DNA of 61,071 nucleotides from Candidatus Bathyarchaeota archaeon (GTDB taxonomy: Archaea; Thermoproteota; Bathyarchaeia; Bathyarchaeales; Bathycorpusculaceae): contig CAVTZU010000004.1 in NCBI GenBank assembly GCA_963739305.1, positions 1 to 61,071 on the forward strand, written 5' to 3'. Both the position numbers and the translations under genes were made by a program. The notes under the pieces are model-generated. The model searched no databases and was not told the origin of the DNA. It was given only the letters and a program-made list of their open reading frames with translations. Positions within the stretch are counted from its first letter, which is position 1; every line of letters begins with the position of its first letter. Positions 1-61,071 of this stretch are shown here, one piece after another.

Positions 1-249
1 TTCCAGGGTGAATCCCAAATCGTGCAGGCGGTAGCCGCGGTGAACACTATGCAAAATGAAACTCAATAAAACAACAGCCAGTACATGAAAACGGTAGGCG
101 AAAGGGATTGCACCTGACCATATCAAAAAAACAGGCGCATAACAGTTGATCAACAGCAGAAGAAACAAGCGGATGCCGGCAGCTGGCGAGCCACATTTTT
201 CAGGAGAGGGGAAATTGCGGCAGAGTGTGTTTGCACTAGATAAACGCAT
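1..249 (-). CDS. Partial membrane protein (N-terminus only, runs off window), possibly CPBP/CAAX-protease family
   Basis: Manual translation from ATG at 249: MRLSSANTL...RLFLLLLINCYAPVFLIWSGAIPFAYRFHVLAVVLLSFILHSVHRGYRLHDLGFTLE; two hydrophobic segments, open to base 1. Confidence 0.5.
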   Translation of the reverse strand, partial: MRLSSANTLCRNFPSPEKCGSPAAGIRLFLLLLINCYAPVFLIWSGAIPFAYRFHVLAVVLLSFILHSVHRGYRLHDLGFTLE

Positions 250-609
250 GTTGCTGCCCAGAGAGTTTGATTGTATCTGATTCATTTCGCAGCCACAAAG
301 CCCCTTGCGACCACGTTGATGTTGGTCATCGATTTTCCGCAAAATTACATTAAAATAACAAATGTTTATCGAAAGGGAAATGTAAATGTAACGTTCCCTT
401 TCCCAGAACGCTCCATTTCTTCACTTGCCAACTATGGTAATCACTCCTGCCCTTACTTTCCCTAAGCAAATCCGAAAAATATCCATACAGCCTTCTCATC
501 TTTCACTGATCCTGCCCTAACATGGATATGTTTTTGTCCTCCCTGATGAAAAACGGAAAACGTCCACCAATTTGGCGACGTTGCTGGTTCGATACTCCGG
601 TCTGGGGGT

Positions 610-2387
610 ATGCAAAAAAGGGAGGAAGAGATGCAGCAAGAGATGAAGAAAAAAATGTGGCGATTGCTGGGCGCTGCGGTGATCGTTACCCTGGTTGGAC
701 TGGCGGCCGTTCAGGGCCAGGCTGCCAATGAAACCGAAATGAGGGAATTGGCTAATCGGAAGATAGCTTGGCGCAGCCCTAAATCTGATGGCGCGACCAT
801 CCCCCTGCAGTTGTTATCCATTAACGATTTTCACAGCCAAATCACCGCAGGCCCGACGGTTGATGGTCGGCCAGTGGGAAGCGCCCCGGTTCTTGCAGCC
901 CATCTCAAAGCGGCCGCCGCCATGGCAAGGGGTAAGACGTTTATTCTCCATGCCGGAGATCATGTCGGCGCCTCACAGCCGCAATCGTCATTGCTTCAGG
1001 ATGAGCCCGGCATCATGTTTTTCAATATGCTGGGCAACGAGCAATGCCGTACCGGCGGCCATTTCGGGCCGGACTGCAATTTGATTGGTATCCCCGGCAA
1101 TCATGAACTGGATGAGGGGCTGCAGGAGATGCTCCGTCTCGTCCACGGCGGAAACCACAGCCAGGGGCCCTACTTACAAAATCCCTACCAGGGGGCCGCT
1201 TTTCCATATATCTGTGCCAATCTGGTGCAAGCCTCAACTGGTCAGCCGCTGTTCCAGCCCTACGTGGTCCGCATGGTCGATGGTGTGCCTGTCGGGTTCA
1301 TCGGCGCGGTCCTCCATCACGCCTCCACCTTCCTCCCTCCGGAAAGCCTCGAAAAATTACAGGTGCTGGACGAGGCGGCAACCATCAACCGCTATGCGCG
1401 CCAACTCAAGGCCGAGGGGATCCGTACCCTCATCGTTGTCCTCCACCAGGGGGGATATCAGGGACCAGCAATTGAAAGCGTAAATCGGACCAGCCCCTTG
1501 GTCGGTGACATCGCACCCATTGTCGAGCGGCTCGACAGCGAGGTCGATGTGGTGCTCAGCGGCCACACCCACACCTATCACAACATTCTGGTTAACAATG
1601 CCGCCGGCCGCCCTATGCTTGTGGTCCAGGCCTGGCCCAAGGGCACCGGTTATGCCGATATCAATCTGGAAATCAGCCGGGTCAGCGGCGACGTGGTGGC
1701 GATGTCGTCGTCTATTGTGACCACCTGGGCCGACAGTGGACCGGGACTGCAACCTGATCCCCAGGTAGCCGTTCTGGCCAACCGGGTGGATAAGATGGGC
1801 AATGCTATTGCAGCTGAGGTGATCGCCCGTGCCGCTAAGCCCATTACCCGGACAAGCAACGAGGCCGGTGAATCAGCGTTGGTGATTTAGTTGCCGATGC
1901 TCAGCGCCAGATTATGGGCACGGATTTCGCCTTCATGCATCCTGAAGGCATCGAAGCCGATATCGCCTCCGGCATCATTACTAAGGGGGATCACTTCACG
2001 GTGCAGCCGGCCAAACTCAATCTGGTGAAACTGGAGATGACCGGCCAGCAGATCTACGAACTGCTCAATCAGCAATGGAGCGGGGACAACGGACGGGGCC
2101 GGTTTCTCCAAGTCTCGGGCCTGAGCTATACCTGGGATGCCGATCGACCGGACGGTCAGCGGGTCGTCGCGGTGATGAAGGACGGTGCGCCGATCAAAGC
2201 GAAAGCAAGATACTCGGTGGCCGTCAATGAATATCTGGCGGGTGGCGGTGGTAACTTCACCGCACTGACCAAGGGTGTCAATCCGGTAGTCGGTCCCTTC
2301 ATCGCCGAGGCCCTGATCCAGTATGTCAGCACCCAGCCCCAGCCAATCAACGCTGATATTGAGGGGCGAATCAGCCGGTTGAATTAG
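610..2387 (+). CDS. Secreted bifunctional metallophosphatase/5'-nucleotidase, split by one frameshift at about 1880
   Basis: Signal peptide; motifs NDFH, GDHVG, GNHE, HQG, GHTH; adding one G at TTGGTGAT restores ESALGDLVADAQR and joins ORF 1914-2387 (C-terminal domain with LQVSGLSYTWD, NEYLAGGG). Confidence 0.85.
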
Positions 2388-2578
2388 GATCTCGTCCACA
2401 CTGGTCTATGAACGCTTGATTGATGGAAGAGAGGGTTTACATATTGCTCACTCAAATAGGAAATGTAATCAGATTACCATCTGACTCTCGATGCGACCAG
2501 CTTGTCACAGAGGCGGCGAAAGGCTCCGGACTACTCGAAGATGCAGGGTGTATCGCGCGGGGAGGGCAGAGGTATTGA

Positions 2579-3900
2579 TTATTTTTTAAGCTTGGTGCAA
2601 AGCCGCTCCACCTGTTCCCGTACCGAAGTCTGGTGGGACATGTCTTTGGTGATGGTCTTGATGGCGTGGAGGACCGTGGAATGGTCGCGGTTGTAGATGC
2701 TGCCGATGTCGGCCAGGGATTTGTCGGTGTATTTGCGGGTGAGGAACATGGCCACCTGACGGGGGAAGGAGATGGCCCGTTTGCGTGACCGAGACCGGAG
2801 ATCTTCGGCACTGACCCGGAACTGACTGCCGATGAGATCGCGGATGGATTCGCCGGTTATCTCCGGCTGAATCACCGATCAGTCCGAAAATCACCTCCCG
2901 GACCATGGCAAGGTCAGGCGGGGTGTTGCGGAGGCTGGATTTGGCCTTGATGCCGAGGATGGCGCTCTCCATCCGCCGGATGTCACCGCGCAGGTTCTCC
3001 GCCATAAAGCCCACCAGATCCTCGTCCCTTCCCAAGCCGTGCTGGCGCATTTTATGGCGGATGATCCGGGCCCTGGTCTCGTAGTCGGGCGATTCGATGC
3101 CGGTTACCAGGCCGGAAGTCATGCGGCTGCGGAAATCGTCGTCAATGCCCGCCAGTTTGCCCGGGGCCAGGGCCGAGGTCAGGATAACCCGCCGCCCGGA
3201 CTTGATCAGGTAGTCAAGGATGGTGTTGAGCTCCTCCTGGGTTTTGTTCTTGCCGGTCAGGGTGTGGACGTCCTCCACCAGCAACATGTCGCAGTTGTTG
3301 ACATATTTTTTTGAAAACTGCTCCATGGAATTGGTGCGGATGTTCTTGACCATCTCTGCAGAAAATTGCTGGGCGGTCAGATAGTGCAACCGGGTGGAGG
3401 GAGCGGAGTGCAACACCTGATGGACCACGGCCTGGGTCAGGTGGCTTTTACCCAGCCCGGTGGTGCTGTTCATGAACAGGCAATTGCCGAAGGTGGCATC
3501 GCCGGTGGCCAGGGCCTTGCAGGCAGAACGGGCCAACAGATTCGATTCGCCGACCATGAACTGCTCAAAGGTAAAGGCGGGGTGGAGCGAGCGCAGACGG
3601 GGCACCCCCACTGGCGATCCCGGGAAGCCGCAGTTGTCCGTGGCTGTCGCTTTCAAAATGCATCGGTCGATTTTCGGCGACTTTCAGCTGGACATCGGCA
3701 ATCTCACCCATCTTTTCTGCTGTATGGCGGATGAGGTCCAGGTAGCGATCTTCAACCCAAGCGCAAAAAAATCGGTCAGGCCCGACAAGCTCAAGCACTC
3801 GTCCTTCCTGCAGCCGACATTCCAGCGGTTTGATCCACAGACCAAATTCACTGTCCGACAAGGTGCCACGCAGAGATGTTTTGATCGCATTCCACAGCAT
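2579..3900 (-). CDS. dnaA: DnaA-family replication initiator, split over three ORFs by two frameshifts (about 3607 and 2870)
   Basis: Domain I (LWIKPL) in 3565-3900; AAA+ domain (FTFEQFMVGESN, TGLGKSHL, TQEEL, RSRMTSGL) in 2586-3656; domain IV (PRQVAMFL, RDHSTVLHA) in 2579-2875. Confidence 0.9.
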
Positions 3901-4019
3901 AACTCGTTTCCTTTATTCTTCAAAAGTTCTTCCCGATAGTCTGAATGGGGTCTGATCTACTGAAGAATCGGAAACCGGTCAAAGGCAGTATGAGCTGATT
4001 TACTGCTCCAATCAAGAGG

Positions 4020-4178
4020 ATGTCCACATTGGGAAAGTCCCTGCTGGCAGCTGGGTCGATTTGAGCTGGAAAAGATTAACTCTTTATAACGATTCGATAT
4101 TTCGACAAAGACAAGTGATTCGTAGCTATAACAGTATGTTGGATCAATAATTAAAAAGTTATCAACAAGTTGCCAACA
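4020..4178. promoter_or_regulatory. DnaA-box-like sites upstream of dnaA
   Basis: TTATCAACA (4159-4167, one mismatch to TTATCCACA), adjacent TTGCCAACA (4170-4178) and ATGTCCACA (4020-4028) in an AT-rich intergenic region. Confidence 0.4.
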
Positions 4179-4469
4179 AGATGATATCCCTATTTTCCTA
4201 CGATTTGCTGATGAATACTCGCTCATGCTCAATATTTATCTTAGCAGTCGACGGAATTCTTTAACCCCTTTTCACTCCATGATTTCAGAAAACCAGGATC
4301 GGGAATAAATATTTTCAGCTCGAGGTGTTGTTTTTTATTTAATAATACCAGTAAGAAAGTGTCGCCACGCCTCCGTTCTTCAAGGAGTAGGCCCTTAACC
4401 TCTTTTTCTTCGATACGGTAGACTTCTATTTTTGTGTCACCCGGTGGCGCTGGAAACGTGAGTTTGCTT

Positions 4470-4559
4470 GAGTAACTGGTGCCCTGTCTACTCCGCTGAT
4501 TTCCTGCAGTACCCTGCTCGGATTACAGCTTGCGTGGCGTTCGGGTCGATCAGTTACTC
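4470..4559. repeat. 90-bp element bounded by inverted repeats (MITE-like or structured RNA)
   Basis: GAGTAACTGGT (4470-4480) and ATCAGTTACTC (4549-4559): 9 perfect pairs plus a wobble extension. Confidence 0.35.
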
Positions 4560-4564
4560 GCTAG

Positions 4565-4926
<362 letters not shown>

Positions 4927-5049
4927 AGCAAAGCAAAATGCGGGGACATCTTGGACGACGCTTACCAACCGCTTTAATGCCGGGAGAATCTCAACCTTGT
5001 CTTTTAGAAAGGGCTTACCGAGCTATATTTCAAGATTCCCATAGGTGAA

Positions 5050-5352
5050 TCAACAGGCCGTATTATTATCTACCGGCACAACCTCAGTCCCGTATTCGAG
5101 ATGGTGCAGGTGGTCAGCCCACCACTGCATCATCTTGATTCTTTCCGGCATATACGCCGCCCGATGGTGTGCCCCCTGACAGCATTTTTTTCTTTATGAG
5201 CAAGTTGGCGCTCAACAGCATCCGGGTTGAATCCGGCTTCGTTGGTAATGGTGGAAAAGAGCGCACGGAAGCCGTGCATAGTCATCTTGGAGTGATAGCC
5301 CACCCTATACAATGCATAGAGCATGGTGTTCTCCGAAAGCATCCTTTCGGGG
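5050..5352 (-). pseudogene. C-terminal fragment of a P4-type tyrosine integrase, truncated by the IS
   Basis: SENT..ALYRVGY, HGFRA, ERQLAH motifs; after a frameshift near 5175 it continues AHHRAAYMPERIKMMQWWADHL; His at the expected catalytic Tyr position. Confidence 0.85.
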
Positions 5353-6878
5353 TAGTCTTACTTTGTCACATTACAAAAATATCACAAATTATCGTATTAA
5401 TTCACTATTTATGCTATAAAGGCTGTGTAAGATTAATCAATTACCAGGAGGAAAAATGCACAGCCTAACCCCAAAAAATCCAGAGCGGCAAGAGAGAAAA
5501 TACTTGTCAACGGCCACTGCTGGAGTTGTCGGCCGCGTTTTGTCTTTTTCATGAGCGTTATAAACAATTCTTTGTCACCAAGACTCGATCAGTGGTTGCA
5601 CAGTCGCGCCAATACTTGAGCGGACTCATGCAGGCTGTTCGTAAAAATGTGGAACGGATGACCGAAGTCGTGCCGGAAACGGAGTATCAATCATTGCAGC
5701 ATTTCACGACGCATTCTCCCTGGGAGCACCGCCCGGTGATGGATCAGGTGGCTTTGGACGCCGATCGTCTTTTGGGAGGCTCCCCTGACACCGGTCTTAT
5801 TCTCGACGAAAGCTCCCTGCCCAAAAAAGGGAAGAAGTCTGTCGGAGTTGCCCGCCAATGGTGCGGCCGCCTCGGCAAGGTCGATAACTGTCAAACCGGC
5901 GTGTATGCCTCGTTGGTTCATGGTGCCTCGGCAACGATCATCGACTGCCGGCTGTATCTGCCGAAGGAGTGGACCGATGACCGCAATCGTTGCAAAGCTG
6001 CCGGTATCCCAGAGGACGTCACCTTCACCACCAAATCGCAACTGGCCCTTGCTATCGTTCACCATGCCAGGTCAATAGGCGTACGATATGCCTGGGTCGG
6101 TTTTGATGGTGGCTACGGCAAAGAACCGCTTTTTCTCAAAACCCTTGATGACGAGGGCGAACAATTTGTTGCCGATGTCCACAAGGATCAGTCCTTTTAT
6201 CTTGAAGATCCGGCGCCATATATTCCTGATCGACACTCCGCGAAAGGAAGAACGCCTTCCGTGTACAAGACAGAGAGCACCAGGATGGTGGTGGAACAAT
6301 GGGTTGCTCGTCAACCCGAAGAGGCCTGGCAACGAATAACTACCCGTGACTCCACCAAAGGTCAGTTGCAGGTTGATATCCTCACGCAGCGAGTCTGGGT
6401 TTGGCTTGACCAAAAACAGTCCGTCCGCCAATGGCACCTTGTGGTCAGGCGAGAGATTGACTCCCCGAAAACCATCAAATACAGCTTCTCCAATGCCCCG
6501 GCAGAAACCACTCCTGAACGGCTCGCCTACATGCAGGGGCAGCGTTTTTTTGTTGAACGTTCCTTCCAGGATGCCAAAACAACAGCCGGAATGGATCATT
6601 ACCAGATTCGAGGCTGGCTGGCCTGGCATCATCATATGGCCATGGTGATGATGTCCATGCTCTTTCTGCTGGAAACCAGAAGAGAACAGGAGGAGTCCCA
6701 CCCATTGCTCAGTTGTCCCGACATTGCCGGATTGCTCGCACATTTTCTTCCCCGCCGCGATATTACCCCCGAAGAAGTCCTCCGCCAGATGGAGGTGAGG
6801 CATCGACAAAGAAAAGCCTCAATAGACTCGGCATATAGGCGGCAGGATTCGGATGGATAATGTGACAAAGTAGAACTA
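5353..6878 (+). mobile_element. IS701-family insertion sequence
   Basis: 21-bp terminal inverted repeats with 2 mismatches: TAGTCTTACTTTGTCACATTA (5353-5373) and TAATGTGACAAAGTAGAACTA (6858-6878), enclosing the transposase. Confidence 0.85.
5526..6860 (+). CDS. IS701-family DDE transposase
   Basis: LILDES..KKGKKSVGVARQWCGRLGKVDNCQ, LYLPKEW, DGGYG, FVERSFQDAK..GMDHYQIRGW..WHHH; the true start may be the ATG at 5456 behind AGGAGG, with an extra base near 5470. Confidence 0.92.
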   Translation: MSAAFCLFHERYKQFFVTKTRSVVAQSRQYLSGLMQAVRKNVERMTEVVPETEYQSLQHFTTHSPWEHRPVMDQVALDADRLLGGSPDTGLILDESSLPKKGKKSVGVARQWCGRLGKVDNCQTGVYASLVHGASATIIDCRLYLPKEWTDDRNRCKAAGIPEDVTFTTKSQLALAIVHHARSIGVRYAWVGFDGGYGKEPLFLKTLDDEGEQFVADVHKDQSFYLEDPAPYIPDRHSAKGRTPSVYKTESTRMVVEQWVARQPEEAWQRITTRDSTKGQLQVDILTQRVWVWLDQKQSVRQWHLVVRREIDSPKTIKYSFSNAPAETTPERLAYMQGQRFFVERSFQDAKTTAGMDHYQIRGWLAWHHHMAMVMMSMLFLLETRREQEESHPLLSCPDIAGLLAHFLPRRDITPEEVLRQMEVRHRQRKASIDSAYRRQDSDG

Positions 6879-6909
6879 TGCAACACCACATAACCCTATT
6901 CGCCGTTTC

Positions 6910-7995
6910 AACTTAGACTGGCCAGTATTCTTGGATGCTATGGACAGCTTTCAGATGCCAGGCTACTGTCTGGGCTGGCTCGCAGACTATGCTGACCCAC
7001 ACGACTTCGCGCAGCCGTATATGCAGTCCACAGGCAACTGGTTATATTCTCAGGGACCTCCGTTCCCAGCTGACCAAGCCACGATCGATGCCGAAATCAA
7101 CGCAGCACTAGTTGAGACGAACGTCACTCAACGTGGACTAGACTACCTAGACTTGCAGGCAAGATTCTACAACGACGCGATAACGCTGCCGCTGGTTCAA
7201 CCCGTGGGCAGAAGGTTCGCAAGAGACTGGGTACAAGGCTGGTACTTCAACGCACTATATCCAGGATTGTACGCATACGACCTGTACAAGTCTGCGCCAA
7301 CGAGCTACCAACCAGTTGACATAGATGTCATAGAGATCACGCCGATCACGGCATACCCAAATGTCTACATTTGCGCGGGTCAAATGAAACAGCTTCACGG
7401 AGGCGGCGCAGCAGCAACGATGACCTTCCAAGTTCACGTCAAAAGAAACGATGCCAACACAAACGTGACCTCGCTGACCGTAGCGGTCGGTTTGGAGAGG
7501 TTCAACCTGACTGCCCTGGGTGCAGCTGTACCTGTGATCACCCCATCAACTCCAGCGTACCTTGCCTCCACAATTGTGTTCTTAGCACCAGGGGAGGAGT
7601 GGACAGGGATGCTTACGTGGTACGAGGACGGCGTGACAAGCACGTGCCAAGCCAACGCAACATGGGAGATAGCAGCTTTCGTAGCACTCGTTGGGCCAAC
7701 CACTGCGGAAGACGGCAACACTGCCAACAACTTTGCTGACTCAGGGTTCAATTCGACAGCGTTGACGTGTTGGAACGCAACGGCCAAGGCGTATTATCTG
7801 ATACCAGGTGACATAAACGGTGACGGCATCGTCAATATCCTAGACTCTATCGCTTTCATGAATTGTTTCGGCAAGAGCTCAGGACAACTTGGCTACAACC
7901 AGGCCGCTGACCTGAAAGGAGATGGCACAGTCGACATTATCGATGCGATCCTGTTCGCTCAGAACTTGGGCAAGAAAATAGTCAGTGATCCGTAG
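6910..7995 (+). CDS. C-terminal part of an oligopeptide ABC substrate-binding protein fused to an Ig-like domain and a dockerin (5' end missing)
   Basis: LDWPVFL..GWLADYADPHDF..LPLVQP..RDWVQGWYFN is typical of family-5 solute-binding proteins; duplicated Ca-binding motif GDINGDGIVNILD / ADLKGDGTVDIID at the C-terminus. Confidence 0.8.
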   Translation, partial: NLDWPVFLDAMDSFQMPGYCLGWLADYADPHDFAQPYMQSTGNWLYSQGPPFPADQATIDAEINAALVETNVTQRGLDYLDLQARFYNDAITLPLVQPVGRRFARDWVQGWYFNALYPGLYAYDLYKSAPTSYQPVDIDVIEITPITAYPNVYICAGQMKQLHGGGAAATMTFQVHVKRNDANTNVTSLTVAVGLERFNLTALGAAVPVITPSTPAYLASTIVFLAPGEEWTGMLTWYEDGVTSTCQANATWEIAAFVALVGPTTAEDGNTANNFADSGFNSTALTCWNATAKAYYLIPGDINGDGIVNILDSIAFMNCFGKSSGQLGYNQAADLKGDGTVDIIDAILFAQNLGKKIVSDP

Positions 7996-8229
7996 GTCTG
8001 ACTAATAAACGGCGCGTGCCTTTGAAAAAAGGAGATAGCCCTCAACCTCAGTGACAAGTCAACAGTTTGCACTTGCAATTTGCAGCGGCTAGACAACATA
8101 CCTCTGCAACTCTTTTGGTTTCAACTGTGTCCGCGCGCTACTACCTTCTCTTCTCGCACCCGCATAGGATTTTCATGTTCGTTATTTCCAACACAAAACA
8201 ATGAAAAACGTTCGAGCGCGCCTGGCCTG

Positions 8230-11200
8230 TCACTGCCCGTCGACATGTGCGTCGCTGTGTGCTTTCTCCTTGCCATCGGCTTCCAAAAGTTCTTTCATGT
8301 ATTTGTCTATTCTTTTATCTATAATTCCGTAGTTGTCTTCAGTTATCTTGCCCTCAGTGAATCCTTCCAGGATCGTGTTCCTCAACCTGAAAAGCTCTTC
8401 TTCACATTTCTGCCTCTGGGTCTTGAACTTGAAGTACACATCATCAATCTCGGCAAGAAAAGTCTTCAAAACGTTTCGCCTTCTACGGGATCTCAGCCAT
8501 GCCCCGCTGAGTAGGCCGACTGTCAGAAATGTCCCAACTAGGGCGAGTAGGGACTGCAGAACATCGGTACGCGCAAGTACTTCCCACCACGCATGGGCAT
8601 GGTCATAATGAGCTACGACGTCGTAGGGTTTGTCAATGGTGAAATTGATCGGATTAACCCCGATGTCCCACGTCGTGCTTCCAGCACTCCAGTACCGAAA
8701 CACGTATCCGTTTATTTGCTGGGCTGTGAAGGTAACCATGGTTTGCTCATCGCACCATGCCGTTTGTGGAGAGATGATTGGCTGCGGGGCTAATCCTGCT
8801 GGGTCGGTGGTTGCTGCCAAGTAGTACTGAGTTTTCCATTGCCACTGAATGGTTGACGGGGCGTTCAAGGTGAAAGTTGTTCCCGAAGCGTTCCCAATGG
8901 CTGTAACGCTTCCAGTCCCCGTCCATCCTGTGCATATATATCGCGTGCCTTCAGTTCCAGAATCGGGTGAAGTGATCGATTCATTGATTACTTCTCCTGC
9001 TTCATACCATCCTTCAGGAGGCATGGGGGAACTATGTTCAGAGTTGACTTTCAAATAATACATGTGCTTCAAATCCGCAGTCACGTTCAGCGGTCCGTCC
9101 AATCTTATACTGGTTGAGTTTTCGACGATGGTTAGGTTGCTGAACCCTCTCTGAATCCATCCGCTCCAATTGTAGCTTTCATCAGAAACGACATCTGGAG
9201 ATATTGCACTGATCTCCATGGTCGAGCCATTGTTGACCCAGTACTTGCCAACGGGCGGTTCTGTCGTGCCAAAGTTCGTGCTTATGATAAGCCGGTACTG
9301 GGCCATATATTCGGCTTCAAGGTTCAATTCCCCGTTTACCAAAAGAGTCCGGGGATTCGACGTGTTACTATCGTTCCATTGGAGGAATACTTCGCGTGAG
9401 TCTGGCGCAGTTGCGAAAACTGCTGGAACGGTGACGTTGTGAAAGCCATCTTGAAGAAATACTTGGACTCTTCCGTTACCATCTGCCGTGTAATTGTCTC
9501 CGTCAACATTAACAGGAATGTTCAGATGATCCGTTTCAACGGTAAGGGCGTGCCATTCGGAAAGGTCGTATTTGAGAAAACTGCTCCACTGTGTGTCTTC
9601 TGCAAATCCATTTTTCTCGTACTGATCTGAAAATTCGTCATACTTGCCTTTGGTATCCGGATAGAATATTGCCAAGCCCTCGGATTCTGGATCGTTCTTG
9701 TTCTGCCCCGCGATAATCGCGCTGTCCACTGCTCTGGTTAGCTCTAGAGCGGCGTTTCTAAGTTTTTGGTCGGGGATGTGCTCATTTGCCAGCTGTGTGA
9801 AATTCTGCAAATCGATATAGTAGCCAAATTGTTGCTTGCCTGCGATTTCAAAAGGTCCCGTATAACCCAGAGACTGACTCCTAGCCAAGCTTATCTCATC
9901 ATGATAGAGACTTTCATCATGCTTCAGAATTGCAGCAAAATCGTCGATTGCAGTGACCAAATTCGCCTGCATGTTCAGGTCTGTTGCGAACATTGTGGCG
10001 TTAGGTATGTCCATGGCGCGATAGCTCCACCGTATGTAGTCAATGACTATCTCTCCTGCAAAGTCCCTCGGAGACGTTGACACGTTGTCAACGAGACTCG
10101 TCACGTAATCGTCGTATGGTCCGGGAGACCACCCAAGACCTTCAGGGCCAATCAAGATGTTTGCGAAATCTGTAATTTGATAGGCCACTTCTGCCATGCT
10201 CATGCCGCAGGCATCTATCAGAACGTCGTCTACGATTACGGGGAGCCCAGTGAATGCCTGCGTAAGTCTTGGAAGGGTTAGATTGTCATTTCCAGACGTT
10301 TCATCAAAACACAGACCCATACACCCCGCTCCGTGATCCCACAGCACTAGGAAGAAATGGTCTGCAGGATAGTTCGTGATTGTCCAGTTTAGAAAATCTC
10401 TCAACGTGTTTGGATCGCCCATGTCAACCTCTCCCACGTCTCTGAACTGCAGATTCAGCTGTTGGCGTCATGTTTTTTTGGACTACAAAACGTTTGCATG
10501 TTGTCCAGTTTCCGTAGGTTTCGTTTTGGTCAGACGACTTGTCCATTTGTACAATAACGTTCACGTCGGGGGATGAGGTGACAGCTGCGAGCTTTAGAAA
10601 TACGTCGATGCTTTGGTTCACGAGGCTATTGTCTCCGTCAAGGTAGACCATGAACGTCCACTTTGGCACGGTTTCGTTTCCCACGACGAAAGGTGTAGTT
10701 GCAATCGGCCCGTACGGGATCAACGTGCCGTTGAAAAAGCTGTCGGCGTAGACTTCCACTTTCCAGTTTCCCACGGGGGTGCTAGAATCGACGACAATGT
10801 AGTCGTCAGAGACTAGGCCATATTCCCAATAGTTCAAGCTCGTATTACTGCTTTTGTAATCATCAAAGCTGGATGAATGTATCTTGTATGCAGTGCCATC
10901 AGGTTGAACCCAGATGGTCGTGAAGTTGTGACTGTATCCAGTTTCCTCGTTGAAATATGCCATCTTGTCAAACTTCATGTAGTGGTAAGCTTTCGTATCG
11001 GTGCCTACTCGTGAAGCGTGATTTCATGTTTACCATGGATCCATCTGCAGTGATGTTTTCACACATTCGTGGGCTGTTCAGCCCGCCGTTGGTTACTTCG
11101 AAGAAGTCGGAAAAGGAGTACAGACCATCCAAGTAGACGTCGACTTTATATGCCTTCGGATAGTTGACTCCTGGCCAATATCCGTCTATCAGAAGATATC

Positions 11201-11690
11201 CTGCATAGTAGAAGCCTCCATTCGCTTGCGCACTCCAGTTCCAGCAGGAAACCCATGTTTTTGACGAATCGCTTCTGTAGTACCATTCGTATTCGATTGT
11301 GTTGTTGACTGAAACTGTGATGAGGCATTCTGCCTTTTTATCGCTGGGTCTGAATGTTGTCGTCGGCTCGATGGGATTGTAAAATAGATCGTGGTTTTTA
11401 CACATCATGTGTTGAGTGAATGATGGAGAAACAAAAGTAGAGGAAAAACGCATCAGGTCTTGTCCTCCTTCGATGGCCTTAGGAATGTCAGTTCGAGACG
11501 AAGCATAATTCTCTGGAGCGGTTGTGTAGCTCGAGTTTGCACCTGCGGTGGCCTCTTCAACTCTGGATGTCTCATCTTTAGGTAAATCAGGTCCAACGGT
11601 CTGTTTGCTCAGATTCAAAAGCAGTTGCATTATGCACAAGGACATTAGCAAACAGAGAAGGATCTTTTTATTAGTTTTCAACTTAGTCAC
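8230..11690 (-). CDS. Membrane-anchored clostripain-like (peptidase C11) multidomain surface protein, split by two frameshifts (about 11010 and 10440)
   Basis: N-terminal signal sequence; KWTFMVYLDGDNSL, EVDMGDPNTL, LVLWDHGAG (His), IDACGM (Cys); beta-rich repeats, C-terminal TM helix followed by RSRRRR; removing one base at each junction fuses ORFs 10968-11690, 10424-10978 and 8230-10437. Confidence 0.85.
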
Positions 11691-11910
11691 TAGTGGCAGT
11701 GATGCAGTATTTCTTTGGTGATTCTTGAATATAAGAATTGAGAGGCCACGCTTTTATGAATGCTTCTGTTCTCAAATCCGCTCTCAGTCGAGAAAAGACG
11801 CAAAGGACACGAACGTCCTCCCTGCGACATGAATTTTGATTCAACAGAAGATTGTTTCTGAAAACTTAATATTTGCCGATGGGTCACTACTAGTTGAAGG
11901 GGGAGCGACA

Positions 11911-14900
11911 TTGGATAGGAAATTGATTCCAGCCGTGGTGCTGCCAATGTTGGTTTTCAGCATAATCACCTCGGCATTCATTATTCGCCCCGTCAGGGCC
12001 GCTGGCCCATACTACATCAGAGCTAACGGCGCCATTGAGCCGCCGGGAGCCCCTATTTCGACTTCCGACAACGTAACGTACATTCTTACCAACCAGACGT
12101 TTGACTCTATTTACATCGAGAGAAGCAACATAGTCTTCCTCGGAAACAACTGGAGGATGCAGGGTTCAGGAAGTGGAGTAGGCATCGACTTGAACAATGT
12201 TGACAACGTAACCGTGAAGAACATGCTCATATCTGGCTTCCAATGGGGCCTCTATATACGCAATAATGCGTTCCGTAATTACATATTGCAGAATCTTCTG
12301 GCTGACCAATACGGCATCGTGATGAGTAACAATGCAACCGGCAATATCGTTTCAGATAACAGCGTTGTAAATTGCTCCGCAGGAGGAATCTACCTTAGTT
12401 ACTCTACAAACAACACGATCTTTAGAAACAATGTGGAAGTTAACCATGTCGGTATCTCACTTCAGAGTTCGTCAAACAACAAATTCTACCACAATAGCCT
12501 GATTCTCAATTATCTGCAGGTATCTGTCGATGTCCCGGCACAATCGCCTAACACTTGGGATGACGGCTATCCTTCTGGGGGAAATTACTGGAGCGACTAT
12601 AACGGCACTGACATTCACAGCGGTGTTTTTCAAAACGAGACGGGTGCCGACGGAGTAGGAGACACTTCCTACAATATCGATGCCACCAACATTGATAATT
12701 ATCCCCTGATGAGCCCATCAACATATACGAGGTTTTCTTGGCCCACGTTCCATCACGACTCTACACTCGCTGGCTACACTGAAAGCCCAGCTCCAACAAC
12801 AAACCGTAAAGCATGGAGCAATGTCACTGGCGGTGGCGTGTATTCTTCTCCTGCTGTTGCTTACGGCAAGGTTTACGTCGGCTCGTTCGATAAAAAGATT
12901 TACTGCTTTGACGCTTTCACAGGAACGCAAATCTGGAGCTACATGACAGGCGGTTTAGTGTACTCTTCTCCCGCTGTTGCCTATGGAAAAGTCTACGTAG
13001 GTTCCAACGACAACAATCTCTATTGTCTGGATGCTTCCCTAGGAGTACTGGTCTGGAACTATACGACAGGCGGCTACGTGTTTTCTTCTCCAGTCGTTGC
13101 TGACGGCAAAGTCTACGTCGGTTCATGGGACAGTAAGGTTTACTGTCTCAACGCTACAACTGGCGCACGGATCTGGAGCTACACGGCAGGCAGCTATATC
13201 AGGTCTTCCCCCTGTGTCGTTGACGGCAGGATATATCTAGGTTCAGCTGATCAAAGGGTTTATTGTTTAGATGCTTCGACGGGGGCACAGATCTGGAATT
13301 ACACAACAGGCGGCTCCGTGTTTTCTTCTCCTGCTGTTGTTGACGGTAAGGTTTACGTCGGCTCTTATGATAACAGGCTTTATTGTCTGGATGCTTTCAC
13401 CGGAACACAAATCTGGAACTACACTGCGGCAAACTATGTTGATTCCTCTCCTGGTGTCGCTTACGGTAAGGTTTACGTCGGCTCATGGGACAACAACGTC
13501 CATTGCCTCGACGCCTTGACAGGAACGCAGATCTGGAATTACACAACCGGCGGGTGGACATACTCTTCTCCTGCTGTTGCGGACGGTAAGGTTTACGTCG
13601 GCTCATTGGACAATAAAGTCTACTGTCTTGACGCTACAACTGGAACGCAGATCTGGAACTACTCAACTAGCGGCTCTCTGTATTCGTCTCCCGCGGTTAG
13701 CGATGGCATGGTTTTCATAGGCTCAGACGATTTCAGCATCTACGTGTTCGGAGATGCCATTCGGGTTCCAGAAGATTACAAGACAATTCAGGCTGCAATC
13801 AATGCAGCTACTCCAGGGGCCACTATCTGGATTGCACCTGGCGTTTACAGTGAGTCCTTGGTGATCAACAAGACAATAACGTTGATCGGCAAAATAGGAA
13901 GCGAACCGATCTTCAACGGCGGTGGCAGCGGAATTGCCGTAAAAATAGTTTCCACAGGTTCTGGGTCGATCATTGCAGGAATTGTGATAACCAGTTGGGA
14001 TCAAGGAATAGTTGTTGTCGACGCAGGCAGCTGCAAAGTTTATGACAACCTCATGTCCCTTATGAATCAAAACGCCATTGCTCTTCAAGGGTCGAAGGCC
14101 TCTAACAATCAGATCTACTCTAACATATTTCAACAGGACACCACAGCTGTCAACTTGACGTCTTCATCAACGGGCAACACCATATACAACAACATAATAA
14201 GCTCAAGCGGCATCGGCATTGACTTGGAATCTAATGGAAACGTTGTCTACGGAAACATGATAACAGAAAACTCGGTTGCAATAAACATACAGAACTCTAA
14301 CAACAACAAATTCTTCCACAACGATTTCGTCAGCAATAACATGCAGTTGTCCATATCGGCGTCAACGGGAAATGTTTGGGATGACGGCTATCCGTCAGGC
14401 GGCAACTACTGGGCTTCCCACGTCAGCGTAGACAGCTTCAGCGGTCCACAGCAAAACATCCCAGGCAGTGACGGAATAGTAGACGTGCCCTTCACGGTTG
14501 CGACCAACAACATTGACCACTATCCTCTTCTGAAACCCTTTGCCCTGCACAATATCGGGATAGCTTATGTCCTCAAGTCAAAAACAGTCATAGGACAATC
14601 CTTCACGTTGCATTTAGACACGAAAATTCAGAATCTCGGCATGTACGATGAAACATTCACCTTCACCTGCCTTGTCAACGTGACGATCCTGATGAAGATG
14701 CCAATCAGCCTGTTGACAAGAAACTGTACAACTCTGACCATAGATTGGAACACCACAAACTTTGCAAAGGGAATATACACGCTGACTGTCGTGGCAGATC
14801 CAGTCGCCGACGAAACGGACACGACTGACAACGGTTTTTCCTGCAAAATCATCGTTACAATTCTAGGAGACGTCAATGGTGACTTCACTGTGGACATATA

Positions 14901-15045
14901 CGACGCAATAACGGTTGCAGGAGCCTTCAACACAAACCCTAGCAGGTCAAACTGGAACTCTAACGCCGACATCAACTGCGACAATTTCGTCGATATCTAT
15001 GACGCAATCATCCTGGCAAACCACTTCAATCAGCACTACCCATGA
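11911..15045 (+). CDS. Secreted surface protein: NosD/CASH beta-helix, PQQ-like beta-propeller, second beta-helix, CARDB-like domain, dockerin
   Basis: TTG start at 11911 with signal peptide ending PVRA; WDDGYPSGGNYW twice; SSPAVxxGKVYVGS repeats; GDVNGDFTVDIYD / ADINCDNFVDIYD dockerin. Confidence 0.85.
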   Translation: MDRKLIPAVVLPMLVFSIITSAFIIRPVRAAGPYYIRANGAIEPPGAPISTSDNVTYILTNQTFDSIYIERSNIVFLGNNWRMQGSGSGVGIDLNNVDNVTVKNMLISGFQWGLYIRNNAFRNYILQNLLADQYGIVMSNNATGNIVSDNSVVNCSAGGIYLSYSTNNTIFRNNVEVNHVGISLQSSSNNKFYHNSLILNYLQVSVDVPAQSPNTWDDGYPSGGNYWSDYNGTDIHSGVFQNETGADGVGDTSYNIDATNIDNYPLMSPSTYTRFSWPTFHHDSTLAGYTESPAPTTNRKAWSNVTGGGVYSSPAVAYGKVYVGSFDKKIYCFDAFTGTQIWSYMTGGLVYSSPAVAYGKVYVGSNDNNLYCLDASLGVLVWNYTTGGYVFSSPVVADGKVYVGSWDSKVYCLNATTGARIWSYTAGSYIRSSPCVVDGRIYLGSADQRVYCLDASTGAQIWNYTTGGSVFSSPAVVDGKVYVGSYDNRLYCLDAFTGTQIWNYTAANYVDSSPGVAYGKVYVGSWDNNVHCLDALTGTQIWNYTTGGWTYSSPAVADGKVYVGSLDNKVYCLDATTGTQIWNYSTSGSLYSSPAVSDGMVFIGSDDFSIYVFGDAIRVPEDYKTIQAAINAATPGATIWIAPGVYSESLVINKTITLIGKIGSEPIFNGGGSGIAVKIVSTGSGSIIAGIVITSWDQGIVVVDAGSCKVYDNLMSLMNQNAIALQGSKASNNQIYSNIFQQDTTAVNLTSSSTGNTIYNNIISSSGIGIDLESNGNVVYGNMITENSVAINIQNSNNNKFFHNDFVSNNMQLSISASTGNVWDDGYPSGGNYWASHVSVDSFSGPQQNIPGSDGIVDVPFTVATNNIDHYPLLKPFALHNIGIAYVLKSKTVIGQSFTLHLDTKIQNLGMYDETFTFTCLVNVTILMKMPISLLTRNCTTLTIDWNTTNFAKGIYTLTVVADPVADETDTTDNGFSCKIIVTILGDVNGDFTVDIYDAITVAGAFNTNPSRSNWNSNADINCDNFVDIYDAIILANHFNQHYP
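12829..13752 (+). repeat. Eight 120-bp (40-aa) tandem coding repeats, last one partial
   Basis: Units start at about 12829, 12949, 13069 ... 13669, with near-identical DNA such as GGTAAGGTTTACGTCGGCTC and CAGATCTGGAA. Confidence 0.9.
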
Positions 15046-15255
15046 GAAGACTTCATCTGGCTTCTCCACAGGTCAGCACATGCGCTACTTTCTTTCATAT
15101 TAGAATGCCGTGGTCAACAGCCTATGCACCTTCTAGAAATCTACAAGGCCGTCCGTGTCTTCCCGAAATCAGAACATGTTCTTTTCTTTCTTCTGAGACC
15201 TACACAAGAACAATGCTCGAGAAAAATCTGCAGGAAAAAAAAGAATTAGGGGAGA

Positions 15256-16908
15256 TTAGTCTTCGTCTGGCATTTCGCCGCCAGGCGGTTTGCCTGCTCC
15301 CGGTCCTTCTTTGGGTTTGGTTGAGGCTATCACGTCGTCTATGCGAAGTATCATTGCTGCGGATTCCGTGGCTGACTTCACTGCTTGCTCCTTGACGATA
15401 AGCGGTTCGACAACGCCTTTGTCGCGCATGTTTTCCGTTTTGCCCGTGAACACATTGATTCCCTTGTACTGGCCCTCTGCTTTGTCGTGTGCAGCTCTCA
15501 AGTCTACAATTACGTCTATTGCCTCGAGTCCAGCATTTTCGGCAAGGGTCTTAGGTATTACTTCCATTGCGTCTGCGAAGCTTTCTATTGCAAGCTGCTC
15601 TCTTCCGCCCACGGTTGTCGCATATTTTCGGAGTTCCTTGGCGACTTCAACTTCTACTGCGCCGCCGCCTGCCACTATCTTGTTGGTTTCGATGACGTCT
15701 GAAACCACCGATAATGCGTCAGTCATTGCTCTCTCAGCTTCGTCGACCATCCGTTCGAGTCCAGCGCGTATGATTATGGCGACGGATCGCGGGTCTTTGC
15801 ATTTTTCGACGAAGATCATCTTGTCCTCGCCGAGTTTGCGTTCTTCAACGAGGCCGGCTATTCCCAGGTCTTGGGATTTTAGGTCTCCTAGATCTGTTAT
15901 GATTCTTCCGCCTGTGGCTCTTGCGAGTTTTTCCATGTCTGATTGTTTGGCGCGTCTTGCTGCGAGTATTCCGGCTTTTGCGAGAAAGTGCTGTGCCATG
16001 TCATCAATGCCTTTTTGGCAGAAGACAACATTCGCCCCCGAGGCTTTGATCTTGTCAACCATTTCTTGGAGCATCTTGTTTTCTTGGTCAAGGAACGCTT
16101 TCATTTGGCTTGGGTCGCGTATTCTGATTTCGGCGCTCATTTCGGTCTTCTCGATTTCCAATGCGGCGTCCAGTAAGGCTATCTTTGCCTTTTCAACCAT
16201 CTTTGGCATTCCTGGATGCACGACTTCCTTGTCAATTACCAGGCCTTTCACGAGTTGTGATTCATACAGGCTTTTTCCTGCTTTCTTGATTACCTGGATG
16301 TTGTCGATGTCAGCGATGTTCTTGTCTCCGCGTTGTTCCACGACTTGTCTCACGGCGTCTATTGCCATGTCTGCGAGGTGGTCTCTCGCCGCGCCAACGC
16401 CTTTGCTTGCCATCGACGTGACAGCGACTTTCTTGAGCGTTGCTCGGTCATCTATCTCAACTGGAATCGAGATGTTGTTGATGGTCTCGATTGCTTTCAC
16501 TGCCGCTTTGCGGTAGCCGCTGACGATGATCGTTGGATGAATGTTCTGGTCTAAGAGGTCCTCGGCTTTCTTGAGCAATTCGCCTGCTAGGACGACTGCT
16601 GTGGTGGTTCCATCGCCGACCATGTCGTCTTGGGTCTTGGCAATTTCCACCATCATCTTTGCCGCTGGATGTTCAACTTCTATCTCGTTAAGGATCGCTG
16701 CGCCATCGTTGGTTATGGTTATGTCTCCTAGGCTGTCGACGAGCATCTTGTCCATGCCGCGTGGTCCCAACGTTGTTTTGAGGACTTCTCCGATTATTTT
16801 TGCTGCCATTATGTTGTTTCTTTGAGCTTCTTTGCCTCTGTTACGGGTTGTTCCTTCTTTCAGCACCAGGACTGGTTGTCCCGACGCTGTGGTCGTTAAG
16901 TAAGCCAT
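15256..16908 (-). CDS. thsB: Thermosome (group II chaperonin) subunit, beta-like
   Basis: [39 protein letters not shown]. Confidence 0.95.
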
Positions 16909-17093
16909 ACATACCCTCCGTTCAACACTAAAATTCCTTTAATCCGAGATAAGCAAAAATGGTCAGCAATATAAGTTTTACCTCTGTGTCCTCTGGTCCG
17001 CAAGTAGATTAAGCTGAATTCCCATTGAACCATGATGATCCAGGCCTTGACTGCACAACAGTTTAAATTTCGCGATGCAATTCACTTTCGTCA

Positions 17094-17399
17094 GTGGCAC
17101 ACTCTTTGCAAGTCTCTGTTCGATTTTTTACGACGTTGAGAGAAATCGTTGGGAAAAAAGAGGAAGTGATCCGGTTTTCGCCGGACGAGAAGGTCACCGT
17201 GAACATCATTCTGGATCGGCTGAGCAAGGAGTACGGCCAAGCATTCAAAGAATACGTTTACGATCGCAGGACCGGTCAAGTGAGGAGTTTCCTCCAATTT
17301 CTGGTGAACGGCAGAAGTGTTTCATCGTCTGAAGGTCCAGACTTAGAGCTCTCAGACTGTGATGTGCTTGCTATACTGCCTCCCGTGAGCGGCGGATAA
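17094..17399 (+). CDS. MoaD/ThiS-family ubiquitin-like small archaeal modifier (SAMP1-like)
   Basis: VRFFTTLREIVG, LVNGR, C-terminal ILPPVSGG. Confidence 0.9.
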   Translation: MAHSLQVSVRFFTTLREIVGKKEEVIRFSPDEKVTVNIILDRLSKEYGQAFKEYVYDRRTGQVRSFLQFLVNGRSVSSSEGPDLELSDCDVLAILPPVSGG

Positions 17400-17637
17400 G
17401 CCGCGTCAAAGAATTATTGACGAGTGACACGTGTTGCTGGGGACTGGGCACTATTATTATAAATTGAAGAATACAACTTGAATTCCGTGCTCCAAATTGA
17501 GAGTTTGGCCGCCGAAAAAACTGGAAACAGGCTGAAAATGGAGTGTCATAGAGTCGCTTGTGGGGAACGGAAATTCAACGGATGTCAGGTAGATCGGAGG
17601 CAAAAGTCTATCCTCAGCTACGAATGAGTGGGTTCCA

Positions 17638-18828
17638 ATGAAGTTTGTAATAATAGGCTGTGGAGTCGCGGGAGTGAACGCAGCCACTATTCTTCGGAAG
17701 AACGATACGGACGCCGAAATTTCCATCTACACCGACGAGGACCACTTGTACTATCCGCGACCAAGACTTTACGAGGTCATCTCGGGCCAAAAACAACCAG
17801 AGGACCTTTACAGTTTCCCTTCCAAATTCTACGAGAAACAACGAATCAGTGTACACCTGATGAAAAAAGCGATCCGCCTCAACACAGCTGAGAAAACCAT
17901 CATGTTTGAAGATGGTTCCAGGACGGACTACGACAAGCTGTTGCTCGCAAACGGCGCCCACCCCTTCGTACCGCCTATGAAAGGCATTGGAAAAAAAGGA
18001 TTTTTCACCTTGCGCACAATGGAGGACGCCCTTTCAATAAGAGAACGTGTCATGAAAACGAGAAGAGCTATAGTCGTCGGTGAGGGACTCCTAGGACTCG
18101 AGCTTGCAGTAAGCTTGAGAAAGGCAGGCCAAGACATCATAGTCATAGGGCTATATCCTCGGCTACTACCGAAACAGCTTGATCAAGAAGCATCAGAAAT
18201 TCTGAAAAAGTATCTGGAAAGATTGGGGATAAACCTTGTTTTGAACGCTGTGACAAAAGAGATCTTGGGCAAAGATGAAGTCGACGGTGTATCCCTCGAA
18301 GATGGGAGGAAGTTCGAGGGCGAAATCGTTGTGGCTGCAACAGGAGTACGTCCCAATATCGACTTGGCCTCCAGCGCTGGAATCAAGACTGCCACGGGAA
18401 TCGTCGTTGATCAGCACCTACAAACCAGCGTTGACGATATCTATGCGGCCGGTGATGCAATCGAATTCAATGGGCAAGTCTACGGCATGATCCCTCCGGC
18501 TCTCGAACAAGCTAGAATAGCAGCCGTCAACATAATGGGAAAGGAGGAACAGGTCTATAGGGGCACTGTCCATGCCATGACTTTGAGGCTCGCCGAGATC
18601 AGTCTTACCTCGATGGGTCTCGTGAACCCTGAGGGACCTGATTATGAGGAAATAAAAATGGACAACAAAAAGGACAGTGTTTACAAGAAACTCGTCTTGC
18701 AGCAGGGAAGAATCGTTGGAGCCATTATTCTTGGAAAAAAAGAAGACACCTCCTCTATAAGAAGGCTGATGGAACAAGGAACGGACGTTTCAAAGCAAAA
18801 GAATACCTTGTTGGACGACACACACTAA
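17638..18828 (+). CDS. FAD-dependent NAD(P)H oxidoreductase (NADH:rubredoxin reductase/NirB N-terminal-like)
   Basis: IIGCGVAG, YDKLLLANGA, GEGLLGLE, TSVDDIYAAGD, YKKLVL..GRIVGAIL. Confidence 0.88.
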   Translation: MKFVIIGCGVAGVNAATILRKNDTDAEISIYTDEDHLYYPRPRLYEVISGQKQPEDLYSFPSKFYEKQRISVHLMKKAIRLNTAEKTIMFEDGSRTDYDKLLLANGAHPFVPPMKGIGKKGFFTLRTMEDALSIRERVMKTRRAIVVGEGLLGLELAVSLRKAGQDIIVIGLYPRLLPKQLDQEASEILKKYLERLGINLVLNAVTKEILGKDEVDGVSLEDGRKFEGEIVVAATGVRPNIDLASSAGIKTATGIVVDQHLQTSVDDIYAAGDAIEFNGQVYGMIPPALEQARIAAVNIMGKEEQVYRGTVHAMTLRLAEISLTSMGLVNPEGPDYEEIKMDNKKDSVYKKLVLQQGRIVGAIILGKKEDTSSIRRLMEQGTDVSKQKNTLLDDTH

Positions 18829-18874
18829 AAATGTAGGTAAATAGAGGATAATGTGAAGATTTCAGGGGTCAAAA

Positions 18875-19873
18875 ATGACCAAATCATTATTTCCCTCACG
18901 AAAGAGCGAATTGGAAGTGCTCGTTTCTTTCAATTTGCCAAGCTGGCACCTAGAGAAGATTAGGAACGTTTCGCCAATAATCAGAATCAACCAAAGCGAA
19001 GACGAAAAAGAACTTGTGAAGCTGGTCGAGAGAGCAGAAGTTTTGCTTGCAGGAAGATTTTCACCCCAAATATTCGCAGCAGCAAGAGAGCTCAGGTGGA
19101 TCCAAGCAAGCTACGTAGGAGTCGAAAGCTTGCTTTATCCGGAAGTCGTGAGAAGCGATGTGACCGTAACAAACGCCAGCGGAGTGAATTCTGTACCAGT
19201 CGCGGAACACGTTATCTCTCTAATGCTCTGTTTAAACAGAAAGTTGCATCTATACGTAAGAAACCAGATGCGAAAACAATGGAAAACCAGCGACCGAGAC
19301 CTGATAATGAGGATGGAAGAATTATCTGGAAAAACCTTGGGGATCGTTGGAATCGGAAAAATCGGAGGAGAAATCGCAAGACGAGCCAAGTGCCTTGGAA
19401 TGCAAGTCATCGGAACAAGAAGAACTCCGTCAGCGCCTGTACCAGAAAACGTCGACAAACTCGTTCCTCTTGAGAGGCTGAAAGAACTGTTTGCTGAATC
19501 TGATTTCGTGGTCATTCAACTGCCATTGACAAAACACACGAAGGGGATGATCGGAGAAGCAGAGCTCAAAAGCATGAAACGAACAGCCTACTTAGTCAAC
19601 GCCGGCAGAGGAAGCGTGATCCAAGAGGACAAGCTGATAAAAGCATTAAGCGAAGGCTGGATCGCCGGAGCTGGGTTGGACACATTTGCGACCGAGCCAT
19701 TGCCAAAAAACTCGCCGCTCTGGAAAATGGAAAACGTGGTAATAACTCCCCACGTCGCCGGATTAACCCCAAAATACGTCGACAGACTTGTGGACGTGTT
19801 CTGTGAAAACCTAAAACGGTTTCTAAACGGTAAGCCTCTCATCAATATCGTAGACAAGAAGCAAGGATACTGA
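18875..19873 (+). CDS. D-2-hydroxyacid dehydrogenase
   Basis: VAEH, GIGKIG, LPLT..TKG, VNAGRG, LDTFATEPLP, ITPHVAG. Confidence 0.92.
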   Translation: MTKSLFPSRKSELEVLVSFNLPSWHLEKIRNVSPIIRINQSEDEKELVKLVERAEVLLAGRFSPQIFAAARELRWIQASYVGVESLLYPEVVRSDVTVTNASGVNSVPVAEHVISLMLCLNRKLHLYVRNQMRKQWKTSDRDLIMRMEELSGKTLGIVGIGKIGGEIARRAKCLGMQVIGTRRTPSAPVPENVDKLVPLERLKELFAESDFVVIQLPLTKHTKGMIGEAELKSMKRTAYLVNAGRGSVIQEDKLIKALSEGWIAGAGLDTFATEPLPKNSPLWKMENVVITPHVAGLTPKYVDRLVDVFCENLKRFLNGKPLINIVDKKQGY

Positions 19874-20001
19874 GAACCAACGTCCGATCCTGATCAAACC
19901 TCAAGAAATGCCTGCAGGTTGGCCCTGATCGTGCGTGATTCCGTCGCGGCTGCTTAACTCATCTATTACGCGCACTTTCGAGTTCACTGGCTTGGTTCTA
20001 C

Positions 20002-20193
20002 CTAGATAGGACGCTTCCCTATACTTTCCACCGCTGCAAGCGCCAACGAAATCAAAATCAGGAGCACAAAAGAAAAAACTACTATGACTATTCTGTAAAG
20101 AAACGGAATGCTCGAAAACCACAAGACGTATGAACTTATGAGCGCGACTGCAAGGTACGCCAACGTCATGCTGTGAGACATTCTTTGAGCCAA
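20002..20193 (-). CDS. Small two-TM membrane protein, unknown function
   Basis: 63-aa ORF with two hydrophobic stretches and a basic tail. Confidence 0.45.
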   Translation of the reverse strand: MAQRMSHSMTLAYLAVALISSYVLWFSSIPFLYRIVIVVFSFVLLILISLALAAVESIGKRPI

Positions 20194-20329
20194 TTTCCAT
20201 TACCTTTTACGTCAAACGTTTGATCACTTAAACAACTTAAACACCACCCTGCAAACTTAAAAAGTTGACGAGCCGACGCTGGCAAAATGAACGCGCGCAT
20301 GCAAGGGTCAGTTCGTTATATTTTCGGGT

Positions 20330-21797
20330 TCAAAGAATTGGAAGGGATTTTATGCCATGTCGACTCATGATTTCCTTCAGCGCGCTTCTCAGATCATTTT
20401 CAACGTCGACTGGCAAAGGTTCTGGAACATGTTTTTCGAGTGTCTGATCAACTGTTTCTCTGGCTCTGCTTACGATGTCTTTGAGTCCTTGTTTTCTTTC
20501 GGCTTCTAGACTTAACCTGTCGATCAGGCCAGAGGGCATGAAGTACTCTTTCTTCAAGTAATCTATAGTGTGTTTCTCCCCAAGGTAGTGACCACCGGCG
20601 CCAACCTTGCTGATCACTTCTAAAGCATTCGTGCTCTCATCGCTGGTTATTCCTTCAACGAGCCTCAGCGCCATGCCGCAGATTTCGTTGTCGATGACAA
20701 GTTTTTCAAGTGATTGACAATTCTCAAACACAAGCATGCCCGGCCCAGAAATCACGTTGATGCCTGTGAGAGCTCCGAGCATGATCCCTGAGCAGCTTTC
20801 GATGCCGCTCTGGACGTCAAGCATTTTGGAGTCACTAAGCCCCAGATACGCATGAGTTGGCAAACCGTAGTGTTTTCCCAACTGAGCGGCGGCACAGGCA
20901 ACCATCATGTTCTCTATCGACCCAAGGCGCGACGACAAGTATCTCATATCGAAAGTTGTAGGGGAACCCCCGTAGATAATTGAGGCTCCAGCCTTTACAA
21001 GCTGAGAGATGACCATTCCACTTAGAAATTCAGCGTTGGATTGCACGAGAGTTCCTGACAAGGTTATCGGGCTTGTTGCGCCCATTTGCGGCGCCGGAAT
21101 GATCTCTACTGGAACTTCGAACCTAGCGCAATCAATGAGGTTCTGACAGGCCGTGTCACTCCACACCAGAGGAGAAGAGGGGCACACGTCAAATATCGCC
21201 ATGGGTCTTCTCGCTAACTGTTCTTTTCCACCTGCGACAACTTCCAAAAGAGCCTTCATATCAGAGACTCCTTGTTTCGTGAATGCACCCGTGATGATAC
21301 CCTTCGTTGTGTTCTGGAGCACCAGGTACAGACGATAAAGATCACCAACCTCCTTAGGGACCTCGGAGGGCACCATCGCTGTGCTCTGGGCGTGGATGTA
21401 CCTGAGAGCGTCAGTTAACCTTACGAGGTCAACCAAATCCTTTGACAGTGCAAGCCTTATCTCGCCTGTTTTGTGGTCGCTGAAGTATATTGCGCTTGAC
21501 CCAGGATTGAATATCACATTGTTCCGCCCAATTGTCTCCTGATTCTTCCCGTTTCTGTCATACAATTGTCAGTGAAGGTTTGGTCTTTCCTAGTGATTCT
21601 TCAACAAGATTTCGGGGTATGCGTGCAATCTTCCTGTCTGAATCAACTTCACATCCTGCTTCTGTGAGCAAGAGCATTGCCTCATCGTTCCGGATGTTCA
21701 CGCCCACTTTCTCGAGAATTGTTAACGAATTGTTATGAATGAGCTTCGATGTTGTCTGAAGAGAGAAATTGCAGAGGGTGTTTTGAAGATGCGCCAC
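20330..21797 (-). CDS. Trimethylamine methyltransferase (MttB) family protein, non-pyrrolysine type, frameshift at about 21565
   Basis: IHNNSLTILEKVGV, SSPL, GATSPITLSGTL, GLPTHAYLGLSDSKMLDVQSGIE, EKLVIDNEI, VGAGGHYL..HT. Confidence 0.88.
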
Positions 21798-21916
21798 GTT
21801 CAGTCATATTTGTCAATCTTCCATTCAGGCTTCACTATTTCTCCCCTTACAACTTTTAAGATTTGATGCTCGAAGGCTTATTATAACTGGAAATGCAATT
21901 TTAAGGTGGGAAAGAA

Positions 21917-22267
21917 TTGAGGAACATCGGCGCAGTCTTCATCGGATTCATCTTCATCCTTGCAGGGATCTTTGGGATGTATGAAGTTACAGTCTTCAAC
22001 GCAAGCGTTCCCACTTGGGCTAGAAGCGACTTTCAAAGCGTCGACATAGTTCCCACCTTATTCCCGATCATTATCGGCGTCGTTTTGCTCATCTACGGCC
22101 TTTTGCCGAGGGAAGAGGTTGAGATGGAGGCGCAACTGCCTCCTGCGCCGCCTGTTGTCCGAGAAGTAATTCAAAAGGAAGTAGTCGTCAAGATCAGATG
22201 CAGCTACTGCGGTACCCTGTACGATGAGACTCTTGACAAATGCCCCAATTGCGGGGCTAAGAGGTAA
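21917..22267 (+). CDS. Two-TM protein with C-terminal zinc ribbon
   Basis: Two hydrophobic helices, Pro-rich linker, CSYC...CPNCGA. Confidence 0.75.
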   Translation: MRNIGAVFIGFIFILAGIFGMYEVTVFNASVPTWARSDFQSVDIVPTLFPIIIGVVLLIYGLLPREEVEMEAQLPPAPPVVREVIQKEVVVKIRCSYCGTLYDETLDKCPNCGAKR

Positions 22268-22445
22268 CCTGCGAGTTATATAGACGGTTGCTAAAGAGAA
22301 CTTGTGGGATGCGCGCGCTCTTTTTCGTTTAGTCTTTTTCGCGGAAGAATCCACTGCATGATAAATCGGATAAATTAGTCCCTTGATGGATTGACTTTCC
22401 CAAAATCATTTATATTGTCTCTTCAAAAGGTCAAGATGACCCGCG

Positions 22446-22742
22446 ATGAAGTTCCTGATAATTTCTAAAGTGAGACAGATCAACGTCGATGTTTGGGCTA
22501 AACTGCTTCCAGCACACTTCAAGTACCTTGACGATTTGGAAAAGAAGAAAGCTGTAGAAGTTTCATATCATCTGATAGGCCATCAAGGCGACGTTCTGAT
22601 CGTGAACGTGGCTTCAGACGAAGAGCTGGCCAGTATAGTGGGAGAAGACCCCTTGTTCTTCTACACGGAAAGGGAAGTGTATCCGCTCACCACACGAGAA
22701 GTGCATAAGCGAAGGCTACAGAAAGTCTTCGGAAAACGATAA
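22446..22742 (+). CDS. Small dimeric alpha/beta-barrel protein (muconolactone isomerase/YciI-like)
   Basis: MKFLII..HFKYL..IVNVASDEEL..DPL..EVYPL pattern; TATA-like TTTATA upstream. Confidence 0.65.
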   Translation: MKFLIISKVRQINVDVWAKLLPAHFKYLDDLEKKKAVEVSYHLIGHQGDVLIVNVASDEELASIVGEDPLFFYTEREVYPLTTREVHKRRLQKVFGKR

Positions 22743-22856
22743 CACAGATGCGACCATCCAGCTTTGTCGTGCGTTTTCATCCTTCTGAAACGTTCCGTGC
22801 GCGCTATGAAGTGCAGAGAACCCTTAGCGCACGCTACATGATTGGTTTTGTTGTGG

Positions 22857-24653
22857 TCATGCTCCCCAGAAGGGCACTTTCTTCCTCATCAGATCCACAT
22901 ATTCCTTTAGTGTTTCTTGCTCTTCTGGCGTTAGTTTTTCAACGAGCTTCGTCTGCAGTAACTTGACGTGTTTCTCTGGCACTTTCACGTAGAGCACGTC
23001 CTTCTCGAATATGTGCCTCCCAACCGTCGGTTTCTCCAAGGATATGGCGATCTGCATGCCCTTGCTTGCGCTTGAAACTGCTTCTCCTTTATCCTGTATC
23101 TGCTGGATGTCTCCGATTTCTTCGCCGTCTTCAGCTCTGATGAGTCCACACTTCGGTTTGATGCTGCCCGCCAGAATTTCAACTCCAAAAATGGCGGGTT
23201 TGGCTCTTCTGAAAACGTAGCCTTGCATTATCTGCAGTTTGGCGGGTTTGACCAAGCTTTCAAAGTCTTCTTCAATTCCCGCTTCGCGTTTGCCTTTGAA
23301 CCACGCTAGGTAATTGTCTATAACATGATAGATTATGTTGTCTCGGAAGATCGTAACGCCTCGGTTTGCCGCTTCTTCCTCCGCATCGGGTAGAGTTCTC
23401 ACGTTAAAACCCAATATGGCCGCATATAGTGGCTCATGCTCCTTGACAGCACAGGCTTCGACCACGTCCCTCTTCGAGATGTCTCCAACGTCTGCCAGCC
23501 GTATGGGCACGTTGTTCTGCTTGAGAATCTCCGCGATAGCTTCAAGAGATCCCAGTGCATCGGTCTTCACAATGACGCCGTCGACGTTTGTCTTTATCCT
23601 GATTCTACCGATCTCCTCTGTAATGAGGTCGGCGTATTTCTGTGGCTCCGCATTTTTCGGAACAGCATACAGAGTTGCCCCGGCCAAGACGCCTTCCAAG
23701 TCTGGCGCTACGATCTTGACTCCAGCCGCAGCTGAAACAGAATCCACCGAAGAGAACTTGTCTCTAGGATCCCTTATCTCGTCTAGGGGCTTGGGCACCA
23801 AAATGGCTCTTGTCCGCGTCACAATCGGCTTTTCCCTCCCGCCTACAACGATAACGTCATCTTTCGAGAGGATGCCATCATAGATTATCGTGTTAAGCGT
23901 CAGCCCCAGACCGGGTTCTTCCTTCACTTCCAAAACCGTGCCCTTCGCTGGGCCTTCACTGGTCTGTAAACGTCTCTTCAAATAATGTTGCGTGAGTCCT
24001 ATCAGGACCATTATGAGTTCAGCGATCCCTTCACCCGTCTTGGCGCTCGTGGGCACAATGGCGATCGTTGAACCAAACTCTTTCACATGATCGAAACGAT
24101 CCGTCTTGAACCCTTGCTTGGAAAACGTGCCTATTATATCGTATATCCTATTGTCCAGATCCTCCCTGACGTAAGGGTCTTGCTTTGGATACGACTTCAA
24201 GAATGGTGTGTCTGGAAACGAATTCCATCCAGGCACGCGGTCAATCATGTTTGCCGCAACTAGAAACGGAGTCTTTCGTGTCTTCAAGATCTCTATGCAC
24301 TCATTGGTCTGGGCTTCGAAGCCTCTGAGAACGTTGATAACGAGTATGGCTATGTCGGCGACGCTGCCCCCTCTTCTCCTGAGGTTCGTGAAAACTTCAT
24401 GCCCGGGAGTGTCAACGATAAGCAGGCCAGGTATTTCTATTTCTCCCTTGATTCTTGACAACATTGGACCGACAAGCTGACTCAGGGTTTCAACTGGAAA
24501 GAAGCTGGCACCTATGTGCTGTGTGATACCTCCGACCTCTCTCGCCTGAACACTCGTCTTGCGAATCTTGTCCAGAAGAGAAGTCTTGCCGCTGTCAACA
24601 TGCCCGAGTACGCACACGATTGGTTGACGAGTCGGCAATATGTTTCCGTCCAT
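22857..24653 (-). CDS. infB: Translation initiation factor aIF5B (IF-2)
   Basis: GHVDSGKT, ITQHIGA, DTPGHE, archaeal length, FRRAKPAIFGV. Confidence 0.96.
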   Translation of the reverse strand: MDGNILPTRQPIVCVLGHVDSGKTSLLDKIRKTSVQAREVGGITQHIGASFFPVETLSQLVGPMLSRIKGEIEIPGLLIVDTPGHEVFTNLRRRGGSVADIAILVINVLRGFEAQTNECIEILKTRKTPFLVAANMIDRVPGWNSFPDTPFLKSYPKQDPYVREDLDNRIYDIIGTFSKQGFKTDRFDHVKEFGSTIAIVPTSAKTGEGIAELIMVLIGLTQHYLKRRLQTSEGPAKGTVLEVKEEPGLGLTLNTIIYDGILSKDDVIVVGGREKPIVTRTRAILVPKPLDEIRDPRDKFSSVDSVSAAAGVKIVAPDLEGVLAGATLYAVPKNAEPQKYADLITEEIGRIRIKTNVDGVIVKTDALGSLEAIAEILKQNNVPIRLADVGDISKRDVVEACAVKEHEPLYAAILGFNVRTLPDAEEEAANRGVTIFRDNIIYHVIDNYLAWFKGKREAGIEEDFESLVKPAKLQIMQGYVFRRAKPAIFGVEILAGSIKPKCGLIRAEDGEEIGDIQQIQDKGEAVSSASKGMQIAISLEKPTVGRHIFEKDVLYVKVPEKHVKLLQTKLVEKLTPEEQETLKEYVDLMRKKVPFWGA

Positions 24654-24732
24654 TAGCAGTTTCAGACAAGGCGACGCGATGAAAGTTAATAAACTATTGT
24701 CCTAATAAATCCTCAGTTCAAGGTGAAGAGGG

Positions 24733-25050
24733 TTGCCGTATTGTTCAAAGTGTGGGGTCAAACTAACGGAAGAAGACGTGTTCTGCACGAATTGCGGCGC
24801 AAGAGTTGCCAAGATCACTCGTGAAGAATACACTGTCACGGCGGCCAATCTGGTCGACCGAGTGAAGGAACTGCTTCACGAAGGCAACGTCACACGGGTT
24901 ATCATCAAAGATGTGAATGGGAAGACTCTTCTTGAGATCCCCGCGACGATCGGAGTTATCGGGGTCGTGCTTGCACCATGGCTTGCCGCTCTGGGCGTCA
25001 TAGCTGCCTTGGTGACTAACTGCAGGATCGTCGTTGAAAGAAGGGAGTGA
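24733..25050 (+). CDS. Zinc-ribbon plus DUF4342-like protein
   Basis: YCSKCG..FCTNCG then VKELLHEGNVTRVIIKD..LLEIP. Confidence 0.8.
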   Translation: MPYCSKCGVKLTEEDVFCTNCGARVAKITREEYTVTAANLVDRVKELLHEGNVTRVIIKDVNGKTLLEIPATIGVIGVVLAPWLAALGVIAALVTNCRIVVERRE

Positions 25051-25053
25051 ACG

Positions 25054-25251
25054 CTATTCAACCTTAGCTATGAGCAAGAACGCTCCCAGAATGATGAGAA
25101 TGAGGCCTAGAAAAGCAAAAACCCCAGTGAACGTTCCCAAAACAGATGAACTCGTTAACGTATAGTACATTGAAACGATACCGATTAAGAGAATTATCAC
25201 GCCAAATAATTTCTCGGCTGCATTTTCGCCGAAGCTGCCTTCCTCGCTCAT
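25054..25251 (-). CDS. Small two-TM membrane protein
   Basis: 65-aa ORF with two TM helices. Confidence 0.7.
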   Translation of the reverse strand: MSEEGSFGENAAEKLFGVIILLIGIVSMYYTLTSSSVLGTFTGVFAFLGLILIILGAFLLIAKVE

Positions 25252-25350
25252 TTCTTTCCATTCCTTTGTGATGTGCTTTGCACTTAAGACTACACTCGCT
25301 TATTTTATGGTTTCGCTGAAAAAACAGGTAGACGGAAAGCGCCGTCAAAG

Positions 25351-26442
25351 TCACTTTGTTTCTTCGAGCTTCTGTGGCAGGTACTCGTCGACTATATACG
25401 TCAAACCATACCTACTGAACGCCTCTTGCTCCGCCTTACGCTTGATCTTCATGAACGTTTTTATTTCTCTTCGCCAGAGCGGGTCTTTATATCTCGGATC
25501 CTTTTGCAGTTCGTACAATCTCTTTATGTCAACATCATCCAGTGGGTCGGTTGGCAGCTTGTAATTGACGATGTCCGTGGCCCAGACCCCGCTCCACTTG
25601 GCGTCAGGAGTGTTCAGCTCTCTCAGGTGTGCCGCGTTCGCCGACCCTGAGATTATTACCATTGCAATGTGCATTCCCCATGGGTCGCCGTCTGTGAAGA
25701 CATAGACTGGAAGGTTCAACTCCTCATTCAGTCTTCTTATGAAGTGTCTGGTCGCTCTAGGCGCCTGTCCCGATGTCAGAACCAAGATGGAATTGTATTT
25801 TCTGTGCACATTTTCCTCAATGAACCTGGTGAACAAGCCGCCCTTCTCAATAGCTATTACCTTGTCCGCTGAAGTCTTCACAAACTCAGAAGACGTCAAG
25901 GCTGGACCAATAAGAACGCCGTCCGGGTGAGAGGTCAAATCTAACGTCTTTCCCTCATAGCCAGGGACTGTGTATTCTATGGTAAGGTCGCCGAAGACCG
26001 CCGAACGTTCTTCTGGAAAGATGTTAAAGTCTTCCCTAGAAAAGCCCAATATTGTTTCTAGGTCTGTTATAATGTTGTTTGATTCCTGTTGGTCCTTGAA
26101 CGTCATTTCATAAGCCTGCGCTGAGTAGTACACATCCCTCAGAGTCGATGTCTTACGCTGCGATGAAAGTTCATTGGAAAACAGCGCTGCCCAAACCAAC
26201 TGCGTGAATGGTTTCACGTGGCTTATGTTTCGTGCGCTCCGCTTCACCCTCCTGTCGCCCAAGATGAATTGGCGAAGCTTTTCATCATAAGTTATGTTGT
26301 CGGTTGAGCGGCTGGGCATATCAATCGCCGGAAAGGTTCCCCTCTCAAGCTGGTCATAGATCGTTCCCCCTAACGCGCCCAGGCTCGCCAGGACTTCCTT
26401 CTTTCTCTCGCTTATACTCGACTTACGTTTCTTCCGATCCAT
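25351..26442 (-). CDS. top6A: DNA topoisomerase VI subunit A
   Basis: STLRDVYY catalytic Tyr, AIEK, FTDGDPWG TOPRIM motif, KAEQEA. Confidence 0.96.
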   Translation of the reverse strand: MDRKKRKSSISERKKEVLASLGALGGTIYDQLERGTFPAIDMPSRSTDNITYDEKLRQFILGDRRVKRSARNISHVKPFTQLVWAALFSNELSSQRKTSTLRDVYYSAQAYEMTFKDQQESNNIITDLETILGFSREDFNIFPEERSAVFGDLTIEYTVPGYEGKTLDLTSHPDGVLIGPALTSSEFVKTSADKVIAIEKGGLFTRFIEENVHRKYNSILVLTSGQAPRATRHFIRRLNEELNLPVYVFTDGDPWGMHIAMVIISGSANAAHLRELNTPDAKWSGVWATDIVNYKLPTDPLDDVDIKRLYELQKDPRYKDPLWRREIKTFMKIKRKAEQEAFSRYGLTYIVDEYLPQKLEETK

Positions 26443-28132
26443 ACTTCCTCACGCTCGTCAACAATCTCTCTATGTCTGGCACCTTCTTCCTGCCTGCTAA
26501 CTGAGTAGAAAACTGCGCAATTTTTGGCAGATACTTGCTGAAAACCCCCAACCGCTTCCTCTCCCTGTCAACGTGCTCGCGCCTCGAAAGAAAGAGCTGA
26601 AGCTGCCGCGCAACCTCGCGCAGCCCATTGGCAATCTCTCTTCGGATCTCAGGCCTGTCAGCTATGAACTCTTTTCCAACAGTTTTGTAGGGCACTTTGG
26701 TGCTACAGATGTGCACAACGATTCCAACCGGCATTTCAGGCGTCACATGATACCGACGCCAATTCATCGCCTGTATCACCCTAAGCGAAACGTCATTCGC
26801 TTCATCATAAAGAAGCGGAATACGGTTAGCGAAACGATAAACCATGGCGTTTCCCCTCGTCGGAACTTCGCCGCCGTATGCGATGCCGGTTTCGATGATG
26901 AACGGATGTCCAGCGTAAGTTGCGGGTCTGCGTTGATGAACCGCCACGAACTCAGGTTTGATCTCCTTCAAAATTCCTGTTCTCAGTAAATCTTCGCCCA
27001 AAGGCGACAAGCAACTCGCGTCGGGCGGAAGAAAATCCTTGAACTTCTTCAGCATGTGCATAAGCCTGACAATCTCTTCGTGATCAAGCCTTTTGGGGTT
27101 CTTGGACGGGCTTAAGCTGCTGAACTCCAGAAACTTCTGCGCTGTGATGTCTCCAACTCTATGAAAATGATTTTTCAGGAAGTCTGACATGTTCTTATAT
27201 GGTGTTATCTGGATCAGCCGTTGGAGCAGCTCCACGTCAACTCCGTACGGATGAGGTTTCGTCTCTTTCGGCGGCACCGGCATTTCTTTGGTGACGCGTG
27301 TAAACTTGTAGAGCCTGCCTTTTGGATCGACAAAAGTGAGGTTTGCGTACGGGTTCACCATCGCCGTCTGCTTGAAGTAGTCCAGTATCTTTGGCATCGA
27401 TCTGAAATAGTCTCCCTCAAGCGTGAACTCAACGACGGTGCCGCGCCACATTTCCTTGTTGATTTGGACCTTCCTGTCCATTATGAGAGGACGGTTTCTC
27501 TGAATGTCAATCATCAGTCTGTACATGTAAGTTTTCGAAATGCCCGTGCTAGAAATTATTGTGGCCGGTTGGTGCGTCGTGATTTGTCCGTAAAGGATCG
27601 CCATTTTTCCGCCGAGACCGAAGGTTCCTCTCTGTTGTTTGAGCTTGTACTTGGACCCGAACAGTATTTGTCCGAACGCCGAGGGGATGTGTCTTGGAGG
27701 AACCCCAGTTCCGTTATCCTCAACGCGTAGCTTGTAAACTTCAGTCTCTTGGATGGCTTCTTTTTCATCGGGTCTTTGGGTGTCACTATCTTCTCCGTTG
27801 CGACCGCGTTCGCTCTCACCTTCGAGCTCGTTTGAGAGAGCGCTGAAGCCTTTGCCGTTCTGGCTGGCTTCGCCCTCATAGGACAATCGGACGTAAATGT
27901 CTGGTGGTATTCTGTGGCTTTCCGCCGCGTCCAACGAGTTCTCAACGAGTTCTCTTATCGCGACAAAGATGGCTCTTGACGGGTTGGTGAAACCGGCGAT
28001 ATCTCGGTTGCGATAGAAGAAGTCCGCGGCAGAAATTTCCTCAAACGTCTGAGCCACTTGAGCTTTCCCAGCCTTCTCCATAATGAATTGGTTGATTGAT
28101 ACCCCTCGCTCGTTCTTTAACTTAACTACCAC
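26423..28132 (-). CDS. top6B: DNA topoisomerase VI subunit B
   Basis: RELVENSLDA, EDNGTG, RGTFGLG GHKL motifs, KPHPYGV, RFANRIPLLYD; true start probably 28081 or later. Confidence 0.96.
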   Translation of the reverse strand: MVVKLKNERGVSINQFIMEKAGKAQVAQTFEEISAADFFYRNRDIAGFTNPSRAIFVAIRELVENSLDAAESHRIPPDIYVRLSYEGEASQNGKGFSALSNELEGESERGRNGEDSDTQRPDEKEAIQETEVYKLRVEDNGTGVPPRHIPSAFGQILFGSKYKLKQQRGTFGLGGKMAILYGQITTHQPATIISSTGISKTYMYRLMIDIQRNRPLIMDRKVQINKEMWRGTVVEFTLEGDYFRSMPKILDYFKQTAMVNPYANLTFVDPKGRLYKFTRVTKEMPVPPKETKPHPYGVDVELLQRLIQITPYKNMSDFLKNHFHRVGDITAQKFLEFSSLSPSKNPKRLDHEEIVRLMHMLKKFKDFLPPDASCLSPLGEDLLRTGILKEIKPEFVAVHQRRPATYAGHPFIIETGIAYGGEVPTRGNAMVYRFANRIPLLYDEANDVSLRVIQAMNWRRYHVTPEMPVGIVVHICSTKVPYKTVGKEFIADRPEIRREIANGLREVARQLQLFLSRREHVDRERKRLGVFSKYLPKIAQFSTQLAGRKKVPDIERLLTSVRKYGSEET

Positions 28133-28167
28133 AAATCTATCATTTTTGTGTACAAGTGACGCGACTG

Positions 28168-29958
28168 TTACTGCTTTCTGCGAAGACGCGTGTAATAGTA
28201 TTCCCCGATTTCCTTCTGGAACTTGTCAAGCTTTGAGCCTTCTTTGTTCACCCTGGGCCTCTTCGTAGCAGGGTCTCTTCTGAAAGTCACTTCCATGTCT
28301 TTAAGGAAAGTGTTCATTCCTTTCCTCAAGGTTGTCGGTGGCTTGGCGATGCCCTCCACACCTGGTTTACCCATGAAGATCATGAGGTGATCTGCGATGA
28401 AGTCCTGTGTCACCACGTCGTGCTCCACGACGAAGCCTGTGACGTTGCGATTCTCAACAACCCTTCGAATGGCTTTGGCCATGATAAGCCTTTCTTCAAC
28501 GTCCAAGTAGGCGCTTGGCTCGTCGAGCAAGTAGAGTTCAGCTTCACGAGACAGACAAGCTGCAATCGCAATCTTCTGAAGCTCTCCTCCGCTGAGTTCA
28601 GCTATGTTCCTGTCCAGAAGAAGGTTGATTCTCAACGGTTGAAGAATCTCCGTTCTATACCAGCCTGAAGAGAAATTCTCCTTGGCGACGCTGATAAGCA
28701 GTTCTTGAACGGTGCCTTGGTACTCAGCAGAAATGTACTGCGGTTTGTAACTGACCTTCAGCTTATCAAACTTCTCTCCGCCATCTGCCTCTTCGATTCC
28801 TGCAAGTATTTTCACAAAAGTCGTTTTGCCTGTTCCGTTGGCGCCTAATATGCCCACTATTTCTCCACGTTTTATTTCGCCTGGTTGAGCCACGAGCTTG
28901 AAACCCTGATAGGTTTTCTCTATCTTGGGCCACGCAAGAAGAATTTCGCCTGCTTCTGCCGCTTGTGCAGGAGGCTTTTCATGGAAGATTATTGCTTCCT
29001 TCCTGAAACGAACGTTTTCGTCTGAAATGTAGCCTTCAAGATAAATGTTGATGCCAGTTCGGACCCCGTGAACGTTGGAGACTACCCCGTAGACGCTTGG
29101 TTCCCCGTAGAAGATGCAGATTTGGTCTGAAAGGTAGTCGATTATTGCTAGGTCGTGTTCGGCAATAATAATCGTCTTCTGTTCAGGCTTCAGGCTTCTG
29201 ATTGTCTTGGCTACTATTAGTCTCTGTTTAACATCCAAGTAGCTTGACGGCTCGTCGAAAAGATAAACATCCGCCTCTCGACAAATCGTTGCTGCAACTG
29301 CCAATCGCTGAAGTTCTCCGCCGCTTAGAACATTCAACGGACGATCCCAGACCTGTTTCAGATCCAACTGTTCGGCAACTTTGTCGAGTACGCTTCTTTC
29401 ATCCACTTTCTCCAAGAGGTCACCTACTTTCCCCGACACAGCTCTTGGGATTTTGTCCACGTACTGAGGCTTGTGGGAAACCTTCAGCTTACTCTCGCTC
29501 ATCTTCAAAAAGTAATCTTGGAGAGTGGATCCCCTGTAATGCTGAATGATTTCGCTCCATGGCGGCGGATTTTCGTAGTTCCCAAGATTAAGCCTGTACT
29601 CGCCTGAGAGTATTTTGAGTGTGGTCGTTTTTCCAATGCCATTTTGCCCTAGAAGTCCAAGAACCAATCCAGGCGAAGGAGTTGGAAGTCTGTACAGCTT
29701 GAAGCTGTTCTCTCCGAAACGGTGACTGCAGTCCTTCTCCAATTCGTCAGGAAGGTTGACGATCGAGAGGGCGTTGAACGGGCATTTCTTGACACATATG
29801 CCACAGCCCGTGCACAAAGACTCAACGATGACAGCCTTTTCGCCTTCAAACCTTATTGCCTCAACCTTGGTGCGTACGATGGGACAAAAACGATAGCACA
29901 TCCTGTTGCACCGTTTTGGCTTGCACTTGTCTACGTCCAACACCGCGATCCGCGTCAT
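28168..29958 (-). CDS. Ribosome recycling ATPase ABCE1 (RLI)
   Basis: N-terminal Fe-S Cys motifs, two ABC domains (GQNGIGKT, GANGTGKT, LSGGELQ), TFRRD..RPRVNK. Confidence 0.96.
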   Translation of the reverse strand: MTRIAVLDVDKCKPKRCNRMCYRFCPIVRTKVEAIRFEGEKAVIVESLCTGCGICVKKCPFNALSIVNLPDELEKDCSHRFGENSFKLYRLPTPSPGLVLGLLGQNGIGKTTTLKILSGEYRLNLGNYENPPPWSEIIQHYRGSTLQDYFLKMSESKLKVSHKPQYVDKIPRAVSGKVGDLLEKVDERSVLDKVAEQLDLKQVWDRPLNVLSGGELQRLAVAATICREADVYLFDEPSSYLDVKQRLIVAKTIRSLKPEQKTIIIAEHDLAIIDYLSDQICIFYGEPSVYGVVSNVHGVRTGINIYLEGYISDENVRFRKEAIIFHEKPPAQAAEAGEILLAWPKIEKTYQGFKLVAQPGEIKRGEIVGILGANGTGKTTFVKILAGIEEADGGEKFDKLKVSYKPQYISAEYQGTVQELLISVAKENFSSGWYRTEILQPLRINLLLDRNIAELSGGELQKIAIAACLSREAELYLLDEPSAYLDVEERLIMAKAIRRVVENRNVTGFVVEHDVVTQDFIADHLMIFMGKPGVEGIAKPPTTLRKGMNTFLKDMEVTFRRDPATKRPRVNKEGSKLDKFQKEIGEYYYTRLRRKQ

Positions 29959-30078
29959 TTCTTACCCGACAATGAAACGCTCCCTGCTAGTAGTTTATAA
30001 ATATGAACCTTCGGGAAAAAAGAAAATCTATCCAAACAAATGTTCAAGAAAAAGCGTGAGCGTTCGTGAGAAATAGTC

Positions 30079-30156
30079 CTACCATTCTTCTTCTTCAAAG
30101 TCTTCTTCTTCGTCTTCCCATTCTTCCTCTTCTTCCCAATCTTCCTCAAACCTCAT
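30079..30156 (-). CDS. 25-aa hyperacidic micro-protein MRFEEDWEEEEEWEDEEEDFEEEEW
   Basis: Manual translation; GGAGGTGA Shine-Dalgarno at 30163-30170, ATG at 30156, TAG at 30079-30081; T-rich tract downstream. Confidence 0.65.
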   Translation of the reverse strand: MRFEEDWEEEEEWEDEEEDFEEEEW

Positions 30157-30274
30157 TCTTTTTCACCTCCACTCCAAATGAATAGGTAGACTCAAAGCGA
30201 CTCTGAAATCTTTAAGCGTTATCATTCGTCACTTGTCGAGAACCTAACCATAACTAATGTCTATGTGCGTCTCA

Positions 30275-31243
30275 TCAGAGACTTTCTTTCACAATTTTCC
30301 CCGAAAGCGAAATGAAGGGTTCCTTCATGTCTGGTGTAACGTAAGCCCAACACATGTTTGGCGAGTTGTGTGCGACCCCAACCCTTCCATGCATGTCAAC
30401 TGCAGCCAAACCCATATGATTGTAACCGAATGGTATCCGCCTATTCACAAGCTTTATTGATGATTCAACAGCTTCTTGAGCAGTTTTCCCATCTCCCATG
30501 AAGTTGCAAGCAGTCTTGGACAAGACAAGTCGCATCGCTATTTCTCCGACCCCTGTGGCGGAGCAGGCTCCTGCCTCATTATCAGCATACGTGCCAGATC
30601 CTATTATCGGAGAATCTCCAATCCTGCCCGGCAACTTTAGCGGAAAGCCTCCTGTGGAGGTTGCTGCCGCCACGTTTCCATCTTTGTCAAGGGCAACAGC
30701 GCCCACAGTTTCGAGTTTGAACATGTTAGGATTCTTCTTCGCCAATTCACTGAGTTTTGGCAGCTCGGTTTTCCCTTCAAGGAAGGCTTTCTTCTGTTCT
30801 CGATAATATTTCAACCTCAGGTCGGTGAAAGGATCCTTGCGGGGAAGATTATGTATATTCGCAAGTCTCTCTGCGCCTTCCCCAACCACAAAGACATGGT
30901 CGGTGTCTTCCATAACGATTCTCGCCAGCCGCACTGGGTTCTTAATGTCGCGCAATAGCCCGGTCGCACCCGCTCGAAGCGTCTTGCCATCCATGATGGA
31001 TGCCTCCATCTCAATTTGTCCGTCAATGTTCAGGCTTGATCCGTATCCCGCATTGAAAACTCCATCGTCTTCCATTGAAGCTACGGCTTCCGTCACAGCG
31101 TCAAAGGCTGATCCTCCTTTTTTCAGAACGTCAAATCCCGTCTCAACTGATCTTCCGACACCCAATAGACCTGGTTTGCTTCGCTCTGGTTGCCATGTGC
31201 CTGCACCGCCTTGAACTAACATGACAGGCTTTCGATCTTTCAT
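30275..31243 (-). CDS. Isoaspartyl peptidase/L-asparaginase (Ntn hydrolase)
   Basis: VQGGAG, FNAGYGS, ETVGAVA nucleophile Thr, ATSTGG, GRIGDSP, TGVGE. Confidence 0.93.
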   Translation of the reverse strand: MKDRKPVMLVQGGAGTWQPERSKPGLLGVGRSVETGFDVLKKGGSAFDAVTEAVASMEDDGVFNAGYGSSLNIDGQIEMEASIMDGKTLRAGATGLLRDIKNPVRLARIVMEDTDHVFVVGEGAERLANIHNLPRKDPFTDLRLKYYREQKKAFLEGKTELPKLSELAKKNPNMFKLETVGAVALDKDGNVAAATSTGGFPLKLPGRIGDSPIIGSGTYADNEAGACSATGVGEIAMRLVLSKTACNFMGDGKTAQEAVESSIKLVNRRIPFGYNHMGLAAVDMHGRVGVAHNSPNMCWAYVTPDMKEPFISLSGKIVKESL

Positions 31244-31354
31244 CAACTGTGATCTCCTTTTTAGGTTGGATAAGTTGACCACAGACGATCAGAATTTAAA
31301 TCTAATGCTCCGTTCGTCAAAACGGATAAATCTCTGTTGTCAGATGATGTTGTT

Positions 31355-31417
31355 GGGATGATGTGAGGCGACGGCTAAGAGCCTCTGGCGATGAAAAAGC
31401 CATATTCCACACTGACC
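31355..31417 (+). ncRNA. Candidate box C/D guide sRNA
   Basis: C ATGATGT (31358-31364), D' AAGA (31377-31380), C' GCGATGA (31388-31394), D CTGA (31412-31415), GG/CC ends; first guide GGCGACGGCT is complementary to the conserved 16S segment GGCCGUCGCC; GATAAA about 25 nt upstream. Confidence 0.55.
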
Positions 31418-31486
31418 GCAAAATCTGCCTCTTCCATAAGTCCTGTTTGAAACAGTTAAATCATTCCACCGCAACTTGAGAATCAG

Positions 31487-32020
31487 GTGCGGCAAGTGAT
31501 CAGAGACTTCAATCTTCTTGCTACAACTTATAGAAGAGCCGAAGGCCACGCCCGTTCAGAACTTCGTTACGTTCTCGAACAGATAGGTGACGCCACACCC
31601 GTCGTGGATCGAACGGGCATTTCAGGCGTGATCGTTGCCAAGACAACTCTTGACCCTTTTGAATCGATAAGAAAATCTCGGGAAATCCTGAAGGAGCGAC
31701 CCTACGAGTTTCGCTACTTGCTAAGACTCATTCCCGTAGAAAAAGTCGTTCAAACAAACTTGGAACAAATTGAAACAGCAATCAAAGAACTGAGTCCAAA
31801 AATAGCCGAGGAAGAGACGTTTCGAATCACCGTCGAGAAACGCTTCACAACGATGTCTTCCAAAGAACTGATTGAAGCTGCCGCCCTGCATGTCAAAAGA
31901 AAGGTGAACCTGTCCAAACCTGACAAGATAATTCTAATCGAAGTGCTAGGCGGGCTCACCGGAGTGTCCATAACAAAACCAGATGAGACTCTATCAATCT
32001 TGAAAGAAAGAATCCTCTGA
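31487..32020 (+). CDS. THUMP-domain RNA-binding protein
   Basis: FNLLATT, LRLIPVE, TFRITVEKR, KVNLSKPDKIILIEVLG. Confidence 0.9.
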   Translation: MRQVIRDFNLLATTYRRAEGHARSELRYVLEQIGDATPVVDRTGISGVIVAKTTLDPFESIRKSREILKERPYEFRYLLRLIPVEKVVQTNLEQIETAIKELSPKIAEEETFRITVEKRFTTMSSKELIEAAALHVKRKVNLSKPDKIILIEVLGGLTGVSITKPDETLSILKERIL

Positions 32021-32021
32021 C

Positions 32022-32588
32022 CTACCGTCTAGACGATACCAGAGCGATTCTCTCGATAACAAGGTCAACTAGAGCCCTATTTGCGTCGCCTCCCTTCATG
32101 ACGGACATAAGCTCTGCCTCACTTATGCTGAACAGCTTCTTGATCAACTCGCTTTTCGACTTAGTCAATCCGAGAACTTCATCGTCAGCTTGTACTTTCA
32201 GCGTCTTCGAGATCAATGAGAACGTTGACTCTATTTTCTTCGTGTCCTTTCCAAGGATCAAAACTGCAACATCCGAAGTGGTCGGTCTTATTCCCATCTT
32301 CTCTGTGGCTTTGATTATCTGTCGTTCAGCCGCCGCATAAAGCAGCGTTTCCATCGCCAGAGTCTTCGAAATGTTTGTTTTATCGCTGAAAGACGTTAAC
32401 GCGTTCAGCGCAGCGAAATAGAGATGCTGCCAAGTCGCAACGGTCCTAGAGTCGAAGAATTGTACTTCAACGCCCGTCGATTTTCCTTTCATGATTGATT
32501 GCAGGAATTCCCTAAAATCGCTTATTCTTGCGCCTCTGAAACCAGTCATTTCGATGAGACTTCCAAATTCCTCGATGCGCTTTAGCGT
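32022..32588 (-). CDS. cgi121: KEOPS complex subunit Cgi121
   Basis: QFFDS..HLYFAALNA..KTLAMETLLYAAAERQIIKA..MG, C-terminal VIERIAL; probable start near 32588 (ACG after GGAGG). Confidence 0.85.
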   Translation of the reverse strand, partial: TLKRIEEFGSLIEMTGFRGARISDFREFLQSIMKGKSTGVEVQFFDSRTVATWQHLYFAALNALTSFSDKTNISKTLAMETLLYAAAERQIIKATEKMGIRPTTSDVAVLILGKDTKKIESTFSLISKTLKVQADDEVLGLTKSKSELIKKLFSISEAELMSVMKGGDANRALVDLVIERIALVSSRR

Positions 32589-33184
32589 TCGTTTTCCTCC
32601 AGAATCTCTTTCAGAAACTGTCTGATCAAACCCGCTGGAATCCCTGCTTTGACAAGCTTCGCTGTTTCTCGCTGCAGCAGCCTTTCCCGTTCTTTGCATT
32701 TTACCATTATTTTGCGAAGTGTTTCCTTGATTTCCCAAGGAAAAACTATCCAGTCAGCAGTCTCTCTGCCGAAGTAATCGGGTTTAACAGTGCTCCATGG
32801 TTTACAATAGACTGTGACTGTTCTAGCTTCCTTCGCCCTTTGACTGATAATGTGGTCCTTCACCATTTTTAGACTCTTGCCCGTGTCAGCAACCTCGTCA
32901 ACAATCAGAATTCTCTTGTTCTCGACGTTCATTGAGACAGGCTGAGTCAAGACGGGTTCAGAATTTGTCTCCGAGATGCCAAGATAGAATTCTGCTCTGA
33001 CATTCGCGACGTTAGGGTTGCTGAGCAGATCCGACATAACTCGTGCCGGCGGCCATCCGCCCCTGGAGATGCCTACGATTACATCAGGTTTGAACCCGTC
33101 TTTTCTTATTCTCCCTGCCAGATCCAGGAGTATGTCATAAATCTGTCTCCAAGACGGGGCTGCAAAATTCACTTCTGGAGTCAC
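32582..33184 (-). CDS. Purine phosphoribosyltransferase family protein
   Basis: VGISRGG, ILIVDEVADTGKSL PRPP loop, WIVFPWE. Confidence 0.9.
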   Translation of the reverse strand: MTPEVNFAAPSWRQIYDILLDLAGRIRKDGFKPDVIVGISRGGWPPARVMSDLLSNPNVANVRAEFYLGISETNSEPVLTQPVSMNVENKRILIVDEVADTGKSLKMVKDHIISQRAKEARTVTVYCKPWSTVKPDYFGRETADWIVFPWEIKETLRKIMVKCKERERLLQRETAKLVKAGIPAGLIRQFLKEILEENER

Positions 33185-33254
33185 GAGGTCTTTCTTCCCC
33201 TTTTTGAATGACTCAATTGAGACCTAATGCGCCTAAGAGCTTGAGGACCAGGCA

Positions 33255-33686
33255 TCAGGAAATGTAGAACAAATCCTCCTTTCGGCCCTCCCCGATTTGT
33301 CTTATCAGCTCATACTGAGCATCAAGGAGAATCTTGAGCTTCTCAACGTCATTTTTCGCATCTTCGATTTCTTTGGTTTTCTCAAGCAGTTCAGATTTCT
33401 GCAGTTGCTCTCTGAGATTCGTCACTGATATCTGAATGATCTTCACCTTGAAGGCAAAAATCTCGAGGATATATAGAAGACTCAACTGCGAGGACAATCT
33501 CTCTAAGCGGTCGTACTCCATGGTCTTCAACAGCGACGCTTGAACTTTCTGCGCCTCAGAAGATTTCTCCGACTTCAGGGTCTTGTCATAATTCTCTATT
33601 CGCTTCAGTAACGGGTCTTTGCTCTGGTCAAACAATTTTTGCGTTCTGGACGACGTTTTTTTCAATATCTCAAGGATTTCATCCAT
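33255..33686 (-). CDS. Hypothetical charged coiled-coil protein
   Basis: ATG at 33686 (MDEILEILKK...); the longer track ORF overlaps the DMT gene and is over-extended. Confidence 0.7.
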   Translation of the reverse strand: MDEILEILKKTSSRTQKLFDQSKDPLLKRIENYDKTLKSEKSSEAQKVQASLLKTMEYDRLERLSSQLSLLYILEIFAFKVKIIQISVTNLREQLQKSELLEKTKEIEDAKNDVEKLKILLDAQYELIRQIGEGRKEDLFYIS

Positions 33687-33787
33687 GTCAATTCCACTTT
33701 GAATACACGGAGTGCAGTTTAAGCCATAGAGATGTGCGCATGCATTTAAGCTTAAAATCAGAAAAGCAAGAAGACGTTTTCGAAGGG

Positions 33788-34705
33788 TCAGTCGCGATTT
33801 GCGGGGAACGTTGTTCCCAATCTGAAAAGTAACACGACACCTGTCAACGAGAGAATCGCTCCCGCTATCTGCAAGTTTTCGAAGGTTTCCCCGATTATGG
33901 CTGCTGAAAAGAGCGCCGTCGCAATGGGTTCCAAGACGTTCAGCATTGTTCCGCGTGAAGCTTTCACGTACTTCAAACCGTAGCTGAACAATGCATATGC
34001 CAACAGCGAGGGAATCCACCCAATTGCAAGAATTATCAGCCACAATTGTGCTGGAAAACCTGATACTTGTGACGCGCTGTCGATGATTATCGGCGAGAGT
34101 GCGAGAGCAGCGATCCCGTCTCCGAACAACGTCACAGTCAAGTTTGAATAGTTGCCTCTCAATCTGCTGGTTATCAAGTAGTACGCTGCGAACGAGACAC
34201 TGGACAGGATTCCGAAAACGATTCCCCAAGAATTCAGTTTCAGCTGAGAGAAATCGTAGGCTCGAATTACTAGAGTCACTCCAAGGAATGTCAAAGCGAT
34301 GGCAAAGACCTGCGAAGCAGATATTCTCTCCTTCTTTTGAAGAAAGACGACTGAAAGAATCACGAATACGGGGTAAGTGTAAAATAACATTGCCGCAACG
34401 GTAGCCGTCGTGAGATCAATAGCATAGAAATAGGAAATTCTCTGAAAAGCCACCGCAAACAGCCCAAAAAGTGTAAAGGGGATCACGTCAGCTCTGCGAA
34501 TTCTAAGGTGACTCCTTCGAAATGTTGCCAGAATCACCAGTAGCGTTGAGGAACTGACACTCAGTCTTAAAGCTATCAGAGTTGCGGGGGAAATAGAGTA
34601 TTGAAAGGCCATTTTTGCAAGTATGCCGATGGTTCCGAAAAGAATTGATGCTACGACAATTGCCGCGTATCCTCGAGTTGCCTTGCTCGTTTGAGAAACT
34701 TCCAT
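33788..34705 (-). CDS. EamA/DMT family transporter
   Basis: About ten TM helices in two repeats; YTYPVFV..KERI, LEPI..GE motifs. Confidence 0.92.
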   Translation of the reverse strand: MEVSQTSKATRGYAAIVVASILFGTIGILAKMAFQYSISPATLIALRLSVSSSTLLVILATFRRSHLRIRRADVIPFTLFGLFAVAFQRISYFYAIDLTTATVAAMLFYTYPVFVILSVVFLQKKERISASQVFAIALTFLGVTLVIRAYDFSQLKLNSWGIVFGILSSVSFAAYYLITSRLRGNYSNLTVTLFGDGIAALALSPIIIDSASQVSGFPAQLWLIILAIGWIPSLLAYALFSYGLKYVKASRGTMLNVLEPIATALFSAAIIGETFENLQIAGAILSLTGVVLLFRLGTTFPANRD

Positions 34706-34909
34706 TCTTGTTCACACCTCAGTGTATTCAAGAAGGATATGCTTTTTTGCTTCCAGAATCGCTGGAAATGGCACGCTGATGTCGGGTCCTCTGCAGGTAT
34801 CCGCTCAGCATAATGAAATCTTATTACCTTGTCTCGCTGGTTACTTAAGACTGGTGAGAGTCCGCGCGGGGAACCGGCAGCTAACAGCTCGATCAGGAAG
34901 GGCAGTGTT

Positions 34910-36235
34910 TTGAATAGGCCAGCAAGGAGAAGGACACGTGAAAAGGCAGATTTGTTGATCGTTAATGCTAATGAAATGGTTACGCTCGCTGGAGACAACC
35001 GAAAACCGCGTACTGGGAAGCAGATGCTTGAGCTGGGAATAATTCACAACGGCTCCTTGGCAATCAAGGATGGAAAAATCGTTGCAGTGGGAGAGACACC
35101 TGAAACGACAAGAATCTACAAATCCGAGAACATTATCAGCGCTGACGGCAAGACAGTCCTGCCGGGCTTCATAGATTCTCACACGCACCTCGTCTTTGCA
35201 GGCTCGCGTGAAGAAGAGTTCCAAATGCGGATAGAAGAAGCTGTGCCCTATGAGGTTTCCAACAGAGGTTACAGCGTAATGAAAACCGTGAAAGAAACGC
35301 GAAGGGCAAGCGCAGAGAAGCTGGTGGAAAAAGGTACGGAAACGCTGAGTTCAATGTTGGAGCATGGGACAACCACAGCTGAAGCTAAGAGCGGTTATGG
35401 GTTGACGACCAGAGACGAGTTGAAAATCCTCGATGTTGTTCAGCGTCTGAATCAAATGCACCCCGTTGATGTTGTTCCAACGTTTCTGGGCGCCAATGCT
35501 GTCCCTCCTGAGTTCGTGAACAAGCCTGAAGATTTCGTGAATCTAATAATCAATGAGATGATTCCCAAAGTCGCTGAGAAAGAACACGCAGAATTTTGCG
35601 ATGTCTATTGCGAGAGAGGCGCCTTCAATTTGGATCAGTCCCGACGCGTCTTGGTCGCAGGCAAAGGCTCAGGTCTGAAGCCTAAAGTGCACGCCGACGA
35701 GATGAGCCTTCTAGGTGGTACGGAGCTGGCTGCTAGCGTCGGAGCAGTTTCAGCCGATCAAATGCTCTTTTCTTCTGACGATGGTATAAAGGCAATTGCC
35801 GAGAAGGGAGTTGTTGCCACTCTGCTTCCAGCATCTTCTTTTAGTCTGATGAACGGTCGTTTCGCAAACGCCAGAGAAATCATTAACCTCGGCGTACCAT
35901 TGGCACTGGCCACTGATTTTAGCCCGACCTGTTGGGTTGAGAACCTCCAACTCGTTATCGCATTCGCATGTCACTTCATGAAGTTGAATACCGCTGAGGC
36001 GATAACTGCGACGACGATTAATGCCGCGCACGCTCTTAGCAGAGCAAGCGAGATTGGAAGCCTCGAAGTCAACAAGAAAGCTGACGTACTAGTGTTGAAC
36101 GTGCCGAATTACAGGTTCCTGGGCTATCGATTTGCCGTTAACCTAATTGACAAAGTCATAAAGAACGGCAGACTCGTAGTCGACAAAGAAGCTACTGAAG
36201 ACGAATATCGGCTCATTGAAGAACAAGAAATGTAG
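34910..36235 (+). CDS. hutI: Imidazolonepropionase (divergent)
   Basis: PGFIDSHTHLVFAGSR, GTTTAEAKSGYGL, FCDVYCE, HADE, LATDF; upstream of hutU; TTG start at 34910 inferred. Confidence 0.85.
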   Translation: MNRPARRRTREKADLLIVNANEMVTLAGDNRKPRTGKQMLELGIIHNGSLAIKDGKIVAVGETPETTRIYKSENIISADGKTVLPGFIDSHTHLVFAGSREEEFQMRIEEAVPYEVSNRGYSVMKTVKETRRASAEKLVEKGTETLSSMLEHGTTTAEAKSGYGLTTRDELKILDVVQRLNQMHPVDVVPTFLGANAVPPEFVNKPEDFVNLIINEMIPKVAEKEHAEFCDVYCERGAFNLDQSRRVLVAGKGSGLKPKVHADEMSLLGGTELAASVGAVSADQMLFSSDDGIKAIAEKGVVATLLPASSFSLMNGRFANAREIINLGVPLALATDFSPTCWVENLQLVIAFACHFMKLNTAEAITATTINAAHALSRASEIGSLEVNKKADVLVLNVPNYRFLGYRFAVNLIDKVIKNGRLVVDKEATEDEYRLIEEQEM

Positions 36236-36307
36236 ACTTCCCTTCGGCTGTGCACTCACAAACAATTAAAGCGAGCCTGAGCATTTTTTCATGGACAGTG
36301 AACCCTT

Positions 36308-37963
36308 GTGAAGCTCGAAAAGCCTATACATGCACTGACCGGCAGCAAGCTGCATTGCAAGAACTGGCAGATTGAAGGAATTCTTCGCATGCTGACCAAC
36401 GTACTTGACCCGAACGTTGCAAAGAATCCTGAAAAACTGATCGTCTACGGCGGGACTGGCCAAGCTGCACGTAACTGGGATTGTTTTGACCACATAGTTG
36501 AAACGTTAACCCATCTTGAACCTGACGAAACCATGCTGATACAAAGCGGCAAACCAGTTGCGGTTTTTAAGACACACGAGTATGCTCCCAGGGCTCTTAT
36601 CGTTAACGCGATGCTTGTTCCCAAATGGGCAACCTGGGACTACTTCTATGAACTTGAACAGAAAGGCTTGATCATGTACGGCCAGATGACCGCAGGATCT
36701 TGGGCTTACATTGGGACACAGGGAATCTTGCAGGGCACTTACGAAACGTTGGCTGAGGTTGCCAAGGAACATTTTGGTGGAAGCCTAAAAGGAAAGCTTG
36801 TGTTGACTGCGGGCTTGGGTGAAATGGGCGGGGCACAACCGTTGGCGGTCACGATGAACAATGGCGTAGCCTTGATTGTTGAAGTTGACAAGTGGGCTAT
36901 TGATCGTAGGCTCAAACACAATTATCTTCAGTCGTGGACCGACGACTTAGATGAAGCCATAACGATGGTCAATCAAGCAAAGGAGGAAGGAGTTTCAAGA
37001 AGCATAGGTCTTCTCGGGAACGCGGCGGAAGTGTACCCAGAACTGTTGAAACGAGGAGTAATTCCCGATGTCTTAACTGACCAGACCAGCGCGCACGATC
37101 CGCTGAACGGTTATTATCCCGTCGGTATGAATAAGAACGAGGCAGACGAACTCAGAAAAAACGACCCGCAAGAATACGTTAAGCTTGCCAACAAAAGCAT
37201 GCGTGTTCAAGTTGAAGCAATGGTCAAAATGATGCACAGGGGAGCCGTGACTTTTGACTACGGGAACAACCTGCGAGAACAAGCCTACAAAGCCGGCTTC
37301 AAAGACGCTTTCGCTTACCCTGGCTTCGTCCAAAGATATATACGACCAATGTTCTGCGAAGGCAAAGGACCATTCCGCTGGACCTCACTTGTCGGCTGTG
37401 AAGATGACATACACAAGCTCGATGACGTCGTCCTCAGAGATTTTGGCTACAATAAAGAACTCTGCAGATGGATCAAAAAAGCAAGAGAAGAAGTGAAGTT
37501 CCAAGGCTTGCCGGCAAGAGTCTGCTGGCTCGGCTTCGGAGAACGCGCAAAATTCGGAAAAACAATCAACAAAATGGTAAGAGACGGAACCCTTTCAGGC
37601 CCGGTCTGGATTGGTCGGGACCATCTTGACTGTGGAAGCGTGGCTTCACCTTACCGAGAAACCGAAGGCATGAAAGACGGAAGCGACGCAATCGCTGACT
37701 GGCCGGTTCTTAACGCTCTTTTGAACGCTGTCAGCGGAGCAACATGGGTCAGTGTACACCACGGCGGAGGCGTGGGCATCGGCTACAGCATCCACGCAGG
37801 CATGTGTCTGGTAGCAGATGGAACCAAGAAAATGGAAAAACGCATAGCGACCGTGCTGACGACAGATCCTGGAATTGGAATTGTTCGTCATGCTGATGCT
37901 GGTTACGAGAAGGCACAGAGAATAGCCAAAGCCAAGGGCATCAAAATGCCGATGCTGAAGTAA
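36308..37963 (+). CDS. hutU: Urocanate hydratase
   Basis: [48 protein letters not shown]. Confidence 0.96.
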
Positions 37964-38105
37964 AGCGCGCGCTCATAGAAAGATCGGCGTGACTCATAGG
38001 AAGCCCTCACGATGGTTCTACGAGAGCCCTGAAGGCGGCACTGTGTCAGAAGACGCCTGGAGAATAGGTCATTTTCAGCTTTCACGCAAAACTACGTTGA
38101 ACAGT

Positions 38106-39188
38106 CTACGCTTTGACGATTTTGTACGCCGCGGCTTTGCGGAGTCTATTCATCACAGCCAACCCTAATCCCTCGACTGGCAAGCCCTCGGCCACAACTA
38201 CGTCTACTTTCTCTAAATCAAACTCCCTCAAAAGCCTGAAAAGATTCCGGGCAATTTCCGCCAAGTCACTTCTGCTCCCGATGGGCTTTACAACTTCGGC
38301 TTTGTAAGAACCCATTGTTTCATCCGTGCACAAAACACCCACCTTGCTTCCGCCTCGTTCATAGAAACTCACCAGCTCTTTCACCTTCTCAACTACAGCC
38401 GGCAACTCTCCCTCTACAACGATCAACTCGGCATCGGGAGCATAATGCCTATGCTTAACGCCTGGCGAACGAGCCTTCTCAACTGGCAACGCCCTGTCCG
38501 AAGTGACAACAGGGTTGAGCTCAACGTTCCTCAAGACCTTCCTCAATGCCTCGAAAGACGTACCGCCAGGACGCAAAACCTGAGGCGGATCCGCAGTCAA
38601 ATCTAACACCGTAGACTCAACCCCTATCAGGGTGGGTCCACCATCCAAGACGGCATCAATTCTACCATCAAGATCACACAGAACATGCCCCGCGGAAGTC
38701 GGACTCGGCCTGCCAGAAAGATTCGCGCTAGGTGCAGAAATAGGACGACCGCTCTCTCTGATCAGCGCTAAAGCAACGTTATGTTTAGGCATTCTTACAG
38801 CTATCGTGTCCAGACCAGACACAGTCACATCTGGAACAGCTCTTGAACGCTTTAAAATCAAGGTCAAAGGCCCCGGCCAAAACTCCTTCATCAACACCAG
38901 TGCTTCTGACGTCACCTCCGAAACCAACCCTTCCACATCGCTGACACAGCAAACATGCACTATCGGCGGGTTGTCTAATGGTCTCTTTTTTGCCTTAAAA
39001 ACAGCTAAAACGGCCTTGGCATTCAAAGCATTCGCGCCCAAACCATAAACCGTCTCAGTTGGAAAAGCCACTAGGCCGCCACGCATGATTAATCTAGCGG
39101 CTTCGAAGATTTTCTCCTTTTCAGGATTCTGCGGATCAACCTTCAGGACTAGGGTCTTCATCAAAATGATAGGATTAAGACTAGGCAT
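38106..39188 (-). CDS. sua5: Threonylcarbamoyl-AMP synthase Sua5
   Basis: FPTETVYGL, KKRP.DNP, APSANLSGRPSPT, C-terminal SUA5 domain (PG..HYAP, AVMNRLRKA). Confidence 0.95.
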   Translation of the reverse strand: MPSLNPIILMKTLVLKVDPQNPEKEKIFEAARLIMRGGLVAFPTETVYGLGANALNAKAVLAVFKAKKRPLDNPPIVHVCCVSDVEGLVSEVTSEALVLMKEFWPGPLTLILKRSRAVPDVTVSGLDTIAVRMPKHNVALALIRESGRPISAPSANLSGRPSPTSAGHVLCDLDGRIDAVLDGGPTLIGVESTVLDLTADPPQVLRPGGTSFEALRKVLRNVELNPVVTSDRALPVEKARSPGVKHRHYAPDAELIVVEGELPAVVEKVKELVSFYERGGSKVGVLCTDETMGSYKAEVVKPIGSRSDLAEIARNLFRLLREFDLEKVDVVVAEGLPVEGLGLAVMNRLRKAAAYKIVKA

Positions 39189-39227
39189 TTAAACTTCTAT
39201 CAAACAGGAACAGAAAATCGCGCAGCA

Positions 39228-39686
39228 TTACACAACGTACCGGTCGATGACCTTCTGCATGCTCTTCGGCGCTGCCTGTCTGGCAGCAAGCTGCTTTAGT
39301 ATGGTAATCATCTGAGGTTGAAAGCGGGCAATGTCCGTCAGACTCACCAAACCTACCAACCGTTTTCCGTCAACTACAGGCAGCTTCTTAATCTTCATCT
39401 GAAACATCAATTTCACTGCTTCCGCAAGATCCATGTTCGGTTCAGCCACAACCAGCGGACTCGTCATAGCATCCTTAACCTTGATTTTGCTCGCATTTTT
39501 CCCTTCAGCAACCACTCGCTTCAGCACGTCACGCTCGGTAAGTATCCCCATAGCCTTTCCACGTTTCACGCCGATCAGACACCCAATTTCGAACTTATTC
39601 ATTATATCTGCGGCTTCTTTGACGCTGAAGTTTTCATCTATCGTGACAACTTCCTTCACCATCACGTCTCCAACTTTCAGAGACAT
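39228..39686 (-). CDS. Tandem CBS-domain protein
   Basis: VGDVM, GILTERD, IKKLPVV..LVGLVSLTD. Confidence 0.9.
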   Translation of the reverse strand: MSLKVGDVMVKEVVTIDENFSVKEAADIMNKFEIGCLIGVKRGKAMGILTERDVLKRVVAEGKNASKIKVKDAMTSPLVVAEPNMDLAEAVKLMFQMKIKKLPVVDGKRLVGLVSLTDIARFQPQMITILKQLAARQAAPKSMQKVIDRYVV

Positions 39687-39784
39687 GTCACTTTCTTTCT
39701 TCTTCTCATGCGACAACGGAACACCTGCAACTTTTCCTTTTCGTTCACCCGACTATATAAGTTCGTGCGTGAAGGCGAGTACAC

Positions 39785-41131
39785 TCATTTTCTCTTCAAT
39801 CTGCGAGCGAGTTTTTCAGTGTCATCGTCCACGGGAATCTTCGCTCTCTCAAACTTCTCTTTGGGCTTCGATAACGGTCTCGTGGCGTCGAAGCCGACTT
39901 TCGAAGTCAATACTCTGTCCTGATCGGCCGAAGGATCTAAAGTCGAACCGCGAACATTTTGAATTACAACCAAATCTTCGCTACCCTGAAACCGTGTTGC
40001 TAGAGCCCACTCAACGTCAGAAATGTCAAAAACATCGACATCGGAATCCACGACAACCGCATGTTTCAAACTCGGATGTGCAGCAAAGGCTGCCAACAAC
40101 GCATTTTTTCCATCACCATCAACATGTTTCTCAACAGAAATTATGGCGTGAAGCCATCCGCTTCCGCCTCTCGACAGATTCACTGCATAAACCCTTGGAA
40201 CCACTTTTGAAACGGCATCCCAAATTAACACTTCATGCGGCAACCCCATCAAAACCAGATGCTCCATCCCAGACGAAAGAAGCGCATGATAAACATAATC
40301 TTCCCTATGCAGGACACCAACTACATCCACGATCGGTTGCTTTCTCTGCACATCATACGTGCCCGTGATGTCAACAAACGGTCCTTCTGCTTCTTCTTTC
40401 ACAGCTGAGATTCTTCCTTCTAAAACCAGTTCAGCGTCAGCTACAGCCGCAGCGTTCACGTGCTCACACTCTGTCAACTTGAGACTACCGTTCAACATGG
40501 CATTCGCAATATCATATTCACACACGCCAAAGGGCACCGGCGAAGATGCTGCTAACAAGACGGTTGGGTGAACGCCAATGGAAATCGCGATATCCAGATC
40601 TTTGCCGACTTTTTTTGCCGATTGATATAGAGAAAGAAGATGTCTCGGAACGAGGCGAATTGCCAGATGCTTTTTGTCCAAGACTTGGAGACGATGAACC
40701 GACACATTCTCAATTTTCCCATCGACACTTCTTGCGTGAACAACCGCGGAGGTAATGTATGGTCCAGCATCATTCTCAAAGTGTGTCAAAACCGGAATCT
40801 TGGAAAGATCCACCTCCTTCTCAACGCATTCTTTAACTGCCGCGCCTTTGACAACCCTCGGTTTTGTAGGACACCGCCAGACTTCAATCAACCTATCATA
40901 CAGCATGTCCTGACCCACCTGAAGCGCTTTGCAGATTCTCTTCCGAGTTCCAGACACATTTGCAACGACGTTGGTTTCAAAGTCCTTTACTTTGTCGAAA
41001 AACAGAATTGGGCCTTCATGATCGAGTTGTTTTATGATGTATGGAATTTGAAAACGAGTCTTAACCTGTTCTCTAACGTGCAAAACCTCTTTTTCCTTTT
41101 CCATCTGATTCAGAAACTCTCTAAGGCTCAT
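39785..41131 (-). CDS. UbiD-family prFMN-dependent decarboxylase
   Basis: DAGPYIT, NVSVHR, EGPFVDITGTY, VVVDSDVD, VEWALATR, LDPS, KVGFDAT. Confidence 0.93.
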   Translation of the reverse strand: MSLREFLNQMEKEKEVLHVREQVKTRFQIPYIIKQLDHEGPILFFDKVKDFETNVVANVSGTRKRICKALQVGQDMLYDRLIEVWRCPTKPRVVKGAAVKECVEKEVDLSKIPVLTHFENDAGPYITSAVVHARSVDGKIENVSVHRLQVLDKKHLAIRLVPRHLLSLYQSAKKVGKDLDIAISIGVHPTVLLAASSPVPFGVCEYDIANAMLNGSLKLTECEHVNAAAVADAELVLEGRISAVKEEAEGPFVDITGTYDVQRKQPIVDVVGVLHREDYVYHALLSSGMEHLVLMGLPHEVLIWDAVSKVVPRVYAVNLSRGGSGWLHAIISVEKHVDGDGKNALLAAFAAHPSLKHAVVVDSDVDVFDISDVEWALATRFQGSEDLVVIQNVRGSTLDPSADQDRVLTSKVGFDATRPLSKPKEKFERAKIPVDDDTEKLARRLKRK

Positions 41132-41514
41132 GCTGTCAACCCCTCCTTTTGTGCTTCTTCATGAGCAACTCTTTCCATAAGACGTTTGAAAGCCGAGTGC
41201 GCCTGTTTTTCGTCCATCGCCTCAAGGTAAACTGACACCAATGCTATCTTCTCCTTGAAGGAAGCCAGCTGCTCAGCAAACATCCGTGCAGAAATAGCGT
41301 TCTTTTCACCTAGAAGTATCGACGAAGAGGGAGGGCCGATGAAATCTTTAGGTTTTGGAACTGCGATGGCCAGCGTGCCAAGTTTATCTTCCCCTTCACT
41401 TAACAAAACCATACACGAATTCTTAGCTTCCATATAGATGGCCAGAAAACGTGTGTTCTGCTCGACTATTTCGTCTTTGACGACTCTTGCACGTTCCAGC
41501 TTTTTCCCCTCCAT
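41128..41514 (-). CDS. Proteasome-assembly-chaperone-4 (PAC4)/LpdD-like small protein
   Basis: KLGTLAIAVP..SSSILLG..ARMFAEQLA..KIALVSVYL resembles the PAC4 pattern as I recall it; ATGA overlap with the UbiD gene. Confidence 0.6.
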   Translation of the reverse strand: MEGKKLERARVVKDEIVEQNTRFLAIYMEAKNSCMVLLSEGEDKLGTLAIAVPKPKDFIGPPSSSILLGEKNAISARMFAEQLASFKEKIALVSVYLEAMDEKQAHSAFKRLMERVAHEEAQKEGLTA

Positions 41515-41576
41515 TGGTTATTAATAGTTTTATGCATTCACTATTTATCACTTTCAAACCATGGTGCGTCAAGCAA

Positions 41577-42224
41577 ATGACCGACAGAAATTCCGGTAAG
41601 ATTCTGGATATACTTCGAAACACTTTTTCGATGCCTAAATGGATTGCTTCAAGCGAAGACCCGTTCAAAACGTTAATCGTGACGATCATATCACAGAACA
41701 CCAACGACCGAAACACTGCAAGAGCCTTCGAAAACCTCTCGAATAATTTTCGAATAACACCCGAAATCCTAGCGAAAGCAAAGGTCGAAGACATTGAACG
41801 AAGTCTCAAAGTCGCAGGTCTATACCGGAACAAGTCCAGAGTCATAAAACAAGTTTCGGAAGAAGTGGTCCAAAAATACGAAGGCGACTTGAACCGAATC
41901 TTGGCACTGCCTCTGGAAGAGGCAAGAAGGCAACTTCTGCAGTTCCGTGGAGTCGGTCCCAAGACGGCCGATGTGTTGTTGCTTTTCACGGCGAAGAAGG
42001 CAACAATTCCTGTCGACACCCACGTTAACAGAGTGTCAAAACGTTTAGGTCTTGCTCCTAATGACGGAGACTACGAGGAGGTGCGTCAAGCACTTCAATC
42101 ACTCTTCGATCCGAAAGATTACCTTGCTGTCCACTTGCTGCTGATTATGACTGGCAGAAAATATTGCAAGGCTCGTAAACCTCTGTGTAATGAATGTCCA
42201 TTGAAGGATCAGTGTCGTTTCTGA
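41577..42224 (+). CDS. nth: Endonuclease III
   Basis: ISQNTND, GVGPKTA HhH, PVDTHVNR, C-terminal Cx6Cx2Cx5C Fe-S motif. Confidence 0.94.
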   Translation: MTDRNSGKILDILRNTFSMPKWIASSEDPFKTLIVTIISQNTNDRNTARAFENLSNNFRITPEILAKAKVEDIERSLKVAGLYRNKSRVIKQVSEEVVQKYEGDLNRILALPLEEARRQLLQFRGVGPKTADVLLLFTAKKATIPVDTHVNRVSKRLGLAPNDGDYEEVRQALQSLFDPKDYLAVHLLLIMTGRKYCKARKPLCNECPLKDQCRF

Positions 42225-42269
42225 AAATCCGTCCTTAGGGAAACGCCCAATGCGAGAAATGTGACTTTT

Positions 42270-43583
42270 CTAGAATAGTTGCTTGAAGGATGCAAAGTCT
42301 ATGTGGTTCTCTTCGACCACCGGAATCTCCTTCATGTTCTTGTCAAGCTTGACTTTTCCTAAGGCAAGAATTGCGACTTCTCCAACGACGGGTGAGCACA
42401 CTTTTACGGCCCTTCGCACGTAGTCAATTTCTTGCACTACGCCAATGCCAAGGAATTTCCTCTTATCATTGTACATTGCGGCGAGCAATCCTTCTTCGTC
42501 CCCTTTTCTAGTAACGATGACCTTCTTCTTGGTGAATTCTTCTACCTTTCTTATGTTGTCCGAACTGATCCAGCGTCTTCTACCAATGATCACGCTCAAC
42601 TTCCCCGCGAGCTCTGCCATCTGCAATGGTTTCATTCCAAGAAGAGCATAGATCTTGTTAGCATCTCTTGCGTTCATGTGGGATTTATTCAGCACGAAAG
42701 ATTCGTTTCCTTCAACCTTCACCCAACTCAAAGAAAGCGACTGGATTCGTGGGTTTCTCAAGTATTTCTTGTAACCCAGTTCACGTAGCCCTCTTCGTTT
42801 CTCTCTATCTCTTGGCTTGACTGCAGGCGGTGATTCCACAAGGATTTTTCTGGTCTTTTGGATAGAGGCAAAGATCTGTGCAAGCTCATCTTTTTGCTGG
42901 ATGAAGAAAATCACGTCTGGGTTAAGTTCTTCAACAAGTCTCAGTTTGTAGCTAACCGCGCATTCTCCTTCAACCCACCCATCCGTGTTTATGATGAGAA
43001 CGTCGGGGTTTCCGGAAAGGGCTTCCTTTTTGAGTAATGACAAGCCCTGAACCATCCTGTCAGTTGCATTTCCAGCAGTAGTTTCGCCGATGAAGAAGGC
43101 ATTCTTCGCTTGCAGGTTGAAAAGGTCGGTGATTGGCTTCGCAACGGAGGCGAAGGCGATTGTGGATGGCGGGCCAACATCAGACTGTCCCAAATCTCCA
43201 TCAAGAATCGTGACTTTCTTCTTTTCACCCACCAGTCGATTTGTCATGTACGTGCAGAAACTGGATTTTCCAGAATCGACGGCCCCCAGCACTATCGCAG
43301 AAGTAGGTGCAGATTGCGAACCCAACAATTCCTGAATTGAGTTGATCCATGAACTTGGAATTGTGTCTCCGGCAACTTCATCAATTGAGGCGCCTTCCCC
43401 AGCAGATATTTCAAAACTAGCCGTTTCATGTACCGCGAACGGCAATCTCTTTCCTTCACGGATGACAACTTTGCTTGCCACATTTGTCGTTAGTCCAAAA
43501 ACCTCAACTTTTCCTGAATTCACTATTACTGAAGCTGGACCGTCAACCAACAACGTTGTCCCTTTGTTAACTGTGCGATTCAT
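42270..43583 (-). CDS. Clp1-family polynucleotide 5'-kinase
   Basis: GAVDSGKS, DGDLGQSDVGPP, INTDGW, RRGLRE lid. Confidence 0.9.
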   Translation of the reverse strand: MNRTVNKGTTLLVDGPASVIVNSGKVEVFGLTTNVASKVVIREGKRLPFAVHETASFEISAGEGASIDEVAGDTIPSSWINSIQELLGSQSAPTSAIVLGAVDSGKSSFCTYMTNRLVGEKKKVTILDGDLGQSDVGPPSTIAFASVAKPITDLFNLQAKNAFFIGETTAGNATDRMVQGLSLLKKEALSGNPDVLIINTDGWVEGECAVSYKLRLVEELNPDVIFFIQQKDELAQIFASIQKTRKILVESPPAVKPRDREKRRGLRELGYKKYLRNPRIQSLSLSWVKVEGNESFVLNKSHMNARDANKIYALLGMKPLQMAELAGKLSVIIGRRRWISSDNIRKVEEFTKKKVIVTRKGDEEGLLAAMYNDKRKFLGIGVVQEIDYVRRAVKVCSPVVGEVAILALGKVKLDKNMKEIPVVEENHIDFASFKQLF

Positions 43584-44220
43584 TTGTCCTACTCCTTTGA
43601 AATGTATGTCCGTTTCTTCCAGCAATCTTTGTTGCCGAAAAGATGTCTCTTAGCCCTCTTCTGTGTTTCGCTTCGTCCAAGCAAGAATCTGTGCCAGCCT
43701 CTCCCACGCTCTCAAGAATCACGCCTGAGGGAAGTGTTTTGTCCAGGGCTTTTAGGAGTTTTTCTTTGCAGTCTGGAACTCCGTCTCCCACTTTAACGCT
43801 AATCGAAGAGACGGGAGTGTCCGCCAAGTTCTTAATGACTTCTTCTATCGTATGCACGGCTTCATTCAGACTGTAACAGTTCTCCGTTTCGACCACTCTT
43901 CCCCCAGCTAGAACCGCCAGCCCAAAGATTTCTCCAGGGTCCACGCCTATGGAGACTTTTTCGAATAATTCCTTCCCCTGAACAAGTCGCAAAGCCTCGT
44001 TCACTGTTGGTGCAGGATTGTCTCCTATCTTGTAGGCAAGTACGTTTTCGTGATTTATCAATTCTTTCTCCTCTTCCGTGGTTATGACAACTTTCACTTC
44101 TATAGGAACAGGCTCACGAGGTGTTAGGCTCAAAAAAGGGACGTTCCTTCCCTTAAGCTCGTTGACGAGATGGTAATAGGCCTTTCCTGAAATGGTTGCG
44201 ACAGCAATTCTCTCTTTCAT
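43567..44220 (-). CDS. Hypothetical protein with RNase H-like (YqgF/Tex-like) domain
   Basis: IGVDPGE..GLAV, VKVGDG, V.E..T, DIFSA..IA; overlaps the clp1 start. Confidence 0.65.
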   Translation of the reverse strand: MKERIAVATISGKAYYHLVNELKGRNVPFLSLTPREPVPIEVKVVITTEEEKELINHENVLAYKIGDNPAPTVNEALRLVQGKELFEKVSIGVDPGEIFGLAVLAGGRVVETENCYSLNEAVHTIEEVIKNLADTPVSSISVKVGDGVPDCKEKLLKALDKTLPSGVILESVGEAGTDSCLDEAKHRRGLRDIFSATKIAGRNGHTFQRSRTNESHS

Positions 44221-44283
44221 ACAGCAGTCCTGACGATCCCATGCATTTGAACACAAAACACATTATAAATCGGCGCTTTATAT

Positions 44284-44985
44284 TTGTTGACGTGTGTGGG
44301 TTTGCAAAGAATTCTAACAGGTTGCAGGGCAATAGACGAGTTTCTGAAAGGTGGTTTCTCAGATGAGAGCATTACACTCGTTTACGGTGAAGCCGAAACG
44401 GGGAAAACAACGCTCGCGATGCAGTGCGCTGTCAACTGCGCCAAGCAAGGATTCAAAACACTCTTTGTTGATTCAGACAGGACTTTTACTCCACAAAGGC
44501 TCTCTCAAATCATTTCAGAACGGTACGAGAAGGTTCCGGAATTGATAGTTCTCGCTAGGCCTAGCTCCTATCAAGAGCAAGCGGCCCTCGTGGATCAATT
44601 GACTGATTACGTAGACACGCATTTCAAACTCGTGGTCTTCGACACCATAACATCGTTGTATCGTCTCCGAATTGCCGAATCTCCATCGAAGACCTTTCAA
44701 TTTAATCGAGAACTCAACAGGCAGCTTGCTGTGCTCGCACAGACTGCTCGGACTAGGAAAATCGCGATTTTGCTCGTAAGTCAGGTGCATAGCGTTATGA
44801 ACGAAATGCCTGTCAGTATTGAACCCGTCGCAACGAGAGTGCTGAAATTCTGGGCTGACACAGTAATCGCCCTAAGTCTCACAGAGGATCCTCAAAGAGT
44901 TCAGGCAACGATAGAAAAGAGTCCAGCAAAGCTTCCGCCAATGATTTGTGATTTGAGGATCGGGGGAACAGGGATACATGATTAG
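44284..44985 (+). CDS. radB: RadB-like RecA-family ATPase
   Basis: GEAETGKT, VVFDTITSLYR, SQV; lacks the RadA N-terminal domain. Confidence 0.8.
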   Translation: MLTCVGLQRILTGCRAIDEFLKGGFSDESITLVYGEAETGKTTLAMQCAVNCAKQGFKTLFVDSDRTFTPQRLSQIISERYEKVPELIVLARPSSYQEQAALVDQLTDYVDTHFKLVVFDTITSLYRLRIAESPSKTFQFNRELNRQLAVLAQTARTRKIAILLVSQVHSVMNEMPVSIEPVATRVLKFWADTVIALSLTEDPQRVQATIEKSPAKLPPMICDLRIGGTGIHD

Positions 44986-45009
44986 CAACTCACTTTCGAG
45001 GTTCGCCGA

Positions 45010-45507
45010 ATGGATTTCATGCAACTGATTCTTCAAGCGCTGGAATTCATTTTCCCAGCATACTGCGCCAACGCGATTCCAGTGCTTGCTGGTGGAGGAT
45101 TGAGCATGGATTTTGGGAAAAACCTACCCGATGGAAAACGGATCTTCGGGAAGAACAAGACTTTTAGAGGATTTTTCGCAGGTCTAGTAGTCGGAACTGC
45201 CGCAGGATTAGCGGAGAGCTTTGCCTTCAATTATCCAATACAGTTTGGCATAGTTGTTTCGTCTGGTGCCTTGTTGGGAGATCTGACTGGCGCCTTCCTC
45301 AAGCGCAGACTCAATATTCCGCCTGGCGGGCTGCTGCCGGTAGTGGATCAGGTGGATTTCATCTTAGGTTCGATCTTGTTCTCATTCTTGCTTCCTATGA
45401 GCCGAAGCTGGGAGCTGTTTGCTTTGGTTTTAATCATAACTCCTCCTATTCATCTGCTTACAAATTTCGTAGCTTACAAGCTGAAACTCAAAGACAATCC
45501 GTGGTAG
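45010..45507 (+). CDS. carS: CDP-archaeol synthase
   Basis: PAYCAN, DGKRIFGKNKT, GDL..AFLKRR, DQVDF, LKLKDNPW. Confidence 0.93.
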   Translation: MDFMQLILQALEFIFPAYCANAIPVLAGGGLSMDFGKNLPDGKRIFGKNKTFRGFFAGLVVGTAAGLAESFAFNYPIQFGIVVSSGALLGDLTGAFLKRRLNIPPGGLLPVVDQVDFILGSILFSFLLPMSRSWELFALVLIITPPIHLLTNFVAYKLKLKDNPW

Positions 45508-45512
45508 TTGGC

Positions 45513-45935
45513 TTAACCGCCTGTGATTTTCATTTGTATTGATGCTTGCAGTAGTATGTATGCCAAGAAGAGAAGAACCACTCCGACGGTCATCATCATG
45601 TATGCTTGCCTAGGTTTGTACACGTATTTGGTGCTTTGGTACACTGAAAGCAATCCGAAGATGCCCAAGCCGTAGAGTGTCATTGCTACTATGCTATCTC
45701 CTATGAACTGTTCGGACAGCTGCGGGTACATTATCAAGAATCTTCCGCCGTAGTAGACAGCTGGGAGCGGTGCCATTATGATGTCATAGAGTCCGCCGCC
45801 AAAAAGAAACACAGCGAAGGCGATTGCAGCTACTGGGATGATCAGGTTCGATGGTCTTGAATTCGTGACCATACGGTAGAGCTTGTTCAATGAGAAGGAC
45901 AAGTTAGAAACGTTCTTCTTGACGCTTTTTGACAC
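45513..45935 (-). CDS. OSTC/DC2 (OST3/OST6 family)-like three-TM protein
   Basis: FLFGGGLYDIIMAP..QLSEQFIGDS..LYGLGIFG..MKITGG parallels eukaryotic OSTC (FLITGGIIYDVIVEP..NGQYIMEG..MKLPG, from memory). Confidence 0.7.
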   Translation of the reverse strand: MSKSVKKNVSNLSFSLNKLYRMVTNSRPSNLIIPVAAIAFAVFLFGGGLYDIIMAPLPAVYYGGRFLIMYPQLSEQFIGDSIVAMTLYGLGIFGLLSVYQSTKYVYKPRQAYMMMTVGVVLLFLAYILLQASIQMKITGG

Positions 45936-46152
45936 TTTTCTGTTCTCCTATGAACATCGAGTCGTGGCCAATATCCGTCGCCCACTTCTTGTAATGAATT
46001 CTTCACAATCTCTCTTAAATACTCTTTCCAAGGAAACGTCAAACGTTTTCTCCCATCGACAATATCTGACAGTGAAATCCGGTGATCTTATTGGAGCAAG
46101 CAATGAATAGTTGTTCGCGTTCAATTCTCTTCTGTACGTTTGACATTTCAAG

Positions 46153-48219
46153 TTAGTGGAGTCTTTTTCTTGACGTGCATTCTGGATTGAAACAAATAGT
46201 CCAAGGGTGTCGTCTGGCCAATGTTTCGACGGTTGGCCAACCGCACTTGTCACATTTCTTACCTCGCAATCTCAAAACCCCTTTTTGAGGAAGGGGAAAC
46301 GAAGTATCACAGTTACCCTTGAAATAGTTTGTGCAACCGACGAAGCGCTTGCCTGTTTCTCGTGAATGGATTATTATGAGTTTTCCAGTCTTACACACAG
46401 GACAGATGCCGATTGTTCTTTCCTCGAATTCTGCTCTCTCGACGGCACTGGTCAGTCGTTCACCGATCCTTTTCTCCTCTTTTTTAAGAGAGTCAATGAC
46501 TGGTTCAAGTATTCCAACGACGTGGGTCAGAACCTTTTCTCTCTCCTCGTTGCCCTCTCGGATCGAATTCATTTTGGTTTCGAGTTCTCTCGTCAACTCT
46601 GTTGAAACGATTGATGGACAATATCTTTCTAGGATTTCGGTGATCTCAAAGCCAACTGCCGTGACTATCATTCTTTCCCCCTTGATGTATCCGCGGTCGT
46701 AAAGTGTTTGAATTGTTTCAGTCCTGGTCGATTTTGTGCCTATTCCCGCCTCCTCCATTTCTTTGAGCAGACTGATTGGATTGTATCGTGAAGGGGGTTC
46801 GGTAGTCAAGTTCTTCACATCTATCTTCTTGATTTTGAAAGACTCGCCTTTCTCTATCGGCGGTAGGGTTACTTCTTCAAACCTGATGTACGGTTCGTAG
46901 TAACGCATCCATCCCTTCTTCAGTAGCCTTTTTCCGTTGAGGCGGAAGTGATATCTGCCTGCCAATAAGCAGACCCTAATGCTCTGCTTTACGGCGGGTT
47001 GACCGAAAACTGACATGAACCTTCGAACGATCAGGTCCAGAATTTTCGCTTCGGACTTGGAGAGTTCTTGTCGTGGCAATTCGCCAGTTGGGTAAATGGC
47101 AGAATGTGCTGGGTCGTATTTCTTTCCTTCGTTTGGCCTAAGTGCTTTTTGGGCAAGTAGCTCCGAAGTCATGTCTCGATATTCGTCTAACCTGTTCAGA
47201 CCCTTGAGTATCGCTTTGTAATTTATGATCGCTGGGAGTTTTTGGCTGTCGGTCCTCGGATAAGAGATCAAAGCCTTCAGATATAGATGTTGAGCTATGC
47301 TCGAAACGCTGCTTGGCGCATAATGAAACAGTGTGTACGCTTCATTCTGTAAATTGCTAAGGTTAAATGGGAAGGGAGGAGGCAGAATGGATTGTTCGAC
47401 CTTGACTGCTTCAACGAGTCCAGTTTTATTCTTGCATCCGTTTAATACGGATTCAGCATCTTCTAGGTTCTCGAGTCTTTCTTTTTCATAATCCGCCTCA
47501 AAAATCCGACCGTGAATTTCAACTTTACCTCTTATTTGCCAATATTGAGTTGGCACAAAAGCCTTGATGGCTTCTTCCCTTTTCACAAGAAACTTGAGTG
47601 TTGGGCCTTGTACCCGGCCGGTGCTTAGCGCAATGTATCGACCGCTCCAACCTTTGGCTGCATTCGTCAGAGATCTAGAGAGGTTTATGCCATAGAGCCA
47701 GTCAACTTCATGTCTTGCCCGTCCGGCCTCGATCAACCTGAAATCCAGACTGGGTTGCAGTTCGGCGAAAGATTTTTTCAGCTCTTGGTTCGTAAGCGTC
47801 GAGTATTTCATCCGTTGGGCGCTTTCTTCCTTATTGCCACAAGCATATTTGAGTATGAAATATCCGATGATGGATCCTTCGACGTCGTAGTCGCAAGCGT
47901 CAATGAAGATGTCGGCGTTTTTCGCTAGTTTTTCGATTGTTTGAATCCAATTGCGAATTCGAGCAGCTTTTCTTTCGGCGATGTGTCGAGGAACCCATTT
48001 GAAAACGAAGGCAGGAAGCTGCCTTCCTTTCTGTACATCCGTGATCGCATACAGGTGTCCCAGTGAGGGAACGACAACTATTTCCTTGTCGCGTTTGGCG
48101 ATGTAGTAGGGAACGCCATGGTCAAACATTTTTCGAGGTTTTTCTTTCGCATCAAGAGCCAATGCTATTCTTAGCGCCGCATCTGGTTTCTCCGTGATAA
48201 CAAAGACGGACTTGCTCAA
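46153..48219 (-). CDS. topA: Type IA DNA topoisomerase (archaeal)
   Basis: ITEKP, GHL, ACDYDVEG, STGRVQGPTL, ISYPRTDS catalytic Tyr, C-terminal zinc ribbons; TTG start at 48219 inferred. Confidence 0.92.
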   Translation of the reverse strand: MSKSVFVITEKPDAALRIALALDAKEKPRKMFDHGVPYYIAKRDKEIVVVPSLGHLYAITDVQKGRQLPAFVFKWVPRHIAERKAARIRNWIQTIEKLAKNADIFIDACDYDVEGSIIGYFILKYACGNKEESAQRMKYSTLTNQELKKSFAELQPSLDFRLIEAGRARHEVDWLYGINLSRSLTNAAKGWSGRYIALSTGRVQGPTLKFLVKREEAIKAFVPTQYWQIRGKVEIHGRIFEADYEKERLENLEDAESVLNGCKNKTGLVEAVKVEQSILPPPFPFNLSNLQNEAYTLFHYAPSSVSSIAQHLYLKALISYPRTDSQKLPAIINYKAILKGLNRLDEYRDMTSELLAQKALRPNEGKKYDPAHSAIYPTGELPRQELSKSEAKILDLIVRRFMSVFGQPAVKQSIRVCLLAGRYHFRLNGKRLLKKGWMRYYEPYIRFEEVTLPPIEKGESFKIKKIDVKNLTTEPPSRYNPISLLKEMEEAGIGTKSTRTETIQTLYDRGYIKGERMIVTAVGFEITEILERYCPSIVSTELTRELETKMNSIREGNEEREKVLTHVVGILEPVIDSLKKEEKRIGERLTSAVERAEFEERTIGICPVCKTGKLIIIHSRETGKRFVGCTNYFKGNCDTSFPLPQKGVLRLRGKKCDKCGWPTVETLARRHPWTICFNPECTSRKRLH

Positions 48220-48442
48220 TTCTTGATTCAAGCCGGCAGTTGGTTTTTGCTGTACTACTTCAGGTCTTGGCCGGATTAAGACTTTCCGCTGTTTCTTGAA
48301 TCGCAAATTGCACGTTTCGGTTCTTTCTTCAGTTTGAAAGTAGTTCTGCTCGCTCTGTGATATTGTAAGAGTTCCTTTCCAGCAACCGATAAATATGTCA
48401 TGGTCTCTTAATCTCTCTGTCACTGCTAAGAGTGGGTATGTT

Positions 48443-48607
48443 ATGCCACAGCGCGTTGCTTGTCAAGGGTGCGGTCACGTATTATATGAGGGGCCAGACC
48501 TTCGGCCTCCAGACGAGATTTTGCATGGAGTTGACGGAAAATGTCCGAAGTGTGGGAAGAAGCTTTCATTGGTACCTATCAACGTCGATGTTAAGCCACT
48601 GAGGTAG
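48443..48607 (+). CDS. Small zinc-finger protein
   Basis: MPQRVACQGCG...KCPKCGKKL. Confidence 0.75.
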   Translation: MPQRVACQGCGHVLYEGPDLRPPDEILHGVDGKCPKCGKKLSLVPINVDVKPLR

Positions 48608-48626
48608 CGTCTTCTTTGGAGGAACA

Positions 48627-49779
48627 GTGTTGACGGAAAACATCCGCCGAACACAACTTTATTATGTCCATTCGAAAATGGCTAAGATGATTCTGTTCGC
48701 GGGGTTTGAGATGCCCCTCTATTACAAGGACATTGCGCCTGAACATCTGGCGGTGCGTAACAAAGTCGGAATTTTTGATATCAGTCACATGGGGCGCGTG
48801 ATGGTTTCAGGGGTGGATTCGGAACGCTTTCTCAATAATGTCATAACGAACGATGTTACGGCTCTTTCACCTAACGGTGCTCAATACTCAGTAATGTGCA
48901 CGGAAATAGGCGGAATAGTTGACGATTTCGTCGTTTACAGATTGGACAGGGAGAAATTCCTCGTGGTTTTCAACGCCAGCAATCGCGAGAAGGACTACAA
49001 TTGGTTCGTGAAGAATGCGGACGGGTTCAGTGTTGAATTAGACAATATATCCGACAATGTTGCAATGTTCGCTGTTCAAGGTCCCAATGCAGAGAAAACT
49101 CTTCAAAGAATCTCCAGTGAAGACTTAAGCAAGATCGGCAGGTTCAGATGTGGCAGTTCTCGACTTATGGGCACGGATGTTTTCCTTGCTCGTACAGGCT
49201 ACACGGGCGAAGATGGGTTTGAAGTATTCGTTTGGGGTGCTTCACTCGTCCAACCCGGATGCCGCCGCCAAAGTTTGGAGCGGCATTCTTGATGCTGGAA
49301 AAGACCTCGGTATAGAACCCTGCGGTTTGGGCGCCCGAGATACTTTGCGGCTGGAAGCTGGACTTTGTCTTTATGGCAGTGACATCGATGAGGGAACAAC
49401 GCCTCTTGAAGCTGGTCTTGGTTTTGTGGTGAAACTTCAAAAGGACAGGTTCGTTGGGAAAGAATTCTTGTTGAGACAGAAAGCAGAAGGTCTAAAACGG
49501 AAGCGAATAGGGTTGGTGATGTTTGATCAAGGAATCCCGAGATCGGGCTTCGAGATATCCTCAACCAACGGCGAAAAGATAGGACGAGTGACAAGTGGAA
49601 CTTTTTCGCCGCTTCTTAGACAGGGCGTTGGAATGGGCTATGTTGAAACGTCTCAGGCTCAAGAAGGCACAATCGTAAATTTGAATATGCGCGGCAGAAC
49701 CGCGAGAGCCAAAATATCCGGATTTCCACTCTATGATCCTGAAAAATACGGCTACAAACGAAAAATCGTAGCTTCATGA
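48627..49779 (+). CDS. gcvT: Glycine cleavage system T protein, frameshift at about 49248
   Basis: EHLAVR..FDISHMG, RTGYTGEDGFE, GLGARDTLRLEAG, IGRVTSG; two overlapping ORFs. Confidence 0.93.
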
Positions 49780-49914
49780 AGTCTCTTTCAGAGGATTCGG
49801 TTTTTGGAAAGGTATATATCAAGCGTGCCAGTCATTTCAAGAATCCTTGAGTCTCTAGTTTACCGCAATCAAAATAAAACACCTCAAGGAACTGTGTAGG
49901 GAGATGAATCGAAA

Positions 49915-52175
49915 GTGAAGCTCAGCAACGTACTGTCTAGAGAACGAGTGACCAACGGCTTGAAAAGCTTAGGAAAGCTGAGAATCAAGACGACTCATGC
50001 CTCAATCATCACTATCGCGGCTTTGTTGCTGATACTTTCCATCGCTTTCACGGTCCGAATTTTTCCACTTCGCTGGGAGCAATTAGGAACAGGCCAGCTA
50101 CAACTATCCGAATTTGACTCGTACTTTGAATACCGTGTCGCAGACCACATGGTTAAGAACGGATTGTTGTCGCCTTATTGGCCGACGCAGTGGATTGATA
50201 CTCAATTTTGGTATCCAAACGGCATAAACATGGCTACGGAAACGCTACCATCAATTCCACTCACTGGAGCGTTTCTCTATGACGTGCTCGCTTTCTTCGG
50301 GCTAAATGTTAGCCTCATGACTCTGTGTTCATTTCTTCCTGTGCTAATGGGTACGTTATGTGTTTTGATCATGTATTTCATCGGAAAAGATATGGGAGGG
50401 AAACTTGTCGGGCTCCTCGCCGCGCTTTTTCTAGCGTTGGAGCCCTCTTTTATATCGAGAAGTAATCTGGGCTGGTTTGAAACCGAAATGACCACGTTCT
50501 CTTTCTTGTTGTTCTTTCTAATGTTCCAAAGGGCAATAGACGGAGAAAGACCCATCGGTTCAACGGTGAAATATTCGCTCGCCTGTGCTGCATGTTTGGC
50601 CTACTCTGTAATGGGGTGGGGGGCGGCTTACTACCTACTTGATTTGACGGTGCTATTCGTTTTTGTTTTGATTCTGCTTAAGAGATATACACCGCGCATT
50701 CTCCTGGCTTACAGCTTGGCGTTTGGGATAGGACTGTTGATAGCGATACAAGCGCCCTTTTTGTCCTTACGATACCTCACGAGCTTCGCAGTCATACCAG
50801 TTGCAATTGTCTTCATACTGCTTTGTTTGAATGAAGCATTGCGTAACTTACCTTCGATGAGAGAAAGGTTCATCCTCACCGCTGTAATTCTGGCCGCTCT
50901 CATTGGGAGTTTCGTCGTTATTTCTGCGTCAGGATACATAGGGAATATAGCTGGCAAGTTTATTTCGGTCATAAATCCTTTCCTGCGAAGCTCGAACCCA
51001 ACTCTGGAGTCTGTAGCTGAGCATAGAGTATCTTCTTGGGCTTCAATCTACTATGATCTTGGAATAGGAATACTGTTTTTTGCCGTGGGGCTGTTCTTTG
51101 CGGCAAGAAATCTTACCAACAAGAATATTTTCATGCTGCTTTTCGGCTTGACAGGCCTCTACTTTGCTGGCTCGATGGTACGTCTGACCTATATCTTATC
51201 TCTATCGTATGCTGTCTTGGCAGCCATCGGAATAGTGGGGATTCTAAGGCCATTTATGACGTTGCTGAAGGAACCGCCTAGGATAAACGTGAGGAAGAAG
51301 ATTGGTTTTCTGCATGTGAGCAGAGAGTACAGTGGAATTGCTGTGTTTCTTATATTCCTGGTCCTGATGACCAACCTTGCCGTTTCCCCGCAGAGCGGAG
51401 GTATTCCTAATGGCATCAGGTCAGCTTACACACCGATGACGATCTCAGCGGGTAGTCTCGCGATAGTACCTAACGGCCCCGTGAGGGAATGGTCAGACGC
51501 GTTGGTGTACCTCAATAATCTGCAGAATTCAAGAACCGTGGTTGTTGCATGGTGGGACTATGGATTATGGATAACAGTTGGGGGCAATGTTACAACGCTG
51601 TGTGACAATACGACCATAAACGATACTGCGATACAGGATGTTGGGTTTTCTTTCATGGCCAACGAAACTTACTCGTTGAGGATGTTGAAGAAGTATAACG
51701 TTCAGTACGTGCTTGTTTTTGTTACTTTCTATGGTGCTGGACAGAATACGGGATATTACATTGATTTCGCGGGCGGCGACAACGGCAAATGGACCTGGAT
51801 GGCCAAGATATCGGGGGGCGCCATGGACAGATTCTTAAAAACGGGGATATCGACCAGGCTTCGGCGTGGCAGAATGAAACGACCTTCGGCAACTTCTCCA
51901 GCACCACCAACGCGTGGGAGTGGAACTATGTCGGTCAGAACTCGACGGTTTACAAGCTGATGAGTTATGCGAAGAACCGTTGGTGCACGGTGAACGGCCA
52001 GACAGACCCGGATGCAGCAAATGTCACAACCCCGATCTACTTCCAGGAGGCGTTCTTCTCAGGTGAGAACCTTAGTCCAACTGACTCTGCGAACAAGTAT
52101 GGTGGTGTTGTTCCGTTGGTTGCGCTGTACAAGATTGACTGGCAGAAGTATTACCAAGACTATCCGGCTTCCTAA
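49915..52175 (+). CDS. aglB: Oligosaccharyltransferase AglB/STT3, frameshift at about 51845
   Basis: EFDSYF, SVAEH, WWDYG, DNTT, DNGKWTWMAKI; many TM helices; C-terminus continues in ORF 51789-52175. Confidence 0.93.
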
Positions 52176-52189
52176 AGGATTGAGGAGTA

Positions 52190-53086
52190 TTGTTTCCGAG
52201 AGTTCCTGATCAACACAAGCCAAACAAGCCTTTGGTCCTGAACGGTCTCGGCGTCATTTATGTTTTGGTTAGTGTTGTGTACCTTTTTCTGATCTACTAC
52301 TACAACTTGGCCAGCGGCGTGGGCGCAGTGAGTTCTTCTCAGGCTCTGGTCTCTTCTGCTCCTCTGATTCTTGCCGTGTGCATTCTTTTCGGCGGCTTTC
52401 TGGGCATGCTCGATGATTGGATCGACCTCAGATGGCGATACAAGGCTTTTCTTCCGTTGGTGGCGGCGATTCCCCTTATCTCTTTTGCACTTGCCCTTGG
52501 ACTTAAGGCTTCTATAATGATTCCGTTCTTGGGAACGCATGATTTTGGCGTTTACTATTACTTCATTATTCTTCCTTTGCTCGTGACGATAGTGACTAAC
52601 ACGGTTAATCAGCTCGGCGGCTTGAACGGGCTGGAAACAGTGTGTCCTGCCATTGTCTTGATTGGGTTGATGGTTATGTCTTGGTCTAATGCAAGTCTTC
52701 TCTATGTGCCATTGATCGTGTGGCTGATGCTTGCTGCTTTGAATTTTAAGGGCAGGATCTTCGTGGGGAACACGGGGTCCTTTGCGATTGGAATGACGAT
52801 TGCTTCGTTTGCTGTTATATCGAACTTGAAGGTGAGCCTTGTCGTGTCGGTTCTGCCGTATGTCCTGAATTCAGTGTTGATCTTGTTGACGTTCTTCTTT
52901 TACCGGGTCAAGGCGAGCGTTTCTTTTGACGGTGAGAAATTGTCTTCGGACCATAGGAGGAGTTTGATTACGCTTTTGACGTATCATCGGCCATTGACGG
53001 AGCGGCAGGTGGTTTCGTTGATCGCCTTGTTGGTTGCGGCTTCTACCTTATTGGCTGTTGGTCTTCAGTTGTTTGTGCCTCGATGA
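52190..53086 (+). CDS. Polyprenyl-phosphate HexNAc-1-P transferase (DPAGT1/AglH/MraY family)
   Basis: DQHKPNKP, GMLDD, NTVNQLGGLNGLE, NF..RIFVGNTG. Confidence 0.85.
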   Translation: MFPRVPDQHKPNKPLVLNGLGVIYVLVSVVYLFLIYYYNLASGVGAVSSSQALVSSAPLILAVCILFGGFLGMLDDWIDLRWRYKAFLPLVAAIPLISFALALGLKASIMIPFLGTHDFGVYYYFIILPLLVTIVTNTVNQLGGLNGLETVCPAIVLIGLMVMSWSNASLLYVPLIVWLMLAALNFKGRIFVGNTGSFAIGMTIASFAVISNLKVSLVVSVLPYVLNSVLILLTFFFYRVKASVSFDGEKLSSDHRRSLITLLTYHRPLTERQVVSLIALLVAASTLLAVGLQLFVPR

Positions 53087-53160
53087 GGCATCTTTTTTTG
53101 GTGTTTTTGGTTCTAGTGCGCGCGGGAAGGTTTAATAGGCGTTCGCTGTGTTTTTGTGGT

Positions 53161-53223
53161 TGGCGGGTGAGTGGGCCTCCACCCGTTCCGCCTAAGAAAC
53201 CCCGGATGTTGGAGGACGAGTGT
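53161..53223 (+). promoter_or_regulatory. Structured 5' leader with anti-Shine-Dalgarno (candidate riboswitch)
   Basis: TTTAATA at 53131; CGGGTG/CACCCG stem; CCTCCA (53176-53181) complementary to TGGAGG (53210-53215). Confidence 0.4.
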
Positions 53224-53778
53224 GTGAGCTTCGATGCTAAGGATCTTGCTTTGATGAGTGTTTTTGCTGCTTTGTATGCTGCTTTGGTTGTTGTTCAGGG
53301 TCAGACGGCTGCTGCGACGATTCAGCTGCGTATCGCTGATTGTTTGATTCCTTTGTGTGCGTTGTTCGGTTGGCCGGCTGTTTTTGGTGTGACTGTTGGG
53401 GCTTTTGCTGGTAACGCGTTTACTTCGTTGCCGATGGCGAATGGTGTTTATGACGTTGTTTTTGGGCCGTTGGCCAACCTGTTAGCGGGTGCCACGATCC
53501 TCGTGCTCAGGAAAAGGCGGTTTGCAGGGTGTGTTTTAGGTTCGGCGGAGGTCGGTTTGATCGTGGGGAGTTATGTTTGGCTGATTTTTGGGGCTCCTTC
53601 GAACATTTTCGGGGTTGGCGTGCCGTCGAGTTGGCCTTTTTGGGCTGCGAGCGTTCTGAGTATTACGGTGAGTAGCTTGGTAGCGATCGGGGTTATGGGT
53701 TATGCTTTGGTTTCGGCTTTGGGCAGGGCAGGCGTGGTTTCTTCGTTGAGGTCGAAGGGGTTGAAGACCGTTTCCTAA
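53224..53778 (+). CDS. QueT-family (ECF S-component-like) transporter
   Basis: FAALYAAL, IQLRIADCL, GVTVGAFAGN, DVVFGPLANL; GTG start at 53224 after GGAGG. Confidence 0.8.
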   Translation: MSFDAKDLALMSVFAALYAALVVVQGQTAAATIQLRIADCLIPLCALFGWPAVFGVTVGAFAGNAFTSLPMANGVYDVVFGPLANLLAGATILVLRKRRFAGCVLGSAEVGLIVGSYVWLIFGAPSNIFGVGVPSSWPFWAASVLSITVSSLVAIGVMGYALVSALGRAGVVSSLRSKGLKTVS

Positions 53779-53901
53779 GTGGAGTCGAGGCTTGTTCAGG
53801 ATTCTTTTGAGTTGAAAAGGGTAAGATGCTCTGCCCCCCGGGGTTTTGGTAACGTTTTTTGTAATGTTGTGTGGTAACGGTCTTTTGTGGTTGCATCGGT
53901 T

Positions 53902-56598
53902 TTACATGAATCTTTCGAGTTTCGTTAACCCGATTATCTCGTCGAAGTCTAGGCCTAGCGCGTCGAGGACTTGGTCGAAGGTTGAGTGCAGGTAGGCTAT
54001 GTATTTGTCAACGTCAACCTCGCTCTTGATGGTTAATTCTACGGGTTTGACGTGTGGGTCCTTGATGATTTTGACGAAGCTTATGAGGTCTCCTGCTCTG
54101 AGTTCGACGCCGTTTGCCTGTAGTATCTTTGCCGCTTTGACGTGTTGGGGTGTCGTCTTGGTGTAGTGGCTGATTTCTTCGCCGAGGACGACGTTGAACG
54201 CGAGTTCGTTCATGTTTTCCCATTCGCGTCTCTTCAATCGCATATAGCAGTCGAGCACGATTTCTGCGATGTCCTTTTTTGCTTTTTCAAAGTCTTGTGG
54301 AGACTTGACCTTTGAGAGACGGTTTTTCATCTGGTCGAAGGCTTTCTTGATGAAGATTGGAATGTGTTTTTTCTTGCCTGTCAATCCCTTGACGTCTACG
54401 GCGCCTTCTTCCAATACTCCTAAGTAATTCTTTTTGCGTGTGCTGAACACTGCGTACCTGTAGACCTTGTCGACATCGAGGCTCATTTTCAGCTCGTGTT
54501 CAGTCCAGTGTGCCAATTCTTCAATCTGCTGTTGCGACGGGTTTTTCAAGAATAGGCTGTCGGTGTCGCCGTAGAGCACTTGGATGCTGAGCTCTTCGGC
54601 TTTCTTGAGAATTCTTGTTATTGAGTGCCTACCGATTGCTGCTGTTGCTTCGGCCACGGGTGGACAGTAGAGATCGAAGCTTTCGGCTCCGAAGACTCCG
54701 TAGCTTGCGTTGAGAATTACTTTGAGTGCTCCCTGCGCAACGTTGTACCAGCTTCTCAAGTCAGGGGTGAGAGACTTGTCCTTAGACTTGGGCTTGTACC
54801 ATTGGACACGCAGGTCTCTCAATGAACCGATGAGTAAGCTTTCTAACGCGCGTTTTTTGGTGCACACCCAGTGTGGCGTGTCTGGGACGGTGTTGCTTCG
54901 GCATTCAGGATGTGGACAGAGGATGCTTTGGTAGCCTAAGTTCCAGACCTTGATTATGGAGGGGTATAGGCTTGGAAAATCCATTACGGCAACGTTGAAG
55001 TGCACTCCTGGAGTTGGTTCGACTACTATGGCTCCTTTGTACTTTTTTCCTTTGATGATTGCTTTGGTCGCCGTCTTGCCCTTTGTCGCCAGTATGTCCT
55101 GCGGGTTGGGGATAAGCATGTTTCTCTTGCGGTGCTCTCGCTGAAGGAAGTCTCGTATCCAGCGTGAAACGCCCTGACGCGTCACGTCTTCCATAGGCAT
55201 GCTGCTGATTCTCGTAAGCACGAGCATCAGTTTCATGACGAGTTCGTCGTCAAAGCTCGTGAGCTTGTAAGTTATTTCAGAGTCTCTCAGGCAGTACCTC
55301 GCAAGTTCGCTGTAGGTCAAGTCGCCGAGGGTTTTGGCGACAGGTATTTTTTCGAGTCCCAGGATAGCTTTGCCCAGGTCGTTCAGCGTGACGTCTCTAT
55401 AACGGTTGCTGAATGCATAGATCTGAATTGATCGGTTGAAGAAAAATTTGTAGAGGTCGATGTGCACTCCAAGGCTCAGAGTGCAGGATCGCTTCCCAAC
55501 ATCGATGGGAATCTCGTTTCTCTTGATGCCGAAGTTCAGGGCACGATTATAGATGTAATGCAGGTCAAAGTCGTCGCCGTTGAACGTTAGGACAAAGGGA
55601 TAATCCCACAGAACTTCGAGGACGGCTCTGATAAGCTTCTCTTCAGTATCGAACGTTTCGACTTTGACGTCCGCTGGCAGATGTTCAGGGCCTTCGCGAA
55701 CTCCTTCACGCTTCAGGAGCAGAACCCTCTTAGGCTTGTCAGAACTGTAGAGTGAGACGCATATTATCTGGTAACCAGCCTCCCGTGGGTCAGGCACCCT
55801 CGTCGGAATTGGAGCAAGAACCTCTATGTCCAAGGCCACTCGACGAAACTTCGGCGCAGGGTACTCGAGCAGCCTTGCCCATTCTTCGGTGAAACCCAGT
55901 TCTTCATCAGTCGAATCCTTGAAAATACCGCGAATTTGACTTACAGTTTTTTCAACGTCTTCCAACTTCTTAAGCACGAGGTTGCCGTCCTTCACTTCGT
56001 AAATCATGCCCGGCAAGAGTTGTTTATCGTAGATGTAGGATTGATAGTACTTTATGCTCGATTCCCAAACTTTGATCTGGTCAGGAGAAATCAGCGTATC
56101 CGAGACTTTCGGGAAATCCTCAGGGATAATGTCTCTAATGCATCCTGACGGACGGCCTCCCACCGCCAGTGGATCCTTAGTTATTATCCTCGTTATACTC
56201 ACATTCCTTTCGAGCAATGGATCCATTTTCTCGATGATTTCAAAACGATCGAATCCTGGATGGTGAGTAACACGGCTAATCTTTTCAAGTTCAAAAGGCG
56301 ATAAGTTCGTCAGGCAATATGGTTGATGTCCGGTGTTGTCGTACCAAAAGTAGATTTGTCCCGAATTTGGTTCGTACAGCTTGATGACCGCTTTTGCGGC
56401 TTTTCCGTCATAAGTGGCCGACACAAAATAAGCGCACGACAAGTTGTGAGGAGCCAGCGGCGGAAAAAGGACAGGTCCGCGCTGTTCTTCCTGTTCCTCT
56501 TCCTCGCTAACGACGGTTTGACTGATCGTTTCCTCTTTCTTTTCCGCCAGAGGCTTGGGCTGCTGCGGAGAAAACTCACCTAAATGCTTCTGCGCCAT
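53902..56598 (-). CDS. Family B DNA polymerase (PolB1, TACK type)
   Basis: LDIEV, FNGDDFD, DFPSLYPS, KVILNASYG, YGDTDS, KKNY; N-terminal WYDNTGHQPYC. Confidence 0.96.
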   Translation of the reverse strand: MAQKHLGEFSPQQPKPLAEKKEETISQTVVSEEEEQEEQRGPVLFPPLAPHNLSCAYFVSATYDGKAAKAVIKLYEPNSGQIYFWYDNTGHQPYCLTNLSPFELEKISRVTHHPGFDRFEIIEKMDPLLERNVSITRIITKDPLAVGGRPSGCIRDIIPEDFPKVSDTLISPDQIKVWESSIKYYQSYIYDKQLLPGMIYEVKDGNLVLKKLEDVEKTVSQIRGIFKDSTDEELGFTEEWARLLEYPAPKFRRVALDIEVLAPIPTRVPDPREAGYQIICVSLYSSDKPKRVLLLKREGVREGPEHLPADVKVETFDTEEKLIRAVLEVLWDYPFVLTFNGDDFDLHYIYNRALNFGIKRNEIPIDVGKRSCTLSLGVHIDLYKFFFNRSIQIYAFSNRYRDVTLNDLGKAILGLEKIPVAKTLGDLTYSELARYCLRDSEITYKLTSFDDELVMKLMLVLTRISSMPMEDVTRQGVSRWIRDFLQREHRKRNMLIPNPQDILATKGKTATKAIIKGKKYKGAIVVEPTPGVHFNVAVMDFPSLYPSIIKVWNLGYQSILCPHPECRSNTVPDTPHWVCTKKRALESLLIGSLRDLRVQWYKPKSKDKSLTPDLRSWYNVAQGALKVILNASYGVFGAESFDLYCPPVAEATAAIGRHSITRILKKAEELSIQVLYGDTDSLFLKNPSQQQIEELAHWTEHELKMSLDVDKVYRYAVFSTRKKNYLGVLEEGAVDVKGLTGKKKHIPIFIKKAFDQMKNRLSKVKSPQDFEKAKKDIAEIVLDCYMRLKRREWENMNELAFNVVLGEEISHYTKTTPQHVKAAKILQANGVELRAGDLISFVKIIKDPHVKPVELTIKSEVDVDKYIAYLHSTFDQVLDALGLDFDEIIGLTKLERFM

Positions 56599-56811
56599 CT
56601 TGTCTTGACCTTGGGTACTCTAATGAATTGGATCATCTAATAATCTCTTGTCCTACCTGCGAGGCTCGGTCATTCTGTCCAAACCGCTCCAAGGTTTTCT
56701 GCCGCTTCAGCTTCGTTTGCTATTTGAGCCGTCCAACTGGCATCGGAGTTCGTGGCCCTGGTTCAATTCTTATCTATAACTTCACCTTTGTTCTAGTCGT
56801 GTGAAAGACTA

Positions 56812-58173
56812 TTGCTCCGAGAAGCTTGGACGTTGGCGATTGAAGCTCTAAGTTGGATGGAAATGCGAAGGCTGAGTGAGCCGCTTGCTCTCGCGAAGAC
56901 CATCAAACAATTGAACGTGCAGGACTCAGATGCCATTAAGCTTGCACGTTTGCTCGTCTCTGAAACTACGCGTAAGAAAAACTTCATAGACGCCTTCATA
57001 AACAAGGCTGTAAAACCGTCCGGCCTAAACGAATTCAGCCTCGGAGTTCAAGCTTTCCTGCGCCTCTACGTTTATGAGACGAGGATCGCCTCAAACTGGT
57101 CACAAGTAGATGTGAAGCAAGCTGAAGGCATCACGAGCCTTGCACGGTCCATCTTGGGATGGAAGACTATTCAACCCGTCGAACCCTTTCTCGGCTTGCT
57201 GCTCACTCAAATGCCTTCGATTGTTTTTGAGCAAAAAAACGATGAGGCACGAATTGCGTTGCAGACCTTTCATCCAGTATGGTTCGTCGAGTACTGCTTC
57301 AGGCTCTTCGGGAGACAGCAGGCGTTGGCCATACTGGAAGCTGACATGTCGTCTCCGCCCCCTTACATTAGGCTGAACACTCTGAAAGGCGAACCTGATG
57401 AGACGCTTGCTAAACTTCGAGAAGAGGGAATCGAGGTTGAGAAAACTGAACAATCCAAATTCACCTACAAGATCGTAAGATCGAGAACGCCAGTCACTAA
57501 AACCGCCTGTTTTCAGGCAGGCTCAATTCAGCTGCAGGACAAATCAGACTCCTTCCCAGTCGAGGCAGCAAATCCGGGCCCCGGCATGACGGTTCTTGAC
57601 GCTTGCTGCGCTCCTGGGACCAACACAGCGCAGTTGGGTCAATTGATGAACAACGAAGGTCTCATCATTTCAGTGGATTACTCTAGGCGCAGGATGATGA
57701 TGTGGGCCAGCGAAGTTCAGCGTAATGGCGTGGAGGTCGCCGAACCGGTTATCGCTGACGTTTGTAGGCCTCTTCCCTTGAACATAGAAGCAGACGTAGT
57801 CATACTCGACCCGCCGTGCACGGGAACAGGTTTGTTCAGAAGATTGCCTTCATTAAAGTGGAGGCTGTCCCCGAATTCAATAGACAGGATGGTTGACATT
57901 CAATTGCAAATGCTCAACAACTGCGCGGGTTACCTCAAGCCGAAGGGTACACTGATCTATTCCACGTCAAGCATAACGGTAGAAGAGAACGAAATGCTCA
58001 TCGAAAGATTTCTCAAGTGGCATTCAGAGTTTTCGCTTGATGAATTCTCACCGAGGATAGGTTTACCTGGTCTCCGAGGACTGGAAAAATGCCAAAGGCT
58101 CTACCCCCATGTTCACAACTGCAACGGCCTATTTGTGGCAAAACTGATAAAAGAAAAGAACCATGATGGGTAG
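56812..58173 (+). CDS. RsmB/NOL1/NOP2/Sun-family RNA m5C methyltransferase homolog
   Basis: IRLNTLK, VLDACCAPG, LDPPCTGTG, YSTSSITVEENE. Confidence 0.85.
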   Translation: MLREAWTLAIEALSWMEMRRLSEPLALAKTIKQLNVQDSDAIKLARLLVSETTRKKNFIDAFINKAVKPSGLNEFSLGVQAFLRLYVYETRIASNWSQVDVKQAEGITSLARSILGWKTIQPVEPFLGLLLTQMPSIVFEQKNDEARIALQTFHPVWFVEYCFRLFGRQQALAILEADMSSPPPYIRLNTLKGEPDETLAKLREEGIEVEKTEQSKFTYKIVRSRTPVTKTACFQAGSIQLQDKSDSFPVEAANPGPGMTVLDACCAPGTNTAQLGQLMNNEGLIISVDYSRRRMMMWASEVQRNGVEVAEPVIADVCRPLPLNIEADVVILDPPCTGTGLFRRLPSLKWRLSPNSIDRMVDIQLQMLNNCAGYLKPKGTLIYSTSSITVEENEMLIERFLKWHSEFSLDEFSPRIGLPGLRGLEKCQRLYPHVHNCNGLFVAKLIKEKNHDG

Positions 58174-58206
58174 GAGCCCATCTATCTTCGAAAATGCTGG
58201 GTCAAC

Positions 58207-58785
58207 TTAGGCAGAGAGGTTGGCCGATCTAGTTAGGTAGTTATTTCGAATATTTCGTGCAGAAAGACCCTCAAGAAGCGATACACCGATTAATCCTCCC
58301 ACCAACCCACCCGCTGCGTGTAGTCCAACCCAGCCAAGAACACCACCCCAAGCAAGCAGGGCTTGCACGTTCACGTTCAATGAGAATGCGCCAATCACGA
58401 GCCCGGCCACCGCTGCGGACAGTATGGAAACGGTGAGCAGAGAGATTGAAGCTACTAAGCGGCTCCTGAATAACCTATCGCGACCTATGAGATTAACGAG
58501 TAAATCAAACGAGAGAGCTGCTGTCGTGAACCCTAGAAAATACACTCCTCCTGGGTTTAGCAGGAAGTTTATAGCCGTCGCCGCAACACCAACCGCCGTC
58601 ACTGCGCCGAATTTTCTAATCCACCAGAAAGTGAGGCTCAGGGCTGCGAAGCCGATCATGTCACAAAGTACGGGCAACCCGAACATCTGGAAAACAATCG
58701 GCGAGAACAGGCCGTTCAGAATTCCCCACAGACCTGAAAACAGTGCTGCCGCAGCTAATTCGCGACTGTTGAAGTAGGCCATCAT
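58207..58785 (-). CDS. Membrane protein, ECF S-component-like
   Basis: YFNSRELAAAA start, IRKFGA, five to six TM helices, GWVGLH..GG..G. Confidence 0.7.
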   Translation of the reverse strand: MMAYFNSRELAAAALFSGLWGILNGLFSPIVFQMFGLPVLCDMIGFAALSLTFWWIRKFGAVTAVGVAATAINFLLNPGGVYFLGFTTAALSFDLLVNLIGRDRLFRSRLVASISLLTVSILSAAVAGLVIGAFSLNVNVQALLAWGGVLGWVGLHAAGGLVGGLIGVSLLEGLSARNIRNNYLTRSANLSA

Positions 58786-58801
58786 ATCAACTCGCGTTGT
58801 A

Positions 58802-58829
58802 GTGTTACTGATTTGAATAATCGTAACAC
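58802..58829. promoter_or_regulatory. Putative NikR operator
   Basis: GTGTTA-N16-TAACAC palindrome next to a TATA-like box at 58831-58840, between the divergent membrane gene and nikR. Confidence 0.65.
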
Positions 58830-58881
58830 CAAATATAAAAGTGTTCTTCAGCAATTAGCCATTTGAAAAGGTGGAGCTTGT

Positions 58882-59298
58882 ATGTCAGACGGTTTCAAGG
58901 TGACCCGTTTCAGCGTCTCCCTTCCTCCAACCCTACTCAAGAAGTTTGATGATGCGTGGAAGGGCATGCAGTATGACAGTCGTTCGAAAGCCATACACGA
59001 TGCCGTGCGAGCCTTTATCAACGAGTACGAATCCACCCATAAGGCAAAGGGCAACGTTGCAGGCGTCGTGTTAATGCTCTATTACCTGGAGAAACCTGGT
59101 CTTCTAGACGAAATCATGAGGGTGCAGCATAGGTTTGAGCACGTGATTTGTTCGACACTTCACGTTCACTTGGCAGAGAACAAGTGTCTGGAGACTATCG
59201 TTGTGAAAGGCGATGTCCAAGAGATCAGAAGTCTGGCTGAAATTCTTGCCTCGAAAAAAGGGGTGCAGCAGGTCAAATTAACGTCGATGGCGCCTTAA
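58882..59298 (+). CDS. nikR: Nickel-responsive regulator NikR
   Basis: RHH domain RFSVSL..SRSKAI; Ni ligands QH..LHVH..KCLE. Confidence 0.88.
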   Translation: MSDGFKVTRFSVSLPPTLLKKFDDAWKGMQYDSRSKAIHDAVRAFINEYESTHKAKGNVAGVVLMLYYLEKPGLLDEIMRVQHRFEHVICSTLHVHLAENKCLETIVVKGDVQEIRSLAEILASKKGVQQVKLTSMAP

Positions 59299-60206
59299 CC
59301 CTGACGCTTTGATTTTCTTGATTTCTCAATGCTGCATAGCATTTCGAAGATGACCCTTGCAGCCTGGACCGCGGAGATTCCCTGATCGTAGTCGGGGGCG
59401 ATCTCCAGAACATCGAAGCCGATGACGCGTCTGTCGCATATGCTGTCAAGAATATCCAACAGATGATGCATCTCCAAGCCATCGCCCTCGGGATTCTGAA
59501 CGGCAGGAACAAAGGCTGGATCAAGGATGTCCATGTCAACGGACACGTAGAGGTTCTTGCAGCCCATCAGTTTCTCTTTCAACTGTTTTGCCACGCGGTC
59601 ACTTCCCTCTTTTCTCACGTATTGCGTGGGGAAGAAACTGATGCCTGCCTTTTTCGCATAGTTCAGTTCTTCTTTGCAGACCGCTCTGGTGCCGACCTCA
59701 ACAATTCTTGCAGGCCTGACTTCCTCATTCGTTCTTCTCATGAAAGTTGTGTGTGACGTTCGCAATCCCGAATACTCATCGCGCAAATCTAAGTGAGCAT
59801 CGAAACTGACTATGGCGGTGTCAGCGGCTTTTGATCCGAGACCCTTGGCTACCCCCAGAGTGATCGTATGTTCTCCACCGATAATTACGGGGATTTTTCT
59901 TGCCTTCACGATATCATTGGTCACGAGTTGGAGCATCTCCAAAGTCTTGTTTGTGTCGGTGGAGGCATGGAGGTCTCCAAGATCGTGAATCTTGATGTCT
60001 TCGACGTCCATTCCCGTCCGAAGACTGCACGTTTCAATGTTGAGTGAAGCCTGTCGAATCGCTGTGGGTCCAAACCTGGCTCCTGACCGATAAGTGCTTG
60101 TCACGTCGAAGGGCACGCCGAGAACAACATAGTCTGCTTTATCAAAGGACGTTTGGAAGCCGCTGAACACGTTTGACGGAGAGACGTAGAGTTCACTGTG
60201 ACTCAT
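59295..60206 (-). CDS. speB: Agmatinase
   Basis: GARFGP, GGEHT, FDAHLD, SVDMDILDP. Confidence 0.92.
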   Translation of the reverse strand: MSHSELYVSPSNVFSGFQTSFDKADYVVLGVPFDVTSTYRSGARFGPTAIRQASLNIETCSLRTGMDVEDIKIHDLGDLHASTDTNKTLEMLQLVTNDIVKARKIPVIIGGEHTITLGVAKGLGSKAADTAIVSFDAHLDLRDEYSGLRTSHTTFMRRTNEEVRPARIVEVGTRAVCKEELNYAKKAGISFFPTQYVRKEGSDRVAKQLKEKLMGCKNLYVSVDMDILDPAFVPAVQNPEGDGLEMHHLLDILDSICDRRVIGFDVLEIAPDYDQGISAVQAARVIFEMLCSIEKSRKSKRQG

Positions 60207-60318
60207 TTATACTCATCCACCTTATGCACTGTTGGTCACTTGTAGAAGGCAAGCTGGTATTAAGAATTCCCTCAATTGGTTGAAAATAGAAACACGACTT
60301 AGAATTCGCCGCACACAT

Positions 60319-61005
60319 CTAAGCAGTTATGGCTGCTTTCAACCCTAGCATTCTGAAACGGGAGGTTCTATCCTGTTTTTGATATCGCCCCAGGAGTTTT
60401 TGAGCCAGTTTGCCAGCGTATCTCAACTCAGCTTTTGCCGAAGGCAACTCTATTTCTGATAGAGTCAACAAAGTGTAGAAAAATGGAAAACCGTGCCATC
60501 TGCCGTCATTTGTGCGTTCCAACTTTATTTTTTGAATCCCCTTCTCAAGAGTCTTTTTCCAATCGCCAGGTTTAACCACTGCAAGAGTTCTCAAGAAAGC
60601 TGGAGTGCATTTGTAGCAGCAGTAGAAACCACTATTCTTTGCGCTGTTTTCTCCTCTTTCAAGAAGTTGGTTGAAACCATTAATGGCTTTTCTGACGTTA
60701 TTGGAAGATTCGAGATTCCAAAGAATCGTGACCCTGAGCGCTTCCTCTCCAAGTATGTGTCGCAATGCCGCGGATTCTATCCTTTCGCCCGTCGGCAATT
60801 CAACGCCGAGCATGTCTTTTTCGGTTCCTGCAAACAAATTCATGTAAGAACCTTCCAGGCCTTGTCTGGATACAACCCACTCAAGGGCCTCCTCTACTTG
60901 AATCATGGATTTCGGTCTGAAACCAAGTCGAGCTTCTTCCAAACGCCACAGTGTCTCAGCCAAAGACTCAGGCACCAGAATTGACTCTGCTTTCAGATTA
61001 CTCAC
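60319..61005 (-). CDS. Hypothetical protein
   Basis: 228-aa helical ORF with YCCYKC and DGRWHGFPFFYT; family not recognised. Confidence 0.7.
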   Translation of the reverse strand: MSNLKAESILVPESLAETLWRLEEARLGFRPKSMIQVEEALEWVVSRQGLEGSYMNLFAGTEKDMLGVELPTGERIESAALRHILGEEALRVTILWNLESSNNVRKAINGFNQLLERGENSAKNSGFYCCYKCTPAFLRTLAVVKPGDWKKTLEKGIQKIKLERTNDGRWHGFPFFYTLLTLSEIELPSAKAELRYAGKLAQKLLGRYQKQDRTSRFRMLGLKAAITA

Positions 61006-61071
61006 TCCGTCGGATTAAATCTGCTCTGACGCTAGAATCAGAATCGCAGTGATAAAAAACTTCCGAAACTG

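Follow-up and report, generated by a model that had tools for sequence, protein, structure and literature searches.

The window, a stretch of 61,071 nucleotides from a Candidatus Bathyarchaeota archaeon, carries a small gene whose product is probably a helper, not described before, of anhydromevalonate phosphate decarboxylase (AMPD). As judged from its predicted structure, the 128-residue product falls into the PAC3/PAC4/LpdD fold superfamily, as an archaeal representative. On the whole of our analysis we lean towards a role as an accessory or maturation factor of AMPD, most likely acting in the mode of LpdD, a chaperone that binds reduced prenylated FMN (prFMN). The analysis shows a real and conserved gene, its fold, its sequence relationship to PAC4, a link to the LpdD Pfam family through other members, operonic pairing with UbiD in two classes of the phylum and, in one relative, a place in a UbiX-UbiD-AcnX mevalonate cluster.

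A small gene shares four bases with the UbiD gene that follows it

The features of the locus, and a pair of ORFs elsewhere in the window, are as follows:

41131..41514 (stop codon 41128-41130), minus strand: PAC3/PAC4/LpdD-fold gene (predicted fold), 128 aa, from ORF and translation
39788..41131 (stop codon 39785-39787), minus strand: UbiD-family decarboxylase gene, 448 aa, from Pfam and TIGR00148
41128..41131, minus strand: ATGA, four-base overlap of the small-gene stop and the UbiD start, read from the sequence
41141..41146, minus strand: GGAGGG, Shine-Dalgarno-like, 9 nt 5' of the UbiD ATG and within the 3' end of the small gene, from the sequence
34829-37963, plus strand: two long ORFs, 468 aa and 551 aa, from the ORF list

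The four bases 41128-41131 are common to both ORFs, which bears out the ATGA overlap reported in the preliminary description, and the GGAGGG at 41141-41146 is a putative Shine-Dalgarno-like site for UbiD. A scan for bacterial-type promoters and terminators gave signal at or below the shuffle level. By the window annotation, a CBS-domain gene and Sua5 follow downstream on the same strand, and an endonuclease III gene lies upstream on the opposite strand, followed by Clp1-like and RadB-like genes. Between the latter two lies a 229-aa ORF (43570-44256, minus strand) that has no Pfam match and only noise in NCBIfam; it is conserved, since a similar ORF is found at the 5' end of locus L015 from another family. 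The two plus-strand ORFs look by eye like imidazolonepropionase and urocanate hydratase, presumably of histidine degradation.

The small protein is nearer to PAC4 than to LpdD in sequence

The PAC4 pattern that had been noticed in the 128-aa protein is there: its blocks (LGTLAIAVP, SSSILLGEKN, ARMFAEQLA and KIALVSV) align with the same blocks of human PAC4. The Pfam PAC4 model (PF16093) gives the window protein 22.8 bits (E 9.5e-5), under the curated cut-off of 31 bits, and no NCBIfam model matches it. A family profile was built from alignment A1, which holds 57 full-length members; the family comprises 2551 proteins at E<=1e-3, or 97 representatives at the 50% identity level. Within A1, N32 and G69 are invariant and G46, T47, P53, A80 and E81 nearly so, and no His is conserved.

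Searched against the PDB, the A1 profile has human PAC4 as its one match to a real protein (E 3.3e-8, 61 positions), with no LpdD chain at E<=10; homology to PAC4 is therefore likely, although the window protein itself misses the PF16093 cut-off. The window protein alone finds nothing in the PDB at E<=10, and one family member, P0177, finds only PAC4 (E 0.024) when searched alone. At E<=0.01, PF16093 matches 49 of the 57 A1 members and PF21758, the LpdD family, 12. The PAC4 cut-off (31 bits) is reached by 10 of the 57 and the PF21758 cut-off (27 bits) by P0177 alone (32.6 bits), which thus passes both. The PAC3 family PF10178 appears weakly (E about 0.1) in two of the 57. By these sequence comparisons the family of the small protein is nearer to PAC4 than to LpdD. 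Names in the databases vary: PF21758 is 'PAC_bac' in one Pfam copy and 'LpdD_chaperone' in Pfam 38.1 as quoted by Atlas, and the Atlas clusters of archaeal relatives carry the automatic name 'proteasome assembly chaperone 4 family protein'.

The members from f9, a family of a different class of the phylum, share only 18-21% identity with the window protein and do not retain the SSxLLG and LGT motifs. The genome of the window has one copy of the small gene by the A1 profile; other PF16093 matches in it are weak and contain stop codons. A metagenome scan with four LpdD-like members as query returned one locus, truncated by the end of its contig.

The predicted fold joins PAC4, Pba3-Pba4 and LpdD

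An AlphaFold2 model computed with A1 (mean pLDDT 91.3, pTM 0.83) shows a sheet of five to six strands with two long helices. The size of the family, in matches and in representatives, together with this pLDDT, indicates that the 128-aa ORF is no chance frame. Foldseek against the PDB places PAC4 first (8qyj_M, E 1.2e-8, TM 0.69/0.77), followed by PAC3, yeast Pba3-Pba4 and four LpdD entries at E 1.2e-5 to 4e-4; everything else has E>0.1. The VIA structure matches likewise comprise PAC4, PAC3, Pba3-4 and LpdD, and the structural alignments with LpdD have 8-9% identity. The matches of the predicted model to PAC4, Pba3-4 and LpdD agree with the proposal that LpdD shares the Pba3/Pba4 fold. The broader suggestion that the protein links cofactor chaperones to proteasome chaperones holds in part: the fold, the sequence kinship with PAC4 and the LpdD Pfam family, reached through other members, speak for it, but the window protein itself has no PF21758 match at E<=1 and the His/His/Asp site of LpdD is absent.

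Coupling to UbiD is kept in two classes of the phylum

Conservation of the junction was examined in 201 genomes drawn evenly from the phylum. The PAC4-like gene is present in 65 of them by the A1 profile, and UbiD in 184 by Pfam. In 40 of the 65 genomes UbiD lies 3' of the PAC4-like gene on the same strand, including all 26 of f9, 13 of the 24 in the window's own class (f1-f8) and the single one in f11; UbiD follows directly in 39 of the 40, and in the 40th ubiX lies between. At 36 of the 39 junctions the genes share 1 to 32 bases (4 at 20 junctions, 8 at 13), and at two a single base separates them; the junction in L010 is ambiguous, with a script gap of -10 vs a UbiD match that starts 24 bases past the end of the PAC4-like match. 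Single overlap values are approximate, as the UbiD starts were chosen by script as the start codon nearest the alignment. Among 25 closely related Bathyarchaeia loci (63-84% identity to the window protein), the 4-base overlap is found in 23, and the other two have a fragmented UbiD at the same position. In these two, L081 and L085, both on contigs of metagenome-assembled genomes, the pieces of UbiD after the PAC4-like gene lie in different frames and may be pseudogenes or assembly errors.

Within f9, inferred to be ammonia-oxidising Nitrososphaeria, the PAC4-like gene and UbiD form a two-gene cassette amid unrelated genes. The pairing has its limits. No UbiD is found in the flanking DNA examined in 25 of the 65 genomes (11 of the own class, all eight of f16, all four of f21, and one each of f27 and f31), and the PAC4-like gene is absent from 120 of the 184 UbiD-bearing genomes; for example, it is present in 0/17 of f13 and 0/17 of f15. 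Synteny with ubiD, proposed in the preliminary description as a check, thus gave a mixed answer within the one phylum sampled: the stop-start overlap is kept in two classes, with UbiD directly downstream in 39 of 65 genomes, but the two genes are unlinked in 25.

Neighbourhoods of the small gene away from UbiD

Where UbiD is not adjacent, we scanned 57 neighbouring ORFs from 22 of 24 loci. They include endonuclease III, Clp1, Sua5, CBS, RadB, an HD/HD_assoc_2 protein, DNA ligase and a radical-SAM protein; neither proteasome genes nor ubiX are among the 57. In G061, a genome of the window's own family, the order Sua5-CBS-PAC4-like-EndoIII is that of the window minus UbiD, and UbiD lies beside AcnX on another contig.

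The HD plus HD_assoc_2 protein, of roughly 424 aa, recurs beside the PAC4-like gene in several families with varying orientation (L008, L027, L029, L030, L032, L033, L035-L037, L039-L045 and L146). In f16 it comes after a radical-SAM gene and a DNA ligase gene.

The partner enzyme is probably AMPD

The 448-aa protein has all three UbiD domains (PF20695 UbiD_N, PF01977 UbiD and PF20696 UbiD_C; E 2.7e-59, 3.4e-35 and 1.7e-15), matches TIGR00148 at E 3.5e-119 (398 bits) and aligns end-to-end with PDB 6h6v (E 1.7e-99). It is the sole UbiD match in the 2.3-Mb assembly. Two pairs of AcnX large and small subunits are present in the genome, on contigs other than that of the window.

A FastTree phylogeny of 77 UbiDs (37 PAC4-adjacent and 40 chosen others, no named AMPD sequence among them) separates clade A with 20 sequences (support 0.98) from clade B with 57 (support 0.995), and clade B includes the window UbiD, all PAC4-adjacent UbiDs and all AcnX-adjacent UbiDs sampled. 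By coordinates compared by eye, UbiD lies at most about 1.5 kb from AcnX in at least 40 genomes, including those of f13, f15, f36 and f22 (in f22 as UbiX-UbiD-AcnX), and in own-class genomes where UbiD is apart from the PAC4-like gene it lies near AcnX. All of these genes meet in G183, where the order is PAC4-like, UbiX (TIGR00421, E 2e-77), UbiD, AcnX large and AcnX small, with 4-base overlaps at the PAC4-like/UbiX and AcnX large/small junctions, UbiD abutting AcnX large and a convergent HD/HD_assoc_2 gene after the cluster. As this HD gene follows the whole cluster, adjacency of the HD gene elsewhere would fit loss of the UbiX-UbiD-AcnX block.

Several UbiD residues, among them N142, R147, H188, E205 and E234, are invariant alike in lineages with and without UbiX, and several of them would, by analogy with other UbiD enzymes, be cofactor and metal ligands. 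An excerpt of PMC12547664 describes AMPD of M. mazei as MM_1526, whose neighbours MM_1525 and MM_1524 encode the dehydratase, and as dependent on prFMN made by MM_1871. With MM_1526 beside dehydratase genes, the placement of the window UbiD in clade B together with AcnX-adjacent UbiDs indicates that it is probably AMPD. The earlier idea that this UbiD may be of AMPD type is therefore strengthened by its three domains and by the tree, with the failure to find UbiX in the genome as the point against it.

Some further variation was seen among the decarboxylases. Two UbiD types occur in f1. The window's type is PAC4-coupled and shares 38% identity with the type in G077 and G190 (subclade support 1.0); this other type, found in these two and others, is AcnX-coupled and sister to the UbiX-linked UbiDs of f22. 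Of the five f1 genomes that carry it, two have no PAC4-like gene. The presence of two types suggests that the decarboxylase gene was replaced within f1. The genomes of f9 each carry a pair of UbiD paralogues: one of about 443 aa, which belongs to clade B and is coupled to the PAC4-like gene, and one in clade A that lies distant in the genome and measures about 477-480 aa after trimming for the tree (479-517 aa as open frames). At G000:C28:95745-96597 (locus L099, 1248-2217), directly 3' of a 407-aa GHMP-kinase-like ORF, lies a GHMP-family homologue of mevalonate-type decarboxylases that is split over two frames (TIGR01240, 121.7 and 36.4 bits, below the cut-off); it may be a phosphomevalonate decarboxylase broken by a frameshift or by faulty assembly, and may provide a second route to isopentenyl phosphate.

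Many host genomes of the small gene lack UbiX

In the genome of the window (97% complete, 36 contigs), no UbiX was found with TIGR00421 at E<=0.01, and therefore no known source of prFMN is visible. A UbiX protein search returned only AfpA (E 0.0017), which is the one flavoprotein match of the genome (TIGR02699, 248 bits). Of the 201 sampled genomes, 120 have a UbiX match, and with UbiD in 184 it follows that at least 64 genomes have a UbiD match without a UbiX match. The gap includes lineages close to the window: UbiX is present in 0/8 genomes of f1, 1/6 of f2, 0/2 of f3 and 0/1 of f4, all of them 95-100% complete, as well as in 0/17 of f13, 0/8 of f16 and 0/4 of f21. AfpA was considered as a substitute for UbiX and rejected: it occurs in 14 of the 201 genomes and in none of those sampled from f2, f3, f4, f13, f16 and f21, families that also lack UbiX with the exception of the one f2 genome.

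A candidate role in the maturation of AMPD

The overlap in two classes, the f9 cassette and the G183 cluster speak for a functional link of the small protein to AMPD and the prFMN system, and the fold together with the LpdD precedent suggests cofactor handling or enzyme maturation. As a plausible mechanism, the small protein would be made together with AMPD and, probably as a dimer, would hold reduced prenylated FMN; alternatively, it would otherwise aid prFMN loading and maturation in the apo-decarboxylase. The contact with AMPD, the binding of the cofactor and the dimeric state are what we infer in this mechanism. Against a mode of action like that of LpdD stand the missing UbiX of this genome, the missing LpdD metal site, the closer sequence kinship of the family to PAC4, the SSxLLG and LGT motifs not retained in f9, the absence of the gene from 120 of 184 UbiD genomes and its lack of linkage in 25 of 65. 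A complex prediction of UbiD with the small protein gave a score of 0.00 in a run without controls and counts neither for nor against binding.

The same operon evidence would also accommodate a protein that acts on the polypeptide and binds no flavin, either as a stoichiometric small subunit or as a protein-assembly chaperone of the AMPD oligomer. PAC4, itself a protein-assembly chaperone, is closer in sequence than LpdD, the metal triad of LpdD is missing, and the pairing with UbiD is kept in lineages without UbiX. However, the gene often persists away from UbiD (25 of 65), most AMPD-type UbiDs occur without it, and the one cluster in which it stands directly 5' of UbiX points to the cofactor; we therefore consider a subunit or assembly chaperone unlikely.

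Less probable still, the small protein would be a true archaeal orthologue of PAC4 that helps the assembly of the 20S alpha ring, its adjacency to ubiD being historical. PAC4 does provide the best sequence and structure matches, databases name the relatives after it, and 25 genomes retain the gene away from UbiD. The 20S proteasome is generally regarded as universal in archaea, whereas the gene is present in only 65 of the 201 genomes, and even at the 22 loci scanned away from UbiD none of the 57 neighbouring ORFs is a proteasome gene. Moreover, the stop-start overlap with UbiD is kept across two classes, the gene belongs to the UbiX-UbiD-AcnX cluster of G183, and the family profile finds one copy in the genome, with no PAC3-like partner among its matches. 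Archaeal core particles also assemble unaided in E. coli, as stated in a part of PMC13022661, which further argues against such an orthologue.

An unrelated housekeeping role shared with other recurrent neighbours is very improbable, even though the HD/HD_assoc_2 gene adjoins the small gene in loci of f5, f6, f7, f8, f16 and f21 and a divergent endonuclease III gene accompanies it in the window and at loci of f1, f5 and f6, because the orientation of the HD gene varies (same strand in three loci, convergent elsewhere) and, with the HD gene of G183 convergent after the entire PAC4-like-UbiX-UbiD-AcnX cluster, loss of the middle genes would explain its adjacency.

Implications of an archaeal UbiD helper

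Taken as a maturation factor of AMPD, the small protein would be a new archaeal counterpart of LpdD among the UbiD accessory proteins, closer to PAC4 by sequence and placed on an essential lipid-precursor pathway; databases already put PAC4-family labels on some members. Our literature search, drawn mostly from listings, found no paper on an archaeal PAC4- or LpdD-like partner of AMPD. According to an excerpt of PMC12547664, AMPD catalyses one step of the principal route by which archaea make the precursors of their membrane lipids, and it depends on prFMN. A real helper would thus bear on the activation of AMPD, both in cells and in engineered E. coli strains that carry the archaeal pathway, and the thousands of archaeal relatives would give UbiD maturation factors a broader reach. 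The family is also the closest prokaryotic sequence relative of PAC4 among those seen, by which the origin of eukaryotic PAC3/PAC4 becomes testable. Tentatively, PAC3/PAC4 and LpdD might descend from one ancient family whose archaeal form served the prFMN-dependent decarboxylase of the mevalonate pathway, and PAC4 would then have been exapted from an archaeal chaperone for a cofactor or for enzyme maturation; in the many archaea with this decarboxylase but without UbiX, the protein might aid the capture of a scarce or externally supplied cofactor.

Comparison with known systems

VdcD and PhdC/YclD, described in parts of PMC10865409 and PMC13040415, are likewise small, are encoded together with UbiD/UbiX and influence activity or the maturation of the cofactor, as the small protein may do; none of these is among its fold matches. 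From PAC3/PSMG3 (PDB 2Z5E, 6JPT) the family differs in that only 2 of its 57 members weakly match PF10178. With human PAC4/PSMG4 (PDB 5WTQ, 8QYJ chain M; PF16093) the small protein shares the predicted PAC3/PAC4 fold. However, the family profile finds no PAC3-like paralogue such as would correspond to the pairing in yeast Pba3-Pba4 (2Z5B, 2Z5C), the gene is patchily distributed, and in the loci scanned its context is UbiD, UbiX and AcnX and never proteasome genes.

The nearest functional parallel would be LpdD of Lactobacillus plantarum (PDB 8PO5, 8PZO, 8P4W, 8PZH; PF21758), the prFMNH2-binding chaperone of UbiD decarboxylases. The metal site of LpdD, His35/His61/Asp63, has no conserved counterpart columns in the 57-member alignment; an excerpt of PMC10865409 states that prFMNH2 binding does not require the metal and describes LpdD as so far rare and bacterial. 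The small protein, in contrast, is archaeal, its probable partner is a mevalonate-pathway rather than an aromatic acid decarboxylase, and many of its host genomes lack UbiX. What the two have in common is a Pba3/Pba4-like alpha/beta fold, predicted for the small protein, and a gene tied to ubiD/ubiX, which stands before ubiD in 40 of the 65 genomes and 23 of the 25 close loci, and once directly before ubiX.
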